Source: an uncultured Nitrososphaerota archaeon (GTDB lineage Archaea > Thermoproteota > Nitrososphaeria > Nitrososphaerales > CADDZS01). Taken from it: a stretch of DNA of 64,000 nt. Each line of letters opens with the position of its first letter. The first letter of the stretch is position 1. Under the pieces are notes generated by a model. That model saw only the letters and a list, made by a program, of their open reading frames with translations. It was not told where the DNA came from and searched no databases. Both the position numbers and the translations under genes were made by a program. The stretch lies in the NCBI GenBank assembly GCA_963799845.1, contig CAWCYI010000004.1, positions 1,184,001-1,248,000 on the forward strand. The letters run 5' to 3'. Positions 1 through 64,000 of this stretch are shown here, piece after piece.

Positions 1-733
1 GAAAGGATAATCTGTGCGACAACTTTTCGGTGATGGCGATCAATGCAGACGGATCGTGGGCTGAAGCCGTCGTAGTCCCATCCCGACATGTCCACAACCT
101 CCCAGGCAATCTTGAATTTCCTGAAGGTGCGATCATGAACTGCTCCGTTTTTACGGCATATCACGCCAACAAGCTCGCGGAAGTTTCGCCGGTGACAGCG
201 TACTTGTGTACGGTCTGGGCGGCGTCGGCATTAGCGTACTCCAGTGGGCGAAGATTTTTGGGGCGAATGAAATCGTCGCGCTTGATTTTGAAGAGGGAAA
301 GCTCCGTCTTGCAAAAGAAAAGGGTGCAACGAAGACTTTCAGCCCCAAGAATTCCGGAGATCCGGTCAAAGAACTCAAGGAAATGACAAATGGCGGAGTC
401 GATATTGCGTTCGAAGTTATAGGGCGCGCCGACACGACTAGGAAAACCATCGAGTGTGTAGGAAAAGGAGGCAAGGCGGTACTTGTGGGGATGTGTTTCG
501 AGAATTGGCCGATGAATACTGTGAACGACCTGCAAGTATCCGAGATTAAAATGATGAGCCCGCAGGATCATCTGAAATCTGAAATTCCTCAGATACTGAA
601 GTTCATTGAATCGGGGCGCTTTGATCTGAAGAACGTAGTGACCCACAGGATTTCGCTGAATGACGTAAACAGGGGTGTCGAGATTCTGGACAAAAGGATC
701 AGCAATCCCGGAAGGATAGTGATGGAACCGTGA
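1..733 (+). CDS. Zn-dependent medium-chain alcohol dehydrogenase (5' truncated by window; 1-nt frameshift ~191)
   Basis: ORF 30.. gives DGSWAEAVVVP...GAIMNCSVFTAYHA. Adding one G at ccggtgac (PGDSVLVYG) joins it to ORF 206..733 with Rossmann GLGGVG and C-terminal THRISL...GRIV. Confidence 0.85.
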
Positions 734-873
734 AATTACGGATCGAAAGGGTTCAAAGTATCAACGGGACGCAATCCACGAACTTGCTTTGAAATCCGAT
801 TAGATCGAAAAAATCAAGTCAATCAGATATTCATAAAAATATCACAGAATTTCGAGTTTTTCGATCTTTAACA

Positions 874-1148
874 ATGGACTCTAATTCCAAAGTTTCCGGG
901 GACGAAAATTTCAATGCTGAGAATTCTGAAAAGACAGAGAAGGATGAGCGTGTCCAAAGCCGCGGATTTCACCGGGTTCGAGGCTGAAAGATGCAAGTCA
1001 GCATTCGAGAACTTCTCTGGAAAGAATTTTGTTTACTTTTGAATCAGATGAATATTGGATTACTTCCGAAGGCGAGGGATATCTAGCGTACTCAAAATCT
1101 TTCAAAGATCCAGCGACAAGGATGCTCGATTCCGGCAATAGGCCCTAG
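874..1148 (+). CDS. Small winged-helix protein, ~90 aa, broken by two +1 homopolymer frameshifts (~900, ~1033)
   Basis: Manual translation: MDSNSKVSG/TKISMLRILKRQRRMSVSKAADFTGFEAERCKSAFENFSGKNFV/TFESDEYWITSEGEGYLAYSK...*. YxITxEGxxYL is a typical wHTH wing motif. Confidence 0.5.
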
Positions 1149-1205
1149 CTCCGGGGTTTATCTCTAGCTAACGGTGTTCCGTCTGCGTTCAGCATTAGCT
1201 GGCAG

Positions 1206-3170
1206 TTATGTAATGTTCGCATCTCTGAGAATCTTCGCGAACCTCGGGTCTTGGCGAAAACTATCAAATAAGCACAAGTAGCGGAGCAGATACTGACCAA
1301 CAGTCTTTTCCCTGACGGCGATCTCTAGGTACTCGAAAAACTTGTCTGGATCGTTCAAACCCGCGTACACACAAGCGATGCTCTCACTCCCAACAAAATT
1401 TTCAGATCTAGTTTTCAATAGCTCGTTCAATATCTTCTTTGCCTCGTCGGTTTCTCCCTTTATCGCGCAAGCGTATCCCAATACTCCCATCAACCGCGAA
1501 TGACCTGGCGAGAATACCAAGCCTCTTTTCAATTCTCTTTTCGCTTCGTCCAGTCTTGAGAATTTGATGAGCCATATCGATCTCCAGAGATATAACACGA
1601 AGAACCCAGGCTCAAACTTCAGAGTATCTTCCCACTGACGCCAAGCTTCCTCATTCATTCCCGAATCGAGATACATGGAGCCGAGAACGGTTCGAATTAT
1701 TGGAGACAGAGGATCGGCCCTCAGTGCTATTTTCATCTCTTCAACCGCTTCACGTGGTCTTCCCAAACTGCTCAGGCATATAGCATACCAGTGATGGGCG
1801 GAAGCGTAGTTGGGATTAAGTGATATTGCCAACTTGTACTCTTTTTCCGCATTCACCTGGTCGTAATCATGCTCAAGAGATGACGCGAGGACGGTATGTG
1901 CTTCGACAAGATTGCGATCGATTTCGAGCGCTTTTTTCGAGTACTCTCGCGCTCTCGGGAGTACTTCCGCAGCTGGCATTTGTCCATAATCGAGTAAAAC
2001 AAGGTAGCATGCAGCTAATCCTGAGTAGGCAAGTGCAAACCTCGTGTCTTTCCCAATAGCGAGCTCGAAGAGGTGAATTGCTTCCTTAATCGCCGCGGGT
2101 GTTCGCTCATACATCTTCTGTGCCGCTTTCATGTACAACGTATATGCGTCCAAGCTTTCAGTGGCTTTGCTTTCTACTCGTTTCACTTCGTCTTTGACTA
2201 GCCTCACTTGCAAAACGTCGGCAACGCGCTTTGCGATGTCGCTCTGGATCGCAAATACATCGTCGAGCTTCCTATCATACGAATCTGACCAGACATGATT
2301 GCTCGTCCGCGCGTCTATCAACTGGGTCGTGACCCGCAGTCTATCGCCAGCCATCCGAACGCTTCCTTCCAAAACGGATCCGACCTCAAGCTCCCGGCCG
2401 ATTTCATCGATCCCTTTGTTTGCATTCTTATAACGAATAACAGATGTCCTTGCAATTACTTGCAGACCGCTGATCTTTGAAATGGTCGATATGAGCTCCT
2501 CCGTCATCCCATCGCTAAAGTATGCGTCGTTTGGATTCGGACTGATGTTGTCAAATGGGAGGACTGCGATTCTTCGTTTGTCCAATCCAGTTCTCTCCTG
2601 AGAATCCTTTCGATTTTTCTCCCATGGCAGGATTATTTTGTAGATCTCTGTGGCAAACTTGACATTCTTCAGATCTGATCGCTCTAAACGTTCAAGAGGA
2701 AGATCTGTCTTGTTGTGCACCTGATCGTAGACCTGCTCAGAAATGCAAATTCCCTCAGGATCGGCCAGCGGTTGAATTCTGGATGCGATGTTGACTGCAT
2801 CACCGAGGACATCATTTGATTTGTGTACCACGTCTCCCAGATGAATTCCAATCCTGAGCTTGATCTTCCAATCGTCTCGCGAGGATACGTTGTAATCGTG
2901 GAGAAACTCCTGGATCTCCACGGCACACCGGGTTGCATCCAGTGCACTGTCAAACTCTGCAAGGAAAGCATCGCCGATAGTTTTGATTTCGCGTCCGTTG
3001 TGTTTTGGAAAGATTGGGCGAAGAATCCTGTTGTGCCGTTCCAGAACATCCAGGGCTCGAGTTTCATCCGATTGTGTGAGCGCCGTGTATCCCACAATGT
3101 CGGTAAACATGATAGCAGCGAGCTTGCGTTCTCCTGCTCTGGCATCAGACAAAATAACGCTACCTCTCAC
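1206..3170 (-). CDS. Class III adenylate cyclase with TolB_N-like and TPR domains
   Basis: FTDIVGYT, IKTIGDAF, DVLGDAVNIASR (metal Asps, K/D adenine specificity, N..R); RIAVLPFDNISPNPNDAYFSDGMTEELI (TolB_N-like); TPR repeats; ends DPRF. Confidence 0.9.
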   Translation of the reverse strand: MRGSVILSDARAGERKLAAIMFTDIVGYTALTQSDETRALDVLERHNRILRPIFPKHNGREIKTIGDAFLAEFDSALDATRCAVEIQEFLHDYNVSSRDDWKIKLRIGIHLGDVVHKSNDVLGDAVNIASRIQPLADPEGICISEQVYDQVHNKTDLPLERLERSDLKNVKFATEIYKIILPWEKNRKDSQERTGLDKRRIAVLPFDNISPNPNDAYFSDGMTEELISTISKISGLQVIARTSVIRYKNANKGIDEIGRELEVGSVLEGSVRMAGDRLRVTTQLIDARTSNHVWSDSYDRKLDDVFAIQSDIAKRVADVLQVRLVKDEVKRVESKATESLDAYTLYMKAAQKMYERTPAAIKEAIHLFELAIGKDTRFALAYSGLAACYLVLLDYGQMPAAEVLPRAREYSKKALEIDRNLVEAHTVLASSLEHDYDQVNAEKEYKLAISLNPNYASAHHWYAICLSSLGRPREAVEEMKIALRADPLSPIIRTVLGSMYLDSGMNEEAWRQWEDTLKFEPGFFVLYLWRSIWLIKFSRLDEAKRELKRGLVFSPGHSRLMGVLGYACAIKGETDEAKKILNELLKTRSENFVGSESIACVYAGLNDPDKFFEYLEIAVREKTVGQYLLRYLCLFDSFRQDPRFAKILRDANIT

Positions 3171-3292
3171 TGAATTTCTCTGTGGTTTAGATAAAATCCT
3201 TTTAGTCTGTCTCTCGTCATCGGGGAAACCTTCAATACTTCAGAGCAAGGGACGATTTTCAAAGATTAAACTTCTTGGTGTTGGATGAACAA

Positions 3293-4516
3293 ATGTCGCA
3301 AGGAATCAATGAAAAACTCTGGAAGAACGAGCACTGGTGGACCAGTCCCTACAACTTCGTGGAGGAGGTCAGGAGGAACTCTCATTTTGCAACATCAATC
3401 GAGCTCCACGACGTGACGCTCCGTGACGGAGAGCAGACGCCCGGAGTTGTTTTCTCCAAAGACGACAAGCTTCGAATAGCGATGAAACTGGACGAAGCGA
3501 AGGTCCAGAGAATAGAAGCTGGCATGCCGGTTGTTTCTGACGAGGACAAACAGGCGATCAAAGAGATCGTGAAGAACACCTCTTTTTCCAAGATCTTTGC
3601 ATTCTGCCGTGCCCGGAAGCAGGACATCGATGCAGCTATCGGCTGTGATGTCTCCTCCGTCATCATCGAAATTCCAGTATTGAAGGAGCGCCTCGCGGTC
3701 ATGGGGACGGCGGTCGAGAAAGCTTCCGCGGATGCAATTGGTGTAATCGAGTACGCGAAGCAGCACGGAATATTTGTGGTCTTTTTCCCGTACGACACGA
3801 CGCGGGCCGACCTCGACTCGATCAGAATTATGATGAAGGCGGGGGAATCCGCCCATGCTGATAGGCTTGCCGTCGTCGATACGATGAGCGCTTCCTCGCC
3901 TGAGGGATTTTCCTATCTCGTTAGAAAGGTCAAAGACATGGTCAGCCTCCCGCTCGAAGTTCACTGCCATAACTCGCTAAGTCTGGGCGTTGCAAATACC
4001 CTCGCGGGACTCTCCGTGGGCGCAAAGGCGGCGCACGTTTCCGTCAATGGGATCGGTGAAAGTGCGGGAAACGTGGCTCTTGAGGAGGTCGTCATGTCGC
4101 TGTTACTCCTTTACGGCATCGATTGCGGTATCGATCTCATGAAACTGCACGAAGCCTCCATTTTAGTATCCGAGCTTTCAAAAATTCCCATACCCGTCAA
4201 CAAACCCGTGCTCGGGAGGAATATTTTCAGGAGGGAGAGCGGGATCGCAGTCGAGCGATACTATAAGATGCCTGAGCTAGCAAGACAACTGGAACTGTTC
4301 GATCCGAGCTGGTTTGCCGACGAGACCGAGATTGTGCTCGGCAAGAAAAGTGGAAAGTACTCAATCATGTACCACCTGCGGAAGAAGGGAATCGAAGCAA
4401 GCGAAGAGCAGGTCAATGAGATGCTTGCGAAGGTCAAACAAAAATCGATGGAGAAAAAGAACCTGGTAACGGACGAGGAATTCGATGAAATTGTTTCGGC
4501 GGTACTGAAAAATTAG
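3293..4516 (+). CDS. DRE-TIM metallolyase (homocitrate/isopropylmalate synthase-like, no C-terminal regulatory domain)
   Basis: DVTLRDGEQ, HCHN, GIGESAGN, ESGI, LGKKSG motifs. ATG 3293 preferred to TTG 3275. Confidence 0.85.
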   Translation: MSQGINEKLWKNEHWWTSPYNFVEEVRRNSHFATSIELHDVTLRDGEQTPGVVFSKDDKLRIAMKLDEAKVQRIEAGMPVVSDEDKQAIKEIVKNTSFSKIFAFCRARKQDIDAAIGCDVSSVIIEIPVLKERLAVMGTAVEKASADAIGVIEYAKQHGIFVVFFPYDTTRADLDSIRIMMKAGESAHADRLAVVDTMSASSPEGFSYLVRKVKDMVSLPLEVHCHNSLSLGVANTLAGLSVGAKAAHVSVNGIGESAGNVALEEVVMSLLLLYGIDCGIDLMKLHEASILVSELSKIPIPVNKPVLGRNIFRRESGIAVERYYKMPELARQLELFDPSWFADETEIVLGKKSGKYSIMYHLRKKGIEASEEQVNEMLAKVKQKSMEKKNLVTDEEFDEIVSAVLKN

Positions 4517-4532
4517 GGCATAGTGTGATTAG

Positions 4533-5699
4533 TTGCAGATCAAAAGTGTAGAATCGCACGTTGTTCACTCTCAGGACACGACTAAAGGTATGCAGCATGA
4601 GCCAAATGTTGGAGGCCATTCTGGTTACTTTGTTCTAGTCCACATAAAGACAGATGAAGAGGTTGATGGATGGGGCGAGTGCGCGACAGGAAGCGACTTT
4701 GGAGAGGCCGCCTTTGCCGCAAGGGCCATAATCGAGAAAGGATTTGCCAGAAGATTAATCGACAAAGATCCGCTTGAGTACAGAAAGTTATGGGAAGTGC
4801 TCTACGCTTCAACCGAGAATTATGGACGTAGAGATCTGGGTGTCCTGGCACTGAGCGGGGTAGATACTGCCCTGGTAGATGTTGCCGCAAAAAAGTATGA
4901 AGTCCCGGCGTGTGTGTTGTTAGGTGGTCGATACAATGAAGAAGTTCCGCTTTACGCGAGTCTCCTCTTTGACATGGACGACCCAGTTGGGACTGCTGTG
5001 AAGGGAAAAAAATACCTCAGCGAGAATTACGCCGGGATAAAGTTTGGCTGGGGCATGGTTCCGTCAAAACCATTTGGCAAGAATCTCAAGGCTGACGAAG
5101 CAATGGTAAAAACGATCCGTGAGACTTTAGGCTATGATATCAAGCTCATGATAGATGTGGGAAGGTACGTCAACCTGTCTTCGTCGCAGGTGCTGAAAAT
5201 GGCGAGCGCTTTTGAGAAATATGACATCACTTGGCTCGAGGAACCACTGCCGAGGGACGACATTGATGGGTATCGAGTGATCTCTCGCAGGTCGCCGATT
5301 CCGATTGCAGCCGGCGAAGGTTACCGAACGATGCATGATTTTAGGCGGTCAATTACGAGGGGGGAAGTCAATCTGTTGCAACCCGACGTTAGCAAAGCCG
5401 GTGGTCTCTCAGAGACGAAAAGGATAGTGGAGATGGCACATGATTTTAACGTCCCGTGGGTTCCGCACAACTGGAGCACTGCTTTGAACTCGGCGGCAAC
5501 ACTTCACCTTGTGGCTTCCTCAATTGATGCATACCTGATGGAGTTTAAGCAGGAGCTGAATCCTCTAATTCAAGAGATCGCGAAACGTGGGGAAGAAATA
5601 TTTTCAGTCCGTGGTGGAAAAATGCGTGTGCCATCCGGCCTAGGATTGGGAATTGAAATCGATGAAGATGCTGTTGCGAAGTACGAAGTATCCCGGTAA
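4533..5699 (+). CDS. Mandelate racemase/muconate lactonizing (enolase superfamily) enzyme
   Basis: SGVDTALVD, LLGG, MIDVG, WLEEP, AAGE, QPD, PHNW, GLGIEID. Confidence 0.9.
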   Translation: MQIKSVESHVVHSQDTTKGMQHEPNVGGHSGYFVLVHIKTDEEVDGWGECATGSDFGEAAFAARAIIEKGFARRLIDKDPLEYRKLWEVLYASTENYGRRDLGVLALSGVDTALVDVAAKKYEVPACVLLGGRYNEEVPLYASLLFDMDDPVGTAVKGKKYLSENYAGIKFGWGMVPSKPFGKNLKADEAMVKTIRETLGYDIKLMIDVGRYVNLSSSQVLKMASAFEKYDITWLEEPLPRDDIDGYRVISRRSPIPIAAGEGYRTMHDFRRSITRGEVNLLQPDVSKAGGLSETKRIVEMAHDFNVPWVPHNWSTALNSAATLHLVASSIDAYLMEFKQELNPLIQEIAKRGEEIFSVRGGKMRVPSGLGLGIEIDEDAVAKYEVSR

Positions 5700-5737
5700 A
5701 CTGTGAGATCTGTCTTGTTCTTTAATCGTAATTTGGT

Positions 5738-6733
5738 CTAACTGCTCTTCACGTGCGGAATGACCTTCTCCATCAGGGTCTGCATGCTGACGTTGGGATT
5801 TCGGCCTTCGTCGGCGAAAACAATGTAATTTAGATCTGCCTCTACGAGATTCTGTAAGGGCTCGATGAGATCCTCTGCCCTGGAAACGAGATGATGGTGT
5901 GAGATTATCAATTCATTTGGGGCGCGTGAACCAAGCTCTTGAATTTTCCTTGGATCCATTTCGTTCCTAGCCGCATCAATTAGACCCATCGCGGCCGCAC
6001 CATTTTTCATCATTCGGACCAGCCGTTCGACATCTCCGATCGCGAACTCGAACGTTCCGATCTTGAGAGCCTTTGAAGGGTCTCGGCCGGTTTTTCGCAT
6101 CGCCCTTTCAAATTCGGGAATTATTTCGTTCTTGATCTTCGCGGGGTCGCTGACCGTCGTAATCAGGTGATCCCCAAGCGCACCCGCAATTCGTGCCGCA
6201 TATTTTCCTCGTGCAGACACAATGATTGGAATTTTTCGAGATGATCTAGTATACAAGAACACTTTCTGAACCTTGAAGTATTTACCATCCCAGTCGAAAT
6301 AATCCTCAGAATCCCAGAGTTTTCTTATGAGTTCTAGTCCCTCCTTCATACGTTCTCCCCTCTCTTTCCACTCAGGCCACCTTCCCATGAACCTGTACTC
6401 ACTCATTGCCTGTCCTGTTCCAACTCCCAACTGGAATCTGCCGGGAAACATGTTGTCTAGAGTTGCCGCGTTCTGAGCAATTATCAAGGGATGATACCTC
6501 CCTCCTATTGGAATCGTCACGCTGGGGCCTATCTTAATCTCGCTTGTTCTTGCTAATGCGACCCCGAGCCAGGGCCAAACCGCAGGAGCCTGCGCGTCGG
6601 TGTGAAACCAAGGCAAAAAGTGATCACCCATCCACACGGAATCGTAACCAAGTTTCTCGGCAACCTGTGCGGACTCGACATGTTCCATCGGCTGGAACCA
6701 TCCACCGTCAAGATCGAAACCAAACTTGAGCAT
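5738..6733 (-). CDS. LLM-class oxidoreductase, F420-dependent G6PDH-like subfamily
   Basis: GDHFLPWFHT..AP..WPWLG; RYHPLIIAQ..ATLD.MFPGRF.LGVGTG.A..E. Confidence 0.85.
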   Translation of the reverse strand: MLKFGFDLDGGWFQPMEHVESAQVAEKLGYDSVWMGDHFLPWFHTDAQAPAVWPWLGVALARTSEIKIGPSVTIPIGGRYHPLIIAQNAATLDNMFPGRFQLGVGTGQAMSEYRFMGRWPEWKERGERMKEGLELIRKLWDSEDYFDWDGKYFKVQKVFLYTRSSRKIPIIVSARGKYAARIAGALGDHLITTVSDPAKIKNEIIPEFERAMRKTGRDPSKALKIGTFEFAIGDVERLVRMMKNGAAAMGLIDAARNEMDPRKIQELGSRAPNELIISHHHLVSRAEDLIEPLQNLVEADLNYIVFADEGRNPNVSMQTLMEKVIPHVKSS

Positions 6734-6859
6734 TTTGATCCGTCCTAATTGTCGAGCAGGGTAATCGTTGATCTAATAAAATTAATCGTGAATGAGCAAA
6801 GTCAAAAGTCCACAACCAGTATTTTTCAAAGATTGTCCGGTTGCATAATTAGAAGAATG

Positions 6860-6888
6860 TAAGAAAGCAAGGGAGCCCAGAGGGCTCC
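6860..6888 (-). terminator. Candidate terminator after solute-binding protein gene
   Basis: Perfect 7-bp stem GGAGCCC-N3-GGGCTCC (6872-6888), followed on the minus strand by CTTGCTTTCTT, 20 nt after the stop codon. Confidence 0.45.
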
Positions 6889-6907
6889 AAGTTACGTCAA
6901 TGGAGAG

Positions 6908-8818
6908 CTAAGGACTATTGGAACTTGTTGATGGGGCTGGTGGGGTGCTAGTTGTTGCTTTTGGTTTCCTTCTCATTAACAAAGCAACTGCCACAACGAT
7001 GATTATGATTACGATCACTATCCCCGCGATTAATGTGGAGCTGGTTGTCGTGGACGTCGACGAGGAAGAGCTCGCAACTTGGGTTGTTGATTGAGAGACA
7101 GAAGTCGTTAATGGACTGCTGGACGAGATTGCTGTCGTTATTCCGCTAGTAGTTGGAGTTACGGCCGTGAAGAAGTTCTCAGCCATCGTTGGAAAATAAA
7201 ACGTCTGATAATTCAGGGCGTTTGTGAGAGCAGGTTGGTAGCCGCTGAATGCCTGCGTGTTATACGCAACATATTGGGGTAACACTACTATTGTACTGAT
7301 TATCGAAAAGTTTGCAAGGATGAATTCGGATTGTTTGAGTTCTTGCAGACTCGAAGTCGCGTTGACATCGTGCAACGCAGTCTGGAATATAGTGTGCCAT
7401 GTTGTGTAGGTGGATGTATTTTTCCATTGAAGTGGCAGATTTACTGGATTTCGCATCCATTTGTAAGGAGATGGAAAATAGGCTTGATTCGACAGTATCA
7501 TTTGGTAGACGCCCGTGCTGAATATATCATTTGTATCCGTTGTGTAATCGACTATCTTTGAATTCGCTTGCAGTCCAATACTTTCCATCGAATTTACTAT
7601 CATTTGATCAGCTCTTACGAAATTCGGGTCATTATTCGGGGCCTCGACATTTACGGTCGGGACAGTCCCATTCGGAAGCTGCCATTTTCCAGCAGAATTT
7701 AGAGTCAACCCTGCTTCTTTCAGAAGTGTCATCGCTTGGCTGGTACTGTAATTGAACTCGGGAGCGCTTGAACCTGGCCAATATTCAGGTACAGCTTGGG
7801 GTAAAAGGGCGAGAGAGTTCCCAATGTTAGTCTGGTTATTGTAAAGCTGCGAATCGATTTGGTACTTTGGTATCAGCGTCATTAGCGCCTGTCTGAAGAA
7901 GGTGTTGTTAAACGGAAATCCGGTAGGTTCAATGTACGCGTACATCTGATTAATGCTGGGAATTTGATCGACTTTGAGGAACGAAGTCGTGTTCAGGGCA
8001 CCCTGGTCGCTTGCAGTAATTACGGCCACATCAACAGAGCCAGCAGCTAGCGCGTTAACGAGGGGTTGATCTTGAGTAAAGAATTGCAGGGTAATCGTAG
8101 AAACTTTCGGAGAAGAACCATTCCAGCTAGGCGAGGACGGATTGGGAACTAGGGTCATCGAATTTCCGGTTCCAGTGTAGTTTGATGGAATGTAAGCGGT
8201 ATCGCCCGGGCCGCCGAGTATCGAGGTTGTTCCAAGAATATTGTTACCAGTAAATTGTTTGTAATAATGCCAAGGATAAATCTGGTACAGCCAAGTCAGG
8301 TACAAAAATAATGGATCGGGAGCTGCGGTTTGTAGCATTATCGCGGTTGAGTTTACAATCGTGATATTGCTGACAGTCCCCTGTACATTACCCCAGACAT
8401 CGACCGCTGATAGATTTGCATATGGTCCGGTTGTCAGGTAGATGCCGTAAGAATAAGCCAGGTCACTTGAGTTTATTGGAACGCCGTCAGACCACTTCAT
8501 ACTTGGCGATCTCAAATTAATAATCCATTGTGTATCGTTAGATCCAGCTACAGGAGTTGGGATATCACATAGATCAGGATGAGGAGTCCCAGAAATTCCG
8601 TAAGTGTAACAATACAAATACGGTATCTGAGTAATCGTGTTGTCGCCGCCCCAACTTGTTGCTGTTTGAAGCCACGTAGTTGGTGGATTTGTGGGCACGC
8701 CAACAACTAGATTGCTCGTTGATTGAACAGACGAAACAGGAATCGCCGAAACGATCGAAAACATAACGGACATTGCAAACAAGAAGATCAGCGGGATAAG
8801 TCTCAGGTTGGAATTCAT
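6908..8818 (-). CDS. ABC transporter family-5 substrate-binding protein with C-terminal S/T linker and TM anchor
   Basis: N-terminal signal peptide; MKWSDGVPINSSDLAYS; PFNNTFFRQAL; S/T-rich linker, TM helix, RRK; many N-x-S/T sequons. Confidence 0.9.
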   Translation of the reverse strand: MNSNLRLIPLIFLFAMSVMFSIVSAIPVSSVQSTSNLVVGVPTNPPTTWLQTATSWGGDNTITQIPYLYCYTYGISGTPHPDLCDIPTPVAGSNDTQWIINLRSPSMKWSDGVPINSSDLAYSYGIYLTTGPYANLSAVDVWGNVQGTVSNITIVNSTAIMLQTAAPDPLFLYLTWLYQIYPWHYYKQFTGNNILGTTSILGGPGDTAYIPSNYTGTGNSMTLVPNPSSPSWNGSSPKVSTITLQFFTQDQPLVNALAAGSVDVAVITASDQGALNTTSFLKVDQIPSINQMYAYIEPTGFPFNNTFFRQALMTLIPKYQIDSQLYNNQTNIGNSLALLPQAVPEYWPGSSAPEFNYSTSQAMTLLKEAGLTLNSAGKWQLPNGTVPTVNVEAPNNDPNFVRADQMIVNSMESIGLQANSKIVDYTTDTNDIFSTGVYQMILSNQAYFPSPYKWMRNPVNLPLQWKNTSTYTTWHTIFQTALHDVNATSSLQELKQSEFILANFSIISTIVVLPQYVAYNTQAFSGYQPALTNALNYQTFYFPTMAENFFTAVTPTTSGITTAISSSSPLTTSVSQSTTQVASSSSSTSTTTSSTLIAGIVIVIIIIVVAVALLMRRKPKATTSTPPAPSTSSNSP

Positions 8819-8942
8819 TGATACGATACCCGCTAAGGAAGGTATTATTATGTTTATGTTTTATGCTGATTTAGGCGTAAGTCTTCAGTTTGTCCAAATT
8901 CGATGTCGAATCACAGATTTCACAAAATGGGTTCTTTTGGAA

Positions 8943-9941
8943 TCAACCGGTGCCTCTGACAAAACAGGAAACAGAGCGTTCAGGTTTTGCTATTTCAAGT
9001 CTGGGTCTTGAATCAGCGCATTTTTCAATCGCGAGGGGACACCTGTTGTAGAATTTGCAACCCTGGAGATTCGGTTTGACCTCTCTTGTCTTATCCTGGT
9101 TCGTGATCCATGACTGATCTCCCTTTAGTTTGGGAGCCGACCTTAGAAGAAGTTCTGTGTAGGGATGAAGTGGGAAATTGATTACACCCTGCACTGGTCC
9201 AAGTTCTACTATTTCTCCTCTGTACATCACTGCGATTCTGTCGCTGATGTATTGAGCAACGGCCAGATCGTGCGTTATGAACAATACTGTGAGCCGAAAG
9301 TTCTTGTTCAGGTTAACGATCAGATCAAGGATACCTGCCCTGAGACTCACGTCCAGCATTGAGACCGGCTCGTCCGCAACCAAAACCTGCGGCCCGACGA
9401 CAAGCGCTCGGGCTATCGCCAGTCGCTGCCGCTGACCCCCGCTGAGCTGCGTCGGATATTTTCCTTCCAGTTCCTCGCTGTTGAGACCGACCCGCCCCAG
9501 AGCTTCCGCGATTTTTTCCATTACGCTTGCTTCATCTTTTGCGATCCCAAATTTCTTTACCGGGACCGACAAGGTGTCGTGGATTGTAGCAAGCGGGTTG
9601 AACGTGCTGTAAGGGTCTTGAAAGATCATTTGAGTCATCTTCCAGAGGTCTCGCAGGCTCCTTCTGTCAAACTTTTGTTCCTGACCGTTTACCACGATTC
9701 TGCCAGAAGTTGGCCTCTCCAGACCCAAAATAGTCCTCCCGAGCGTGGTCTTTCCGCTTCCGCTCTCTCCAACTAGAGAGAGAATCTCCCCCCGTCGAAG
9801 GTTTAGACTGACCCCGTCCACCGCCTTTACGAGTTTCGTTCCGTAGTCTACCAGTCCGGCACTAGAGCTCGCTCTAAAATGCACTCTAAGGTCTTCAATC
9901 TCGATTATTGGTTCATTTTTTTCTAGCTCCTGCTGCATCAT
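8943..9941 (-). CDS. oppF: Oligopeptide/dipeptide ABC ATPase (OppF-like)
   Basis: GESGSGKT, LSGGQRQR, VADEP, HPYT, Cys-rich C-terminus. Confidence 0.92.
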   Translation of the reverse strand: MMQQELEKNEPIIEIEDLRVHFRASSSAGLVDYGTKLVKAVDGVSLNLRRGEILSLVGESGSGKTTLGRTILGLERPTSGRIVVNGQEQKFDRRSLRDLWKMTQMIFQDPYSTFNPLATIHDTLSVPVKKFGIAKDEASVMEKIAEALGRVGLNSEELEGKYPTQLSGGQRQRLAIARALVVGPQVLVADEPVSMLDVSLRAGILDLIVNLNKNFRLTVLFITHDLAVAQYISDRIAVMYRGEIVELGPVQGVINFPLHPYTELLLRSAPKLKGDQSWITNQDKTREVKPNLQGCKFYNRCPLAIEKCADSRPRLEIAKPERSVSCFVRGTG

Positions 9942-9965
9942 GAAAATATCATCCCCATCAGCCGA

Positions 9966-10952
9966 TTACTTTTCTCTCAGCCAGCAACTCGCCCACGTTT
10001 TGTTGACGGCAATCAGCGGCGGCTCAAGAGCCTTGCATTTTTCGAAGGCGTAGGAGCAGCGGGGGCTAAAACGGCAACCCGCGATTTGCTGGGACAAGTT
10101 AGGCGGATATCCCGGAATGCCTTTGATCTTTTGCTGGCCTTCTCCAACCTCTGGGACTGCGTTCAGTAGTGCTTCTGTGTAGGGATGCATTGGATTGTCG
10201 AATATCTCAAGAGTCGGCCCCACTTCAGCGATCTTTCCGGCGTACATAACCGCTATCCGATCGGTCATCCCAGACATTATCGAAATATCATGGCTGATCA
10301 GTATTATAGTCAGTCCTAAGCGTTGCTGGAGGTCTTTCAAAGTTCTCAGGATACCCGCCTGAACGACAACATCGAGAGCAGTCGTCGGCTCGTCAGCGAT
10401 AAGGACAGTTGGATCTAAGCTCAAGGCGAGTGCAATAACTACCCTCTGGCGCATCCCGCCACTCAGCTGATGTGGATAGGACCTCGCTCTTGAGGGATCT
10501 ATGTTAACCAGTTCTAGCAACTGGCGAGCCTTCGTCCTTGCCTCTCCTGGGCTTACTTTCTTATGTTGTCTTATGGTCTCGGCTATTTGTGATTCTATTG
10601 TTTTGACCGGATCTAAAGCATTCATCGCAGACTGGAATACCATGGACACCTTTTCCCATCGATATCGCCTCAGAGCCTCTTTTTCTAGCGAAATCACATT
10701 TATCGATTCGAGCTCAATGTCGCCCGAAATAATTCGAGCATTTATTGGGAGCATTCTGATCAAAGCAAATGCCAGCGTGCTCTTCCCACAACCTGACTCG
10801 CCGACAATTCCGAAGATCTCTCCCCTTTTTACCGATACATCGATCCCCTCGAGTGCTCGCAATTCTCCTTTCGCAGTATTGTACGCAACCGTAAGATCTC
10901 GTATTTCGAGGAACGGCTCTTGCGTGGGATTTTGGGATTGTAATTCTGTCAT
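9966..10952 (-). CDS. oppD: Oligopeptide/dipeptide ABC ATPase (OppD-like)
   Basis: GESGCGKS, LSGGMRQR, IADEPTTALD. True start MTELQ at 10952 overlaps the oppC stop (ATGA). Confidence 0.92.
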   Translation of the reverse strand: MTELQSQNPTQEPFLEIRDLTVAYNTAKGELRALEGIDVSVKRGEIFGIVGESGCGKSTLAFALIRMLPINARIISGDIELESINVISLEKEALRRYRWEKVSMVFQSAMNALDPVKTIESQIAETIRQHKKVSPGEARTKARQLLELVNIDPSRARSYPHQLSGGMRQRVVIALALSLDPTVLIADEPTTALDVVVQAGILRTLKDLQQRLGLTIILISHDISIMSGMTDRIAVMYAGKIAEVGPTLEIFDNPMHPYTEALLNAVPEVGEGQQKIKGIPGYPPNLSQQIAGCRFSPRCSYAFEKCKALEPPLIAVNKTWASCWLREK

Positions 10953-11806
10953 CTCGCGACTCTTCCCGCCTGCTCGGCGCCGTAGCCCAGTAGAATGAGG
11001 CCTGTGCCAAAGATAGCAATCATGAATCCAGGAGGCAAAAACCACCACCACATCCCCCGGAGTAGCGCGTTTCGACTCAGCGCAAAGTAAAGCATGATCC
11101 CCCAACTCAAATTGTTAATCGAGCCAAGCCCGATAAAATCTAGACCTGCTTCTATGACGACGGCAGTAACGGCAGAAAAAACTCCGTAAGATAAAATCAG
11201 AGACAGCTGATTCGGTAGTAGAACGGTAAACATGATCTCGAGGTCGTTCATACCGCTGAGGCGAAGTGCGTCCACAAACGGCCTGCTTTTCAGAGTGAGA
11301 GTTTGAGATCGTACGACTCTTGCGGTCACTGGCCAAGAAAGAATTCCGATTATCAATATGACAAGATAGACGCTCGACGGAAAAAGGGAAGCGACAACTA
11401 TCAATAAGGGAAGCAGCGGCAAAACAAGCACGACGTCTGTCGTTCTCATGAGGGCCTCGTCAGTTCTCCCGCCGAAGTACCCGGAGAAGAGTCCCACCAC
11501 AACCCCGAGTAATATTGAAATTGCTCCGGCGAAAAAGCCGACAAAAATCGAGCCTCTCGAAGCCCAAAGTAGCTGACTGAAAATATCCTCTCCGATATCG
11601 TCTGTGCCTAGTAGGTGGGAAGACGAGATCCCTCCATAGTGCGGGCCGACGTTCGGTTTGTTTGGGGGATAGGGTGCAATAAAGGGAGCAAATATTGCTA
11701 TCAGGACAATAGCTGCAGAAATAGAAATTCCCACCTTGCCGGGAGTGGATTTCCAGACGAGCAGGAAGCTCGTCCGAGCCTTGTCGAAGAGCGTTGGCAG
11801 TTTCAT
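10949..11806 (-). CDS. oppC: Peptide ABC permease (OppC/DppC-like)
   Basis: HLLGTDDIGEDIFSQL, ARVVRSQTL, EAGLDFIGLG, SWG, WWWFLPPG. Confidence 0.92.
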   Translation of the reverse strand: MKLPTLFDKARTSFLLVWKSTPGKVGISISAAIVLIAIFAPFIAPYPPNKPNVGPHYGGISSSHLLGTDDIGEDIFSQLLWASRGSIFVGFFAGAISILLGVVVGLFSGYFGGRTDEALMRTTDVVLVLPLLPLLIVVASLFPSSVYLVILIIGILSWPVTARVVRSQTLTLKSRPFVDALRLSGMNDLEIMFTVLLPNQLSLILSYGVFSAVTAVVIEAGLDFIGLGSINNLSWGIMLYFALSRNALLRGMWWWFLPPGFMIAIFGTGLILLGYGAEQAGRVAR

Positions 11807-11813
11807 TATTGTT

Positions 11814-12827
11814 TCAGTATTCCACTCGAGGGTCTAGGAACACGTAAGCAAAATCTGCAAGAATATTTGCGACAATTACGAGAATGGAGGAAAATAAGAA
11901 AATGCCTTCGAGCAGTGGGTAGTCGCGATGGATCGCCGCCTGTTCTATCAGGAAACCCATTCCAGGATACGAGAAAATTATCTCTACCAGATACGCCCCG
12001 GATAAGATCGCTCCGAAACTAAGCGCAAGGTTAGTCACGCTTGGAAGCAAGGCATTTCGAGCTGCATGCCCTAAAACCAGCGTTCTAGTCTTCAACCCCC
12101 GAGCCTGGGCCGCCATCATGAAATCTTCGTCAAGCACGTTAACCATTGAGTTGCGCATGACCAGCATGTAGAGGGGCAGGTTCAAAATTACCAGAGTCAA
12201 GATCGGAAGAAAAGAGTGCCCGAGGATGTCAACGATCGCTGACGGGCTCAATCCCGTGACCTGGCCGTTTGCGACAAGCGCGGGCGGAAAAACGTGATAC
12301 TTAATTGCGAAAATGTAGATCAGAATGGTAGCCAGCCAATAGCTCGGTACTCCCCACATGAAATTTGAGATTCCAAACATGAACGAATCAATTTTTGATC
12401 CCCTGTGCCACGCGAGCCACGCTCCCGCAAGGACTCCACCCGACCACGCGATTAATTGAGAAACACCGACCAGTAAGAGCGTCCAGGGGAGCGCGGCTGT
12501 AACGATAGTCCAAACCGAAAGAGGGTAGTAAGAGAACGAAACTCCGAAATTCGGAGGAAAAGACCCGAACGTTTGCCGGACGTAGATTTCAAATTGCTGC
12601 CAGAGAGGTTTGTCAATCCCGAGGATGTTGATGATTTGTTGCCGCTGTTGCGGTAGTAATTCTGAAGAGGCAAGAGCTGCCACAACATTTCCAGGTTCCA
12701 GTCGGGGAAGAATGAAATTGATAACATAGACAATGAAAAAGACCAGTACTGCGGCAAGGATTCTCCTTTTGAGATAGGAAGATCGCAGCTTTCCTCCGAG
12801 GCGATCGTTCAACCTTAGTCTATGCAT
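11814..12827 (-). CDS. oppB: Peptide ABC permease (OppB/DppB-like)
   Basis: LPWTLLL, EDFMMAAQARGL, HAARNALLP, EIIFSYPGMG, RDYPLL. Confidence 0.92.
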   Translation of the reverse strand: MHRLRLNDRLGGKLRSSYLKRRILAAVLVFFIVYVINFILPRLEPGNVVAALASSELLPQQRQQIINILGIDKPLWQQFEIYVRQTFGSFPPNFGVSFSYYPLSVWTIVTAALPWTLLLVGVSQLIAWSGGVLAGAWLAWHRGSKIDSFMFGISNFMWGVPSYWLATILIYIFAIKYHVFPPALVANGQVTGLSPSAIVDILGHSFLPILTLVILNLPLYMLVMRNSMVNVLDEDFMMAAQARGLKTRTLVLGHAARNALLPSVTNLALSFGAILSGAYLVEIIFSYPGMGFLIEQAAIHRDYPLLEGIFLFSSILVIVANILADFAYVFLDPRVEY

Positions 12828-12951
12828 AACCCGCTGTTGGCACTCGGCATCATCTGCCTTCTGTTATATGCCTTGCCGGGAAAAGTATTGTGAAAAAAGA
12901 CGCGGAGTTTAGATAAGCATAAACTCGATTTTTGAAATATCCCGAAGTGAA

Positions 12952-14063
12952 ATGCAAGATGACATTTTGAATGAACTTGGGTTCAAAAAAATAATCAATG
13001 CGGCTGGTCATTACACGGTTTTTGGAGGATCTCAACCCTCATTTCAAGTCAACCAAGTCATGGACAAAGCCTCCAATTACTGGATCGACATGAATGAGCT
13101 GCAAAAGAGCGCGGGACGTTATCTTCATTCAGTATTAGGTTGTGCGGATGGTATGGTTACGGCCGGAGCCTACTCTGCGCTAATAATAGCTACGAGAGCG
13201 GCGATGTTGAACAGAAACGTTACGAAACCCCAGGTGATTATCCAAGTACCCCACGTCACAAAGTACAGCGAAGCTTTTAGGGCAGCTGGGCCGATCTGAA
13301 GGAGATTAGAAGAATTTCGGAATCGGACTCAATTTTGAACTATGTTGACGGTTCATCGGTTGCGCTCAGCTACGTAATATCTGAGAAGGATTACGAATTC
13401 TCGCTGTCAGAGACGGTGAAAGCGGCTAAAGATGCGGGAATTCCGGTCATCGTAGACGCATCGCTTGTCGATCCGCCGATTGAGGGAATAAAGCAGGTTC
13501 TAGCCTGCGATCCTGATCTCGTGGCTGTCAGTGGAGGGAAAGGGCTTAACGGGCCAAACAATACTGGAATCTTACTGGGCAAGTCTCCGCTTCTATCAGA
13601 GGCCCGAGATCAGGGCTTCCCAAACTATGGAATTGGAAGGGGGATGAAAATAAGCAAAGAGCAAATCGCGGGCATTTTGACAGCGGTAAAGATGGCTTCC
13701 GAGATTGACGAACAGATGCTCGTCGATTCTTGGAGAGCGAACATCGACTCGATAAAGAGCCGAATAATTAACTACCCTCAAGTCAAGACTCGTGTTGAAT
13801 TTCCATGGAATCTGAACATCCCTCAGCCAATTCCGAGATTGTATCTTTACGTGGGAGAGGGGAAAGACGGCGAGCTCAAAGCAGAAAAGATTCGCGAAAA
13901 TCTGAAAAATTCAAATCCTCCAATAATTACACGTCGGCCTTCGGATTCAAATGCATCAGCAAATACGATCATCATTGAGGGGCGGTGCTTGAAGGGCGAT
14001 GATTACGATGTTCTAATTGAGAGGCTTAATTCAAACCTGGAGCTTGTTCTGAGCGGTGCATAA
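12952..14063 (+). CDS. SelA-like/DgaE-family PLP-dependent enzyme (frameshift ~13290)
   Basis: IINAAGHYTVFGGS, VTAGA, PVIVDAS, SGGKG (PLP Lys), GIGRGMKISKE. One missing G in gctgggccgat joins ORFs 12952 and 13335. Confidence 0.85.
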
Positions 14064-14095
14064 TTCATATGAGATAGCTAGACATTCCAAAAAAT

Positions 14096-14917
14096 TCAAG
14101 GATGTAGAATCGCTTCGCCCTGTTTTAGAACCACAAATCTAGTCTTGTCAAGAACGGCCGGATATGAGAGCCTAGCGACTCGCCCGACCTTTTCTGGATC
14201 TTCGAGGGCAACATCCCACTTGTCGAAATGATGAGGAAGAAGTATCTTCGGTCCCAAATCGATTGCAGCTTTAACAACATCCGAGGGCGAATGATACCAC
14301 GTCCTTCCCACCGGGTTTCGCCCCAAATTGATTATTGCAATGTCTATTTTGAAATTGTCTGCCAACTTGCTATACATTTCGGAGTTGTAGAGGGAATCAC
14401 CGTTGTGAAGAATGTTGATTCCTTCAAAACTTACAACGTAGGAGTTTGAGCTAGAAGCGTTGGGATCGTCGTTGGGCGCGGAGTGGATGCTAACATCGCC
14501 GAACTTGGTGCTCTGAAATTTGCTGCCATCGAGTTCCACTATTTTATCGCGAAACAAGCCCCATGAGTTCAGTCTTTCGCAAGAAGATCTCGGCCCAACG
14601 AATGTTCCCCCCTGCTTCAAAATCCACGTGGCAGAAATCTCGTCGCAGTGGTCTGTATGCTCGTGGGTAGACAGGTATGCAGTTTTAGTTTTTATTTCTG
14701 TGATATCAAAGGGCAGGAAAACATTTCGTTTCAGGTCCAGTGCAGGGGCATTCCCACTCTCCGGGAGATGTGGATCAAATCTTGCGGCGTCCAGATCAAT
14801 AAATATCGTAGGCTGATCGTGGAATTTTATCGAAAACGACGACCCTCCCAAGAACCAAAGTCTTGCAGACTTTTGTCGTGGATTATCTCGGTCAATATCT
14901 TGGTATATCAATTTCAT
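14096..14917 (-). CDS. Metallo-beta-lactamase-fold hydrolase (UlaG-like)
   Basis: THEHTDH (HxHxDH), HNGDS, PHHFD. Confidence 0.85.
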   Translation of the reverse strand: MKLIYQDIDRDNPRQKSARLWFLGGSSFSIKFHDQPTIFIDLDAARFDPHLPESGNAPALDLKRNVFLPFDITEIKTKTAYLSTHEHTDHCDEISATWILKQGGTFVGPRSSCERLNSWGLFRDKIVELDGSKFQSTKFGDVSIHSAPNDDPNASSSNSYVVSFEGINILHNGDSLYNSEMYSKLADNFKIDIAIINLGRNPVGRTWYHSPSDVVKAAIDLGPKILLPHHFDKWDVALEDPEKVGRVARLSYPAVLDKTRFVVLKQGEAILHP

Positions 14918-16218
14918 TATATTATCAGGTCGTTCATCGTTTTCTCGATTTCGTAATAAGAGTCTTGGGAAATCGGCGTGAAATTTGCTTCGTAGTCGAG
15001 ATTTCGATAGGATTCTGGAGTCGCGAAATATCCCAGATACCCGTTCCCATAACCTGAGATAAATGTATGTTTGTACGCCGAGTTCTTCTTCAAATTCATC
15101 CCGGTCTCGGATAGTATCTCGCCTGGAGCCCAGGTGAGGACGAATTGTTTGTCCTCTCCAAAATATACTGCCCCGAATTCCATTTCGACCGAATCTGGGA
15201 GAGTGTCCTGATTAACGTCGAGAGTTTGAACCCACATTTTCAATCCATAGAGTGCTAGTTCCAACCTGCGTTTTTCGACGAGATTCTGCGTGTTGTCTAC
15301 TATCCGGATTGACATTTCCTTCATGAGCTCCAATGTTTCCTCCCGGTCGGGGTGTGATTTGATTTTCAGTCTTACTTGCCTCGAACTTGAACTGAGAGTG
15401 AGATCGTTGAAAAACTCGTGTTCTGGTTTCGAGACAGATTCAATTATTGCCCCGCCGATTGTGTCGCCGTATTTGATTACATTCTGATACGTCCTATGTG
15501 GAGAAAACTCGTCTCCCAAAATCTGCCTGATACTCACATCGCCGCACGCACCCGTGATACAATTGGATTGATCAATATCGAGAACTTGAGAAAGCTTTCT
15601 CGATACAGCTCCCGGGAAATCGGCTGAGTAGGAGGTATTGTGCAATCCGAGTATTGTAGGATGATTTTGCTGATTGAATAGTAGACAATTTCCTCTATTC
15701 TCGTTCGTCTTTATGAAAAGGGATGAGACCGCGTTATCGATCTTCTTCGCGGGATCGTTTCTATTCGTATAAAGACCATTCAAATCTGCCGAGCTAAATG
15801 TTATTGATTTGACCCGCTTCTCATTGTTCATAGCCTGGAGCAACGACCACTGAATCGATTCTTTCAGTCTTCGCAGAAATTCCTCGATTTTTTTCTCCTG
15901 ATTTCTTTTCTTGAACCACCTCACTTGCCAGCAGTTCGTTTCTGGAGCGGTATGATCGTGGGTGGCGAGAATGATTATGTTTTTTCTCGGGATTCCATGA
16001 GACTTGGAGAATTCATTTCGAACCTCATCACAGAGATCTTTTCCAACCCCAACCACATCAACGCTTGCGATCAGAATCCGCGAGTGATGATCTGAAAGGG
16101 AAATTGACTTCACGTAAAGTCTGTCGTGGAACCCATCCATCATAGGAGGTGGATCATGGCCCCCTGCAGGCAGACCCAATGATGGATTCAGATCCGACTG
16201 ATAAATACCGATCATCAA
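14917..16218 (-). CDS. Neutral/alkaline ceramidase N-terminal-like amidohydrolase
   Basis: HDRLYVK, ATHDHTAP, NHPT, SADFPG, GACGD, PGE, GYGNGYLGY, YEA. Confidence 0.75.
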   Translation of the reverse strand: MMIGIYQSDLNPSLGLPAGGHDPPPMMDGFHDRLYVKSISLSDHHSRILIASVDVVGVGKDLCDEVRNEFSKSHGIPRKNIIILATHDHTAPETNCWQVRWFKKRNQEKKIEEFLRRLKESIQWSLLQAMNNEKRVKSITFSSADLNGLYTNRNDPAKKIDNAVSSLFIKTNENRGNCLLFNQQNHPTILGLHNTSYSADFPGAVSRKLSQVLDIDQSNCITGACGDVSIRQILGDEFSPHRTYQNVIKYGDTIGGAIIESVSKPEHEFFNDLTLSSSSRQVRLKIKSHPDREETLELMKEMSIRIVDNTQNLVEKRRLELALYGLKMWVQTLDVNQDTLPDSVEMEFGAVYFGEDKQFVLTWAPGEILSETGMNLKKNSAYKHTFISGYGNGYLGYFATPESYRNLDYEANFTPISQDSYYEIEKTMNDLII

Positions 16219-16267
16219 ATAGGAACGTCTAGCTCCAAATTATCGTTTGAATTGCGGATTTGAAACA

Positions 16268-16987
16268 TCATCTACAGTGAAGTCCCTCGACAGCAACCGC
16301 GCGCACCGGGAAGCCGTCGGCGCCCTTTATGTTCAATGGAAGCGTGATCAGGAACGGTCTCGTCTCGGTAATCCGGTGGAAATTCGCCATGCTTTCTATG
16401 ATGTAGATCTCCTTTCCAAGCAACAAATAGTGGATGATCGGCTTGTCTGAATCTGGCTCATTTCGTTCACGCCTTCCAGTGTCTTCCGGTATCGGGAAAT
16501 CTATTCCGACGCACCTTACCTTTTTCTCGATGAATACCTTCGCCAGATCGATGCTGATGAAGGGGGAACCTTTGAAGTATTCGCTCGTTCCGCATTTCTT
16601 GTCCCAATCGGTCCTGATCAGCACTGCGTCATCCTCCCGGATGTTGTCGATCTGCTTGTTCACTGAATCCGGAGTCACCCCCTTTCCCGATCTATTCCTC
16701 GCGTCAAGTACAATCGCGTCACCGAGGAATCTTTCGACCGGCATCTGGTCGATGGTCTTGCCTCCTTTCAGCTCGTGATAGAAGGCGTCAATATGCGCAG
16801 TGTACGGAGTGTGAGTGGGAAGGGAGATTTTTTGCATCGAGAAATTATCGGTTGCGTGAGTGAAAAGGGGAGTGATGCTGAATGCGTTGAAGACTCTATC
16901 ATATCCTTCGTCGGCATTTCGGAACGCGGCAAATTGTGCGGAGACTTTCTCATCGATTGGGAAACTCAGGTCAACTACTCGTATCAT
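16268..16987 (-). CDS. Cyclase family metal-dependent hydrolase (kynurenine formamidase-like)
   Basis: VDLS, variant HTPYTAHIDAFYH, LIRTDW, GID, H..LL, IIE, GADGFPVRAVA. Confidence 0.85.
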   Translation of the reverse strand: MIRVVDLSFPIDEKVSAQFAAFRNADEGYDRVFNAFSITPLFTHATDNFSMQKISLPTHTPYTAHIDAFYHELKGGKTIDQMPVERFLGDAIVLDARNRSGKGVTPDSVNKQIDNIREDDAVLIRTDWDKKCGTSEYFKGSPFISIDLAKVFIEKKVRCVGIDFPIPEDTGRRERNEPDSDKPIIHYLLLGKEIYIIESMANFHRITETRPFLITLPLNIKGADGFPVRAVAVEGLHCR

Positions 16988-17108
16988 CGGCCGAAATCCA
17001 AATTTGTCTTCAAGATTTTTTATTTATGACTTGTCGGAAAACTCCAAAATACCCAAACACTAAATAGAGTTCTCCGATTCGCATTCGAACATAGTTGCTG
17101 TAAATCAT

Positions 17109-18224
17109 ATGAGTGCTCGTGTTCTAAAAGTTGGAGTCCTCGGTGCAGGAGCCTGGACGAGAGGTGCTCACATTCCCGGATACAAAAGAGATCCGCGATT
17201 TGAAGTCGTGGCAATATGCGATACCCAGATTAATCTTGCCAGAGATACTGGGGAAGAATTCAAGATCTCGTTCGTAACCGACGATTACACCCAGGTTCTC
17301 GCCAGAAAAGACATTGATATTATAGACGTGTGCACTCCGTCGCACACTCATTTCAAACTGACAATGGATGCCCTTGCTGCGGGGAAACACGTCCTGTGCG
17401 AAAAGCCCGTGGGCTACGACTTTCACGACACCCTGATAGCTCGAGACTTCGCGAAATCCAAGGGGCTCAAGACCAAGGTGGGGTTTACTTTCAGATACAG
17501 CCCCGCGATGAGGTACATGAAGGAGTTGATAAACAGCGGATACATCGGGGTGCCGTTCATTTACAACGGCTACGAGCAAAACTCCCAGTGGATAAATCCC
17601 CAGACGCCCCTTCGACAGGTCCCAGATCCGTTCGCAGATCAGTCGAAGATCCAGACATCTTCTCTTGAGGGGTACGGGGCTCCAATCATAGACTTAGGGC
17701 ACTGGTTCATTGGGTCAGATCTGAAGCGAGTTGTAGGCACGATGCGCAATTTCATCCCCGAACGGGTGGTCAGGCAGACCGGTAAGATGATGAGGATTAA
17801 CCTGGACGATGGCGACATATTCATCGGCGAGTTTGCAAACGGGGCTCTCTGTTCTATTCAAACATCTTTTGTGACCGTTGGCAATTATCCGGGTCTGGAG
17901 GCTCGAGTCTACGGCAGCGAGGGGGCGCTGATCTGCCGCCTAGTGGAAGAATTTGGTATCTGCGAAACCCTGAAGGGCGCAAAGCCCGACTCGGTCGAGT
18001 TTAAAGACATCGAGGTACCCCAGCGGCTGTATCCGCCTGGTGGCTCGTCCAGAGAATCGTGGCGTACTCTATTTTACGCAAACCTTGTCTCAAGCTTTGC
18101 AGACGAGATTTTGGGCAACAAAGAACCCGAAGGGGACTTTGGCGACTCTGCCTGGGTCTCGGAAGTCATCAACGCCGTCGAAAAGTCGTTCTGGGAAAAA
18201 CGCTGGGTAAATTTACCTCTTTAG
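17109..18224 (+). CDS. Gfo/Idh/MocA family oxidoreductase
   Basis: GVLGAG, CTPSHTH, HVLCEKP, GFTFRYSP. Confidence 0.9.
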   Translation: MSARVLKVGVLGAGAWTRGAHIPGYKRDPRFEVVAICDTQINLARDTGEEFKISFVTDDYTQVLARKDIDIIDVCTPSHTHFKLTMDALAAGKHVLCEKPVGYDFHDTLIARDFAKSKGLKTKVGFTFRYSPAMRYMKELINSGYIGVPFIYNGYEQNSQWINPQTPLRQVPDPFADQSKIQTSSLEGYGAPIIDLGHWFIGSDLKRVVGTMRNFIPERVVRQTGKMMRINLDDGDIFIGEFANGALCSIQTSFVTVGNYPGLEARVYGSEGALICRLVEEFGICETLKGAKPDSVEFKDIEVPQRLYPPGGSSRESWRTLFYANLVSSFADEILGNKEPEGDFGDSAWVSEVINAVEKSFWEKRWVNLPL

Positions 18225-18231
18225 CATCGAC

Positions 18232-19894
18232 ATGACCCAGACCTCTGACTGGCTGGACGACTTTTTTCGATCATACTACAAGTTTCGTCCCGTCAATGCC
18301 ACTTTCATCGGAATGCACACGTATGACGACACTCTACCGGATTTTAGAGAAGAAGCGATCCAAGTCTTTTCCTCTGACATGAAGAGGCTCTTAGAGGATA
18401 GTTCGAAGCTCCATCCAGTAAATCGAATGGAGGGAATTGATCTTCAGCTGAGCTTCTAATTTTTTGACAACCCAGATTGAAGAACTTGGGAGCAAGCACT
18501 TCCACCGCGGAAACCCGGCGGTTTACTCTAGCGAAGCAATCTTCGGACTCATTTCTCTTTGTCTCCGAGAGTTCGCTCCAAAGCCTGATAGAATGAACTC
18601 AATGACCGAACGAATGAAGCAAATTCCAGATCTCCTTGGGACAGGCGAGTCCAACATTCGGTCGGCTCCAAAGGAGTGGGCAAACGAGGCAATCCGCCAG
18701 TGCGATGGCGCGATAATCTTTCTGAGTACGGGAGTCAGGATACTTTTGTCCGAGTGGCAAGTTCCAGTCCCGCACGGATTCATTGAACAATCTGAAATTG
18801 CCCTAAAGGCTTTTCGCAGGTACCGCGAGTACTTGTCAGTGGAGCTTTTGCTTCATCACGTCGAAGGATACGGGACGGGCAAGGCTTTCTTTGACATAAT
18901 GGTTCAGAAGGGGCACATGCTCCCCCAAATGGATGCGAGCAAGGTTTCTTCAGTTGCTAGCGAGCTGTTAGGAGATAAGAAGGATGAGCTGGGGAGCGAG
19001 ATATTAAAGATTAGATCGGATGGCGATTGGAACGCGGTTATCGCGGATCTCTCCGATAAGCACCCGGCGTTAGAAGAAATCCTGCCTTCCTGTCAGAGAT
19101 GCTGGGACGATTGCCGCAGAGTTGTGCTTGAGCGCAAAATTCTCGACTGGCCGGATTATCCTCTGATTTACAGATTCATCCCGAAATATTTTCAGGAAGC
19201 GGCTCCATATCTCTACTTCCTGTTTTATAGATCGCCTGCACCTCTGGATAACATGAAAGTGAACGACTATCTGATGACGCCGGTCGATCCTTCTCTTCCG
19301 AAGGCAGAACTGGAGCAGAAACTTCGAGCCATCAACTACTCTGTGATCAAACACAACCACGTCGTTCATCACGGCGCTGTCGGTCACCACACCCAGAATT
19401 ATTACGCCTACCAAAGCAATTCAAGGATAGGTAGGATAGCAGGAGTCGACTGCGCTTCCCGGATCGCGATGTTTTGCGGTGGAACTATGGCAGAGGGATG
19501 GGCTACATACTCTACGGCTTTGATGGACGAAGTTGGCTTCAATACTCCAGAGGAGCACATCGCTGAACTGCATTCGCAGCTGCGTCTGATTTCGCGCGCA
19601 GTTGTCGATTCTAATTTGCACTCCGGGAAATTTTCGTTCGAAGATGCGGTCAACTTTTACGTCAACGAGGTGGGAATGACCCAGAAAGCTGCGTACAATG
19701 AAGTTGTCAAGAATTCGACTTTTCCCTGCACGGGCAGCATGTATCTATTGGGTTTTGACGGGATAATGAACCTGAGAGAGGAGATGACCTTGAAGGAGGG
19801 ATCGAATTTCAACATGCAGAGATTTCACAATTCGCTCCTGAGCTTCGGTTCCGTTCCTGTTTCAATGATTAGACGGGAAATGGTAGGCAGTTAG
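18232..19894 (+). CDS. DUF885 family protein (frameshift ~18450)
   Basis: PVNATFIGMHTYD..LPD; HHGAVGHHTQ; AEGWATY; RAVVD..LH; LLSFGSVP. Removing one base joins ORFs 18232 and 18464. Confidence 0.85.
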
Positions 19895-19901
19895 AATAGG
19901 C

Positions 19902-20661
19902 ATGAGCCGTGAATTAGAAGGAAAAGTAGCGATAGTCACTGGAGGCAGTTCTGGCATCGGCCGAAGCATCGCTGAATTATTCTCGTCCGAAGGAGCAAAG
20001 GTAGTGATTACTGATCTCAATGATTTGGGAGTAGCTCAAGACATTGTGAAAAACGGCGGTAGCGCAATTTTCGTAAAAACCGACGTGCGCGACGCATCGC
20101 AGGTTAAGCGATTGGTCGAGGTTTGCGTCAATGAATTTGGCACGGTCGATATCCTGGTCAACGACGCGGGCATCGAGCAAAATCGGCTAATAACCAAAAC
20201 AACCGAAGAAGAGTGGGATAAAATTATGGACACCAACCTCAAGGGAGTCTTTCTGACCTCAAAGTACGCATCGCCCTATCTGCTCAGGAGTGACGGAGGC
20301 GCGATAGTCAATATCGCTTCGCAGCTGGGTGTAGTGGCACTGCCGGGAAGATCGGCTTACTGCGCCTCCAAGGCGGGCGTAATCTTGCTCACGAAAGTGT
20401 TGGCGCTGGAATTTGCTGAAAGCAAGGTTCGTGCGAACAGCGTAAGTCCCGGGCCGATTCAGACGCCAATGCTCGATAGAACGAGCGACTTGGACGCAGA
20501 CCCCATTGAAGCTGAAGAAGGCGCTGTTGAGCCGGGTGCCGCTCGGAAGAACCGGCATGCCGGATGAAATAGCTCAAGCCGTTTTGTTTCTATCCTCGAA
20601 GCGTTCCACGTACGTCACCGGACACAATCTGGTCGTCGACGGCGGCTATGCAATAATTTGA
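19902..20661 (+). CDS. Short-chain dehydrogenase/reductase (frameshift ~20503)
   Basis: [23 protein letters not shown]. After an extra C the frame continues [13 protein letters not shown]...[15 protein letters not shown], stop 20659-20661. Confidence 0.88.
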
Positions 20662-20724
20662 AAATTCCTCGTCAACAATCAAACCATAATCCGGAAATTT
20701 AGGACAAAATTCGTTTGAGGTTAA

Positions 20725-21282
20725 GTGGAAATGAACGTTCTAGACGCCGCATCGACAAATGTGGCCGTGAGAGATTTCAAGCTGGAAATAATTCACGATG
20801 ATCAATTGAGAATTATTCTAGAGTCAGCGCGTCTGACGCAGAGCGCGAAAAATCTGCAGCCTTGGTATTTCATAGTAATTGAAAAGAGAAAGACACTCGA
20901 CTCTCTTGGAGATCTAATGAAAGGCGACATTGACGAAGATTTGATGAAAAAATCTCCGATGGCAGTCGCAATCGTTGGCGATACCTCGTCGGAGTTTTGG
21001 CTGTTTGACCTAGGCCGTGCCGCGCAGACCATTACGTTAGTAGCTTGGGAAATGGGAATCGGTTCGTGCATCGTGTCTGGTCCCGAACCACCTGATCGCG
21101 AAGATTATCGAAATAAAGCCGGAGAACTTCTCGGAGTACCTGGAAATCTCAAGCTCCAGGAGCTTATAGTGTTTGGATATCCAAAAGAAAACAGAAAAGT
21201 ACGTCGTAAGAATCGAAAGAAATTCAGCGAAATAGTTTTCGATGAATCATTTGGGGCACGTTCGAAATTGTCACAATCATAA
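20725..21282 (+). CDS. Nitroreductase family protein
   Basis: VRDF, SAKNLQPWYF, DLGRAAQ, GIGSC, FGYP, RK..SEIVF. Confidence 0.9.
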   Translation: MEMNVLDAASTNVAVRDFKLEIIHDDQLRIILESARLTQSAKNLQPWYFIVIEKRKTLDSLGDLMKGDIDEDLMKKSPMAVAIVGDTSSEFWLFDLGRAAQTITLVAWEMGIGSCIVSGPEPPDREDYRNKAGELLGVPGNLKLQELIVFGYPKENRKVRRKNRKKFSEIVFDESFGARSKLSQS

Positions 21283-21294
21283 TTTGAGATACTT

Positions 21295-22329
21295 ATGGAG
21301 GGGGCTTTGTTGGACATAATGATAACTGGCACAGGTTTTGTTGGGTCCAACGCTGCGAGGAAGTTCATTGATGAAGGTTACAGTGTAGTTGCGCTTGATC
21401 TCCACCCCCAGAGTCCAGACTACCTTGAAGGGCTCGGAGAAAAATTGAAGATCGAAAAGCGAGATGTAACTTCGTTTTCCGCTCTCGAGGAAACAGTTGA
21501 GAAAGAAAAACCCACGATTCTCGTCCACACGGCAACCTACCTAAATCCGACGGAGTCCTTCAAAGTTTTTGAGGTGAACGTGCGCGGAACTGCGATCGCA
21601 TTAGAACTCGCCAGAAAGTATGATTTGACGCTCGTTTACCTGAGCTCCGGGGCCATCTACGGGCAACTGGAAGGAAATCAGGACATTGACGAAAGCGAAA
21701 AGTTTGGTCCAGTCTTTCCGCCGCGGGAATTTGATAATGCTTCCGGAACGGGGTACTCCATGTCAAAGCGGTTGGGAGAAGAATGGGTCTCCATGTATAA
21801 AGCCCTCTACGGTATTCGAGTTTCAGCTCTGAGGCTGGGGTGGGTCTATGGGCGGGGTATCTCCGACTACCGCCTAAATTCTGGTATCTCATTATTCTTG
21901 CGGAAAGCGATGGTCGGACAGCCCTTTGTACTTCCTTACGGGGGAGACTCGTTCTGCGATTTCGCTCACGTGATTGATGTGGCGGATTCTATCTTTGAAG
22001 CTGCGACGGCAAAGAACCTCAAGAGTCTTGCATTCAACATCGTTTATGAAAGGGGATACTACATGAAAGAAGTAGTCGAGGCCGTGAAGGAAATATTTCC
22101 GGACGCGCCGTTGTCCCTAGGCGATGGACAATGGCCATCAAAAGGAGTTCCCGTCCCAAGGGGCGGCATAAGCTGGCCTTCAAACCGACACATGAGCATC
22201 AAGAGGGCGAGGGACGAGCTCGGATTTAATCCCAAGTACGACTTGCGGAAGGGCACAAGAGAATATTACGACTGGATGAAAAAGAATTGGAACATCTGCT
22301 CGCCGGAGGCGGTTCCGTTTCGTGCTTGA
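21295..22329 (+). CDS. NAD-dependent epimerase/dehydratase (extended SDR)
   Basis: ITGTGFVG, SSGAIYG, YSMSK, R...VYG, DFAHVIDVA. Confidence 0.88.
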   Translation: MEGALLDIMITGTGFVGSNAARKFIDEGYSVVALDLHPQSPDYLEGLGEKLKIEKRDVTSFSALEETVEKEKPTILVHTATYLNPTESFKVFEVNVRGTAIALELARKYDLTLVYLSSGAIYGQLEGNQDIDESEKFGPVFPPREFDNASGTGYSMSKRLGEEWVSMYKALYGIRVSALRLGWVYGRGISDYRLNSGISLFLRKAMVGQPFVLPYGGDSFCDFAHVIDVADSIFEAATAKNLKSLAFNIVYERGYYMKEVVEAVKEIFPDAPLSLGDGQWPSKGVPVPRGGISWPSNRHMSIKRARDELGFNPKYDLRKGTREYYDWMKKNWNICSPEAVPFRA

Positions 22330-22369
22330 ACCGGTAATATTGAAATAATGACAACCTCACGCGCTTTCC

Positions 22370-23311
22370 ATGGATCGCTTAATCGACTCTGTTTCTTGGA
22401 AACAATTCAAACTACCGGCGGGTGCTACGACCGGAGAAGTAGAACTCTCAATCGGAACTATGGGGAGTGGGAAACCGGTTGGTCTTCTTGTCGCCGGTCT
22501 TCACGGAGATGAGGGCCCATGGGGCGCGTGGGCGATACGAAAATTGTTGGAGAGAGTGGATACGAGTCAGCTCCGCGGATCTCTTCGCATAGTTCCCGCC
22601 GCTAACCCTTCGGGAGTAGAAGCAGGGAAGAGAAACGCGATCCTTGATCTGATTCCTTCGGATTTGAATAGATCTTTTCCGGGCGACCCCGAAGGTCTTC
22701 ACACCGAAAGAGCGGCCGCGATACTTGCGAGGGAGGCGGTCACGGGGGCAGAAGTTGTCGTTGATGTTCATGGCGGAGGAAATTGGTGCGTGAACGCGTT
22801 TGTGGCGAGATTTCCAAAAAGTGAAGACATTGCAAACGCAGTCGGCGCGCCGTTCATCATGGATCGTCAGCCGATTCCGAACACTCTTACGGGATATGCT
22901 CACGGGCTGGGTTCGAAAGTTGTACTTCTCGAAATGGGCGGAATAGGAAGCGAGGAGGAGGCGTGGGCTAATCGTGTTTCGGAAGGGGTGGAACGTGCGC
23001 TTAATGTCGCCGGCATTATTGAAACCGGCAGAAGAGATCCTGGAACGAAATCCATCACCGTCGGGCCGTCGAAAGTGATTCGACCATCAAAAGGAGGAAT
23101 ATTCTTGCCCGTATTGAAGGAACGTGATGTTGGGACGGTGGTTGCAGGAAATACCGTAACAGGCTACCTTCTTGACCCCGTTACAATGGGTGTCGTCGAG
23201 ACTTTCCGCGCGCCTTTTCCGGAGACTGCGGTCTTATTGCTACGACCCAACTTGATTAACGTGGAAGGTGGTACTCCTCTGCAGATTGTAGCACAACCTG
23301 CAAAATCGTAG
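22370..23311 (+). CDS. Succinylglutamate desuccinylase/aspartoacylase (AstE/AspA) family
   Basis: AGLHGDE, ANP, DLNRSFPG, DVHGG, LEMGG. Confidence 0.88.
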   Translation: MDRLIDSVSWKQFKLPAGATTGEVELSIGTMGSGKPVGLLVAGLHGDEGPWGAWAIRKLLERVDTSQLRGSLRIVPAANPSGVEAGKRNAILDLIPSDLNRSFPGDPEGLHTERAAAILAREAVTGAEVVVDVHGGGNWCVNAFVARFPKSEDIANAVGAPFIMDRQPIPNTLTGYAHGLGSKVVLLEMGGIGSEEEAWANRVSEGVERALNVAGIIETGRRDPGTKSITVGPSKVIRPSKGGIFLPVLKERDVGTVVAGNTVTGYLLDPVTMGVVETFRAPFPETAVLLLRPNLINVEGGTPLQIVAQPAKS

Positions 23312-23359
23312 GAACAGCCTTTCTCGAGCGAATTTCTTTCTGGTCAATGTGCTGGATAT

Positions 23360-24358
23360 CTAATTCAGTGAAGGAACTACTTCCCTTGCAAACGGAAGAA
23401 TGCTGTTCAAGGTAGGATAGTCCATAAAATAGATCATGAACCTCTGGACTCCGATCTTGATATACTCCGCGAAGCGTTCGGTCACTTCCTCTACCGAGCC
23501 GAAGATGTACTCTTTTCTGATGTCCTCCAGTTTCACGGAGAAAGGCTGCTTTCCCAGGCGTTTCCTTTCCGGGCTATTTGCGATGTGGCCGTTCGTCCAG
23601 TCAACAAGCCTTTGCTGCTGTTCGGGCTTGTCGCTAATCAGAACGTACATTTCGAGTGTTTTCTCGATCTTGTCGTAGTCTGTGCCGACCGAAGAGCAAT
23701 GTTCTTTGATAACCTGAAGCTTGTGCGCGTAATCTTCCGTGGTTAATTCGTCAATGTTCCAGGCATCTGCATAACGCGCCACTGCCCTGAGCAGAAGCTT
23801 CTCGCCCTTGCCGCCAATCAGGATTTTCGGCGAAGGTTTTTGGATCGGTTTAGGCAGACAAGTCGCTTCGTTTACGCTATAGTACTTGCCTTTAAAGGTG
23901 AATCTATCGTTTGTCCACATTCCCCTGATTATCTTGACAGCTTCGACCAATCGCTGGATGCGGGCCTTTGGCACATCTTCCCATGGCAACCCGTAGGCGA
24001 GTTGTTCATAACCGTTCCACCCTGCACCTATTCCCAGATCGACCCTTCCATTAGACATGATATCCAATGTCGCTACAATTTTTGCAAGCAATGCGGGATT
24101 CCTGTGGGTCGTGCAATCGACCAGCGTTCCCAGACGCATTGTTTCAGTGACTTGGCTCAAACCGGCCAAAACAGTCCAGACTTCTAGGGTCTCCAAACTG
24201 TCGCCGGTCATCAAATGATCGGGGGCCCAAATTGACTCATAGCCCAGCCGTTCGCAAATTCTCGTAACATCCTTCATTCGTTCGAAATTTAGATTCTCAT
24301 CCCAAGCACTCGTACCTGCGTTGATCGGGAGTGCAACACCAAACTTTGTCTTCGGCAT
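23360..24358 (-). CDS. LLM-class (probably F420-dependent) oxidoreductase
   Basis: WAPDH, RNPALLAK..ATLD.MS.GR..LGIGAGW, PKPIQKP, IGGKGEK. Confidence 0.9.
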   Translation of the reverse strand: MPKTKFGVALPINAGTSAWDENLNFERMKDVTRICERLGYESIWAPDHLMTGDSLETLEVWTVLAGLSQVTETMRLGTLVDCTTHRNPALLAKIVATLDIMSNGRVDLGIGAGWNGYEQLAYGLPWEDVPKARIQRLVEAVKIIRGMWTNDRFTFKGKYYSVNEATCLPKPIQKPSPKILIGGKGEKLLLRAVARYADAWNIDELTTEDYAHKLQVIKEHCSSVGTDYDKIEKTLEMYVLISDKPEQQQRLVDWTNGHIANSPERKRLGKQPFSVKLEDIRKEYIFGSVEEVTERFAEYIKIGVQRFMIYFMDYPTLNSILPFAREVVPSLN

Positions 24359-24472
24359 GCGGGAACTCGCCTGAGATTGAGTAATTATAGTTTGTTTTGT
24401 AAATCAAAATAATCTATCCCTCATAAAATTGACCAATTCGAAAGTATAATCATCAAACTAGAATGACTAAAT

Positions 24473-25493
24473 CTAAACCGCTGCCTGTTTTTTTGAATTC
24501 TGAATCTGCAGAGCGAAATGACAAGCCGCGAGATGGTCTCCAAAATATTGCTTCAATTCAGGAACCTCGGTTTTGCATCTATCGGCAACGTAAGGACATC
24601 TTGGATGGAACGTGCAACCGCTCGGTGGAACGATGATGCTGGGAGCTTCACCGATCACTTCAGTCTTCAGAAGACTTCTCTGTTCTGGATCGGGCATTGG
24701 AAAGGCGGATAACAGCGTCGATGTGTATGGATGCAGAGGATCTACTAGGACTGATTCGGTGGGGCCGAGCTCCTTCACCGACCCCGTATAGAAAACTCCC
24801 AAACGATTTGACAGATACCTTGCAACAAATATGTTGTGAGTAACCAGGATGTACGCGAGGTTCAGACTTTTTCTGCAAGTCTTTCAGGAGATTCAGTACC
24901 TGTGCCTGAACCGCGGCGTCGAGCGCGCTGGTTGGTTCGTCAAGTAGCAACAACGCTGGATTGGGGGCGATCGCCCTCGCAATGCTCACTCTCTGTTTTT
25001 GTCCGCCGCTCAACTGTGAGGGATAATTCTCCGCATACTTCCCGCCCAGTCCTACATTTTCAAGCGCGGTCTGCACTCTTTCGTTGATGACATCTGTTTC
25101 GTACTTCAAAGGTCTCAGGGGCTCTGCGACAATGTCTCTCACCTTCATCGTCGGGTTCAGCGAAGAATCGGGATCTTGAAAGATCATCTGCACCTTCCCC
25201 TTCAGGCTTCCGACTTTCTTTCCGTTTTCAAAAATGGTCTTACCATCAAGCACCATCTTTCCCTCCGTTGGCGGAGAAATCATTGCAACCGCTTTCAGAA
25301 GAGTAGTCTTGCCAGAGCCGCTTTCTCCGACAATCCCGAGCGTTTCACCTCTCAAAAGTTCAAAACTGACGTCCTGGACTATCTTGACTTTCTTGTTGCT
25401 CCGGAATTCGGATCCTGTCTTTACCTCGACCTCCTTTGACAGATTCTCGACGATGAGAACCCTGTCGTCAATAGTAGAGGACGCACTTTGCAT
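24473..25493 (-). CDS. oppF: Peptide ABC ATPase OppF-like (frameshift ~24870)
   Basis: GESGSGKT, LSGGQKQR, LDEPTSALD. An extra A in a run joins it to ORF 24473..24802 (HPYT, GCTFHPRC). Confidence 0.88.
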
Positions 25494-26545
25494 GATGATT
25501 TTCTTCTACCTTAACGTAGCGCGGTTTCTCGGTCTTGCAGATTGCACTTACCATTGGACAGCGATCTGCGAATTTGCATCCCTTTACTTCTGACCTGAGG
25601 TCTGGTACAGAGCCCGCGAGGGTCTGGAGTCTGTCCTTCATCTCGGGAGACTTTGGATAGCATTTCAAGAGACCTTGGGTATAGGGATGGAGGGGGTTCG
25701 AGAATATCTGTCCGACCGTTCCCTCTTCCACAATCTCCCCCGCGTACAACACCACGATTCGATCAGCCACCTGCGCCGCGACTCCGAGATCATGGGTGAT
25801 CAGGACTATCGACATTCTGACCTGGTCGACGAGGCTCTTCATCAACTTCAGTATCTGCGCCTGTGTTGTTACATCAAGTGCAGTGGTGGGCTCGTCGGCG
25901 ATTAGTAACGACGGATGCAGGGACAAGGCCATCAGCTATCATTACCCTCTGAATCATTCCGCCACTCAGCTGGAATGGGTAGCGCTGGGCAACGCTCTCC
26001 GGATCGGCAATTCGCACTTTCCTCAGCCACTCAAAAACTTCCTTCTTAATCATTGACTTGTCACTTTCGGCGGGTTTTTCTGGTGGTTTTGAAGTTGCGG
26101 ACTTTTGTGACTCTACATGCTTTTGATTTACTTCGAGCGTTTCCGCGAGCTGCTTGTTCACTTTCTCGATCGGATTCAGCGATGTCATTGGCTCCTGAAA
26201 GATCATTCCGATTTCAACGCCCCTGAATTTGCCCCAATCTTTCTTTTTCAAAGCAGCGAGATCCACGCTCTTGTAGAGAATCTCACCTTGAATCGACGCA
26301 GCTGCGGGTAAGAGTCCTATTATTCCAAATGCAAGTGTACTTTTTCCCGATCCAGATTCGCCGACAATTGCCACGAATTCTCCAGAGTTTACCTTGAGGT
26401 TAATGTCTTCCAGAGCGTAGACACTCCCGTGGACTGAACGGTAAATTACGGAAAGTCTTTCGATGTCCAAGATACTGGAACTCTCGGCAATTGTAGCGGA
26501 CGTGATTTGATTCCTCGACTGATTCTTCGAACCGAGTCCTTCCAA
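25468..26545 (-). CDS. oppD: Peptide ABC ATPase OppD-like (frameshift ~25935)
   Basis: GESGSGKS, FQEPMTSLNP, LSGGMIQRVMIA/MALSLHPSLLIADEPTTALD. Confidence 0.88.
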
Positions 26546-26585
26546 ATAATTTAAGGCTATCAGCTGATTTTACTCTTTTGTTAAT

Positions 26586-27362
26586 TCAATCTGTTTTTGT
26601 GGATTGGGTAACCATCCCAAATTGCACTCCGGATCGATAAAGCCTTATCCATTCGGAAAACAGAGGATTGGGATATCTTTTGTAAAATCTCGATGAGAGA
26701 TAGCCGGCCAGTACTGTAACGTGGAATTTTTGATCGCTGGGCACATCCGAGAATCTCATGCCTATTCTGAACCAGTCCCTAAAGTTCTGGATCGATTCTA
26801 ATGTTCTTGGGAGAAGTGAATTCCTTGATTGGTCTTTGATATGCTCCGCAACCACGTTCAGGGACATGTTCTGCGCATGCAGCCCAAGCTCGTATGCATG
26901 TAGCGCGAGCTCATTGTCCTCGTGTCTATCAAGATCTTTCCATCCGTCTAATTTCTCGGCCGCCTGCCTCGGTACAATCATCATTCCGTAAACGGAGAGT
27001 ACTTTTCCTTCGAACCTTTGGTGATAATCTTTGATTGCCAGGAGAATTTTGCCTGGATCATAAACCACGTCCATGTCGATGTTAGAAAGCAAGTAAGTTC
27101 CACTGGAGAGAAGATATGCGAGGTTTCTGCCTTTTCCCCTGGAGCATCTTTCAATTGAAATCTTTTGAACGATTTGCTTTCGTTGCAATTCTTTGAGGAA
27201 GTCAATCGAGTCATCGGTACTCTCATTATCCACAACGACCGTCTCGAACTCCTTATTCGAAAGTAAAGGCATTATGCTTGAAATTGATCTTCTGATCGAC
27301 TTTCCCGAATTGTAGTTTGTGATGCAGATGCTGCACTTTGGATTCTGACGGTCGAGCGACAC
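26586..27362 (-). CDS. Glycosyltransferase family 2
   Basis: SICITNYN, VVDNESTDDS, GRN, DMD (DxD), ED. Confidence 0.85.
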   Translation of the reverse strand: MSLDRQNPKCSICITNYNSGKSIRRSISSIMPLLSNKEFETVVVDNESTDDSIDFLKELQRKQIVQKISIERCSRGKGRNLAYLLSSGTYLLSNIDMDVVYDPGKILLAIKDYHQRFEGKVLSVYGMMIVPRQAAEKLDGWKDLDRHEDNELALHAYELGLHAQNMSLNVVAEHIKDQSRNSLLPRTLESIQNFRDWFRIGMRFSDVPSDQKFHVTVLAGYLSSRFYKRYPNPLFSEWIRLYRSGVQFGMVTQSTKTD

Positions 27363-27386
27363 AGTCGATAGTTCAGCCGGTGAAAA

Positions 27387-28352
27387 TCAAGTATATTGGC
27401 TTTCTACGATTCCTTCCACGTATCCCGTCACTACCGCGCGTAGGGCCTGCTTTCTCCTTCTCCCGCGGAGAACATACGCGAGCGAATTTGGGAGAACAAA
27501 TCTTAGCGATTGAAAAATAGAACGGGCGGTGAGAAGATTTTCATCTGCAAGAACGATTCTCTGGATGATGAACCAGTCACGGATCTCGTACCTGACTCTT
27601 TGAGGATCAGCAGTGCCGTGCTGGGCCCACCAACCTATTTTTCCGGGAGGTTCGACGTCGTGATAAATGAAGCACCCGGTGTAAGCATAAACTTTCCAGC
27701 CCTTTTTTTTAAACCTGAGCGCAAGGTCCATCGAGCTGTTAATCACAAGGCGTTCGTTGAACCCACCAACCTGTTCTAGAGCTGCTCTGCGGACAATCGA
27801 GGCGTTTGGTAACGCGTCTGTCGAATAATACTTTCCCTCCAGCGCTGGATTCCTTGGGAGATTGCGGCCGAGCAAGTTGAACTTTGGAGGATCTGAGAAC
27901 GGAGTTGCGTAGACCCAGACCAAGTCCGGGCGCGACTTGTAAACGACCGCAGGCATGATGGCAGCAACATCGTGCATGTCAGATATGGCGCTCAGTGTCG
28001 CCGATAGCGTATCTTTGTCGACTACGTTGTCATCGTCTATGAAAAAAACATACTCCGTCTTTGCATTTTTCCATCCGATGTTCTTTGCTTTCGAAATAAA
28101 GATGCGCTTTTGAAATGCAATCTGCTTAATCTTCAAATCGGGAAATCTACCATTCAAATCAACTAGGTTTTCCGAATCGTCGACTATTACGATAGAGTCG
28201 ATCTCAGGGATCCAATATTTTTGGATGCTCTCAAGTAAAGCCTTTAGACGATCTGGTCTGTTGTGCGTGGGAATTACGATTGTGACCAGGCCGTCTGGCA
28301 TCAATCTTGCCTTTTCGTAGATGCTAAAATGGCTTGCCATCGCTAGGATCAC
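27387..28352 (-). CDS. Glycosyltransferase family 2
   Basis: IVIPTHNR, VDD, FIDDD, VGGFNE, D...R, YH. Confidence 0.88.
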   Translation of the reverse strand: MILAMASHFSIYEKARLMPDGLVTIVIPTHNRPDRLKALLESIQKYWIPEIDSIVIVDDSENLVDLNGRFPDLKIKQIAFQKRIFISKAKNIGWKNAKTEYVFFIDDDNVVDKDTLSATLSAISDMHDVAAIMPAVVYKSRPDLVWVYATPFSDPPKFNLLGRNLPRNPALEGKYYSTDALPNASIVRRAALEQVGGFNERLVINSSMDLALRFKKKGWKVYAYTGCFIYHDVEPPGKIGWWAQHGTADPQRVRYEIRDWFIIQRIVLADENLLTARSIFQSLRFVLPNSLAYVLRGRRRKQALRAVVTGYVEGIVESQYT

Positions 28353-28473
28353 TGGTCAAACATGCTTGTCTGTTGGCTAGAGTTTTAACAACGCAAGAGT
28401 GCCAAAAAGATGGATTGGACCTAATGAACTCAAACGAAAGAAATTAATCTGAATTGAAAGCGCTCGCTCACTA

Positions 28474-29253
28474 ATGGTCTACGAGGATCTTGCCGGAAAG
28501 TGCATCCTGATCACTGGAGGATCTAGGGGAATCGGCCGTGAGATGGCGCGCGAATTCCATTCTCTCGGTTCAAAGGTCGCGGTTAACTACAATTCTTCTC
28601 GGAAAGAAGCTGAAGAACTGAAGAAAGAGTTAGGCTCAGGAGTGGAGATCTTCAAGGCCGATGTTTCCAAGAAGAGCGAAGTTGACAAAATGGTCGACTC
28701 AGTTGTAACCAAGTTTGGTTCAATTAACTGCCTCGTAAACAATGCAGGGATCGTTGATGGGATGAAGTTTAACCAGTTCGACGAAGGTAAATTCAACGAA
28801 CTGTGGGGTGTAAACTTCATGGGAACTGTGTACACAACGCTTGCCACGATCGAACACATGAAAAAGAGACGCTCCGGCTCGATAATCAATCTGTCCTCAA
28901 ATCTTGGAATTGGCGCCGCGAGCTCTGGGGCAACCTTCTACGGGATGACCAAGACCGCTGTAATATCCCTAACAAAGCGTCTTGCCTATGAGCTGGGAGA
29001 GTATGGAATTAGGGCAAACGCCATCGCGCCGGGCTGGATAAGAACCGACATGACGACGCGTGGACGCACTCCTGCTGAGACGAGAAAGTCTGAGAAGATA
29101 ATTCGATCAAAAAACGCTCTTCACATGATCGGAGAACCAAGACACATCGCGAAGCTGGCCCTCTTCTTGGCTTCAGACGATTCAGCCCTAATCACGGGAC
29201 AAACCATAGTGGCAGACGGCGGCAGATTTGATTACCTGTCGCACGCAGTATGA
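28474..29253 (+). CDS. Short-chain dehydrogenase/reductase
   Basis: TGGSRGIG, NNAG, YGMTK, PGWIRTDM, ITGQ..VADGG. Confidence 0.9.
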   Translation: MVYEDLAGKCILITGGSRGIGREMAREFHSLGSKVAVNYNSSRKEAEELKKELGSGVEIFKADVSKKSEVDKMVDSVVTKFGSINCLVNNAGIVDGMKFNQFDEGKFNELWGVNFMGTVYTTLATIEHMKKRRSGSIINLSSNLGIGAASSGATFYGMTKTAVISLTKRLAYELGEYGIRANAIAPGWIRTDMTTRGRTPAETRKSEKIIRSKNALHMIGEPRHIAKLALFLASDDSALITGQTIVADGGRFDYLSHAV

Positions 29254-29276
29254 TGCTGATTAATCCTCTCTTACGG

Positions 29277-30584
29277 TTAGGTCGAAAACAATCCGCATCC
29301 TTCGGCATATTTGATATTCGTCCCAAAATCTCGAGACAGTTTTGCCAGAGTGTCAACAACTTTTCGGCCTGTCTGTTCGTCGGCCAGTTCGGGATTGCCG
29401 GTTTCCGATGGCAGTCGGTCTTCATTCTTCAGAGTAATCGGAAATAACTTCATTCCCGCAATCCCGTCTTCGTCAAGCTCAAAGACTGAAACCACGCTTT
29501 GATACCACCATTCAGAATAGGGACTTTCTGACGGCGGAATGATGCCTTCCCGAGCGCTGTAAAAATCGGAAGGTTTTGCTCTCGCGCCAAGATTGTAGAA
29601 GTCATACTGGTCATTGGTAACTTTCTTGACACTATTGTTGTGTGCTATGAAGTTGCCCAAACTGTAGAAGATTGGTTTATTCTTGTAGATCTCTATCCCG
29701 CGCAGTATGTGCGGTCCGTGTCCGATGAAGACGTCCGCACCCGAATCAATGCAGGTGTGTGCGACGTCATGGATTAGATCCGAGGGATACTCAAGACCTG
29801 ATGAACTTGACGTATGGGAATGAAAAGAAACTAGTACCCAGTCCGCTAGTCTTTGAGCGTCTTCCACCGATTTTGCCAAATCCAGACGATCGTCAGGATG
29901 CACGGAATGAAAAGTGCCGGTCTTTTCACCGGACTTGAAACTATGTCCGAGGAATTCAATTTCTCCGTCCTTGAGAGAACTCTTGTGCCCGGATGGCGGA
30001 TTCAGCCCCGCTTCTCGAATGACACCTGAAAGCTCTTGGATTCTTTCGTTTCGAATCACGTGGTGACTCTTTACTCGTAAGAGGTTCATGCCAGGACGCG
30101 CGGGGAAGCCCGACCCTCCGTTGCTCGCCCTTTCCCATATTGAATGCCATGAGTCCCAACAGGCGGAAATCAATGCCACTCTTCCATCAGGCGTTTCCAG
30201 ATACTTGGCCTCCCTTGCCTCGTCCAGATCACGTCCGGCTCCGGCGCACACAATCCCCGAGTCGTCCAGAGCGCGTAACGTAGACAAGAGACCCTGCGGC
30301 CCAAAGTCTGTCGCGTGCGTATTCGCCAAGGATGTCATATTGAAGCCAAACCGGCGGAGTTCATCCGCCAGTGCCGGCTCGGCATACCAAAGCGTAGCGA
30401 CGCTTGCTCCTCTCGGCATCGGGTAGGATTCGCCGTTATGAAACAGGGACTCGCAATTCGTGAATCGGACGTCGGCTCTTTGAATGATTTCGGCTATCTT
30501 CTTAGAATATTGGAATGTCGATAGATTTTTCGCGATCATGGAATCTCCAGTCGCCGAAATCGTGATCTTTCTATTATGAACCAT
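29277..30584 (-). CDS. CapA-like metallophosphoesterase-fold protein
   Basis: TGD, NCE, LANTHATDFG, AGAG, SFHSH, GHGPH, YSLGNF. Confidence 0.88.
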   Translation of the reverse strand: MVHNRKITISATGDSMIAKNLSTFQYSKKIAEIIQRADVRFTNCESLFHNGESYPMPRGASVATLWYAEPALADELRRFGFNMTSLANTHATDFGPQGLLSTLRALDDSGIVCAGAGRDLDEAREAKYLETPDGRVALISACWDSWHSIWERASNGGSGFPARPGMNLLRVKSHHVIRNERIQELSGVIREAGLNPPSGHKSSLKDGEIEFLGHSFKSGEKTGTFHSVHPDDRLDLAKSVEDAQRLADWVLVSFHSHTSSSSGLEYPSDLIHDVAHTCIDSGADVFIGHGPHILRGIEIYKNKPIFYSLGNFIAHNNSVKKVTNDQYDFYNLGARAKPSDFYSAREGIIPPSESPYSEWWYQSVVSVFELDEDGIAGMKLFPITLKNEDRLPSETGNPELADEQTGRKVVDTLAKLSRDFGTNIKYAEGCGLFST

Positions 30585-30658
30585 AAATAGGAACCTCCTT
30601 CAGGTAACCAACTTTACTTTCATAAAGATCGGAATTTCCTCGTGAGTTTTTTCGAGCC

Positions 30659-31442
30659 TCATTGAGCCGTATATCCGCCGTCGATTACGAGTTCGCTTCC
30701 GGTGACGAAAGAAGATTCATCGGAGGCAAGAAACAGAATGCCAGCAGCTACTTCCTCGGGCTTCCCGGCGCGTCCCATTGGGACTCTGGAAAGAACGAAA
30801 TTCTTTCTGTCAGATGATTCCTTCCTGAACGTTGAGCCTTCTGTGTCAATAGGACCTGGATGTACAGAGTTTGCCCTAATATTGTCCTTCGCATACTGCA
30901 ACGCAGTCGCTTTGGTAAAGATTCGGATCGCGCCCTTTGATGCCTGATAGGCCGGATTCTCGAATGACGCGCCGACCAGACCAAACTGGGAGGATACATT
31001 CACGATCGAGCCGCCTCCAGAAGCTCGCATGAGCGGGATGGAGGCTTTGGTGCCGAGAAATACTCCCTTTGCATTCACGCTCTGGATCTTGTCCCAGACT
31101 TCCTCGCTGAGCTCCTCGACTGTCTTCGGGGTGTCAAAGATCGCAGCGTTGTTGACCAGCACGTCGAGCCTTCCAAAACGTGAGATCACGACGTCGATGG
31201 CACGTTGCCAGTCGCTTGAGTTTGATACGTCAACTCGAAGAAAGTGGCACGACTTTGGATAAATGTCGTTGATCTCATTCTGGAGCAGCTTTCCCTTTTC
31301 TTCGAGAATATCCGCGATTACCACGCTCGCGCCCTCCTCGGCAAACAGCATGGCAGTTGAGGCGCCTATCCCCCTCAGCTCCGCCGGTGATGATTGAGAC
31401 TTTTTCAGCCAGTCTCACTTCGCTCTCTCTCATTTCATCCAT
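30659..31442 (-). CDS. Short-chain dehydrogenase/reductase (frameshift ~31372)
   Basis: RLAEKVSIITGGAEG + extra G + IGASTAMLF; NNAA, YQASKG, HPGPIDT, TGSELVIDGG. Confidence 0.88.
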
Positions 31443-31447
31443 TTCAG

Positions 31448-32308
31448 TTAGCGCCCAACTTCTCTCTGGAGAGATTCTCTCAATCCGTCGCCGAGCAAGC
31501 TGAAACCCGCTGCGACGATGACTATGACGACTGCTGGAATTAGGGCAAGCCATGGTGCCCGGAAAAGGTATGTCTGGTACTGCGCCACCATGAAACCCCA
31601 GTCCGGTTGCGGGGGTCTAACTGCGAGTCCGAGATACGCCAGGCCGGAGTAGGCTAGCACGACAGTTCCGACGTCGAGAGTCGCGTAAACCAAGAGAGTT
31701 GGGATGGCTATCCTGTAAATGTGCCTAAACACGATTCGGCGCAGACTTACCCCGGATAATTTCGCAGACTCGACAAAATTTGACTGCGAGAGTTTCAACG
31801 CTTCGGACCGCGCCAGCCTCGCGTACGCGGGCCACCAGATAATCGAAAGGGCGAACATGACGTTAACCGGACTCGGACCAAGCACGATCGTGATCGCAAT
31901 ACCGAGCACTATCGCCGGAACTCCGAAGAAGATGTCAGTAACCCTCATCAGGGCTTCGTCGGCCCAGCCCGAGAGGTAACCCGCGAGAGCCCCGAAAAAG
32001 CCGCCGAAGACGAAGGCAAATCCCACCACGAAGAAGCTTACCATCGCGTCGTTTGGGGCGCCCGCAATTATCATGCTGAGGAGATCGGTTCCAATGTAGT
32101 TCGTGCCAAACGGGTGCGCGAGGCTGGGCGGCAAAAACGCGTTATTAATGCTGATCCCGATCGGGTTATACGGCAGTACGTGCCTCCCGCCGATCGCCTC
32201 CACAACCGATGTGACAACGAATATCGCAACGATTCCGAACCCGATTTTCGTCTCGGCGTTGATCGTCAGCATCCGCCTTGCTACCGAGAGGTTTTGCCTT
32301 AGAGCCAA
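31448..32308 (-). CDS. dppC: Peptide ABC permease (DppC/OppC-like)
   Basis: HPFGTN, ARLARS, FVESAKLSG, LAYLGL, PPQPDWG, GDGLRE. Confidence 0.92.
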   Translation of the reverse strand: MALRQNLSVARRMLTINAETKIGFGIVAIFVVTSVVEAIGGRHVLPYNPIGISINNAFLPPSLAHPFGTNYIGTDLLSMIIAGAPNDAMVSFFVVGFAFVFGGFFGALAGYLSGWADEALMRVTDIFFGVPAIVLGIAITIVLGPSPVNVMFALSIIWWPAYARLARSEALKLSQSNFVESAKLSGVSLRRIVFRHIYRIAIPTLLVYATLDVGTVVLAYSGLAYLGLAVRPPQPDWGFMVAQYQTYLFRAPWLALIPAVVIVIVAAGFSLLGDGLRESLQREVGR

Positions 32309-32312
32309 TTTT

Positions 32313-33335
32313 TCACCTGTACCTTATCCTCGGGTCCACCACTGCGTAGAGAACGTCCGCGAGCAGGTTTGCGATTATGATCAATAGTGCAAATGTGAGT
32401 GTGATTGCGAGAATCGAGGGATAGTCGATCTGGAGCGCCGACTCGACTGCGTAATCTCCGATCCCTGGATACGAAAAAACGTATTCCACGAATATCGTCG
32501 AGCCGAGTATGAACGTAAAGAGAAGAGAAATTATCGTGATGACCGTTACTAGAGAGTTCTTGAAAGCGTACCCAAAAAATATCTTATTCTCAGGGATCGC
32601 CCTCGCCCTTGCAGCCGTGACAAAGTTTGATTTCATGACGTCAAGAAGCGAAGATCTCAAAATTCTCGTCAGTATTCCGTAAACCGCGAAGGCATTGGCA
32701 AGGCTCGGCAACATGGCATGCAAGAAAAGACTGTCAAAAGCAGGCCAGTCACCAGCGATTAGGGCGTCTAATATGGGAATATGGGTGACGGCTGGAGGCA
32801 GGATAACTGTCACGTCAACTCCCCCGCTCGTCGGAAGCACGGGTAAAACCAAAGTGAAAAAGAGGATGACCGCCAGCGCAATAAAAAAAGGCGGGGACGC
32901 GAACCCTATGATGTATAACGTTCTGCTGATCTTGTCCGGGAGTTTTCCCACAAATCTCGCTGCGAGCAGGCCGCTGACGAGGCCGATAACTACCGTGAAA
33001 ATTAAGGAGAAGAATATCAGCTGCAGGGTGTAGGGAAGAGTCTGCGAAATTGCCGCAATAACAGACTCGCCCTTTGTGGGAGAGTACCCCAGGTTGCCGT
33101 GCAGCACCCCGACCAAGTAGTAGAAGTACTGGACGTAGAGAGGGTCGTCGAAGTGATACTCCTTGATGTAGGCTTTTGCAACGGCTGGATCAATAGACGC
33201 CCCCTTGCCAAACCAAGCTGTTAGAGGGTTGGAAGATATCGAATGTGATAGGACGAATGTGATCAGACTGACCCCTAGGAGAACGAGGAGGGCAGTACCG
33301 AACCTTCTGAGGAGGTATCTCAGGAGTGGGTTCGT
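32313..33335 (-). CDS. dppB: Peptide ABC permease (DppB/OppB-like); apparent start codon ACG
   Basis: Frame is open 73 codons upstream of the track's TTG: (ACG)NPLLRYLLRRFGTALLVLLGVSLITFVLSH...DDPLYVQYFYYL...GNLG; FVTAARARA; FSYPGIG; DPRIR. Confidence 0.88.
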   Translation of the reverse strand, partial: TNPLLRYLLRRFGTALLVLLGVSLITFVLSHSISSNPLTAWFGKGASIDPAVAKAYIKEYHFDDPLYVQYFYYLVGVLHGNLGYSPTKGESVIAAISQTLPYTLQLIFFSLIFTVVIGLVSGLLAARFVGKLPDKISRTLYIIGFASPPFFIALAVILFFTLVLPVLPTSGGVDVTVILPPAVTHIPILDALIAGDWPAFDSLFLHAMLPSLANAFAVYGILTRILRSSLLDVMKSNFVTAARARAIPENKIFFGYAFKNSLVTVITIISLLFTFILGSTIFVEYVFSYPGIGDYAVESALQIDYPSILAITLTFALLIIIANLLADVLYAVVDPRIRYR

Positions 33336-33341
33336 ATGTTT

Positions 33342-35384
33342 CTAACCTGACGCCGGGATGATTGTGTTCAGCGGGGGCAGGTCAGTGACTCCCTGGAGGT
33401 TCGGCTCGGCAAACAAGCTCGAGATCACACCCTGTTTCCAAACATACGAGTTTGCGATCGCAGGCGCCTGCGAGACAAAGAGCCAGCCGTATGGCGCGTC
33501 ATTGTATATCTGCTGCTGGGCGTTCGTGAGGGCCGCCAAAATGGCGGTCTGGTTGTTGCTGTGATACATCAATTGCACGGCCTGATCCACTATCGAGTTG
33601 TTGTAGATGTCAAAGTTGCCAAATGACGAGAACGTTGTGACGAAAGCAGTCCAGTAGTCGGTCGGAGCTAGATAGTCGGGAGAATAAGCGGTCCAGCTGA
33701 GCTGAAGGGGAGTAATCTGGGCGGCATCCTGGAGGTTGGTTTGGTAGCTTCCGTACGGGGCTGCCTCAACTGACAATGGTTGAACGACGATATTCGTATT
33801 GATGCCGATCTGTTGAAGATTAGCCTGAATCTCCTGCGCGGCTGGAATCTCCCAGTATGTGGATGCGCTGACTATTATAAAGTCCAGAGTCGGGAAGCCA
33901 GCTCCGTTCGGGAATCCTGCCTGAGTCATTTCTGCCTTTGCCAGAGTAATATTCTGCTGGTACAGAGGGAAGTTTCCAGGATCGTAGTAGGCTCCATAGT
34001 TCGGCGATTCGGGGCCCATGTAGCGGACTCCTAACCCATCCGCGCCAACTTGAATTACAGCCGTATAGTTAATCGCGTGGACCATTGCCAGTCTGACTAG
34101 AGTAATATTTGTTGGATAGACTTGGGTGTTGAACTGCAGATACTCTACTCCCGCGGGATAGTTGAGCTTCAGAACTCCGTAAGTGCTCGGATTTGAAATC
34201 GCGCTGAGAAGATCGCTCGAAGTCAGGGACACAATTTGCGCCTTGTTGTCGTTTAGATCTAACAATCTCGTCGATTCGCTAGCCTTGTCGTAAATCACGA
34301 CCGTCTTGTAGTGACCCGGATCAACAAACGGGTTGCCCTGGATTTGAGCAGGCGTCAGGCTATCGCCCCAGTAAGTCGGGTTCTGCGTAAACACTGCAAA
34401 ACTGTTCGGGACCACGTTGGTCATCACGTAGGGTCCTGTTCCGGGAATCTGGTTTTGATAATTGAAATAGGAGTTAAAGTTGGGCGCAGTTCCCGGGCCG
34501 CCATGTTGGAGAATGAACTGGTCGTCCAAGATGAAGCCGGTCCAACCGAGGAGCGAATTGAGGAAGAACGAAAATGGAGCACTAAGATGGTACACTATAG
34601 TGTCCGGGCCGGTCACGTACGCGGGCAAACTAGTATTGCTCATTAACTGAATAGCGGTGGAATTGGGATTTATCAAACCACTCTGGTTCAAAAGATTCAT
34701 CGTAGCTGGACCGAAAGTGACTCCGGTCATGTTGAATATCGGCATGCCCATCCAGAACGTGGAAAAGTTTCCAGATGCGAAATAGTAGATGTAGAAATTC
34801 GCCCACACTTGGTACGCGTTAAGCGGGTCTCCATTCGAGAATGTGGTTCCCTGTCTCAAGTTGAAAGTGTACGTTTGTCCATCGGGTGAGACCGTCCAGT
34901 TTACGGCGAGGGCTGGAAGGAACTGGATTACGTTTTGGTCCTGTTGCGCGGTTGCATTAATTGAAATGAGTGTCTGGAAGGTTGTGGTCTCAGTCCAGTC
35001 CGGATAGGGCTGGAATATGACAACCCCGAGCTCGTTCAAACTGGGTGTCGGCCACGTGAAATCGTCAATTGAAAGCGTGGTATTCGCCGCAGCTGACGAG
35101 CTGCTGGATGACGATGAAGAGCTGGAAGAGGAAGAAGACGAAGAAGATGAACTAGAGCTCAAAATCGAAGACAAAGAGGATGAACTGGTTGCTACGACGG
35201 ACGTAGTGGATGACGAAGGCACGGACGATGAACTGGACGAACTGGAAGAAGACGTCGTGCTTTGAGTTGTCGACGTGCTCTTCGAAGTTGCCAGAACAAC
35301 TCCGGCCGCTGCTACAACTATTATCACAATTACGATTACCGCGACTACGACTCGAGAAATTGCTTTCGAACTATTGACTTTCGT
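33342..35384 (-). CDS. ABC family-5 substrate-binding protein with class III (pilin-like) signal peptide and Ser-rich linker
   Basis: Frame extends upstream of GTG 35327: KVNSSKA/ISRVVVAVIVIVIIVVAAAG; poly-Ser; LAVNWTVSPDGQTYTFNLRQGTTFSNGDP; GTGPY. Confidence 0.88.
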   Translation of the reverse strand, partial: TKVNSSKAISRVVVAVIVIVIIVVAAAGVVLATSKSTSTTQSTTSSSSSSSSSSVPSSSTTSVVATSSSSLSSILSSSSSSSSSSSSSSSSSSSSSSAAANTTLSIDDFTWPTPSLNELGVVIFQPYPDWTETTTFQTLISINATAQQDQNVIQFLPALAVNWTVSPDGQTYTFNLRQGTTFSNGDPLNAYQVWANFYIYYFASGNFSTFWMGMPIFNMTGVTFGPATMNLLNQSGLINPNSTAIQLMSNTSLPAYVTGPDTIVYHLSAPFSFFLNSLLGWTGFILDDQFILQHGGPGTAPNFNSYFNYQNQIPGTGPYVMTNVVPNSFAVFTQNPTYWGDSLTPAQIQGNPFVDPGHYKTVVIYDKASESTRLLDLNDNKAQIVSLTSSDLLSAISNPSTYGVLKLNYPAGVEYLQFNTQVYPTNITLVRLAMVHAINYTAVIQVGADGLGVRYMGPESPNYGAYYDPGNFPLYQQNITLAKAEMTQAGFPNGAGFPTLDFIIVSASTYWEIPAAQEIQANLQQIGINTNIVVQPLSVEAAPYGSYQTNLQDAAQITPLQLSWTAYSPDYLAPTDYWTAFVTTFSSFGNFDIYNNSIVDQAVQLMYHSNNQTAILAALTNAQQQIYNDAPYGWLFVSQAPAIANSYVWKQGVISSLFAEPNLQGVTDLPPLNTIIPASG
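35093..35285 (-). repeat. Low-complexity poly-Ser/Thr linker coding tract
   Basis: About 60 codons, mostly Ser, with mixed TCN/AGC codons; reads as poly-D/E on the + strand. Confidence 0.8.
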
Positions 35385-35523
35385 TTGTCTTCAAAAAACG
35401 GAAAGTCATCACGATTTAGTTAAGTCTTTCGACATTTCACATTCGGCCGAAACTAACCCGTCCTCTCATCATTTTTCCTCGAAAAGAATCATAGTTGAAT
35501 GTAAAAGATTCCTCAGCTGCACT

Positions 35524-36279
35524 GATACCGTCAAGATAACGAGGCTGGCACTCTCCCCTTGAACGTCTCATGAGGGCGGATGTGGTTGTACCAGTAGGCA
35601 AACATGTGCAGGAATCTTCCTATTCGCTCTATTCCTTTCTCTTGATTCCGTACAGGGAAGTTGTGGAAGAATCTCTTTGTCCTTTGCTTGAAGGTGCGGT
35701 ACCACCGCTCAATGTAATTCCTGATGCCGAATGTCTTTTGCATGTAGTCTACCTTGATCCATTCGAATGCTGATTTGTACCACGGTGCATGGTCAACAAT
35801 CAGGAGCGGGTTTTCGTTAGTACATGTTTTGAGAGCTTCTCTTGTAACGCCGACAGTACTGACAATGGAAATCGAGCTCATGCACTGCGTGGAAAGTACC
35901 TCGCTTCGTTCGAGATCAAGGCATACCGAGACATATACAATTCTTCCATGTCTCTTGAGCTTCGTTTCATCCAGCAAAATGACCGGTCGTTCCTTCTTTG
36001 ATGTAAGCTCCTTTCCTGCAAAAGCTTTCTCGAATTTGAGCATCCACTGCCTGACAGACTCCTTGCTAACAGAAAACTTTCTTGCTATCACTCTAAGAGA
36101 CAACCCCTCCATGTAGAGTCTCACAGCCTCAGCTTTGATTTCCCTTGAAACCTTATTTCTCACGAAAGATCTTACGGTCGAGTGTGGCTAGGTCGAACTC
36201 GTCCTCCGTCATATTCATCACCAAAATACGATGGAAGGTGGTTCCCTGGCCATATCCGTTTCGTTAAGTGGCCGGTATC
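35524..36279 (-). mobile_element. IS6-family insertion sequence, 756 bp
   Basis: 8-bp direct repeat GCTGCACT at 35516-35523 and 36280-36287. Imperfect TIRs GATACCGTCAAGATAACGA / GATACCGGCCACTTAACGA (15/19). The transposase stop lies within the TIR. Confidence 0.92.
35531..36163 (-). CDS. IS6-family DDE transposase
   Basis: N-terminal HTH (GLSLRVIA..VSKESVRQW), LDET, VDHAPWY, RNYIERWYRTFK, YNHIRPH. Confidence 0.92.
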   Translation of the reverse strand: MRNKVSREIKAEAVRLYMEGLSLRVIARKFSVSKESVRQWMLKFEKAFAGKELTSKKERPVILLDETKLKRHGRIVYVSVCLDLERSEVLSTQCMSSISIVSTVGVTREALKTCTNENPLLIVDHAPWYKSAFEWIKVDYMQKTFGIRNYIERWYRTFKQRTKRFFHNFPVRNQEKGIERIGRFLHMFAYWYNHIRPHETFKGRVPASLS

Positions 36280-36328
36280 GCTGCACTGTTTGGAATTCAT
36301 AAATAGAAATCTGGGTGTCTCTCCACTC

Positions 36329-37723
36329 ATGGAGATCCCTGAGTTTGCAGATATCATTGACAAAGTCCCGAATTACTCTTACTATCTCTCATATGAAGAA
36401 CTGGAGGATAACTCACGAGCGCTCGCGCATGAACACCCTTCAATTGTTAAACTGATAGAGGCGGGGCACTCAGGAGACGGGAGGCCGATAAATGCGCTAC
36501 GAATAGGAGGCGGAAGTCACAATGTTCTCCTTTATGGATTCCCCAATCCGGAAGAACCTCTTGGGGGACTCGTCTTGGACTATCTTTCGAACGCACTTGC
36601 TTCCGGCGAGAAATTTCTACAGAAGATGGACTGCACATGGTTTCTAATAAAATGCGTCGATCCGGATGGTGCAAAGCTTACTGAAGGCTATCTGAAGGGT
36701 CCGTTGACGCCGTACAATTTCTCCAAGAATTTTTACAGGACTCCAAACCGCTTAACTGGCGAACTCAATTTTCCTTACAGGTATGGCAATGCCCTAAACC
36801 TCAACACCCCCATGCCCGAGACATCCGCTCTGATGAACATAATAAGTGGGATAAACTTTGACTTCGTTTCCAGTCTCCATGTTATGAAATTCGGCGAGAT
36901 GACCTTTGAAGTTTGCAGGCCGTGCCCTGAAATCTATTCGTCCATCCAAAGGACCGCGAAGGAAAACGGAATACCGCTGAGGAAAAGACTTGGAGACATC
37001 GTCGCACCCGGGATACAGCTTGCTTACTACATGACCCCTGCAGCCAATTACATAAAAATGAAGATGCGAGGCATACAATCCCTTCAGAAAGTAACAGGAG
37101 GATTTTCCTTCGAATTTGCTAGAATGTTGAATCCGAATGTCTTCATGATGATACCAGAGTGCACAACGTGGTTCGATCCGAGGTGTTATGATGATCGACC
37201 CTCTGGATCAAAACTGGCCGAGACTGTAGATTACGTGGGCAGATCTTTCGGCGTCTCAAGAAAACTGATCAGCGACAGCTTCGAGAAAGCAAGGCCCCAT
37301 CTCGACCCGAACTCACCTTTTGTTCAGTTTCTGGATGAAATAGTTGAAGACATCCGTAGTCCAAAGATTGGAGTGATCGATCCGGATCCTTTGATAAGAA
37401 AGGAAGAACTCGATACCGAAACTATGGTCTCTCAAAAGATTTCAACCGAGGGCAGAGCGGATATTTACCGTATGTTCAACATTGGTGCTTTTGTCAAAAT
37501 GATCGACTATCAGATCTTAAAGCACGGGAATAACTCGAGTCTTGCAGCCATCAGGGAAAAGCTGCAGGCGATTCTCGACGATTACAACAGGCAGCTCGAA
37601 ACAACGTATGATGTTCGTCACTATCCTCTCGGGAACCTTGTCACGATGAATTTGAGTTCGTTGCTGATCGCCATAGAGTATGCGAAGAAGACCGCTGTCA
37701 GGCCGGAGCTTTACACGAATTAG
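36329..37723 (+). CDS. M14-like zinc carboxypeptidase family protein
   Basis: G.S..GRPI, GFPNPEEP, IKCVDPDG, FYR, SLH, PE. Start ATG 36329; the upstream part of the track ORF lies inside the IS. Confidence 0.82.
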   Translation: MEIPEFADIIDKVPNYSYYLSYEELEDNSRALAHEHPSIVKLIEAGHSGDGRPINALRIGGGSHNVLLYGFPNPEEPLGGLVLDYLSNALASGEKFLQKMDCTWFLIKCVDPDGAKLTEGYLKGPLTPYNFSKNFYRTPNRLTGELNFPYRYGNALNLNTPMPETSALMNIISGINFDFVSSLHVMKFGEMTFEVCRPCPEIYSSIQRTAKENGIPLRKRLGDIVAPGIQLAYYMTPAANYIKMKMRGIQSLQKVTGGFSFEFARMLNPNVFMMIPECTTWFDPRCYDDRPSGSKLAETVDYVGRSFGVSRKLISDSFEKARPHLDPNSPFVQFLDEIVEDIRSPKIGVIDPDPLIRKEELDTETMVSQKISTEGRADIYRMFNIGAFVKMIDYQILKHGNNSSLAAIREKLQAILDDYNRQLETTYDVRHYPLGNLVTMNLSSLLIAIEYAKKTAVRPELYTN

Positions 37724-37745
37724 AAAAGGGAGTTGTCCGAGATCC

Positions 37746-39131
37746 ATGCCATTCGATGAAATTCTTGACGCGATTCCCAAATATGATAGGTACCTATCGG
37801 TGGAAGAGCTCGACGACAGATCTGCAGAGCTAGCCAGAGAGTTTCCGGCCAATGTAAAACTAATGGATCTCGGTGAGACTGTGAATCGAAATCGCATCCG
37901 TGCTCTAAGAATTGGGAGCGGCTCCCATAACGCGTTTCTCTACGGATTTCCGAACCCAGAAGAACCGCTAGGAGGATTGTTGCTTGATTACTTTTCGAAG
38001 GCAATCGCTGAGAATGTTGAATTCTTGGAGTCGATGGATTATACATGGTACATGATCAAGTGTGCCGACCCGGACGGAGCCGAACTGAATAAGGGGTATC
38101 TGAGCGTTCCTTACACGCCGTACAACTTCGCCCTAAACTTTTACCGAACCCCCATAAACCAGACGGGGTCAATGGCTTTCCCCTACCGATATGGGAGCAT
38201 TCTAGATGTTGACAGTCCAACCGCAGAAACTTTGGCCATGATGAAAATAATGGATCAGAATCAGATGGACTTCATGTCCGGGTTGCACGTTCTACGATTT
38301 GGGGGCGTAACGTACCAAGTTTCGGAACCGTGTCCCGAGCTCTACTCTCCACTTCAAATGCTGGCTAGAGAGAGCCATGTTCCTCTGAGAAATCGTTCGG
38401 GTACGATGCTCGCGGAGGGCGTTCAGCTCGGAAGGCATCTAACTCCCGCAGGAAATTACATTCGCGCCAAGCTCGATGGGCGCGGTCCGCTTCCAAAGAT
38501 AGCAGGCGCCAGGATGCTGGAATATGAAAGGCTGATCAATCCGAATTGCTTCGACTTTGTTCCTGAATCATCGACATGGTACGATCCTCGTTGTTACGAT
38601 AATTCTCCGAGCGATACTACATTGAAGGAGGTTATTGCCTACGCAACAATGTCAGAAAAGGAAACGAATGATCTTATTTTGAGAAACTATCAAAGAATCA
38701 GGTCCAACCTCACAGTGAAAACCAAATTCCTTGAAATGGTGGAAGACGCTGTGGATACGATGACTTCAGGATATTACAACATATTTGATCCGCCAATCGA
38801 ATTTTCCGAGAGGTCTCTCAAAGAAAAGGTTACGGTGGCGCAAAAAATCGAGACAGAGGGGCGAGTGGACATTTACTACTCGCCTTGCTACGTAAGCATG
38901 ATGATTCGAGCAATTGACGAACAGATAAAGCTGCAAGGAAGCGACTCTTCTCTTAAGGAGGCCAGGGAGAACCTTTCGCATAGACTTGAAGAGTTGAAGG
39001 ATATTATTGAATCGAAATACGACTGCAGGCACTACCCTTTGAGGAACCTGATAAGAATGAACCTCGGCGCCATACTTTACTCGGCCGTATACTCGTCAAA
39101 GCGAAATGCGCAGTTTCAAATGTGGCATTGA
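37746..39131 (+). CDS. M14-like zinc carboxypeptidase family protein (tandem paralog)
   Basis: GFPNPEEPLGG, IKCADPDG, FYRTP, FPYRYG, GLH, WYDPRCYD shared with the upstream gene. Confidence 0.82.
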   Translation: MPFDEILDAIPKYDRYLSVEELDDRSAELAREFPANVKLMDLGETVNRNRIRALRIGSGSHNAFLYGFPNPEEPLGGLLLDYFSKAIAENVEFLESMDYTWYMIKCADPDGAELNKGYLSVPYTPYNFALNFYRTPINQTGSMAFPYRYGSILDVDSPTAETLAMMKIMDQNQMDFMSGLHVLRFGGVTYQVSEPCPELYSPLQMLARESHVPLRNRSGTMLAEGVQLGRHLTPAGNYIRAKLDGRGPLPKIAGARMLEYERLINPNCFDFVPESSTWYDPRCYDNSPSDTTLKEVIAYATMSEKETNDLILRNYQRIRSNLTVKTKFLEMVEDAVDTMTSGYYNIFDPPIEFSERSLKEKVTVAQKIETEGRVDIYYSPCYVSMMIRAIDEQIKLQGSDSSLKEARENLSHRLEELKDIIESKYDCRHYPLRNLIRMNLGAILYSAVYSSKRNAQFQMWH

Positions 39132-39154
39132 AGACGGTCAATGACTTCTAGCAG

Positions 39155-40155
39155 CTATTCTTCATATCCGATGTCACACACCGGGTCTCCCGTCGTAACC
39201 GTCTGGTTAATTGGAGTCCCTGCATGGCTTATTGGATACGACATGACGACTCCCTTTCGCGGGGAAATGATTTGTTCCACCTCGTCGCCGAATATGTCCA
39301 AGATTTGAAGGACAGGATCTCCAGATTCCACCGTGTCTCCCGGTTTCTTCAGGGGATAAAGGAGGCCCCCTCGGCTCGCAAAGAGCATTTCCGTGAAGAT
39401 CGGATCTTTCAATTTGACTTGAACTGTTTGTGGCTCGAGGTCTCCTGGAATCATTCCAAGAGCCTTCATCACGTTCAGGACACCTCGTACTCCCGCGGCC
39501 ACTACCTCGTCTTCGGTAAATATAGTTGAGAATGGGAATTCTGGCACGAAAGCTGGTATGCCTTTAGAGATGGCGAATATCGTTGAGCTTTTCGGTCTTC
39601 GTCGCATAGCCTCGGGAGAGAATTTCGTCCTGACAAATCCAAACGCCTTCGCTAGATCGCTCGCTCTTTCAGCAACTTCTGGATTTTCCTCAAATCCTCG
39701 AACTATCGTGAAGGGTATTGAAGGCCCTTCCATGCAATGAAGATTGATGAAACAGTCTGACCCGTCTATGACATTCCATAATTTTTCCGCAAGTCTCTTA
39801 GTTGCGGTACCTGTTAATCGCCTGGAAATGCAGACTCCACATCAATGTTATCCTGGGGAGGAACGTAAACTGCTCTCTGAAATCCGACTGGATTGGCCAC
39901 AGGCACTGCAACTACTGACCCGCGCAGACTGGCCGGGTCTAGACGCTCCCTCATTACCTTGATAATGACCTGAGTGCCAGTCACTTCCCAGCCGTGGCTC
40001 GCGCCAATGAGGACTAGTCTCGGCCCTGCACTCGCTCCTTGAAGCGACATGATCGGCAGTCTAACTGAAGTACCATCCGGAAGTTCCAGAACATCGATGA
40101 AGCGCTTGTCTACTGTATTCTTACTGATCTGCGCACTTGTATTCGACATTGGCAA
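39155..40155 (-). CDS. AstE/AspA family deacylase (frameshift ~39815)
   Basis: GASHGWE, ANP, FPGD + missing T + LTGTATKRLA...INLHC, VPE, C-terminal ASRGG/SPRKG domain. Confidence 0.85.
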
Positions 40156-40334
40156 TTTCGAGATCTATCTCTATCAATAATTAACTCTTGAGGAAGTGTT
40201 TTGCCTCCAAGGAGACCTAGATCAAATTTGAGCAACCAAGGACCAAACCTTCTCCAGCGGAGCTTTTCGCAAACTTTCTTGATTTCTCTTGCGAAAGCTT
40301 TGAAAGCTGGATATTTCCTGAGGCACATTGAATC

Positions 40335-41414
40335 ATGAGCGATATCTATTCTGACCGAATTAGAGCGCTTAGAAAGAAGATCCTAGAGCACGGTTACGAT
40401 CGGTATGTCCTATCGGACGAAATGAATGTCAGATATCTGACCGGAATCCCCGTTCCGCAGTCGCCGTACTTCGTGATCGGAAGCAATGGCAAAGATGTTT
40501 TGCTCGTACCCAGCGACGGTGCAAGGACCTCCAAAGAAAAGTCAGATCAAAGGTACGAAGTTCTCGCGGCGAAGATCGGTCAGCCCACGATTGAACTTCT
40601 CATTAAGACACTAATTAGATTGGTAAAATCTAAGATTGCATTTGACGCACTTTCCGCTAGAGATTATCTGGAACTCATTCAGACATACAAAGAATCTAAA
40701 ATTGTACTCGACCCTGCACTCATCTGGTCGCTGAGGATGATAAAGTCAGACAAGGAAATTGAATCCGCAAGAAAGGCAGCTCGCATCGCCGACTCCGGTC
40801 AAAGAGTGGCTTCTGAAATCGTTAGGGCAGGGATTAGGGAGTACGAAATTGCCTCGGAGGTCGAACATATCATGCGCACTCTGGGATCGGAAGACGAGGG
40901 CCACAGGACGATCGTATCTTCGGGGCCGCGAAGCGCTATGGGTGTATTTAGCGGATATTCGACTGACCGGGTGATAAACGAAGGAGATCTTGTAATCGTC
41001 GACACGGGCGCGACGGTTGATGGTTATCGCAGCGACCTCGGACGACCTTATGTTGCCGGCAGTCCCAGCGAGAAGCAGAGGAAAATTCATGATGTTCTCT
41101 TAAAGGCTTGGGACGCTGCATTCGCAGCTGTCAAGCCGGGAGTCCAAGGGGGAGAGGTCGACTCTGCAGCTCGAAAAGTTCTCGGCAAATACCAAAAATA
41201 CTTTGATCATGAAATCGGGCACGGTTTGGGGCTCTCCTTCGAACCTCCAGCCTTGATCAGAGGTAGCAAGGACATGATACGGGAAAACATGATCGTGACT
41301 GTCGAGCCAGGGTTATACATCGAGGGTGTAGGCGGAATGATCATAGAAGATCCGAACATTGTTCTCAAGGATCACGCGGAAAGATTGACGTCTTCTCCCC
41401 ACGAATGGAGATAG
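40335..41414 (+). CDS. Xaa-Pro aminopeptidase/prolidase (M24)
   Basis: LRMIKS..EI, VDTG, GYRSD, HEIGHGLG, TVEPG, IED. Confidence 0.92.
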   Translation: MSDIYSDRIRALRKKILEHGYDRYVLSDEMNVRYLTGIPVPQSPYFVIGSNGKDVLLVPSDGARTSKEKSDQRYEVLAAKIGQPTIELLIKTLIRLVKSKIAFDALSARDYLELIQTYKESKIVLDPALIWSLRMIKSDKEIESARKAARIADSGQRVASEIVRAGIREYEIASEVEHIMRTLGSEDEGHRTIVSSGPRSAMGVFSGYSTDRVINEGDLVIVDTGATVDGYRSDLGRPYVAGSPSEKQRKIHDVLLKAWDAAFAAVKPGVQGGEVDSAARKVLGKYQKYFDHEIGHGLGLSFEPPALIRGSKDMIRENMIVTVEPGLYIEGVGGMIIEDPNIVLKDHAERLTSSPHEWR

Positions 41415-41468
41415 TCCTTCAAGAAAGATATACCGATATCACTATCAGGAAAAAGTGAATCTAAAAAA

Positions 41469-42575
41469 TTGACCTGCTCTCCTATCCGAATCGGGATTGT
41501 GGGAGCTGGAAACTGGTCTCGGAAGGCACATCTTCCATCGTATAGAAAAATCGGGGAAGCTCAGGTCGTCGCGATTTGCGATTCCAACAAGGGTCTCGCG
41601 GAAGACGCGGCTTCGGAATTCAGGATCCCGAAAGTCTACACTGATTATCGCGATCTCCTAGAAAAAGAGGACCTCGATGCGATCGACATATGTTCCTCCG
41701 CCAAAAGTCACTATGAGGTCGCTAGTGCGGCAATCCAAAGAAGAAAATCCGTGCTTTGTGAAAAACCTCTGGCCATGAACTTGAAAGAAGCAAGATCTCT
41801 TTGGGATTGCGCAAATAGGGCAAAAGTGAAAACGAAGATGGGTTTTACGTTCAGGTACAGCCCTGCACTGAGAAGAATGAAGGAGCTTATTGATGAGGAT
41901 TTTACCGGCGAGCCTTACCTGGTCAATGGGTTCGAGCAAAATTCACAGTTTATCAAACCGACGACGCCGTTTCGGTGGAACCCGAATGAAAATTCGTCTG
42001 ACATCTTTCCCGGTTCACTCGAAGAGTACGCACCACACCTGATTGATATCGCTCTCTGGTTTCTCGGTGATATGGCTAAAGTGGTCGGAAACATGAAAAA
42101 TTTCGTCTCCCAGCGCTTGATTAGAGATCTGGGAAGGGTAATGCCAATCAACATCGAGGACGCGTCAATATGGCTCGCCGAGTTCAAGAACGGGGCTATG
42201 GGGACTTTGCAATCGAGCTTCGTGGCGGTTGGAAACTATCCCGGAGTCGAGATTCGTGTTTTTGGCTCCAAAGGCGCTATTATCGCGCGATTGGTGGAGG
42301 AGGGAGGAGTCAGCGAGAGCTTGAAAACTGCGACTCAAGACCAGTCAGAATTTAGAGAAATCGAGATACCTTCCCGACTCTACGGCGCGGGAGGGAAAAA
42401 CGAATCTTGGGTCGAACTGTATTTTCACAACTTGGTACAAGCTTTTGTTTCGGATTTACTTGCAGACCAGGAACCCGAAGCTAATTTCTTGGCTGGAGTA
42501 AAAGCGCAAGAAGTCGAGGACGCGGTCTATCTCTCGCATCGTGAAAGAAGATGGATAGATTTGCCGTTGCCCTAA
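41469..42575 (+). CDS. Gfo/Idh/MocA family oxidoreductase (paralog of 17109)
   Basis: GIVGAG, CEKP, GFTFRYSP, NGFEQNSQ, SFVAVGNYPG. Confidence 0.9.
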   Translation: MTCSPIRIGIVGAGNWSRKAHLPSYRKIGEAQVVAICDSNKGLAEDAASEFRIPKVYTDYRDLLEKEDLDAIDICSSAKSHYEVASAAIQRRKSVLCEKPLAMNLKEARSLWDCANRAKVKTKMGFTFRYSPALRRMKELIDEDFTGEPYLVNGFEQNSQFIKPTTPFRWNPNENSSDIFPGSLEEYAPHLIDIALWFLGDMAKVVGNMKNFVSQRLIRDLGRVMPINIEDASIWLAEFKNGAMGTLQSSFVAVGNYPGVEIRVFGSKGAIIARLVEEGGVSESLKTATQDQSEFREIEIPSRLYGAGGKNESWVELYFHNLVQAFVSDLLADQEPEANFLAGVKAQEVEDAVYLSHRERRWIDLPLP

Positions 42576-42839
42576 TTCTGTGTTCATCGATTCTGAATAG
42601 AAGTTTCGACCTGATCAGTTCAATCGTTTGGTAATGTAGATGGTTCGAGACTCCCTCTGTCTAACAATCTAATTAGTCAACTTTTCATGTTCCTTCTACC
42701 TTAATTGTTGACTCCCAGGTATACTGGCCAATATCTGAATTCGACGCTGCCTCGTAACTCCAGCGTCCATTTCGGTTGGGTTTCCTGTTTCTTTGTGTGT
42801 ATTCTAATCCGTTAGGGGTAATTCCTAAAGACGTCGGTT

Positions 42840-43130
42840 ATGACCGAATTGGGCATGACCTTGTACATGGTGATCGAGAACTTCAGGAAAGGTGATCCTG
42901 TGCCCGTCTACCGACGTTTCCGAGAGCAAGGACGGTTGACCCCAGAGGGGCTGACATACGTGTCCAGTTGGGTCGATCTCAAACTTGAGCGCTGTTACCA
43001 AGTCATGGAATCGGAAGACCGGGCGCTTCTGGATCAATGGATCGCGAATTGGAGCGACATCATTGACTTTGAGGTGCATCCGGTCATCAGCTCGAAAGAG
43101 GCAGCCGAGAGAGTCTATCTTCGGATGTGA
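42840..43130 (+). CDS. DUF3303-like protein
   Basis: LYMVIENF...PVYRRFREQGR..P.GL.YV.SW...RCYQVME...W...W.D..DFEV.PV. Confidence 0.8.
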   Translation: MTELGMTLYMVIENFRKGDPVPVYRRFREQGRLTPEGLTYVSSWVDLKLERCYQVMESEDRALLDQWIANWSDIIDFEVHPVISSKEAAERVYLRM

Positions 43131-43154
43131 AGTGGCAGAACCGTCTAATCGATG

Positions 43155-43320
43155 TCATTTTTCATTACCCCAGTCGAACAAGTCCGTAGACATGTAGCGC
43201 TCGCCTGTATCGGCAAGAAGCACAACAATCAGCTTTGCAAAGAATCCTTGCGTGAAGCCACAGAAAGCGTAGCACGAAGCGTCGCCTGAAGAAGCACCCG
43301 CCAAGATTCCTCCTCCATAG
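43155..43320 (-). pseudogene. cysK: C-terminal remnant of cysteine synthase
   Basis: GILAGASSG and IVVLLADTGERYMSTDLF match the CysK C-terminus. The N-terminal PLP-Lys region is absent. Confidence 0.7.
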
Positions 43321-43431
43321 TGACTCGTTGGGCAACACTCGAATGCCGCTTCGTCTGTCATGCATGATAAATTTCCTAATCAAATAGGCTCTTATCAGGT
43401 AGCAACCGACAATCTTGTGGTAGAAATCGCT

Positions 43432-44271
43432 TTGAGCGAAGATTTGACATGCCTGCATAAGATCCTGAAAGACAGCACACGGACGAGGATTCTGGAGGTT
43501 CTAGAACAGAAGGCACCGCTGACTTACCGGGAACTGCTTGAGCAATCAGGAATCACCAACACTGGAAGGCTAAACTATCATCTCAAGGTCTTGGGCGATC
43601 TAGTATCGAAGGATGGGCAGACAGGAAAGTACAGCCTAAGCGAGAAGGGAAGACTTGCTATCGATTTTCTAGGCAAGTTTCGGATGGCCTCGATAGGTGC
43701 TTCCCGCCAGCAACAGCAGTTGAAAATACCAAGGACTCCGTTCGAGAGAAGCGGCAAGGTTTTACAAGTTCTGTTGGGATTGGAAATCGTTCTAGTACTC
43801 CTCATCAACTTGTATGCCTACTTCACTCTTCCCTCAGTTATCCCTCTTCATTATGAGTTCAATGGTCAAATTCTTGCATCCGGACCAGACTACATCTTCG
43901 TGCTCTTCGCGGGCGTGTTCAACATCCCTCAGGTCATCTTTCTACTTCTTTCTCGAATGCGGTATTCGCTTGTAGACTCTCCGTTTAGCGCGATCAACTT
44001 TCCGTCATTTCAATTGCACCTTCCGAAGATCAACTACGAGAGAAGAGGCTACTGGGTTAACAAGTACTTCTCGCCGATTCTAGCTCTTGGGACGGTGGTT
44101 GGATTGATGATGATCGTCCTTAGTTTAGGAATTTATGAAAGCACGCTTTCCTCCCAATTTCTCCCGCCGGTGTACGTTATTGGAACGGTAGCTGTTGTCG
44201 CAGCGGCCGTCATTGCGCTGGTCGTCTACATGCGCAGTTATTTGAAAGGACTCGCAACAGACTCGGGTTGA
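43432..44271 (+). CDS. ArsR-type wHTH fused to DUF1648/SdpI-like membrane domain
   Basis: LKDSTRTRIL, TGRLNYHLKVLGDL, YSLSEKG; LPSVIPLHYEFNG; four TM segments. Confidence 0.75.
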   Translation: MSEDLTCLHKILKDSTRTRILEVLEQKAPLTYRELLEQSGITNTGRLNYHLKVLGDLVSKDGQTGKYSLSEKGRLAIDFLGKFRMASIGASRQQQQLKIPRTPFERSGKVLQVLLGLEIVLVLLINLYAYFTLPSVIPLHYEFNGQILASGPDYIFVLFAGVFNIPQVIFLLLSRMRYSLVDSPFSAINFPSFQLHLPKINYERRGYWVNKYFSPILALGTVVGLMMIVLSLGIYESTLSSQFLPPVYVIGTVAVVAAAVIALVVYMRSYLKGLATDSG

Positions 44272-44313
44272 AGATTATCGGTTCTACTATAGCAATAATA
44301 GCAAAGCTAGGGT

Positions 44314-45219
44314 GTGAAAAAGCCTTTGCTGCCTACAACGACTTCATCTCAAAGTAGCCAAGTTGGGAATAACCAACATTACTGGCTGTTTTTCTTGTTC
44401 CTGATTATAGGTACCGCGATCATCGCCGTAGAACTGTTGTCTCAAAGTAACGGAGCTGCGGGCATAGTAAGTGAGACGATAGTTGTCGGCGTACTTCTCG
44501 CCTCATCGATCTCCATGAAAAGGAGTTTGCGCTTTGAGAGATACTGGTCCGCATTCTTCGCGTTTTTTGTCTCCGCAACTGTAGTTCTGTTAAGAACGCT
44601 TGCTTTAACTGGCGTGGCTTCGTACTATGGCGGATCAACATCGTCTTTTTCCGCTCAAGCTTTGATTGCGATAAGCGTCTTCCTTGTTACCGTTCTGCCC
44701 ATAATAATATTGACAAAAGCTTCAGGGGCGAGTTTAGCGTCTATCTTTCTCAAAAAGGGCGACCTTCAATTGGGTCTTGGTGTAGGCGTTCCTACACTAG
44801 TCATGCTATTCTTTGGAATCCTTATTGGATTCCAGCTTCTTTATGGCAACTCACACGGCATTCAATTTTCTACGCTACTCTCTGCCAGCCCCTTGGTATT
44901 GATTGCAGCGGCCCTAAACGCATCCAACGAAGAATTGTGGTTTCGGGGTCTCTTTTTGAAAAAATTCGAGCCATTTTTCGGCATGAAGATGTCCAACCTG
45001 TTGCAAGCTCCGGTATTCATGCTCGCCCACGTGGAGATGCAGTACTCCCAGTTCGGAGATAGTTTTCTAATTTTATTTCTAGTACTCGTTTTCATCGCGG
45101 GGCTGGGATTTGGATATTTTATGCAGAAATCAGAGAGCATAATCGGCCCAACTCTTGCTCACATAGGAGCTGATGTTGGAATCTATCTTCCGTTATTGTT
45201 GAGCCTGCTTCCTGTGTGA
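44314..45219 (+). CDS. CPBP/Abi (CAAX type II) intramembrane metalloprotease
   Basis: EELWFRG, FMLAH, H...D; multiple TMs. Confidence 0.88.
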   Translation: MKKPLLPTTTSSQSSQVGNNQHYWLFFLFLIIGTAIIAVELLSQSNGAAGIVSETIVVGVLLASSISMKRSLRFERYWSAFFAFFVSATVVLLRTLALTGVASYYGGSTSSFSAQALIAISVFLVTVLPIIILTKASGASLASIFLKKGDLQLGLGVGVPTLVMLFFGILIGFQLLYGNSHGIQFSTLLSASPLVLIAAALNASNEELWFRGLFLKKFEPFFGMKMSNLLQAPVFMLAHVEMQYSQFGDSFLILFLVLVFIAGLGFGYFMQKSESIIGPTLAHIGADVGIYLPLLLSLLPV

Positions 45220-45227
45220 CCATCCCA

Positions 45228-45930
45228 TTAAACTTCCGCGGGTTTCATTCGCAGATAAGGTCCCACAGCCTGGAGCACCTTGTTCTCGGCCTTGCGCAAA
45301 TGATCAACAAAGCTGGTTCGCGGGACTCCCATCAGTCCTGCGATCTCCCCGGCTGTCGCGGTTCTTGGCAATCTGTAATACCCATTGTCCAGAGCCGTCA
45401 TCAGAGGCTCTTGTCTGCTTCTGGGTCAGACCGCCGAAGAGAGAGGCAGTGGAAAGGAGGAAGGTATCTCTTACAGATTCGTCCGAGATCGATCGTCTTG
45501 AGATAATTTCCACCTTGCAGTACTCGTCAAGGTCCTTGAAGAGATTTTTCAGGTCTCGCTCTGAGAATGCGATGACTCGGTACCACTCCCACCCTTCAGA
45601 GTATACTGCGGGTTGAATCTCAAGGCAGTTTCTTTTTTCAATTGCGGGAAGTGTTGGAGGTGGAATTTTGTCGCAGGCGCAGTGCATCAAGACTACCTGA
45701 AGACTTGACTTTGCGAAAGATCTGCGGATGATCTTCGCTCCCAAGGATTTCGTCAGATTATGGATGTCAAGCGTGACCTTCGAATCGTACTGCAAGTCCC
45801 TATGGCCGATTTCGAGGACATCCTTGCTCCAGTTGCACCAGTGCGATATGATAACGGATGGGTGTGCTTTGGAAAATTCGTTGTACGGACAATCGTGCTG
45901 GAGCTTGAATGCAACCTCGTAATGCGTCAT
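45228..45930 (-). CDS. HTH-10 (bacterio-opsin activator-type) transcriptional regulator (frameshift ~45404)
   Basis: HDCPY N-domain; LTQKQ..A/LMTALDNGYYRLPRTATAGEIAGLMGVPRTSFVDHLRKAENK after removing one base; stop 45228-45230. Confidence 0.85.
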
Positions 45931-45965
45931 GGATTAGTTGGATTAATCTGCGGATAAATTGCTAT

Positions 45966-45983
45966 AGCCGTAATTTGACGGCT
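45966..45983. promoter_or_regulatory. Candidate operator palindrome AGCCGT-N6-ACGGCT
   Basis: Perfect 6-bp inverted repeat 36 nt upstream of the HTH-10 gene, between AT-rich TATA-like tracts. Confidence 0.4.
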
Positions 45984-46159
45984 GCTTCATAAAAACGAGA
46001 CCAGTGAAAACAAGTGGGACTCCCTGGCCAGAATTTTTTGTATATGTTCCCCATAGACGCGTTCTATTTCTTTTCAGGCTATTTGGGACTGATCTGGACC
46101 GGAAGAAACCGGAATCTCATAGATATTACCCCGTCGTTCTGAAATCAGTCTGAAAAATC

Positions 46160-46477
46160 TTACGCCAAGGCAGTTTCAAGTTCCTTGTCGTATTCCATCC
46201 TTGAGATCACGAGACATTTGTGCCGAATTGTGTGGATGGGGCAGAGGAAAGAACCGCACGCACAATAAAATGACGCTATTTCCTTTGAAGAAAGTTCTTC
46301 GGCGAGACACACGAGGCAATAAATCGTTTTCCCGATAACTTTTATCGACTGTCTAACTTTCTTTGAAGGCTCGGCATAATCGAGCTGCTCATCGTTCCTT
46401 TCCGTGTCGTTTCCCTTTTCGTTCTTATTGCCGTCTATCGAGTAAAAAGAAATTATGAGTTTTAGAGACGTATTCAA
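46160..46477 (-). CDS. Small Zn-finger protein (AN1/B-box-like)
   Basis: C-x2-C-x14-C-x-C-x4-C-x2-H-x3-H-x-C. Start uncertain. Confidence 0.6.
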   Translation of the reverse strand: MNTSLKLIISFYSIDGNKNEKGNDTERNDEQLDYAEPSKKVRQSIKVIGKTIYCLVCLAEELSSKEIASFYCACGSFLCPIHTIRHKCLVISRMEYDKELETALA

Positions 46478-46669
46478 GTTAGGATATTAGAGCACCTTTA
46501 TTGAAAGCTGGAGCTCGGCTTCATTGCTTGAATCATTAACACTCGTCACTGGTTCGGTTCATCTAGCAACAATTATTTGGAATTCTTAGCTCAAGTAATT
46601 CAACAATCACAATAATTCCATCGAAATACGTATTAACAAGCCTCACGTTTCCAGCAATCACGAATCTAA

Positions 46670-47002
46670 ATGACAACATACTTCGGAATATGGAAATTCA
46701 ACACAACCATTCAGCCGCCACAAGATCCAAGGGTTCTACTACAACAGAACTTGACCTTTCAAGCGATGTTGAAGCATGACCTTGAGTCGGGGGACATTAA
46801 AGAGGTGCATACTTTTCTTGAAGGAAATTCCGGCTACTTCATTTCCGGCGATATCACTGAAGAGCAGCTTCACAAGGATCTGCTACAGTGGTCACCGTAC
46901 ATCACCTTCGAACTTCACAGGACAGTACCGGGCCTCAAATCTGTTGAAGCACTCGTCGCCGTTGCTAGAGAACGCGTTGCACTGATGACAGTACCAGCAT
47001 AA
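46670..47002 (+). CDS. Hypothetical protein (DUF3303-like dimeric alpha/beta barrel)
   Basis: YF.IW...DL.SG.IKE.H.F..G..GY...L.W.PYI.FE pattern; followed by a terminator-like hairpin. Confidence 0.65.
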   Translation: MTTYFGIWKFNTTIQPPQDPRVLLQQNLTFQAMLKHDLESGDIKEVHTFLEGNSGYFISGDITEEQLHKDLLQWSPYITFELHRTVPGLKSVEALVAVARERVALMTVPA

Positions 47003-47013
47003 GATCCGACAAT

Positions 47014-47060
47014 AGAAGTGGTCGTCGTGCACCACTTCTTCACTTTCTTTTTGATTTTCC
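47014..47060 (+). terminator. Hairpin plus T-rich terminator
   Basis: Perfect 9-bp stem AGAAGTGGT-N8-ACCACTTCT, then TCACTTTCTTTTTGATTTT, 12 nt after the stop. Confidence 0.6.
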
Positions 47061-47143
47061 TCAGGGATTGTTTCGATTAGCTTCTTTGAAACGCAAGACC
47101 GGGGCATAGAGATTCTTTTTCAGAATGCTTCGATTCGAAGAGC

Positions 47144-48397
47144 GTGGACGAAATATCTATTTTCTCGAAGCGTCGTAAATGGTCAACGGCCGTTCTCCTT
47201 TTGGGAGGCGCGCTAGTGACGTTTACTAGTGTTATTGTCGCAGCGACGTTACCCCTAATTGGTTCTGCGTTCAAGGTAAACAATTCTGAGCTTGGACTCG
47301 TTCTCGCCACATACGTAGCTGGAATTGGGTTATTCCAGATTCTAGCGGGATTCGGTGCCCTAAGATTGGGGGCACGTCAGATATACTTAATCGGACTTTT
47401 GATAATAGGAGCCGCAAGTATTCTTTCGGTTCTTTCTACCAGCGTTTTTGAGCTTGCTTTGCTTCGCTTTATTGCAGGTTCAGGAGCGGCCTTCTCCAGC
47501 GGGACTGCCTACAGCCTTCTCTCAGTATACTATCCTGAGGGTCAGAGAGGAAAATCGTTTGGACTTTTCTTTGGGATCACAAACGGATTAGGAGGACTAA
47601 TCGGCCTTCCGGCCAGTGCGGTTTTGGGCCTAGCTTACGGCTGGGCCTCACCGTTCGAGATAATAGGCACAATCATTCTTGCGACAGTCGGGCTAAGTTT
47701 CATCATTCTACCAGTTGACAAAGGAGCTAGCGAGAATCTCAATCAGCTATCAATGATTTGGTCGAGAGGTGGACTGATTCTACGCTCACGATCAATATGG
47801 GGCCTATCACTGGGACTCGCGGGCCTTGCCGTGGTAGGAGTTGCAGGCATCGACTATCTTCCCCAATACTTCAGCCAGTCCCATCCTCTCTGGGGTATAA
47901 ACACGGCCGCAGAAATAGCCGCACTGGGGATTGGATTCACGATTCCGGGCGGCATCTTGGGTGGATGGATTGGAGACAAGGGAATCGATCGGAGAATTGT
48001 TCTGATGGTCTTCAGTACGATCTTGGGATTGGGCATAATTGTCTTACCTCACCTGACACTGATATTCTTCTGGGGATTGTATGCAGTAGCGGGAATCGCA
48101 GTTGGTATTACGAACGCTGTCATGTTTTTGATCCCCTCGTATCTGAAAGAAAGTAGTGGAGAGGGCGTCACTTTGGGAATCGGTGTAATTAATACAGTTC
48201 AGTTACTAATTACGAGCGTGTTCCTTAGCATTTTTGGATTCCTCTCTGTGACAAAAGGGTACACTCTTGCCTGGACGCTGATAGGGGTGATGGCAATTGT
48301 CCTTCTTCCACTTCTTCTTTTTGTATCATCCGATGGAGCCAAACGATCTAGCAACTTACAAACGGGACAAGTGGAGTCAGGAATCTCGCCTGTCTAG
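47144..48397 (+). CDS. MFS transporter
   Basis: About 12 TM; G..A.RLGAR, LRFIAG.G, GWIGDK. Confidence 0.9.
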   Translation: MDEISIFSKRRKWSTAVLLLGGALVTFTSVIVAATLPLIGSAFKVNNSELGLVLATYVAGIGLFQILAGFGALRLGARQIYLIGLLIIGAASILSVLSTSVFELALLRFIAGSGAAFSSGTAYSLLSVYYPEGQRGKSFGLFFGITNGLGGLIGLPASAVLGLAYGWASPFEIIGTIILATVGLSFIILPVDKGASENLNQLSMIWSRGGLILRSRSIWGLSLGLAGLAVVGVAGIDYLPQYFSQSHPLWGINTAAEIAALGIGFTIPGGILGGWIGDKGIDRRIVLMVFSTILGLGIIVLPHLTLIFFWGLYAVAGIAVGITNAVMFLIPSYLKESSGEGVTLGIGVINTVQLLITSVFLSIFGFLSVTKGYTLAWTLIGVMAIVLLPLLLFVSSDGAKRSSNLQTGQVESGISPV

Positions 48398-48425
48398 ATG
48401 GCTGAGACTAAATTTTCGCCAATCT

Positions 48426-48776
48426 TCATAGAAGTTGGACGTGAACTATCTTTCCGTCTGCTATTCGGTATATTGCCGCTGAATGGAGTTCCGAGGGGAC
48501 TCCTTCCACATTCACTCCGGTTATCTGTTCTTCGTCGATAACGTGCTGCCCTACTACAATTCTGGTCTTTATCTCAACGTTTAGATTGGGACTTTGATCG
48601 AACAATTTACCATAGAACGGGCGCATGCCATCATGCCCTTTCATCATCTGGTTTCCAATTCCATTCAAGATCAGGACGTCCGGGACATAATAGCTCAGAA
48701 ATTTCTCAAGATCGCGATTGTTGAACGCATCCACTTGTGCTTGGACAAGTGCTTCCGGAGATTCGTTAGACGCCAT
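48426..48776 (-). CDS. SnoaL-like/NTF2-fold protein
   Basis: PEALVQAQVDAFN.RDLE.F, RIVVG..VID.E, AIY...GKI. Start MASNES at 48776. Confidence 0.85.
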   Translation of the reverse strand: MASNESPEALVQAQVDAFNNRDLEKFLSYYVPDVLILNGIGNQMMKGHDGMRPFYGKLFDQSPNLNVEIKTRIVVGQHVIDEEQITGVNVEGVPSELHSAAIYRIADGKIVHVQLL

Positions 48777-48954
48777 CGAGTTCGATGTGTCTTGATTTAC
48801 AATTGTATAAGAACGATCATCGTCTGGAGAAGCTAATGCTATTAACAGAATCAGACTGATACATGACAGCAAAGTTGCACATCTAAGAGCACTTTTAGAG
48901 CATTATGCAGAGGTGAATCTTGCCAACCAATCTTGCCAACCAATACCTCTGTTT

Positions 48955-49347
48955 TTACTGTTGTGAGATAAAATGGAGAGCCAAGTTGTGGCCTTCGTAA
49001 GCAATCGGTACGAGTATCATCGCGGTTCGCACTTGACCGCCAGATTTCGTCTTCCATGTTACTGAATTCGAAGATCCGACGTACTTCGTCATCGCGTTTT
49101 GATACGCGCTTACGAGAGTCTTCTGGCTTTCCTTCGAAACGAACGCGTCTGGAAAGTTCTTTTCCACACCAGCCCATTCAGCGGGAGAGGAATATCCTAG
49201 AAGTGAGGCAAATTTTTCATTGCAGACCTTATGCAGGTCGTCCAGGTAGATGTAGACCGATTGGTTGGAGTTCTCGAATACTGCACTTAGCTGATCGCGA
49301 ATCCCCTTGACGACTTGCTTCAAATGTTTCTCTGAGTTGCTACTCAT
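48955..49347 (-). CDS. Stand-alone PAS-domain protein
   Basis: VFENSNQSVYIY, CNEKFASLLGYS..EW, TWKTKSGG.V. Confidence 0.75.
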   Translation of the reverse strand: MSSNSEKHLKQVVKGIRDQLSAVFENSNQSVYIYLDDLHKVCNEKFASLLGYSSPAEWAGVEKNFPDAFVSKESQKTLVSAYQNAMTKYVGSSNSVTWKTKSGGQVRTAMILVPIAYEGHNLALHFISQQ

Positions 49348-49499
49348 GACTTTACTTCGGGTACGGCGAAATTAACAACTTGTTATAACCCTTCCTGCCT
49401 TTTGATTGCCCTGATCCTAAGATAGACTTCTTGCGAAAAATTGGTTTCAGATAAGCTTTTTCTGAATCCCCAGCGGGCATGAAAATCTTAGATTAGCCT

Positions 49500-49690
49500 C
49501 TCCCCTCCAGCAAGAGACAGCTGGAGTTGTGTTCATGGATCCCCGCAGCCTTCGAATCTCTTGTGCCTTGTGCATGTTCCCCAGCATGGCTGCACAGTCA
49601 TCGTCACAATTGACGATGATCGAAACGACCGGCCCGCTTGTCCATAATGGACGTACGGGAGATTGTCGGTCTGGGATCCATGACGCAAAC
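49500..49690 (+). ncRNA. Candidate bridge/seek RNA of the IS110 element
   Basis: Stems read by eye: 49505-11/49520-26 (7 bp); 49533-43/49673-83 (11 bp perfect); 49545-50/49588-93; 49598-606/49611-19 (9 bp); 49627-32/49666-71; 49640-44/49648-52. Loop segment TCCCCAGC (49578-85) equals the left flank 49467-74. Confidence 0.7.
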
Positions 49691-49725
49691 AACCAGTCAA
49701 ACAATAGGAGTATGAATCGAAACCA

Positions 49726-50955
49726 ATGACGAGAGTCGGAATAGACGCACATAAGAAGAGCTGCACCACGCAGGTCTTCGCGGACGGAGAAGAGTCACCC
49801 ATACAATCCTTCGTCTTCAAGACGAGCAGGGCAGGAGTCTCTGAGATGCTAGCAAAGATTCCGGACAAATCTGTATTTGTCATCGAATCTAGCACAACTG
49901 GAAAGGCGGTCACGAGAATGATTTCTTCTTTCGCATCAAACCAGCACGTGATTCACATGGTTGCGCCACCAGAGAAGAAAGCATCTGTGAAAACCGATAA
50001 GAGAGACTGCGAGCGTATCGTCAAGGAGGATGCACTGGGCTACTTGAGAAGGTGCTACGTTCCCTCACAGTACATAGAAGACATGCGCTTTCTTGTGACC
50101 CAACAGATAGAGATTGGCGCAAAGATATCGAGAGTAAAGAACCAGATCCAAGCTCTACTGGAGAGAAACATGGTCCAGAGCGAGTTCTCAGAATTCTCTG
50201 ACGTGTTCAGTAACGGAGGTCTTCAAAAGCTCGGAGAGATAGAGCTTCCAAAGCAAGACAGGCTGGCTCTCGCATTGCATCTTTCGGAGCTCAAGTTCTA
50301 TGCAACCCAGCATACGGAGGTTGAGACCGAGATTGCAAAGATGGCAGCCTCAGACGAAGACTGCCAGCTTCTGTTCAGTCACCCTGGCATCAATGCTTTC
50401 ACCGCAGTAGCCATCAAGGCAAGAATAGGAGACGCTTCAAGGTTCCCCACAAAGAAACATCTCTGCTCGTATGCCGGAGTCGTTCCAGGTGCTGACAACA
50501 GTGGAGAGCGTGAGTCCCACCACGAACACGTAAAGCACGGCGACGTCATATTGAAGTACGCTCTAACATGCGCAGTGAGTGGAGCCGTGAAAGCCAAGAC
50601 GGATTCTGCTGTCAAAAGAGTCTACCTGAAGCACATCAAGAGGGGGAAAGCTCCTCAGGAGGCTCAGGTTGATGCTGCAAGGAAACTCGCCTGCATTGTC
50701 TGGAAGATGCTTACATTCAAGCAGAGGTACGTCGAGGAGGACAAGTATCTGACAGCGAAGAAGATGAGGCAAACATCCTTCAATGCTCAAAGAGTCATCA
50801 AAGACGCGATACTACCAGAGAGCGTTACAGAGCTAGCCAAAAGCCTTTCATCGGACGTTAGCGTACTGGAGCAGTACTCAACGAATCTTGATCGTATGCT
50901 TGGTCGTCACAATCGGAGAAAAAAGGAAAATAGCAGGCAGACAGGAGTGACTTGA
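49726..50955 (+). CDS. IS110-family recombinase/transposase
   Basis: RuvC-like DEDD: VGIDAHK, VIESS, KTDKRD; Tnp domain PGI...A, RF, SYAGVVPGADNSG (catalytic Ser), ARKL. Confidence 0.95.
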   Translation: MTRVGIDAHKKSCTTQVFADGEESPIQSFVFKTSRAGVSEMLAKIPDKSVFVIESSTTGKAVTRMISSFASNQHVIHMVAPPEKKASVKTDKRDCERIVKEDALGYLRRCYVPSQYIEDMRFLVTQQIEIGAKISRVKNQIQALLERNMVQSEFSEFSDVFSNGGLQKLGEIELPKQDRLALALHLSELKFYATQHTEVETEIAKMAASDEDCQLLFSHPGINAFTAVAIKARIGDASRFPTKKHLCSYAGVVPGADNSGERESHHEHVKHGDVILKYALTCAVSGAVKAKTDSAVKRVYLKHIKRGKAPQEAQVDAARKLACIVWKMLTFKQRYVEEDKYLTAKKMRQTSFNAQRVIKDAILPESVTELAKSLSSDVSVLEQYSTNLDRMLGRHNRRKKENSRQTGVT

Positions 50956-51035
50956 TGATGTTTAATATTCCTTCTTCAATAGAAGATTTTCACGGGAGAA
51001 ACTCGGACTCTGGGTAGCGAGATAGAATGCTTTGG

Positions 51036-52059
51036 CTAAAAGACAGTTGAAGAGAAAAGCTCCAGGGATTTGTATTTCGGATAATCTAAAAACATGAGCT
51101 CGAAGCGCTGACACCCCAATTCGACGTACTTCTTTAGTTTCTCTCTGACTTCGTCGGGCGTCCCGATGATAGTCTTCTCTATGTCAAACACATAATCGGG
51201 CGAAGGGAGCTGGACAATCGATGATCCGAGAGCGCCTACAACATCCATCACTCTCTTTTTCTTTTCCCTTAATTCGTCATGGTTTTTGGCAATGAGCACA
51301 TGGGCATGAATGCTCCTCTTGATGCTGTCCGGCGTTCTCCCTTGCTTCTTGAGCTCTTGATTGAGAAATTCTGCCCTCTCCCTGTATTGCTCGTACGTAG
51401 GTTCCGCGCCGATGTCCCATTCGTCGGCAAGCTCTGCAGCTACGCGCAGGGTTCTCTTGCCCCATCCACCTACCATTAACGGAACCTTTTTGGAGGGCAC
51501 GGGGTTGTTGACAACATTGTCAACGCCGTAATATTTTCCTCTGTAGCTGAACTTTCGACCACTCATCATTCCACGTATTATCTCGATACCCTCCCTCATC
51601 ATATCGACCCTGACGGATGCAGGTCGAAAGTCGTATCCAAAGGCTTTGTACCTCGAGCTCGTACCATCCCGCGCCGTAACCAAGGATGAACCTGTTGTCT
51701 GACATCAACGCTAGGGACGAAGCCATCTTGGCTACCAGTGCTGGATTTCTGTAATTGTTGCAACAGACGTAAGTGCCGAGGTGAACTCTTGACGTTACTT
51801 GGGACAGGGCGCTGAGCGTCGTCCATACCTCAAATGTCATTCCGTTTTTGCCTAGCATGAAGTGATCAGGCGACCAGAGCGAATTGTAACCCAGTGATTC
51901 TGCCTCCCTCGCAAAACTCACTACACTGCCCCAATTGACTTCAGAGTTAAGCGGCAAATCATAGAGTCCCCAATATTCTTCGGCATTTGGCGTTCCAGTC
52001 GCATCCCCAGCGTAGGAGGGTACCACTACGCCGAACTCCGCTTCAACCCTTGTCATCAT
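51036..52059 (-). CDS. LLM-class (probably F420-dependent) oxidoreductase (frameshift ~51651)
   Basis: WSPDHF, YRNPALVAK, LGYGAGWYELE + extra G + YKAFGYDF, VGGWG. Confidence 0.87.
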
Positions 52060-52155
52060 CCGAATATTCTTGTTTGGCCAAGTAAAAATGATTTGTTTTT
52101 ACGAGGGCATCAATCTTATCTGTAATTTGAAAAAATTGTTTTCAGTGACATATCT

Positions 52156-53143
52156 TTGAGACTGGTTCAGTTTTATGATCGGGATGATAATCGAAGAGTG
52201 GGTGCGAGCGAAGACGACCATTCGCTGCGACTTTTGAAAAATACAAAGAGCATTTACGAGCTTGCGATGGAATCCATCAGCTTGGGAGTGGACTTGAAAA
52301 CCCGAGTGAGAAGTTTGCTCAGCGACGAGACAGTCGACTATGATCAAATTGCCCGAGAGAATCGACTTCTAGTACCGCTGGATCATCCCGATCCTGCTCA
52401 CTGCCTTGTTAGCGGAACTGGACTAGATCACCTGGGAAGTGCAATTGCAAGAAATGCAATGCATGCGGACATGGGGGAGCTCACAGACTCGATGAAGATG
52501 TTCAACATCGGTCTGGAAAGTGGCAAGCCGCAGAAAGGAGAGGTCGGTGCTCAGCCAGAGTGGTTTTACAAGGGTGACGGAAGTTGCGTAGTTCCTCCGG
52601 GGCACGACTTTCAGATTCCTGCGTTTTCTGAAGATGCGGGAGAAGAAGCTGAACTGGTTGGATTGTATGTCGTCTCGGAAGGAGGCGTTGTGTTCAGGGT
52701 CGGCTACGCCTTGGGAAACGAACTGTCCGATCATGTACTCGAGAAAAAGAATTATCTTTACCTTGCTCACTCCAAATTACGCCAATGCTGCGTGGGTCCT
52801 GAGCTGTTCATTGACACTCTTCCGGACAGCGTTACGGGCACTGTCCGTGTGATGCGGGGCGGCGAAACTCTTTGGTCCAGCGAGTTTAAGACTGGGGAAG
52901 CGAACATGACGCACAGCCTAGCCAACCTCGAGTACCACCACTTCAAGTACGAAAGATTTAGGCGGCCTGGTGATGTGCATCTACATTTTTTCGGAGCATC
53001 AGTCCTCAGTTTTTCAGCGGGCGTGATTGCAAGAGCGGGGGATGTTTTCGAGAATCTCGGCCTCTGGATTCGGCCGGCCACTTTGTAACCGGCTCGTGAT
53101 CCAACAAAAAGATGAGAGGGGCGCTACAGTTAGTCCTCTTTGA
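52156..53143 (+). CDS. gguC: GguC/AraD1-family FAH-superfamily protein (frameshift ~53052)
   Basis: MRLVQF, DHPDPAHCLVSGTGL.HLGSA, TDSMKMF, QPEWFYKGDG, NYLYLAHSKLR, NLEYHHFKY..FRRPGDVH.HFFG. Corrected C-terminus ISASGFGRPLCN...* ends 53143. Confidence 0.85.
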
Positions 53144-53428
53144 CAATTGGACAATCGCGGGTGTTGGAAGAAAGGACGGCTGCCATAATCCACTTCCAGA
53201 GTCGCACCTGCACCGTCTCTGGGAATTCGACAAAATCATCAGGTGACCAATTGCCGAGACCGATGACTAAAAGATCATGTGGAGCCCGTGAACGTGCAAT
53301 TACTCAAGTCTAGAATCGCACGTGAAAAGCTTTCTACCCTAAACCCATAGCGGGTAATCGCAAAAAATTTAGCCTAATCCAGGTACTCCCTACATAAGTC
53401 CATGGAAGGCAAACTTTGAAAGAGGAAA

Positions 53429-54205
53429 TCAAAGGCTCAGCGAGCCAACGTCCTCTAGCGGGGAAATCGTGTAGGAGTGCGAGATTTTCCTTCGGAGAAC
53501 CGGATCGCCTACCTCAAACGTGAAATCTGTCGGAAATGTCAGTCCTTTGATTATCGACTGCCCCCTGTAAACGTTCGGGGGAACGCCCGATAATAGCTCC
53601 GAAGATCCGCCGAAAAGAACGGTCCCGTCGTTTTTCAACCATGGATTGGTTCGGAGGTGATACTCCAAATCAAAGAGATCTGAGAGCGTAAAGTCCTGAT
53701 ATGGAATCTTCGAGCCATTCACAGTTATGAAACTCTTCAAGTTCAACTGGTCCCAGTGGTCTCTTACGTCTTGATAACGCCACGCCGTGCCCGCGACAAC
53801 AGCGGGACACATCTGCTTTGTCTTCGCAGAATCAAACACCATCCCAAGTGATTGATTTGACAAGTATTGCAGGGAACGGTCGTTGTGGTCGCTTCCTACC
53901 GACACGAAGATCTCCCCTCCGTCGAATATGGCTACGTATTCGACTTCGCCGGAGGTTTGTGGTCCCTGAACTTCGATGACCTCTTCGTTAGTCAAAAGGT
54001 AGCGGCTTTTCCTGCAAATATTCGGGTTTCCATGAACGGAGTAGCCTTCTGAGCGGAGAGCTTCTAGGCTCGCACGAGTACCCTCGATGTCCCGGCTGGT
54101 ATTGCGTCCGAGAAAGAGTTTCTTCACGTTAACCGAACGAGTAGGAGGAGCAGCTCCGTCCCTCTCCAGTACGTCAAAGTCGAGTATATTTTCCATCAGG
54201 TGCAA
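53429..54205 (-). CDS. DUF2848-like FAH-fold protein
   Basis: I.VQG..TSGEVEY, VGSDHNDR, KQMC, W...DVRDHWD, YQ. Confidence 0.75.
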   Translation of the reverse strand: MHLMENILDFDVLERDGAAPPTRSVNVKKLFLGRNTSRDIEGTRASLEALRSEGYSVHGNPNICRKSRYLLTNEEVIEVQGPQTSGEVEYVAIFDGGEIFVSVGSDHNDRSLQYLSNQSLGMVFDSAKTKQMCPAVVAGTAWRYQDVRDHWDQLNLKSFITVNGSKIPYQDFTLSDLFDLEYHLRTNPWLKNDGTVLFGGSSELLSGVPPNVYRGQSIIKGLTFPTDFTFEVGDPVLRRKISHSYTISPLEDVGSLSL

Positions 54206-54309
54206 CTAGAAACAAATCCCGAACGTCTGGGCTGAACGTTAAAGTCTTTTCGTGGAGAAAGAAATATTTTCGCTGGAAATCTCGGTTTCGCAACTATCGG
54301 TCCTTTAGA

Positions 54310-55311
54310 ATGAAATATAGGGTGCTCTTTTCAGATATCACTTTCAAGGCGGCTAATCTGGAGGAAGAGTCCAGTTACAGAGAACTTGCTTCGATCGCCG
54401 ATATCACGTACAAAATACCTTCAACCGAAGATGAGATGTGCGAACTGGTAAAGAATGTCGAGGCTATAATCGTGGGCGACTTTCCGGTCACACCCAGAGT
54501 TTTCGATTCTGCGACCAGGTTGAAACTTGTAGCCAAGTGCGGAGTGGGGTACGATAACATCCACGTTGACTATGCGACAAAGCGGAAGGTTCTAGTAACA
54601 AACGTGCCGTCGGTCCTGTCCGGACCTGTGGTCGAGCATACAATGCTTCTTATGCTTGCGGTGGCGAAAAAGCTGGTGTCGGCAGATTCGTCAGTGAGGA
54701 CGAACAGCTGGGACTCGTTTCACTCGCAAGAGCCCGGATTCGAATTGTCGGGGAAAACACTTGGCGTGATCGGATTCGGTGCTATAGGCTCCCGCCTCGC
54801 AGAAGTCGCGCGCAGTGCATTCAACATGAATATCCTGGCTTACGATCCAGTTGTCTCTCCCGAGAGAATCCGAAAGTCCTCGGCAAAACCTGTAACCCTG
54901 GATCAACTACTCGCGAGTGCTGACATTGTTTCTGTACATGTTCCTCTGAGCCCTGCGACGAGATGCCTCGTGGGAGAGAAGGAATTTAGGCGGATGAAGC
55001 CATCGTCCGTTCTGATCAACACATCAAGAGGACGGGTACTTGACGAGAGGGCCCTAGAAAAGGCATTGACCTTGGGTTGGATAGCAGCGGCGGGAATAGA
55101 TGTTTTCGAGAATGAACCACCCGACCCAAAGAGCCCGCTCCTCAAACTATCGAATATCACCATGACCCCTCACAGCGCCGCTTTCACTGCTGAGGCGACG
55201 AAGGTTCTGTGGCTGGCTTGCATTGCGGCGGTGATTGCCGTGCTCAAGAGTGAGCGTCCACGCCCACCCGCGAATATATTGAATCCGGATGTTGCTGGCA
55301 TTAGCAAGTGA
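54310..55311 (+). CDS. D-2-hydroxyacid dehydrogenase (phosphoglycerate dehydrogenase-like)
   Basis: GVGYDN, GVIGFGAIG, HVPL, INTSRG, DVFENEP, TPHSA. Confidence 0.92.
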   Translation: MKYRVLFSDITFKAANLEEESSYRELASIADITYKIPSTEDEMCELVKNVEAIIVGDFPVTPRVFDSATRLKLVAKCGVGYDNIHVDYATKRKVLVTNVPSVLSGPVVEHTMLLMLAVAKKLVSADSSVRTNSWDSFHSQEPGFELSGKTLGVIGFGAIGSRLAEVARSAFNMNILAYDPVVSPERIRKSSAKPVTLDQLLASADIVSVHVPLSPATRCLVGEKEFRRMKPSSVLINTSRGRVLDERALEKALTLGWIAAAGIDVFENEPPDPKSPLLKLSNITMTPHSAAFTAEATKVLWLACIAAVIAVLKSERPRPPANILNPDVAGISK

Positions 55312-55335
55312 AGACCAAAACCTCGACGTCAGATA

Positions 55336-56301
55336 TCAAAACCAGTTTTTCTTGTCCATTACGTTAAGCAGCTCCTCACCTCGGCTGAATCTCTTGCAGT
55401 TTTCCAGAAGAATCCTAGTCCGTCGTTCCGGAACATGCAGCGAGTCCTGGTTTGCAGCCACATGAGGAGTAATCATGACGTCCGGATTGGACCAGAGTGG
55501 ACTAGTGGGTGGTAGCGGCTCTTCCTCGAACACGTCCAGACCCGCGCCCGCAATCTTCTTTGTCTCCAGAGCTTTCGCCAGATCATCTAAAACGATGCAG
55601 GCTCCCCGACCAACGTTGATAAGGTAACAAGTTTCTTTCATCAAATTCAATCTTTTTGAGTTAATCATCCTCCGCGTCTGCGGCGTCTCGGGAGTAGTTA
55701 TTATCACAACATCTCCGGCCGGAAGCAAAGTCTCCAGTGAGTCGGTGGAGTAGAGCGCGTCAAAGTATGCGGGTTTCTCGGCTACTCTGGGATCTATTCC
55801 AATCACCTTCATTCCAAAGGCTTTGCACAGGCGTCCAGTCTCAGCTCCGATCCCTCCGACCCCAATAATTAGAGCGGTCGAGTCGGGGAGGTACACCTTG
55901 AACGGTAACTGGGTCCATTCGGTTTTAGACTGCTGAGGGATGTACCTGTGCAGATTGCGCGAATATGCCAGAAGAAAAGACATTGCGTGGGCTGCAACAT
56001 GTTCATTGAATATTCCCCTGAAGTTCGTAACCACCACGTCGCTTTGCACGAGCTCGTCATACCAGAATGACTGAGCCGGACCCGCCGCATAGCACTGTAT
56101 CCACTTTAGTTTATTTGCACGCCGAAACAACTCCGGAGGTACATTACCATAGGCGCAATTGACTTCATCTATGTAATCGCCCACCTCAGCTGGACTTTCG
56201 AAGATTCTCACTTCGGCGCCAGGTACCGCCTCACGAATTCTGTCCTCCCATTCCACTATGATATCTGGAGGCAGGATGGCCATTTTCAAGTGCATTACCA
56301 C
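55336..56301 (-). CDS. D-2-hydroxyacid dehydrogenase
   Basis: IGVGGIG, PETPQT, INVGRG, GLDVFEEEPLP, TPHVA. Confidence 0.92.
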   Translation of the reverse strand: MVMHLKMAILPPDIIVEWEDRIREAVPGAEVRIFESPAEVGDYIDEVNCAYGNVPPELFRRANKLKWIQCYAAGPAQSFWYDELVQSDVVVTNFRGIFNEHVAAHAMSFLLAYSRNLHRYIPQQSKTEWTQLPFKVYLPDSTALIIGVGGIGAETGRLCKAFGMKVIGIDPRVAEKPAYFDALYSTDSLETLLPAGDVVIITTPETPQTRRMINSKRLNLMKETCYLINVGRGACIVLDDLAKALETKKIAGAGLDVFEEEPLPPTSPLWSNPDVMITPHVAANQDSLHVPERRTRILLENCKRFSRGEELLNVMDKKNWF

Positions 56302-56557
56302 CTTACCGGGGAATTTGGCAATAGATAGTTATTGGTTCGGGAAGGATTTCCGAAGAAGAATAATTCAAACACGTATCGAATTTTCTACTACCTTGCTGAG
56401 CCAGACTTTCATTAGCCAAAAACAAAAATCTGGTGCATGAGATATCGAACGGTACGTAAGAGTAGGGGTAACGAAATGATCATAATCAACGTTTCACAAT
56501 CAGACATGGGAGTCTGTCACTCCAGACGAGTTTGGCTATTAGCTAGCGAAAGCGTGC

Positions 56558-57091
56558 GTGTCGCCTGACCTTAGCAAAATGAATGGAAATTCAAGAGTTC
56601 AAGAGATGGACCTTCGAACTGCCACGGAAAACGTATCTGTGAGCGCACGTGTGCGCACGAAAAAAAGGAAGAGGACTGTTGAAAGAAGCGTAATCGCAAG
56701 ACTGCCTGCGAGGTGTGCGGCTGAGGTTCCGATACTTCTCCTCCTTTCAGGTTCACCCCACGGCGAAATGACAACCAAATCAGTGTTGTACGAACTTAGG
56801 AACGGCAAATGGTTCAGCGAGCTGAGGACGGAGGATAAAGAAGTAGTCTACGAAAAATCTCGAAAAAACGCGCTGGACACCATACTAAAATTTTTGAAAA
56901 AATCACTCGTTCTCAAAAAACAAGTGTTTCCGGTCGGAGAGGCGAGCGAGGTTGGCGTCTGGAAGATCACAGAGTCCGGCATTGATAGAGCTCGCAAGGA
57001 AGGCGCCAGCTGGCGAGCAACTTACAGCGAGCACCATACCATTGAAATAGATTTTGAGGATTTTCCAGACACTGATGCTAATGGGCAATAA
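56558..57091 (+). CDS. Hypothetical protein with Mrr N-terminal-like winged helix
   Basis: PILLLL....GE....V...L...D.....S......I.F....L......GVWKITESG pattern; no nuclease motif. Confidence 0.6.
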   Translation: MSPDLSKMNGNSRVQEMDLRTATENVSVSARVRTKKRKRTVERSVIARLPARCAAEVPILLLLSGSPHGEMTTKSVLYELRNGKWFSELRTEDKEVVYEKSRKNALDTILKFLKKSLVLKKQVFPVGEASEVGVWKITESGIDRARKEGASWRATYSEHHTIEIDFEDFPDTDANGQ

Positions 57092-57180
57092 AGTTTGACG
57101 AGAATGGATTCCTGCGTCTATGGTCATTCCCCGATGACAGAACTCGCAGTATTTGCATGCGCTACAAGAAAGTTGATTGA

Positions 57181-57561
57181 TTGAAATCAGGTGGAAGTTA
57201 TTTCGTGACACCACAACCGACATTTACATTCCCCGTTAGTTTTAGGCAGGTCGACAAGCCAATTTTTGATGCTCTTGTTTCCATAGCGCAGAAAGAGGGT
57301 TGTAATGTCACGACTGTATTTCGTACCGCTCTGACAGAATTTGTAGAGTCAAAAACACGTTCGGATAGTGCTGGTCGAAGGTTGGACGAGTTCTTGGACA
57401 AGTCAGCAATGTCCGCGCCAGTCTACCACGAGATGCTGACACCCGCAGAATTAAGGAGCTGGACGGAGGCTGATTTACTTCATGCGGCCAAACTTGTGCG
57501 AGGGAGAAAGGACGAACTCGATCATGAGTTGAGGCGCCGCGGGTATGTTTTCCGGTGGTGA
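57181..57561 (+). CDS. Hypothetical protein with ribbon-helix-helix-like N-terminus
   Basis: TFPVSF...KPIFDALVSIAQKEGCNVTTVFRTALTEFV (strand-helix-G-helix). Confidence 0.6.
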   Translation: MKSGGSYFVTPQPTFTFPVSFRQVDKPIFDALVSIAQKEGCNVTTVFRTALTEFVESKTRSDSAGRRLDEFLDKSAMSAPVYHEMLTPAELRSWTEADLLHAAKLVRGRKDELDHELRRRGYVFRW

Positions 57562-57666
57562 CTAGGCGCAAATCCTGTTCCCGGGTAGTATTCTAGTCGT
57601 TTTGTCTTTCCAAGCGACTCGGAGTAGAATCAAATTTTCTACCTAGATGCTGAGCCAGACATTCCT

Positions 57667-58488
57667 TTGTTCATGGAAGATCATTTCAGGAAAAATAGAA
57701 ATAATGTTGCTTTCGTTTGCCGATCTGATTACAGCTTGGAACGATATATCGACGTCCGCGGATTGAAAACGTACGTTGAAACGCTTGGTTCTGGCGAGCC
57801 GATTCTACTCCTACACGGTGGTTTGATTACCAAGGAGACTCTTTCCAATCAAGCCGATGAACTATCCAAGAATTACAGGATAATACTTCCCGAGAGACGA
57901 GGACATGGAAGGACAGCCGATCTTGATGGGGATATCACTTACGAAAACATGGCTGACGATACAGTCGCTCTGATGGAAAATCTAGGAATTCAAAGGGCTG
58001 TTCTTTGTGGCCACAGCGACGGAGCCAACGTTGCAATGTTGATAGCGATCAAACGTCCCGAACTTGTCAAAAGCATAATTCCGATCAGCGGCAATTTCAA
58101 TAATGATGACATGACCGAGGAGGATAGAGCAGCGCTTAGATCTCGGACTGTTGAAGATTTTCGAACCTCGAAACTCTTCCAGAAATGGATTGAATCATAT
58201 TATAGCGTGGTTCCAAACGCTCCCGAAAAGTTCCCCAAACTCTGCGAAAAAATAAAGAAACTCTGGACATCGGACTGGAATTGGGATGTAACAAAGATCA
58301 GTTGCCCTACATTGGTAATGTCTGGAGATAGAGATGTAATTCCGCTGTCGCATACTCTTGAAATGTTTCACAACATCAAAGATGCAAAATTATGTATTGT
58401 CCCTGGCACTACTCATGCTCTTATAGAAGAAAAGCCAAAAATGGTCAATGCTGCGATAATTGATTTTCTAAACTCAAATCGAAACTAG
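57667..58488 (+). CDS. Alpha/beta hydrolase
   Basis: LLHGG, RGHGRT, GHSDGA nucleophile, GDRD, TH. True start may be ~23 codons downstream. Confidence 0.9.
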   Translation: MFMEDHFRKNRNNVAFVCRSDYSLERYIDVRGLKTYVETLGSGEPILLLHGGLITKETLSNQADELSKNYRIILPERRGHGRTADLDGDITYENMADDTVALMENLGIQRAVLCGHSDGANVAMLIAIKRPELVKSIIPISGNFNNDDMTEEDRAALRSRTVEDFRTSKLFQKWIESYYSVVPNAPEKFPKLCEKIKKLWTSDWNWDVTKISCPTLVMSGDRDVIPLSHTLEMFHNIKDAKLCIVPGTTHALIEEKPKMVNAAIIDFLNSNRN

Positions 58489-58560
58489 AAAATCATCTCT
58501 GATCCAGTCTTAGGAACTCCCGCCTCTGTAATAGTCACGATGCAATCCGATAAAATATCA

Positions 58561-59631
58561 GTTCAATTTCTATCCTTCCAAACGAAGCAAAATCATAATA
58601 GTACACACTTCAGTTTCGGGATCAAGTCGCGCTCTTTTTGGAAGAACCTGCCTTTTCTGCCGAGCAAGAAGCCATTAGTCTAGTGCGCGAACTCCGCAAG
58701 ATTGAACTTTCAAATTATCGAGTTGTTGGCGGAATCGTAAGATATGAACAGTCCGCAAGAAATTCGATGAAGGATACAAAGCAGAGAATTGTTTCCAGTC
58801 TAAGCTCGCAACCCTTCGGATGTGATAATTATCTCATCTGGGCACCTCCCGGAAGTGGAAAGAGCTTTTCATCCAAGAAATTGCGAGATCGATGGGCGAT
58901 CATATTCTCTATCGTCGGCTTAACTTAGCTCAGTTGAGTGAACAAGATTTCCGCAGAGCTTTATCTGAATTAGAAAAACTCGACAAACCTCGCTTATGCT
59001 TCATTGACGAAGTTGATTCGAAACCATCAGAATCCTGGCCGTATGAAGCTCTCCTTCCTTCGCTTGAGCCTCCTGCTAATAAGAAAACGGTAAGATTCGC
59101 GGACTGAAAGTCATCTCTCGTACTTCGGTTTTGAGATACAAACAAACGAGCAAGAGTCTATCAGAAATCGCGAAAGAACTGAACGTCGGTGCAGTACTGG
59201 AAGGGAGCGTCAGAAAGGCAGCTGACGACTTACGAATTACCGCGCAGTGAATTGATGTAGAAAATGACGAACATCTGTGGTCTCAAGATTACGATAGGAA
59301 ATTCGAGAATGTGTTTGCACTACAAAAGGAGATAGCCCTAAAGGTCGCCGATTCTCTTCAGATTACAATTCCGACGAAGGAAAGCAAGGAGTTGGGAAAG
59401 AAACCAACACAGAGCCTGCAAGCTTTCACTCTATATCTAAAGGGTCGTTCTTACCGGCACCGGTGGACTCTCGATTCCTTCAAAAGGACAATAGATTATT
59501 GCGAGCAGGCTATCCAAATGGATCCGAATTATGCGCAAACCTACGCGGAGATCGCTAGATCTTACGCTCAAATTGGGGCTATGGAGCTGCTTCCGTCGGA
59601 GGAAGTTTTTCCGAAGGCAGAGAGGTTTGCG
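58561..59631 (+). repeat. Diverged direct duplication, homologous to 62301-64000
   Basis: Shared upstream GTTCAATTTCT...ACGAAGCAAAATCATAATAG...ATCAAGTCGCGCTC and long near-identical coding blocks. Confidence 0.9.
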
Positions 59632-60375
59632 GAGAAGGCTATTCAATTGGATCCTTCTGTTCCGGAATCTCATCTCGCGCTCGGCCTCGTTTTGTTTTGG
59701 GACAAATGGGATTTCGGAGGTGGGGAAATCGAAATGAGACGCGCCCTTGATCTCAATCCCAATCTGGTTGATGGTCATTTAGACCTCGCGATGCTTCTCG
59801 CTTTAATGAGAAGATTTGATGAAGCTGTTTTGGAGTGCAACCGCGCTCTGGAACTAGATCCACTGTCAGACTGGACGTGCGTTTGGGCAGCTGACGTGAT
59901 GGCGTGTTCTCGCCGGATTGACGAATGTATGGATTTGTCAAGAAATGCGATTGATCTTGATCCGAATTCAGCTTGGGCGCATGCCCTTTTAGGCTTTGGA
60001 TACGTTGAGAAGGGAATGTTTGAGAAAGGAATCTCAGAAACTAAGATAGCCACAGAAATGTCTGGCGGGATTGACGTCGTCCAAAAGAAAGATCTCGTCT
60101 ACGCCTATGGCAAAGCCGGAAGAATTGACGAAGTAAGAAAGGTTCTCACCGACTTGTTGAGTATGAAGGAACAAGGGTACAGGGCAGAACCGGCAATTGC
60201 CCTTGCTTACTTGTATCTAGGTGAAAGGGTCAAGGCAATGGAGTGGCTTGAGAGAGCTTACGAGCAACGTTCAGGTTATGTTGTCGGGATTAATGGGGAT
60301 CCTGTGTTCGAAGACTTCCGCTCCGATCCCAGATTTCAGGCTTTACTGAAGAAGATTGGTTTTCCCGACACGTAG
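58638..60375 (+). pseudogene. Decayed AAA+ ATPase-TolB_N-TPR gene (paralog of 62423..)
   Basis: APPGSGKS, FIDEVD; 1-nt loss ~58866; ~628-bp internal deletion at 59091-59095 relative to the second copy; in-frame TGA 59248-59250; TPR tail 59311-60375 still open. Confidence 0.85.
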
Positions 60376-60395
60376 AATGATTGGGATTTAGGCAC

Positions 60396-60665
60396 TCATG
60401 ACTTTAGTTCAATTTCCAAGTTGAAGAGTTCTGTTGAACCGACGTTTTCCACCTCGTGAGTAGCTCCCTCGGAATAGACTGCTTTTCCCTTTACGAGTTC
60501 CACTATTCGGGCAGAGCCATCCGGAAAAGTAATCTTGGCCTTTGCTGGATTCATCGGATATGCGACATACGCAGGATGAGTGTGCTTGGGCAGCTTGCCA
60601 CCCGGAGGGATTGTCACCTCCATAACTTTCACTCGCTCGTTTTCGATAAGTACTTTCTGACCCAT
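60396..60665 (-). CDS. Small cupin protein
   Basis: ENERV, PG..P.HTHP, H.VENVG, E.K. Confidence 0.85.
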   Translation of the reverse strand: MGQKVLIENERVKVMEVTIPPGGKLPKHTHPAYVAYPMNPAKAKITFPDGSARIVELVKGKAVYSEGATHEVENVGSTELFNLEIELKS

Positions 60666-60971
60666 AATTTAGCAGCAGAGTCGCTTACACGTATATTAAG
60701 AAATCAAGGGGTTCTCGGAGGATGTCAAGCTATCCCGCAAGCCGTGAGACTACTTCATTCATGGCTTCCCACCAATATCGTTGGATAGTTTAGACAATCC
60801 GTAACAAATTTGGAGATTGGCACATTATCACGGAATAAAGATACAAACTTCGACAATTTTCACCCCTGATTCATTCGATAGCCTTCTGAGACTATTCAAG
60901 AGGAAATGGAAGAAATCAGGACTGTTTCTGCTGCTACCTCGTCGATTGTCTGATACCGATCACGTTTCAGT

Positions 60972-61211
60972 CTAGGCCCTTGTGGACTCGACTTCATGAA
61001 CCCACTGGCAATCTATTCCAGCTTGCTTGTGATGTTTTACAACTGCCTCTTTGTCGGGCGCATCCAAAACGCAATACACTTTGTCCTCTTCCTTGTTGTA
61101 GAGAATGTCGTGATGAGTTACACCGAACTTGTCCTTCGGAGCACTTTGCAGCTGCTTCAACTGCTCTGGTGTAAGTCGACCCATTCCGTGCGTATCAATG
61201 AACTTTGGCAT
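60972..61211 (-). CDS. DUF4242 (SCO4226-like nickel-binding) protein
   Basis: MPKFIDTH...GV.......YCVLDAPDKEAV.KHH..AG..C.WVHEV. Start 61211. Confidence 0.82.
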   Translation of the reverse strand: MPKFIDTHGMGRLTPEQLKQLQSAPKDKFGVTHHDILYNKEEDKVYCVLDAPDKEAVVKHHKQAGIDCQWVHEVESTRA

Positions 61212-61322
61212 GAATCTGGTAATGGAAGGGATCGATTTAAGCTTTGGATCTTTTACTTCGGAATGGCAGTATCCATAAAAATACCCCAAATAGTCTTTCC
61301 GAATCCTAAGGGCTTTATGTAA

Positions 61323-62240
61323 TTGAAAATTGTAGTGATGGGTAGCGGGGGTCTCGGTGGATACTTCGGCTTCCTTCTTGCGCGTGCTGGCAATGATGTT
61401 CATTTCGTAGCTCGTGGAGACAAGCTCGATGCGATTCGCAAGAATGGACTTCGTTTGATCACTAGCGAAGAAGATTCTACTATTCAGGTAAAGGCAATCG
61501 AGAATCCCAAAGATGCTGGAACCGCTGAACTCGTATTATTCTGCGTGAAGACTTATGACACAGCCAGCGCTGCAAAATCGATTCTACCCATCTTGGGACG
61601 CGATAGTTCCGTTCTGACTCTTCAAAACGGCATTGGGAATTTTGATCAGATCTCGGATGTTGTGGATAGTGAACGAGTTCTACCGGGAATTGCTCTTATC
61701 GGAAGTGAGGTTCAAGCTCCCGGCGTTATACATGTAACCACTCAGATAAGAAAGGTTGTATTCGGTGAAGTTAACGGACAAAAGACTACAAGGGCTGAAA
61801 GAATTAATGAAGCGTCCAGATCAGCGGGTATTGACTCGGAAATCACGACCGATATTTCCAAACTTCTCTGGCAAAAGATGATATGGTTTTGTGGTTTCGC
61901 CGGAATGACCTCTATCATTCGGTTACCCGTAGGAAAGCTCATGTCTTATCCCGAAACTCGGGAAATGTTCAAACAGATTATGGAGGAGGTCGATGAAGTG
62001 GCAAAAGCCAAAGGGATTGATGTTGGACGCGATTACATTCAGAGTCGAATTGATTTCGCAGATCATATAGAAAAGAATGTAACACCTTCGATGATGCGTG
62101 ATCTCTTGGCTGGGCGAAAGCTCGAACTCGATGCTCTAAACGGGACTGTCGTAAGGATGGGAAAGGAACACGGAATTGCAACACCGATGAACTGGGCAGT
62201 TTACACTGCACTGAAACCATATGTTAATGGCCCTGCGTAA
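61323..62240 (+). CDS. panE: Ketopantoate reductase family protein
   Basis: MKIVVMGSGGLGGYFG, CVKTYD, TLQNG, LWQK, SMMRD..AGR.LE. Confidence 0.9.
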   Translation: MKIVVMGSGGLGGYFGFLLARAGNDVHFVARGDKLDAIRKNGLRLITSEEDSTIQVKAIENPKDAGTAELVLFCVKTYDTASAAKSILPILGRDSSVLTLQNGIGNFDQISDVVDSERVLPGIALIGSEVQAPGVIHVTTQIRKVVFGEVNGQKTTRAERINEASRSAGIDSEITTDISKLLWQKMIWFCGFAGMTSIIRLPVGKLMSYPETREMFKQIMEEVDEVAKAKGIDVGRDYIQSRIDFADHIEKNVTPSMMRDLLAGRKLELDALNGTVVRMGKEHGIATPMNWAVYTALKPYVNGPA

Positions 62241-62422
62241 CTTTTGACGACGGAGAAAATAGAGGATCGAACTTACCGGTAGATGTTTAGTTAGAATCAC
62301 GTTCAATTTCTGTTCTTCCAGACGAAGCAAAATCATAATAGCTCTCGCTCTACTTTCGGCATCAAGTCGCGCTCCTTTTGGAAGAACCACCACTTTCTGC
62401 TTAGCAAGAAACTATCCGTCTA

Positions 62423-64000
62423 GTGCGCGAACTACACAAGATCGAACTTTCAAATTATCGAGTTGTTGGCGGAATCGTAAGGTACGAACAGTCCGCAAGA
62501 AATTCGATGAAGGATACAAAGCAACGAATAGTTTCGAGCCTTAGCTCGCAACCTTTCGGATGCGATAATTATCTGATATGGGCACCACCTGGTAGCGGCA
62601 AGAGCTTCTTCGTCCAAGAAATTGCGAGATCGATGGGCAATCTGGTGCAATATAGAGAAATCAACTTGGCTCAAATGAACGAACAAGATTTTCGAAGGGT
62701 GTTATCTGAAATAGAAAAACTGGACAAACCCCGATTGTGCTTCATTGACGAGGTAGATTCGAAACCAACAGAATTGTGGCCGTATGAAGCTCTCCTTCCT
62801 TCACTGGAACCACCTGCTAGTAGAAAGACTGTCAGAACTTGTTTCATTCTGGCAGGTAGCTCAGGCGATTCCCTTTCCGGGATGAAAGCAGGGATAAGCA
62901 AACGCCCAAAGGGAATAGATCTGTTAAGTAGGATTCCGCCGGGCAACGAGTTTGTAATTGAAGGTCTCGGTTTGGGAGATAGGCTGCTTGTAGTATCCAC
63001 TCAATTTTTGAGTGCAGCCAAGGAATATGGTCGTAATATCGATGAAGTTGAAAAGCTAGTTCTTTACTATGTCGCTCTAAATCCTAAACTAAAAAGTGCA
63101 AGACAAATTCGTCAGCTAGCCATCCGCTGCATTGAACGTATGCCCGCAGGCGAGGAGCGGATTAAATTCGATTATCTTTTTGATGCGGGAAATCCGGAAA
63201 ACAAAGAGTTTTGGAACAAATCAGGACAGCTGAGAAACGAATTCGTGAACACGTTTGTAAGATTAGAGGACGATCAAGTCGCAATCAAACCCTCAATTGC
63301 GAAACCAGAAATTATCTCAATCAACAAAGAATCTGTTACTAAAGAAACAGCCATTGGAAGAAACCGAATCGCCGTTCTCCCATTCGCCAATATCAGTCCG
63401 GATCCCAAAGATGAATACTTCGCGGATGGAATGACTGAGGAACTAATATCGACGCTATCTAAGATTCGAGGGTTCAAAGTTATCTCTAGGACTTCTGTTC
63501 TAAGGTACAAACAATCCAACAAAAGCCTCTCGGAAATTGCAAAGGAACTGAATGTCGGAGTTATACTGGAAGGGAGTGTCAGGAAGGCAGCCGACGACCT
63601 GCGGATTACCGCACAGCTAATCGATGTGGAAAACGACGAGCATCTGTGGTCTCAGGATTATAACAGAAAATTCGAGAACGTGTTTTCACTGCAAGCAGAG
63701 ATCGCCCAAAAGGTCGCTGATTCTCTTCAAATCATCATTCTCGCGAAGGAAAGCAGAGAATTAGGAAAGAATCCCACCCAGAACTTGGAAGCTTACACTC
63801 TTTACTTGAAGGGCCGCTCTTACATGCACCGAACAACTCTTGATTCATACAAAAGAGCAATAGATTACTGCGAGCAGGCTATTCAAAAGGATCCGAATTA
63901 CGCTCGAGCTTACGCTGCGATTGCCAGATCTTACACCCATATTGGTTATTTCGAATTTCTTCCGTCGAATGAACCCTTCCTCAAGGCAGAGAGATTTGCT
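62423..64000 (+). CDS. AAA+ ATPase-TolB_N-like-TPR fusion protein (runs off window; absent from ORF track)
   Basis: Manual translation open from GTG 62423 to the end (526 codons): WAPPGSGKSF, INLAQ, CFIDEVD, FILAGSS, KGIDLLSR, SARQIR; RIAVLPFANISPDPKDEYFADGMTEELI; EAYTLYLKGR, DPNYARAYA. Confidence 0.88.
   Translation, partial: MRELHKIELSNYRVVGGIVRYEQSARNSMKDTKQRIVSSLSSQPFGCDNYLIWAPPGSGKSFFVQEIARSMGNLVQYREINLAQMNEQDFRRVLSEIEKLDKPRLCFIDEVDSKPTELWPYEALLPSLEPPASRKTVRTCFILAGSSGDSLSGMKAGISKRPKGIDLLSRIPPGNEFVIEGLGLGDRLLVVSTQFLSAAKEYGRNIDEVEKLVLYYVALNPKLKSARQIRQLAIRCIERMPAGEERIKFDYLFDAGNPENKEFWNKSGQLRNEFVNTFVRLEDDQVAIKPSIAKPEIISINKESVTKETAIGRNRIAVLPFANISPDPKDEYFADGMTEELISTLSKIRGFKVISRTSVLRYKQSNKSLSEIAKELNVGVILEGSVRKAADDLRITAQLIDVENDEHLWSQDYNRKFENVFSLQAEIAQKVADSLQIIILAKESRELGKNPTQNLEAYTLYLKGRSYMHRTTLDSYKRAIDYCEQAIQKDPNYARAYAAIARSYTHIGYFEFLPSNEPFLKAERFA

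Follow-up and report, generated by a model that had tools for sequence, protein, structure and literature searches.

The window, that is, the whole stretch of 64,000 nucleotides that we analysed, carries an insertion sequence of the IS110 family, 1523 bp long from CGGG tip to CGGG tip, CGGG being a direct repeat at both ends of the element (Table 1). Its non-coding left end comprises 252 nt (49474-49725) upstream of a single recombinase gene, and 41 nt (50956-50996) follow the stop codon at the right end. A pair of subterminal inverted repeats, TGAAAATCTT / AAGATTTTCA, is present near the tips, and its 8-bp core is kept in homologs. The host genome (4.6 Mb in 9 contigs, 86.7% complete) carries four copies of the element with 99-100% identity; three of them have the intact 409-aa open reading frame, and the fourth has a one-base insertion by which the frame is truncated at residue 388. 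A fragment of the host SSU rRNA scored best with the archaeal model (776 bits), in agreement with the probable archaeal host that had been suggested in an earlier note on this DNA. Adjoining the element is a gene for an F420-dependent LLM class (luciferase-like) oxidoreductase in two overlapping open reading frames (51036-52059, minus strand), of which 51520-52059 corresponds to positions 3-112 of PF00296 and 51036-51683 to positions 111-313; this split gene looks like a frameshifted gene or an assembly error.

The earlier note had also reported an intact IS110 recombinase downstream of its candidate RNA, and this was confirmed, as the 409-aa product contains both domains of the family, PF01548 (DEDD_Tnp_IS110) at residues 4-147 (36.2 bits, cut-off 29) and PF02371 (Transposase_20) at residues 213-291 (60.2 bits, cut-off 21.3), and scores 174.2 bits with NCBIfam NF033542 'IS110 family RNA-guided transposase' (cut-off 140). 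With a profile built from 34 homologs, the C-terminal domain aligned with the transposases of IS621 (8wt6_A, E = 1.3e-8) and ISCro4 (E = 2.2e-8), and 'NSG' of the recombinase was aligned to 'ESG' of IS621. Residues D7, E54, D91, D94 and G260 are invariant or nearly so in the 34 homologs; by analogy, D7/E54/D91/D94 may be the RuvC-like catalytic residues, the N-terminal alignment with IS621 being not significant. The nearest named transposase relatives come from MAGs of Nitrososphaerota/Thaumarchaeota and Bathyarchaeia. A weak match to NF052498 'TIGR-Tas system RNA-guided endonuclease' was also seen at residues 184-263, below threshold (22.1 bits, cut-off 100), and it fits the reported Nop-domain kinship of these families.

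Table 1 Features of the element, its predicted guide RNA and its junctions (window coordinates)
Feature	Start	End	Strand	Basis and remarks
Left target arm LT'	49465	49471	+	7 nt directly 5' of the core; last 5 nt matched by the predicted left target guide
Core dinucleotide AG, left copy	49472	49473	+	Junction counts; empty sites with a single AG
IS110-family insertion sequence	49474	50996	+	Four genome copies; ends fixed by AG-core empty sites
Left subterminal inverted repeat TGAAAATCTT	49480	49489	+	Inverted repeat; TGAAAATC kept in homologs
5' hairpin	49505	49526	+	Fold; limited to the window element and its closest relatives, region not conserved among aligned homologs
Closing stem, 5' strand	49533	49543	+	Perfect 11 bp with 49673-49683; helix 1, compensatory changes in 9/13 pairs
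Arm-1 stem, 5' strand GCAGCC	49545	49550	+	Pairs with 49588-49593; compensatory changes in 6/6 pairs
Predicted right target guide	49551	49561	+	Pairs with the top strand: U49561 and C49560 to core AG (50997-98), 49559-49551 to 50999-51007
Arm-1 distal hairpin	49563	49575	+	Compensatory changes in 3/4 pairs
Predicted left target guide UUCCCCAG	49577	49584	+	Same as the top strand of LT' plus core, so pairs with the bottom strand
Central hairpin between the arms	49598	49619	+	9 bp, 49598-49606 / 49611-49619
Arm-2 stem, 5' strand CGAC	49626	49629	+	Pairs with 49665-49668; helix 4, 100% of cells paired, little variation
Predicted right donor guide GCCCGCU	49632	49638	+	Complement of core AG followed by CGGGC, the 5 nt at the left tip of the element
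Arm-2 distal hairpin	49640	49652	+	Helix 5, compensatory changes in 2/5 pairs
Predicted left donor guide ACGGGAG	49655	49661	+	Same sequence as the 5 nt at the right tip of the element followed by core AG
Closing stem, 3' strand	49673	49683	+	Inverted repeat; compensatory changes
IS110-family RNA-guided transposase, 409 aa	49726	50955	+	PF01548 and PF02371; NF033542; IS621 alignment
Right subterminal inverted repeat AAGATTTTCA	50983	50992	+	Inverted repeat; GATTTTCA kept in homologs
Core dinucleotide AG, right copy	50997	50998	+	Junction counts; window copy and genome copies
Right target arm RT'	50999	51007	+	Paired by the predicted right target guide; window copy with 6 Watson-Crick and 1 G.U of 9

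The recombinase gene is preceded by a structured RNA with its core at 49532-49684. RNAfold returned the same multibranch fold that had previously been drawn by eye (-93.4 kcal/mol, z = -4.04), and none of 200 shuffled sequences folded as well; the perfect 11-bp closing stem and the 9-bp central hairpin described before were both found as perfect inverted repeats. The central hairpin, which the earlier note had regarded as an extra element of this RNA, is indeed present in the window element, but beyond it only in its copies and in the close relatives L005 and L020. We gathered 95 related loci from genome and metagenome contigs and aligned the region upstream of the recombinase, and five helices are supported in 41 sequences, namely the closing stem and, for each of the two arms, a stem and a distal hairpin. 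In these 41 homologs, standard pairs occupy 97.6% of the cells of the five helices, and 21 of the 32 pairs have changes on both sides, compared with 9.2 in shuffled alignments, none of 500 of which reached 21, although such permutation counts overstate independence because the homologs are interrelated. Sliding the partner strand gave only 3-11 two-sided pairs. RNAalifold additionally drew a CCC/GGG pairing inside arm 2, which is uninformative because it never varies. At position 49532 the window copy has T, which breaks the outermost G-C pair of the closing stem, and G is found there in the other three copies and in contigs of three DNA runs.

A covariance model of the RNA, R1, gave 71 matches at E <= 0.01 over 99 sources, upstream of the recombinase, a number which includes a few matches cut by contig ends and two weak ones on the reverse strand. 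The latter (L028, 125-263, and L055, 1401-1533, both on the minus strand, 25-28 bits) overlie true hits and are an artefact of the palindromic nature of the stems. R1 reaches loci whose recombinases have 24-33% amino acid identity to the query, with titled records from Thermoplasmata and Methanobacteriota, and under stricter filters no match was found in 150 other sampled genomes of the phylum. No Rfam family reached its gathering score over the whole window, and permissive E-values around the site gave only two chance lncRNA matches (E = 3 and 4.6).

As to expression, the RNA libraries of public runs contained one contig from peat, at 49948-50145 inside the recombinase gene, and none over the guide region; this contig is silent on the expression of the guide RNA. 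No promoter for the RNA was identified, and a scan for sigma-70 promoters and terminators is not meaningful for an archaeon. A promoter formed at the circle junction was considered from the TATA-like TTTAATATT at 50960-68 and rejected, as this sequence is not conserved in the right ends of the homologs. An oligo-T tract is absent between the RNA and the recombinase gene, and co-transcription of the RNA with the recombinase mRNA is therefore likely.

The point of crossover was placed by means of junctions and empty sites. AG precedes the element at 44 of 45 left junctions and follows it at 31 of 39 right junctions, the left junction being nearly always AG-C-GGG and the right one mostly GGG-AG. 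Five relatives (L040, L043, L046, L048 and L049) interrupt an rve-family transposase gene (PF00665), the left part of which ends in ...NHPQ and the right part of which reads ...RETNGKLER. The motif (N/S/G)HP(Q/E)(T/S)NGKLE is uninterrupted in 105 of the best 120 homologs of this gene, and the other 15 are truncated (224-276 aa), which suggests that the site between NHPQ and TNGKLE is often hit. For L049, the flanks give HPQTNG exactly only if the element is removed together with one AG. The second empty site is that of L085, which has an unoccupied copy of its own target, in inverted orientation, where TTTTGGGAT leads over a single AG into GCTCTAAG; this right arm is the one predicted by the element's own guide, and it is also found beside related elements. 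As decided by the sequences of these two empty sites in relatives, the crossover core is the dinucleotide AG, an assignment that for the window copy rests on the relatives and on the AG at both of its own junctions.

The earlier note had favoured another geometry, in which CGGG or GGG would be the core, with left flank-CGGG-right flank as the target and TTCA-CGGG-CATG as the circle junction. It is true that CGGG stands at both junctions of all four genome copies and that GCCCG and ACGGG in arm 2 match it. Nevertheless, we regard this geometry as highly improbable. It predicts an rve target that reads HPQ-RE-TNGK, leaving two extra codons in the case of L049, whereas the 105 of 120 homologs are of the HPQTNGK type with nothing between; the unoccupied site of L085 is without CGGG between the target halves; a search of the element's own genome (86.7% complete) for left flank-CGGG-right flank at up to three mismatches gave no match; and the right-guide register that would include such a core is at background. 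The earlier note was misled on the core because CGGG is a direct repeat at the element tips. Thus, of its reading of arm 2, the location of GCCCG and ACGGG at guide positions holds, but the proposed circle junction is wrong, the shared core being AG.

Further searches for empty sites gave the following results. In the genome that carries the window element, the pattern expected from the AG model had 17 hits at up to two mismatches against 2 for the control, with no clean empty site among them; several of the hits resemble tRNA 3' ends to the eye, and the best hit was a palindrome at C6:1107510 with one mismatch. A 14-nt pattern occurs in the window only at the occupied left junction, a DNA-level search of 30 relatives with the 575-nt left flank gave no match outside the own genome and hence no empty site, and a degenerate pattern for the rve empty site had no hits among the fetched loci. 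The element is also contained in three soil DNA runs from one study, with contigs that stop at its ends and show neither an empty site nor a circle joint.

The loop of arm 1 was compared with the flanking DNA. This arm is closed by GCAGCC/GGCTGC, and TCCCCAGC on its 3' strand (49578-85) is identical to 49467-74 at the left junction, both as the earlier note had stated. Both strands of the loop are hypervariable among homologs. We reduced the guide sets to 38 differing at more than 2 of 15 positions, a left flank being available for 29 of them and a right flank for 26. In the left guide, the 6 nt that precede the conserved AG share 4.14/6 identities with the left flank, against 1.81 when shuffled (n = 29), and the reverse complement of the right guide shares 5.77/7 with positions 3-9 of the right flank, against 2.32 (n = 26); on either side, 0 of 10,000 permutations did as well. 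When the register was scanned, the right guide had a single peak of 7.42/9 identities at U49561-A50997 (26 non-redundant homologs), and the left guide likewise had a single peak. The pairing of UCUCUUG (49557-63) with CGGGAGA (50993-99), which the earlier note had put forward for the right side, is possible on paper, but its register is 2 nt off the peak, where the background is 2.3-2.9/9; the true right guide runs 9-11 nt into the flank. In arm 1, the base that follows the core on the 3' strand agrees with the one that opens the element, being C in general (C49585 in the window, at the handshake position) and T in both places in L028. In all, about 30 independent relatives show the arm-1 loop changing in step with the DNA next to the element, one loop strand with the left flank and the other with the right, on opposite DNA strands.

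This covariation also bears on whether the structure is only a cis-acting 5' leader that controls the translation or stability of the recombinase mRNA, the flank matches being incidental. The position of the RNA directly upstream of a conserved Shine-Dalgarno-like GGAG and start codon would suit such a leader, as would its likely co-transcription with the mRNA, but a leader alone cannot account for the covariation of the two loop strands with the flanking DNA, seen in about 30 relatives and in a single register, and we consider it extremely unlikely that the RNA is nothing else. A leader role and a guide role could coexist. For the guide role, we infer from the natural covariation that the recombinase depends on the RNA and may be programmable through it.

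Arm 2 differs in that its guides are only 7 nt each and vary little across homologs, as do the element ends. On its 3' strand, the two bases that precede GGG agree with those preceding GGG at the right end of the element in 33/33 cases (AC 24, AT 7, TC 2). On its 5' strand, the base just ahead of CCC is able to pair with the one that follows GGG at the left end of the element in 37/41, 10 of these being G.T wobbles. Because the ends vary little, the donor covariation rests on three states on one side and on a wobble-capable base on the other. The base after the core on this strand, A49662 in the window, equals the first target base after the core, and this handshake base matches in 36 of 39 homologs (shuffled mean 15.5; 0 of 10,000 reach 36). 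To judge by these complementarities, the donor loop is complementary to the joined element ends, the core is included in all four predicted guides, and the bases after the core on the 3' strands of both arms behave like the handshake guides of IS621.

It may instead be that arm 1 alone guides, that arm 2 is a protein-binding scaffold, and that the ends are recognised via the subterminal repeats and the donor-flanking target halves, an end recognition of the kind proposed for IS1111-family elements. The subterminal inverted repeats and the IS1111-type guide order of the element would fit, and so would the high conservation of arm 2, the shortness of its guide stretches (7 nt) and its CCC and GGG stretches, which can pair mutually and never vary; moreover, short seekRNAs with target matches only are described as supporting the transposition of ISEc11 and ISEc21 (PMC11187229). 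A pure scaffold, however, would not be expected to have bases before GGG that track the right end in 33/33 cases through three states, nor a base after the core that tracks the target in 36/39. We therefore think this seekRNA-type explanation unlikely and prefer to read arm 2 as a donor-binding loop.

The sites of the four genome copies share (C)CGAAT(C/T)CCC-AG-(A/C)nAyT(C/T)G(G/C)AC and are similar over 20-24 bp, so that the three other copies lie in sites closely similar to that in the window. At each site, 4-5 of the 6 variable bases of the left guide are matched, and the 9 bases of the right guide find 6-7 Watson-Crick partners and one wobble partner, with 1-2 mismatches. The site of copy L003, a palindrome with a 9-bp stem, fits the guide better than that of the window copy. 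Relatives have targets in other mobile elements, either the transposase gene motif described above (the L040 group) or, in L085, the end of an element of the IS4/IS5 family, a behaviour also known from bacterial IS110 and IS1111 elements. In L085 (100-1020), the IS110-type relative lies inside one terminal inverted repeat of this IS4/IS5-family element, which has PF13340 and PF01609 and a transposase in two open reading frames, and the other inverted repeat (123-140, minus strand) is the unoccupied target copy. Thirteen distant loci (24-33% amino acid identity) follow the same guide logic around an AG core, with fixed-offset matches on the left in 6/13 and on the right in 5/13; relatives in contigs of the Thermoplasmata type share this architecture. 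A 25.9-kb metagenome contig (L034) holds two family elements with different guides, at 1828-1972 (+) and 4619-4765 (-). The left half of the target, CGAATCCCCAG, occurs in tRNA-like sequences CGAATCCCCAGAGGCCCGC as well (e.g. G000 C4:489563, C4:530556 and C6:1746388); their right halves misfit the right guide, and their identity as T-arm/acceptor 3' end was judged by eye.

In the mechanism that we propose, the RNA would adopt a multibranch fold closed by the long stem, with two arms that each have a large internal loop; arm 1 would be the target-binding loop and arm 2 the donor-binding loop, and on each 3' strand one base past the core would match the non-cognate partner in the manner of a handshake base. 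On the model of IS621, the junction of the excised circle would read RE-CACGGG / AG / CGGGCATG-LE, and the complex of recombinase and RNA would recombine it with LT'-AG-RT' at the AG core, which would leave AG on both sides of the inserted element. Production of the RNA, its binding by the recombinase, the chemistry and the order of strand exchange are likewise parts of this proposal. On the strength of the sequence evidence as a whole, the element is very probably an archaeal IS110-family insertion sequence, active-looking, with a bridge (seek) RNA encoded in its left end. The central idea of the earlier note, an RNA-guided recombinase of the IS110 type whose guide RNA comes from the upstream end and carries the left-flank guide on its 3' strand, is supported by covariation, and the conserved structure, the guides that follow their flanks and the related sites of the other copies all point the same way. 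Its proposed target and donor sequences for a recombination assay are wrong, since the AG core changes the circle junction.

To our knowledge, bridge/seek RNAs are the only guides that specify both recombination partners, and they have so far been studied in bacterial elements. The archaeal element overturns no prior knowledge. It offers a mapped archaeal example, with boundaries, AG core, four predicted guides and putative handshake bases, together with natural reprogramming in dozens of relatives, and the AG-core map supplies the correct substrates for a first archaeal recombination assay. It also shows that guide polarity of the IS1111 type can go together with an upstream RNA, and the covariance model picks up relatives with a protein identity as low as about 25-30%. 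For most IS110 and IS1111 elements, bridge RNAs have been predicted in large surveys (PMC11208160), and a 2026 preprint reports 86 covariance models over 32,190 loci (bioRxiv 10.64898/2026.10.21.760802); in the literature that we searched, no description of the guides of an archaeal bridge RNA was found, and such large surveys may already catalogue the family.

We also put forward, tentatively and as a possibility that we rate somewhat below an even chance, that these elements make up a separate clade of bridge systems, which to date has been met only in contigs of archaea (Nitrososphaerota, Bathyarchaeia, Thermoplasmata and Methanobacteriota), which keeps the IS621 layout with opposite site polarity and with mirrored guides and handshake. 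If this is true, the mirrored polarity would imply that the other strand is exchanged first relative to gene direction, the conserved AG core and about 18-20 programmable target bases would amount to a native RNA-guided DNA-insertion tool for archaea, and the RNA-protein pair would be a concrete archaeal case in which the idea that C/D-box RNPs descend from IS110 elements could be put to the test.

The closest well-described system is the IS621 bridge RNA and its recombinase, of the IS110 group (Durrant et al. 2024, PMC11208160; Hiraizumi et al. 2024, PMC11208158). As in IS621, the left end codes for the predicted RNA, ahead of the gene for a DEDD/Tnp recombinase, and this RNA has two internal loops, the target loop first and the donor loop second; each loop would read both DNA strands, the dinucleotide core lies within all four guides, the handshake bases adjoin it, and the core is found on both sides of the inserted element. 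Compared with the order described for IS621 (PMC11208160), however, the guide order is reversed in both loops, the archaeal 5' strand pairing with the top strand and the 3' strand with the bottom strand. The putative handshake bases lie beside the bottom-strand guides, whereas those of IS621 lie beside RTG and RDG (PMC11208158). Furthermore, the core is AG instead of CT, the target guides are longer (about 7-8 and 11 nt) and the donor guides shorter (7 and 7 nt), the element has subterminal inverted repeats of 8-10 bp, a single long stem closes the RNA as a whole, the recombinase has 409 aa compared with 328 residues in the solved IS621 chain, and the host is an archaeon.

The guide order had been called unlike IS621 in the earlier note; this is correct, but the order is not new, as it has been reported for IS1111-family seekRNAs. 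In those of ISEc11, ISPa11 and ISKpn4, the match to the top strand is described as lying on the 5' side of that to the bottom strand, whereas ISEc21, which is of the IS110 type, has the opposite order (Siddiquee et al. 2024, PMC11187229). The same report gives IS1111 elements subterminal inverted repeats of 7-17 bp and a non-coding region that is usually downstream, with few exceptions such as ISMtsp17. The archaeal element resembles the IS1111 family in guide order, in subterminal inverted repeats and in its specific targets, some of them in the ends or genes of other mobile elements, but its non-coding region is upstream of the recombinase gene and not downstream, its recombinase is larger (409 aa against 330-350 aa), and a second, donor-matching loop is evident in its predicted RNA. 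ISEc21 is described as targeting the DDE codons of IS3-family transposase genes (PMC11187229), and the relatives L040, L043, L046, L048 and L049 similarly insert into a conserved transposase motif (rve, between HPQ and TNGK), although guide order and target family differ and their hosts are archaeal.

A more distant comparison is with archaeal C/D-box sRNAs, for whose protein Nop5 a homology with IS110 recombinases has been proposed (Vaysset et al. 2024, bioRxiv 10.1101/2024.06.21.599552). Both RNAs have two guide-bearing internal loops in an archaeal setting, but the element's RNA has no C/D boxes or K-turn at conserved positions, as judged by eye, and it would guide DNA recombination instead of RNA methylation. 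The element combines the guide order and subterminal repeats of the IS1111 type and an upstream RNA with an evident donor loop. It is a well-supported conclusion that we are dealing with a genuine, well-mapped system of the bridge/seek RNA kind, belonging to an insertion sequence of the IS110 family in an archaeon; its architecture may be a mirrored variant, but the system as such is not of a new kind.
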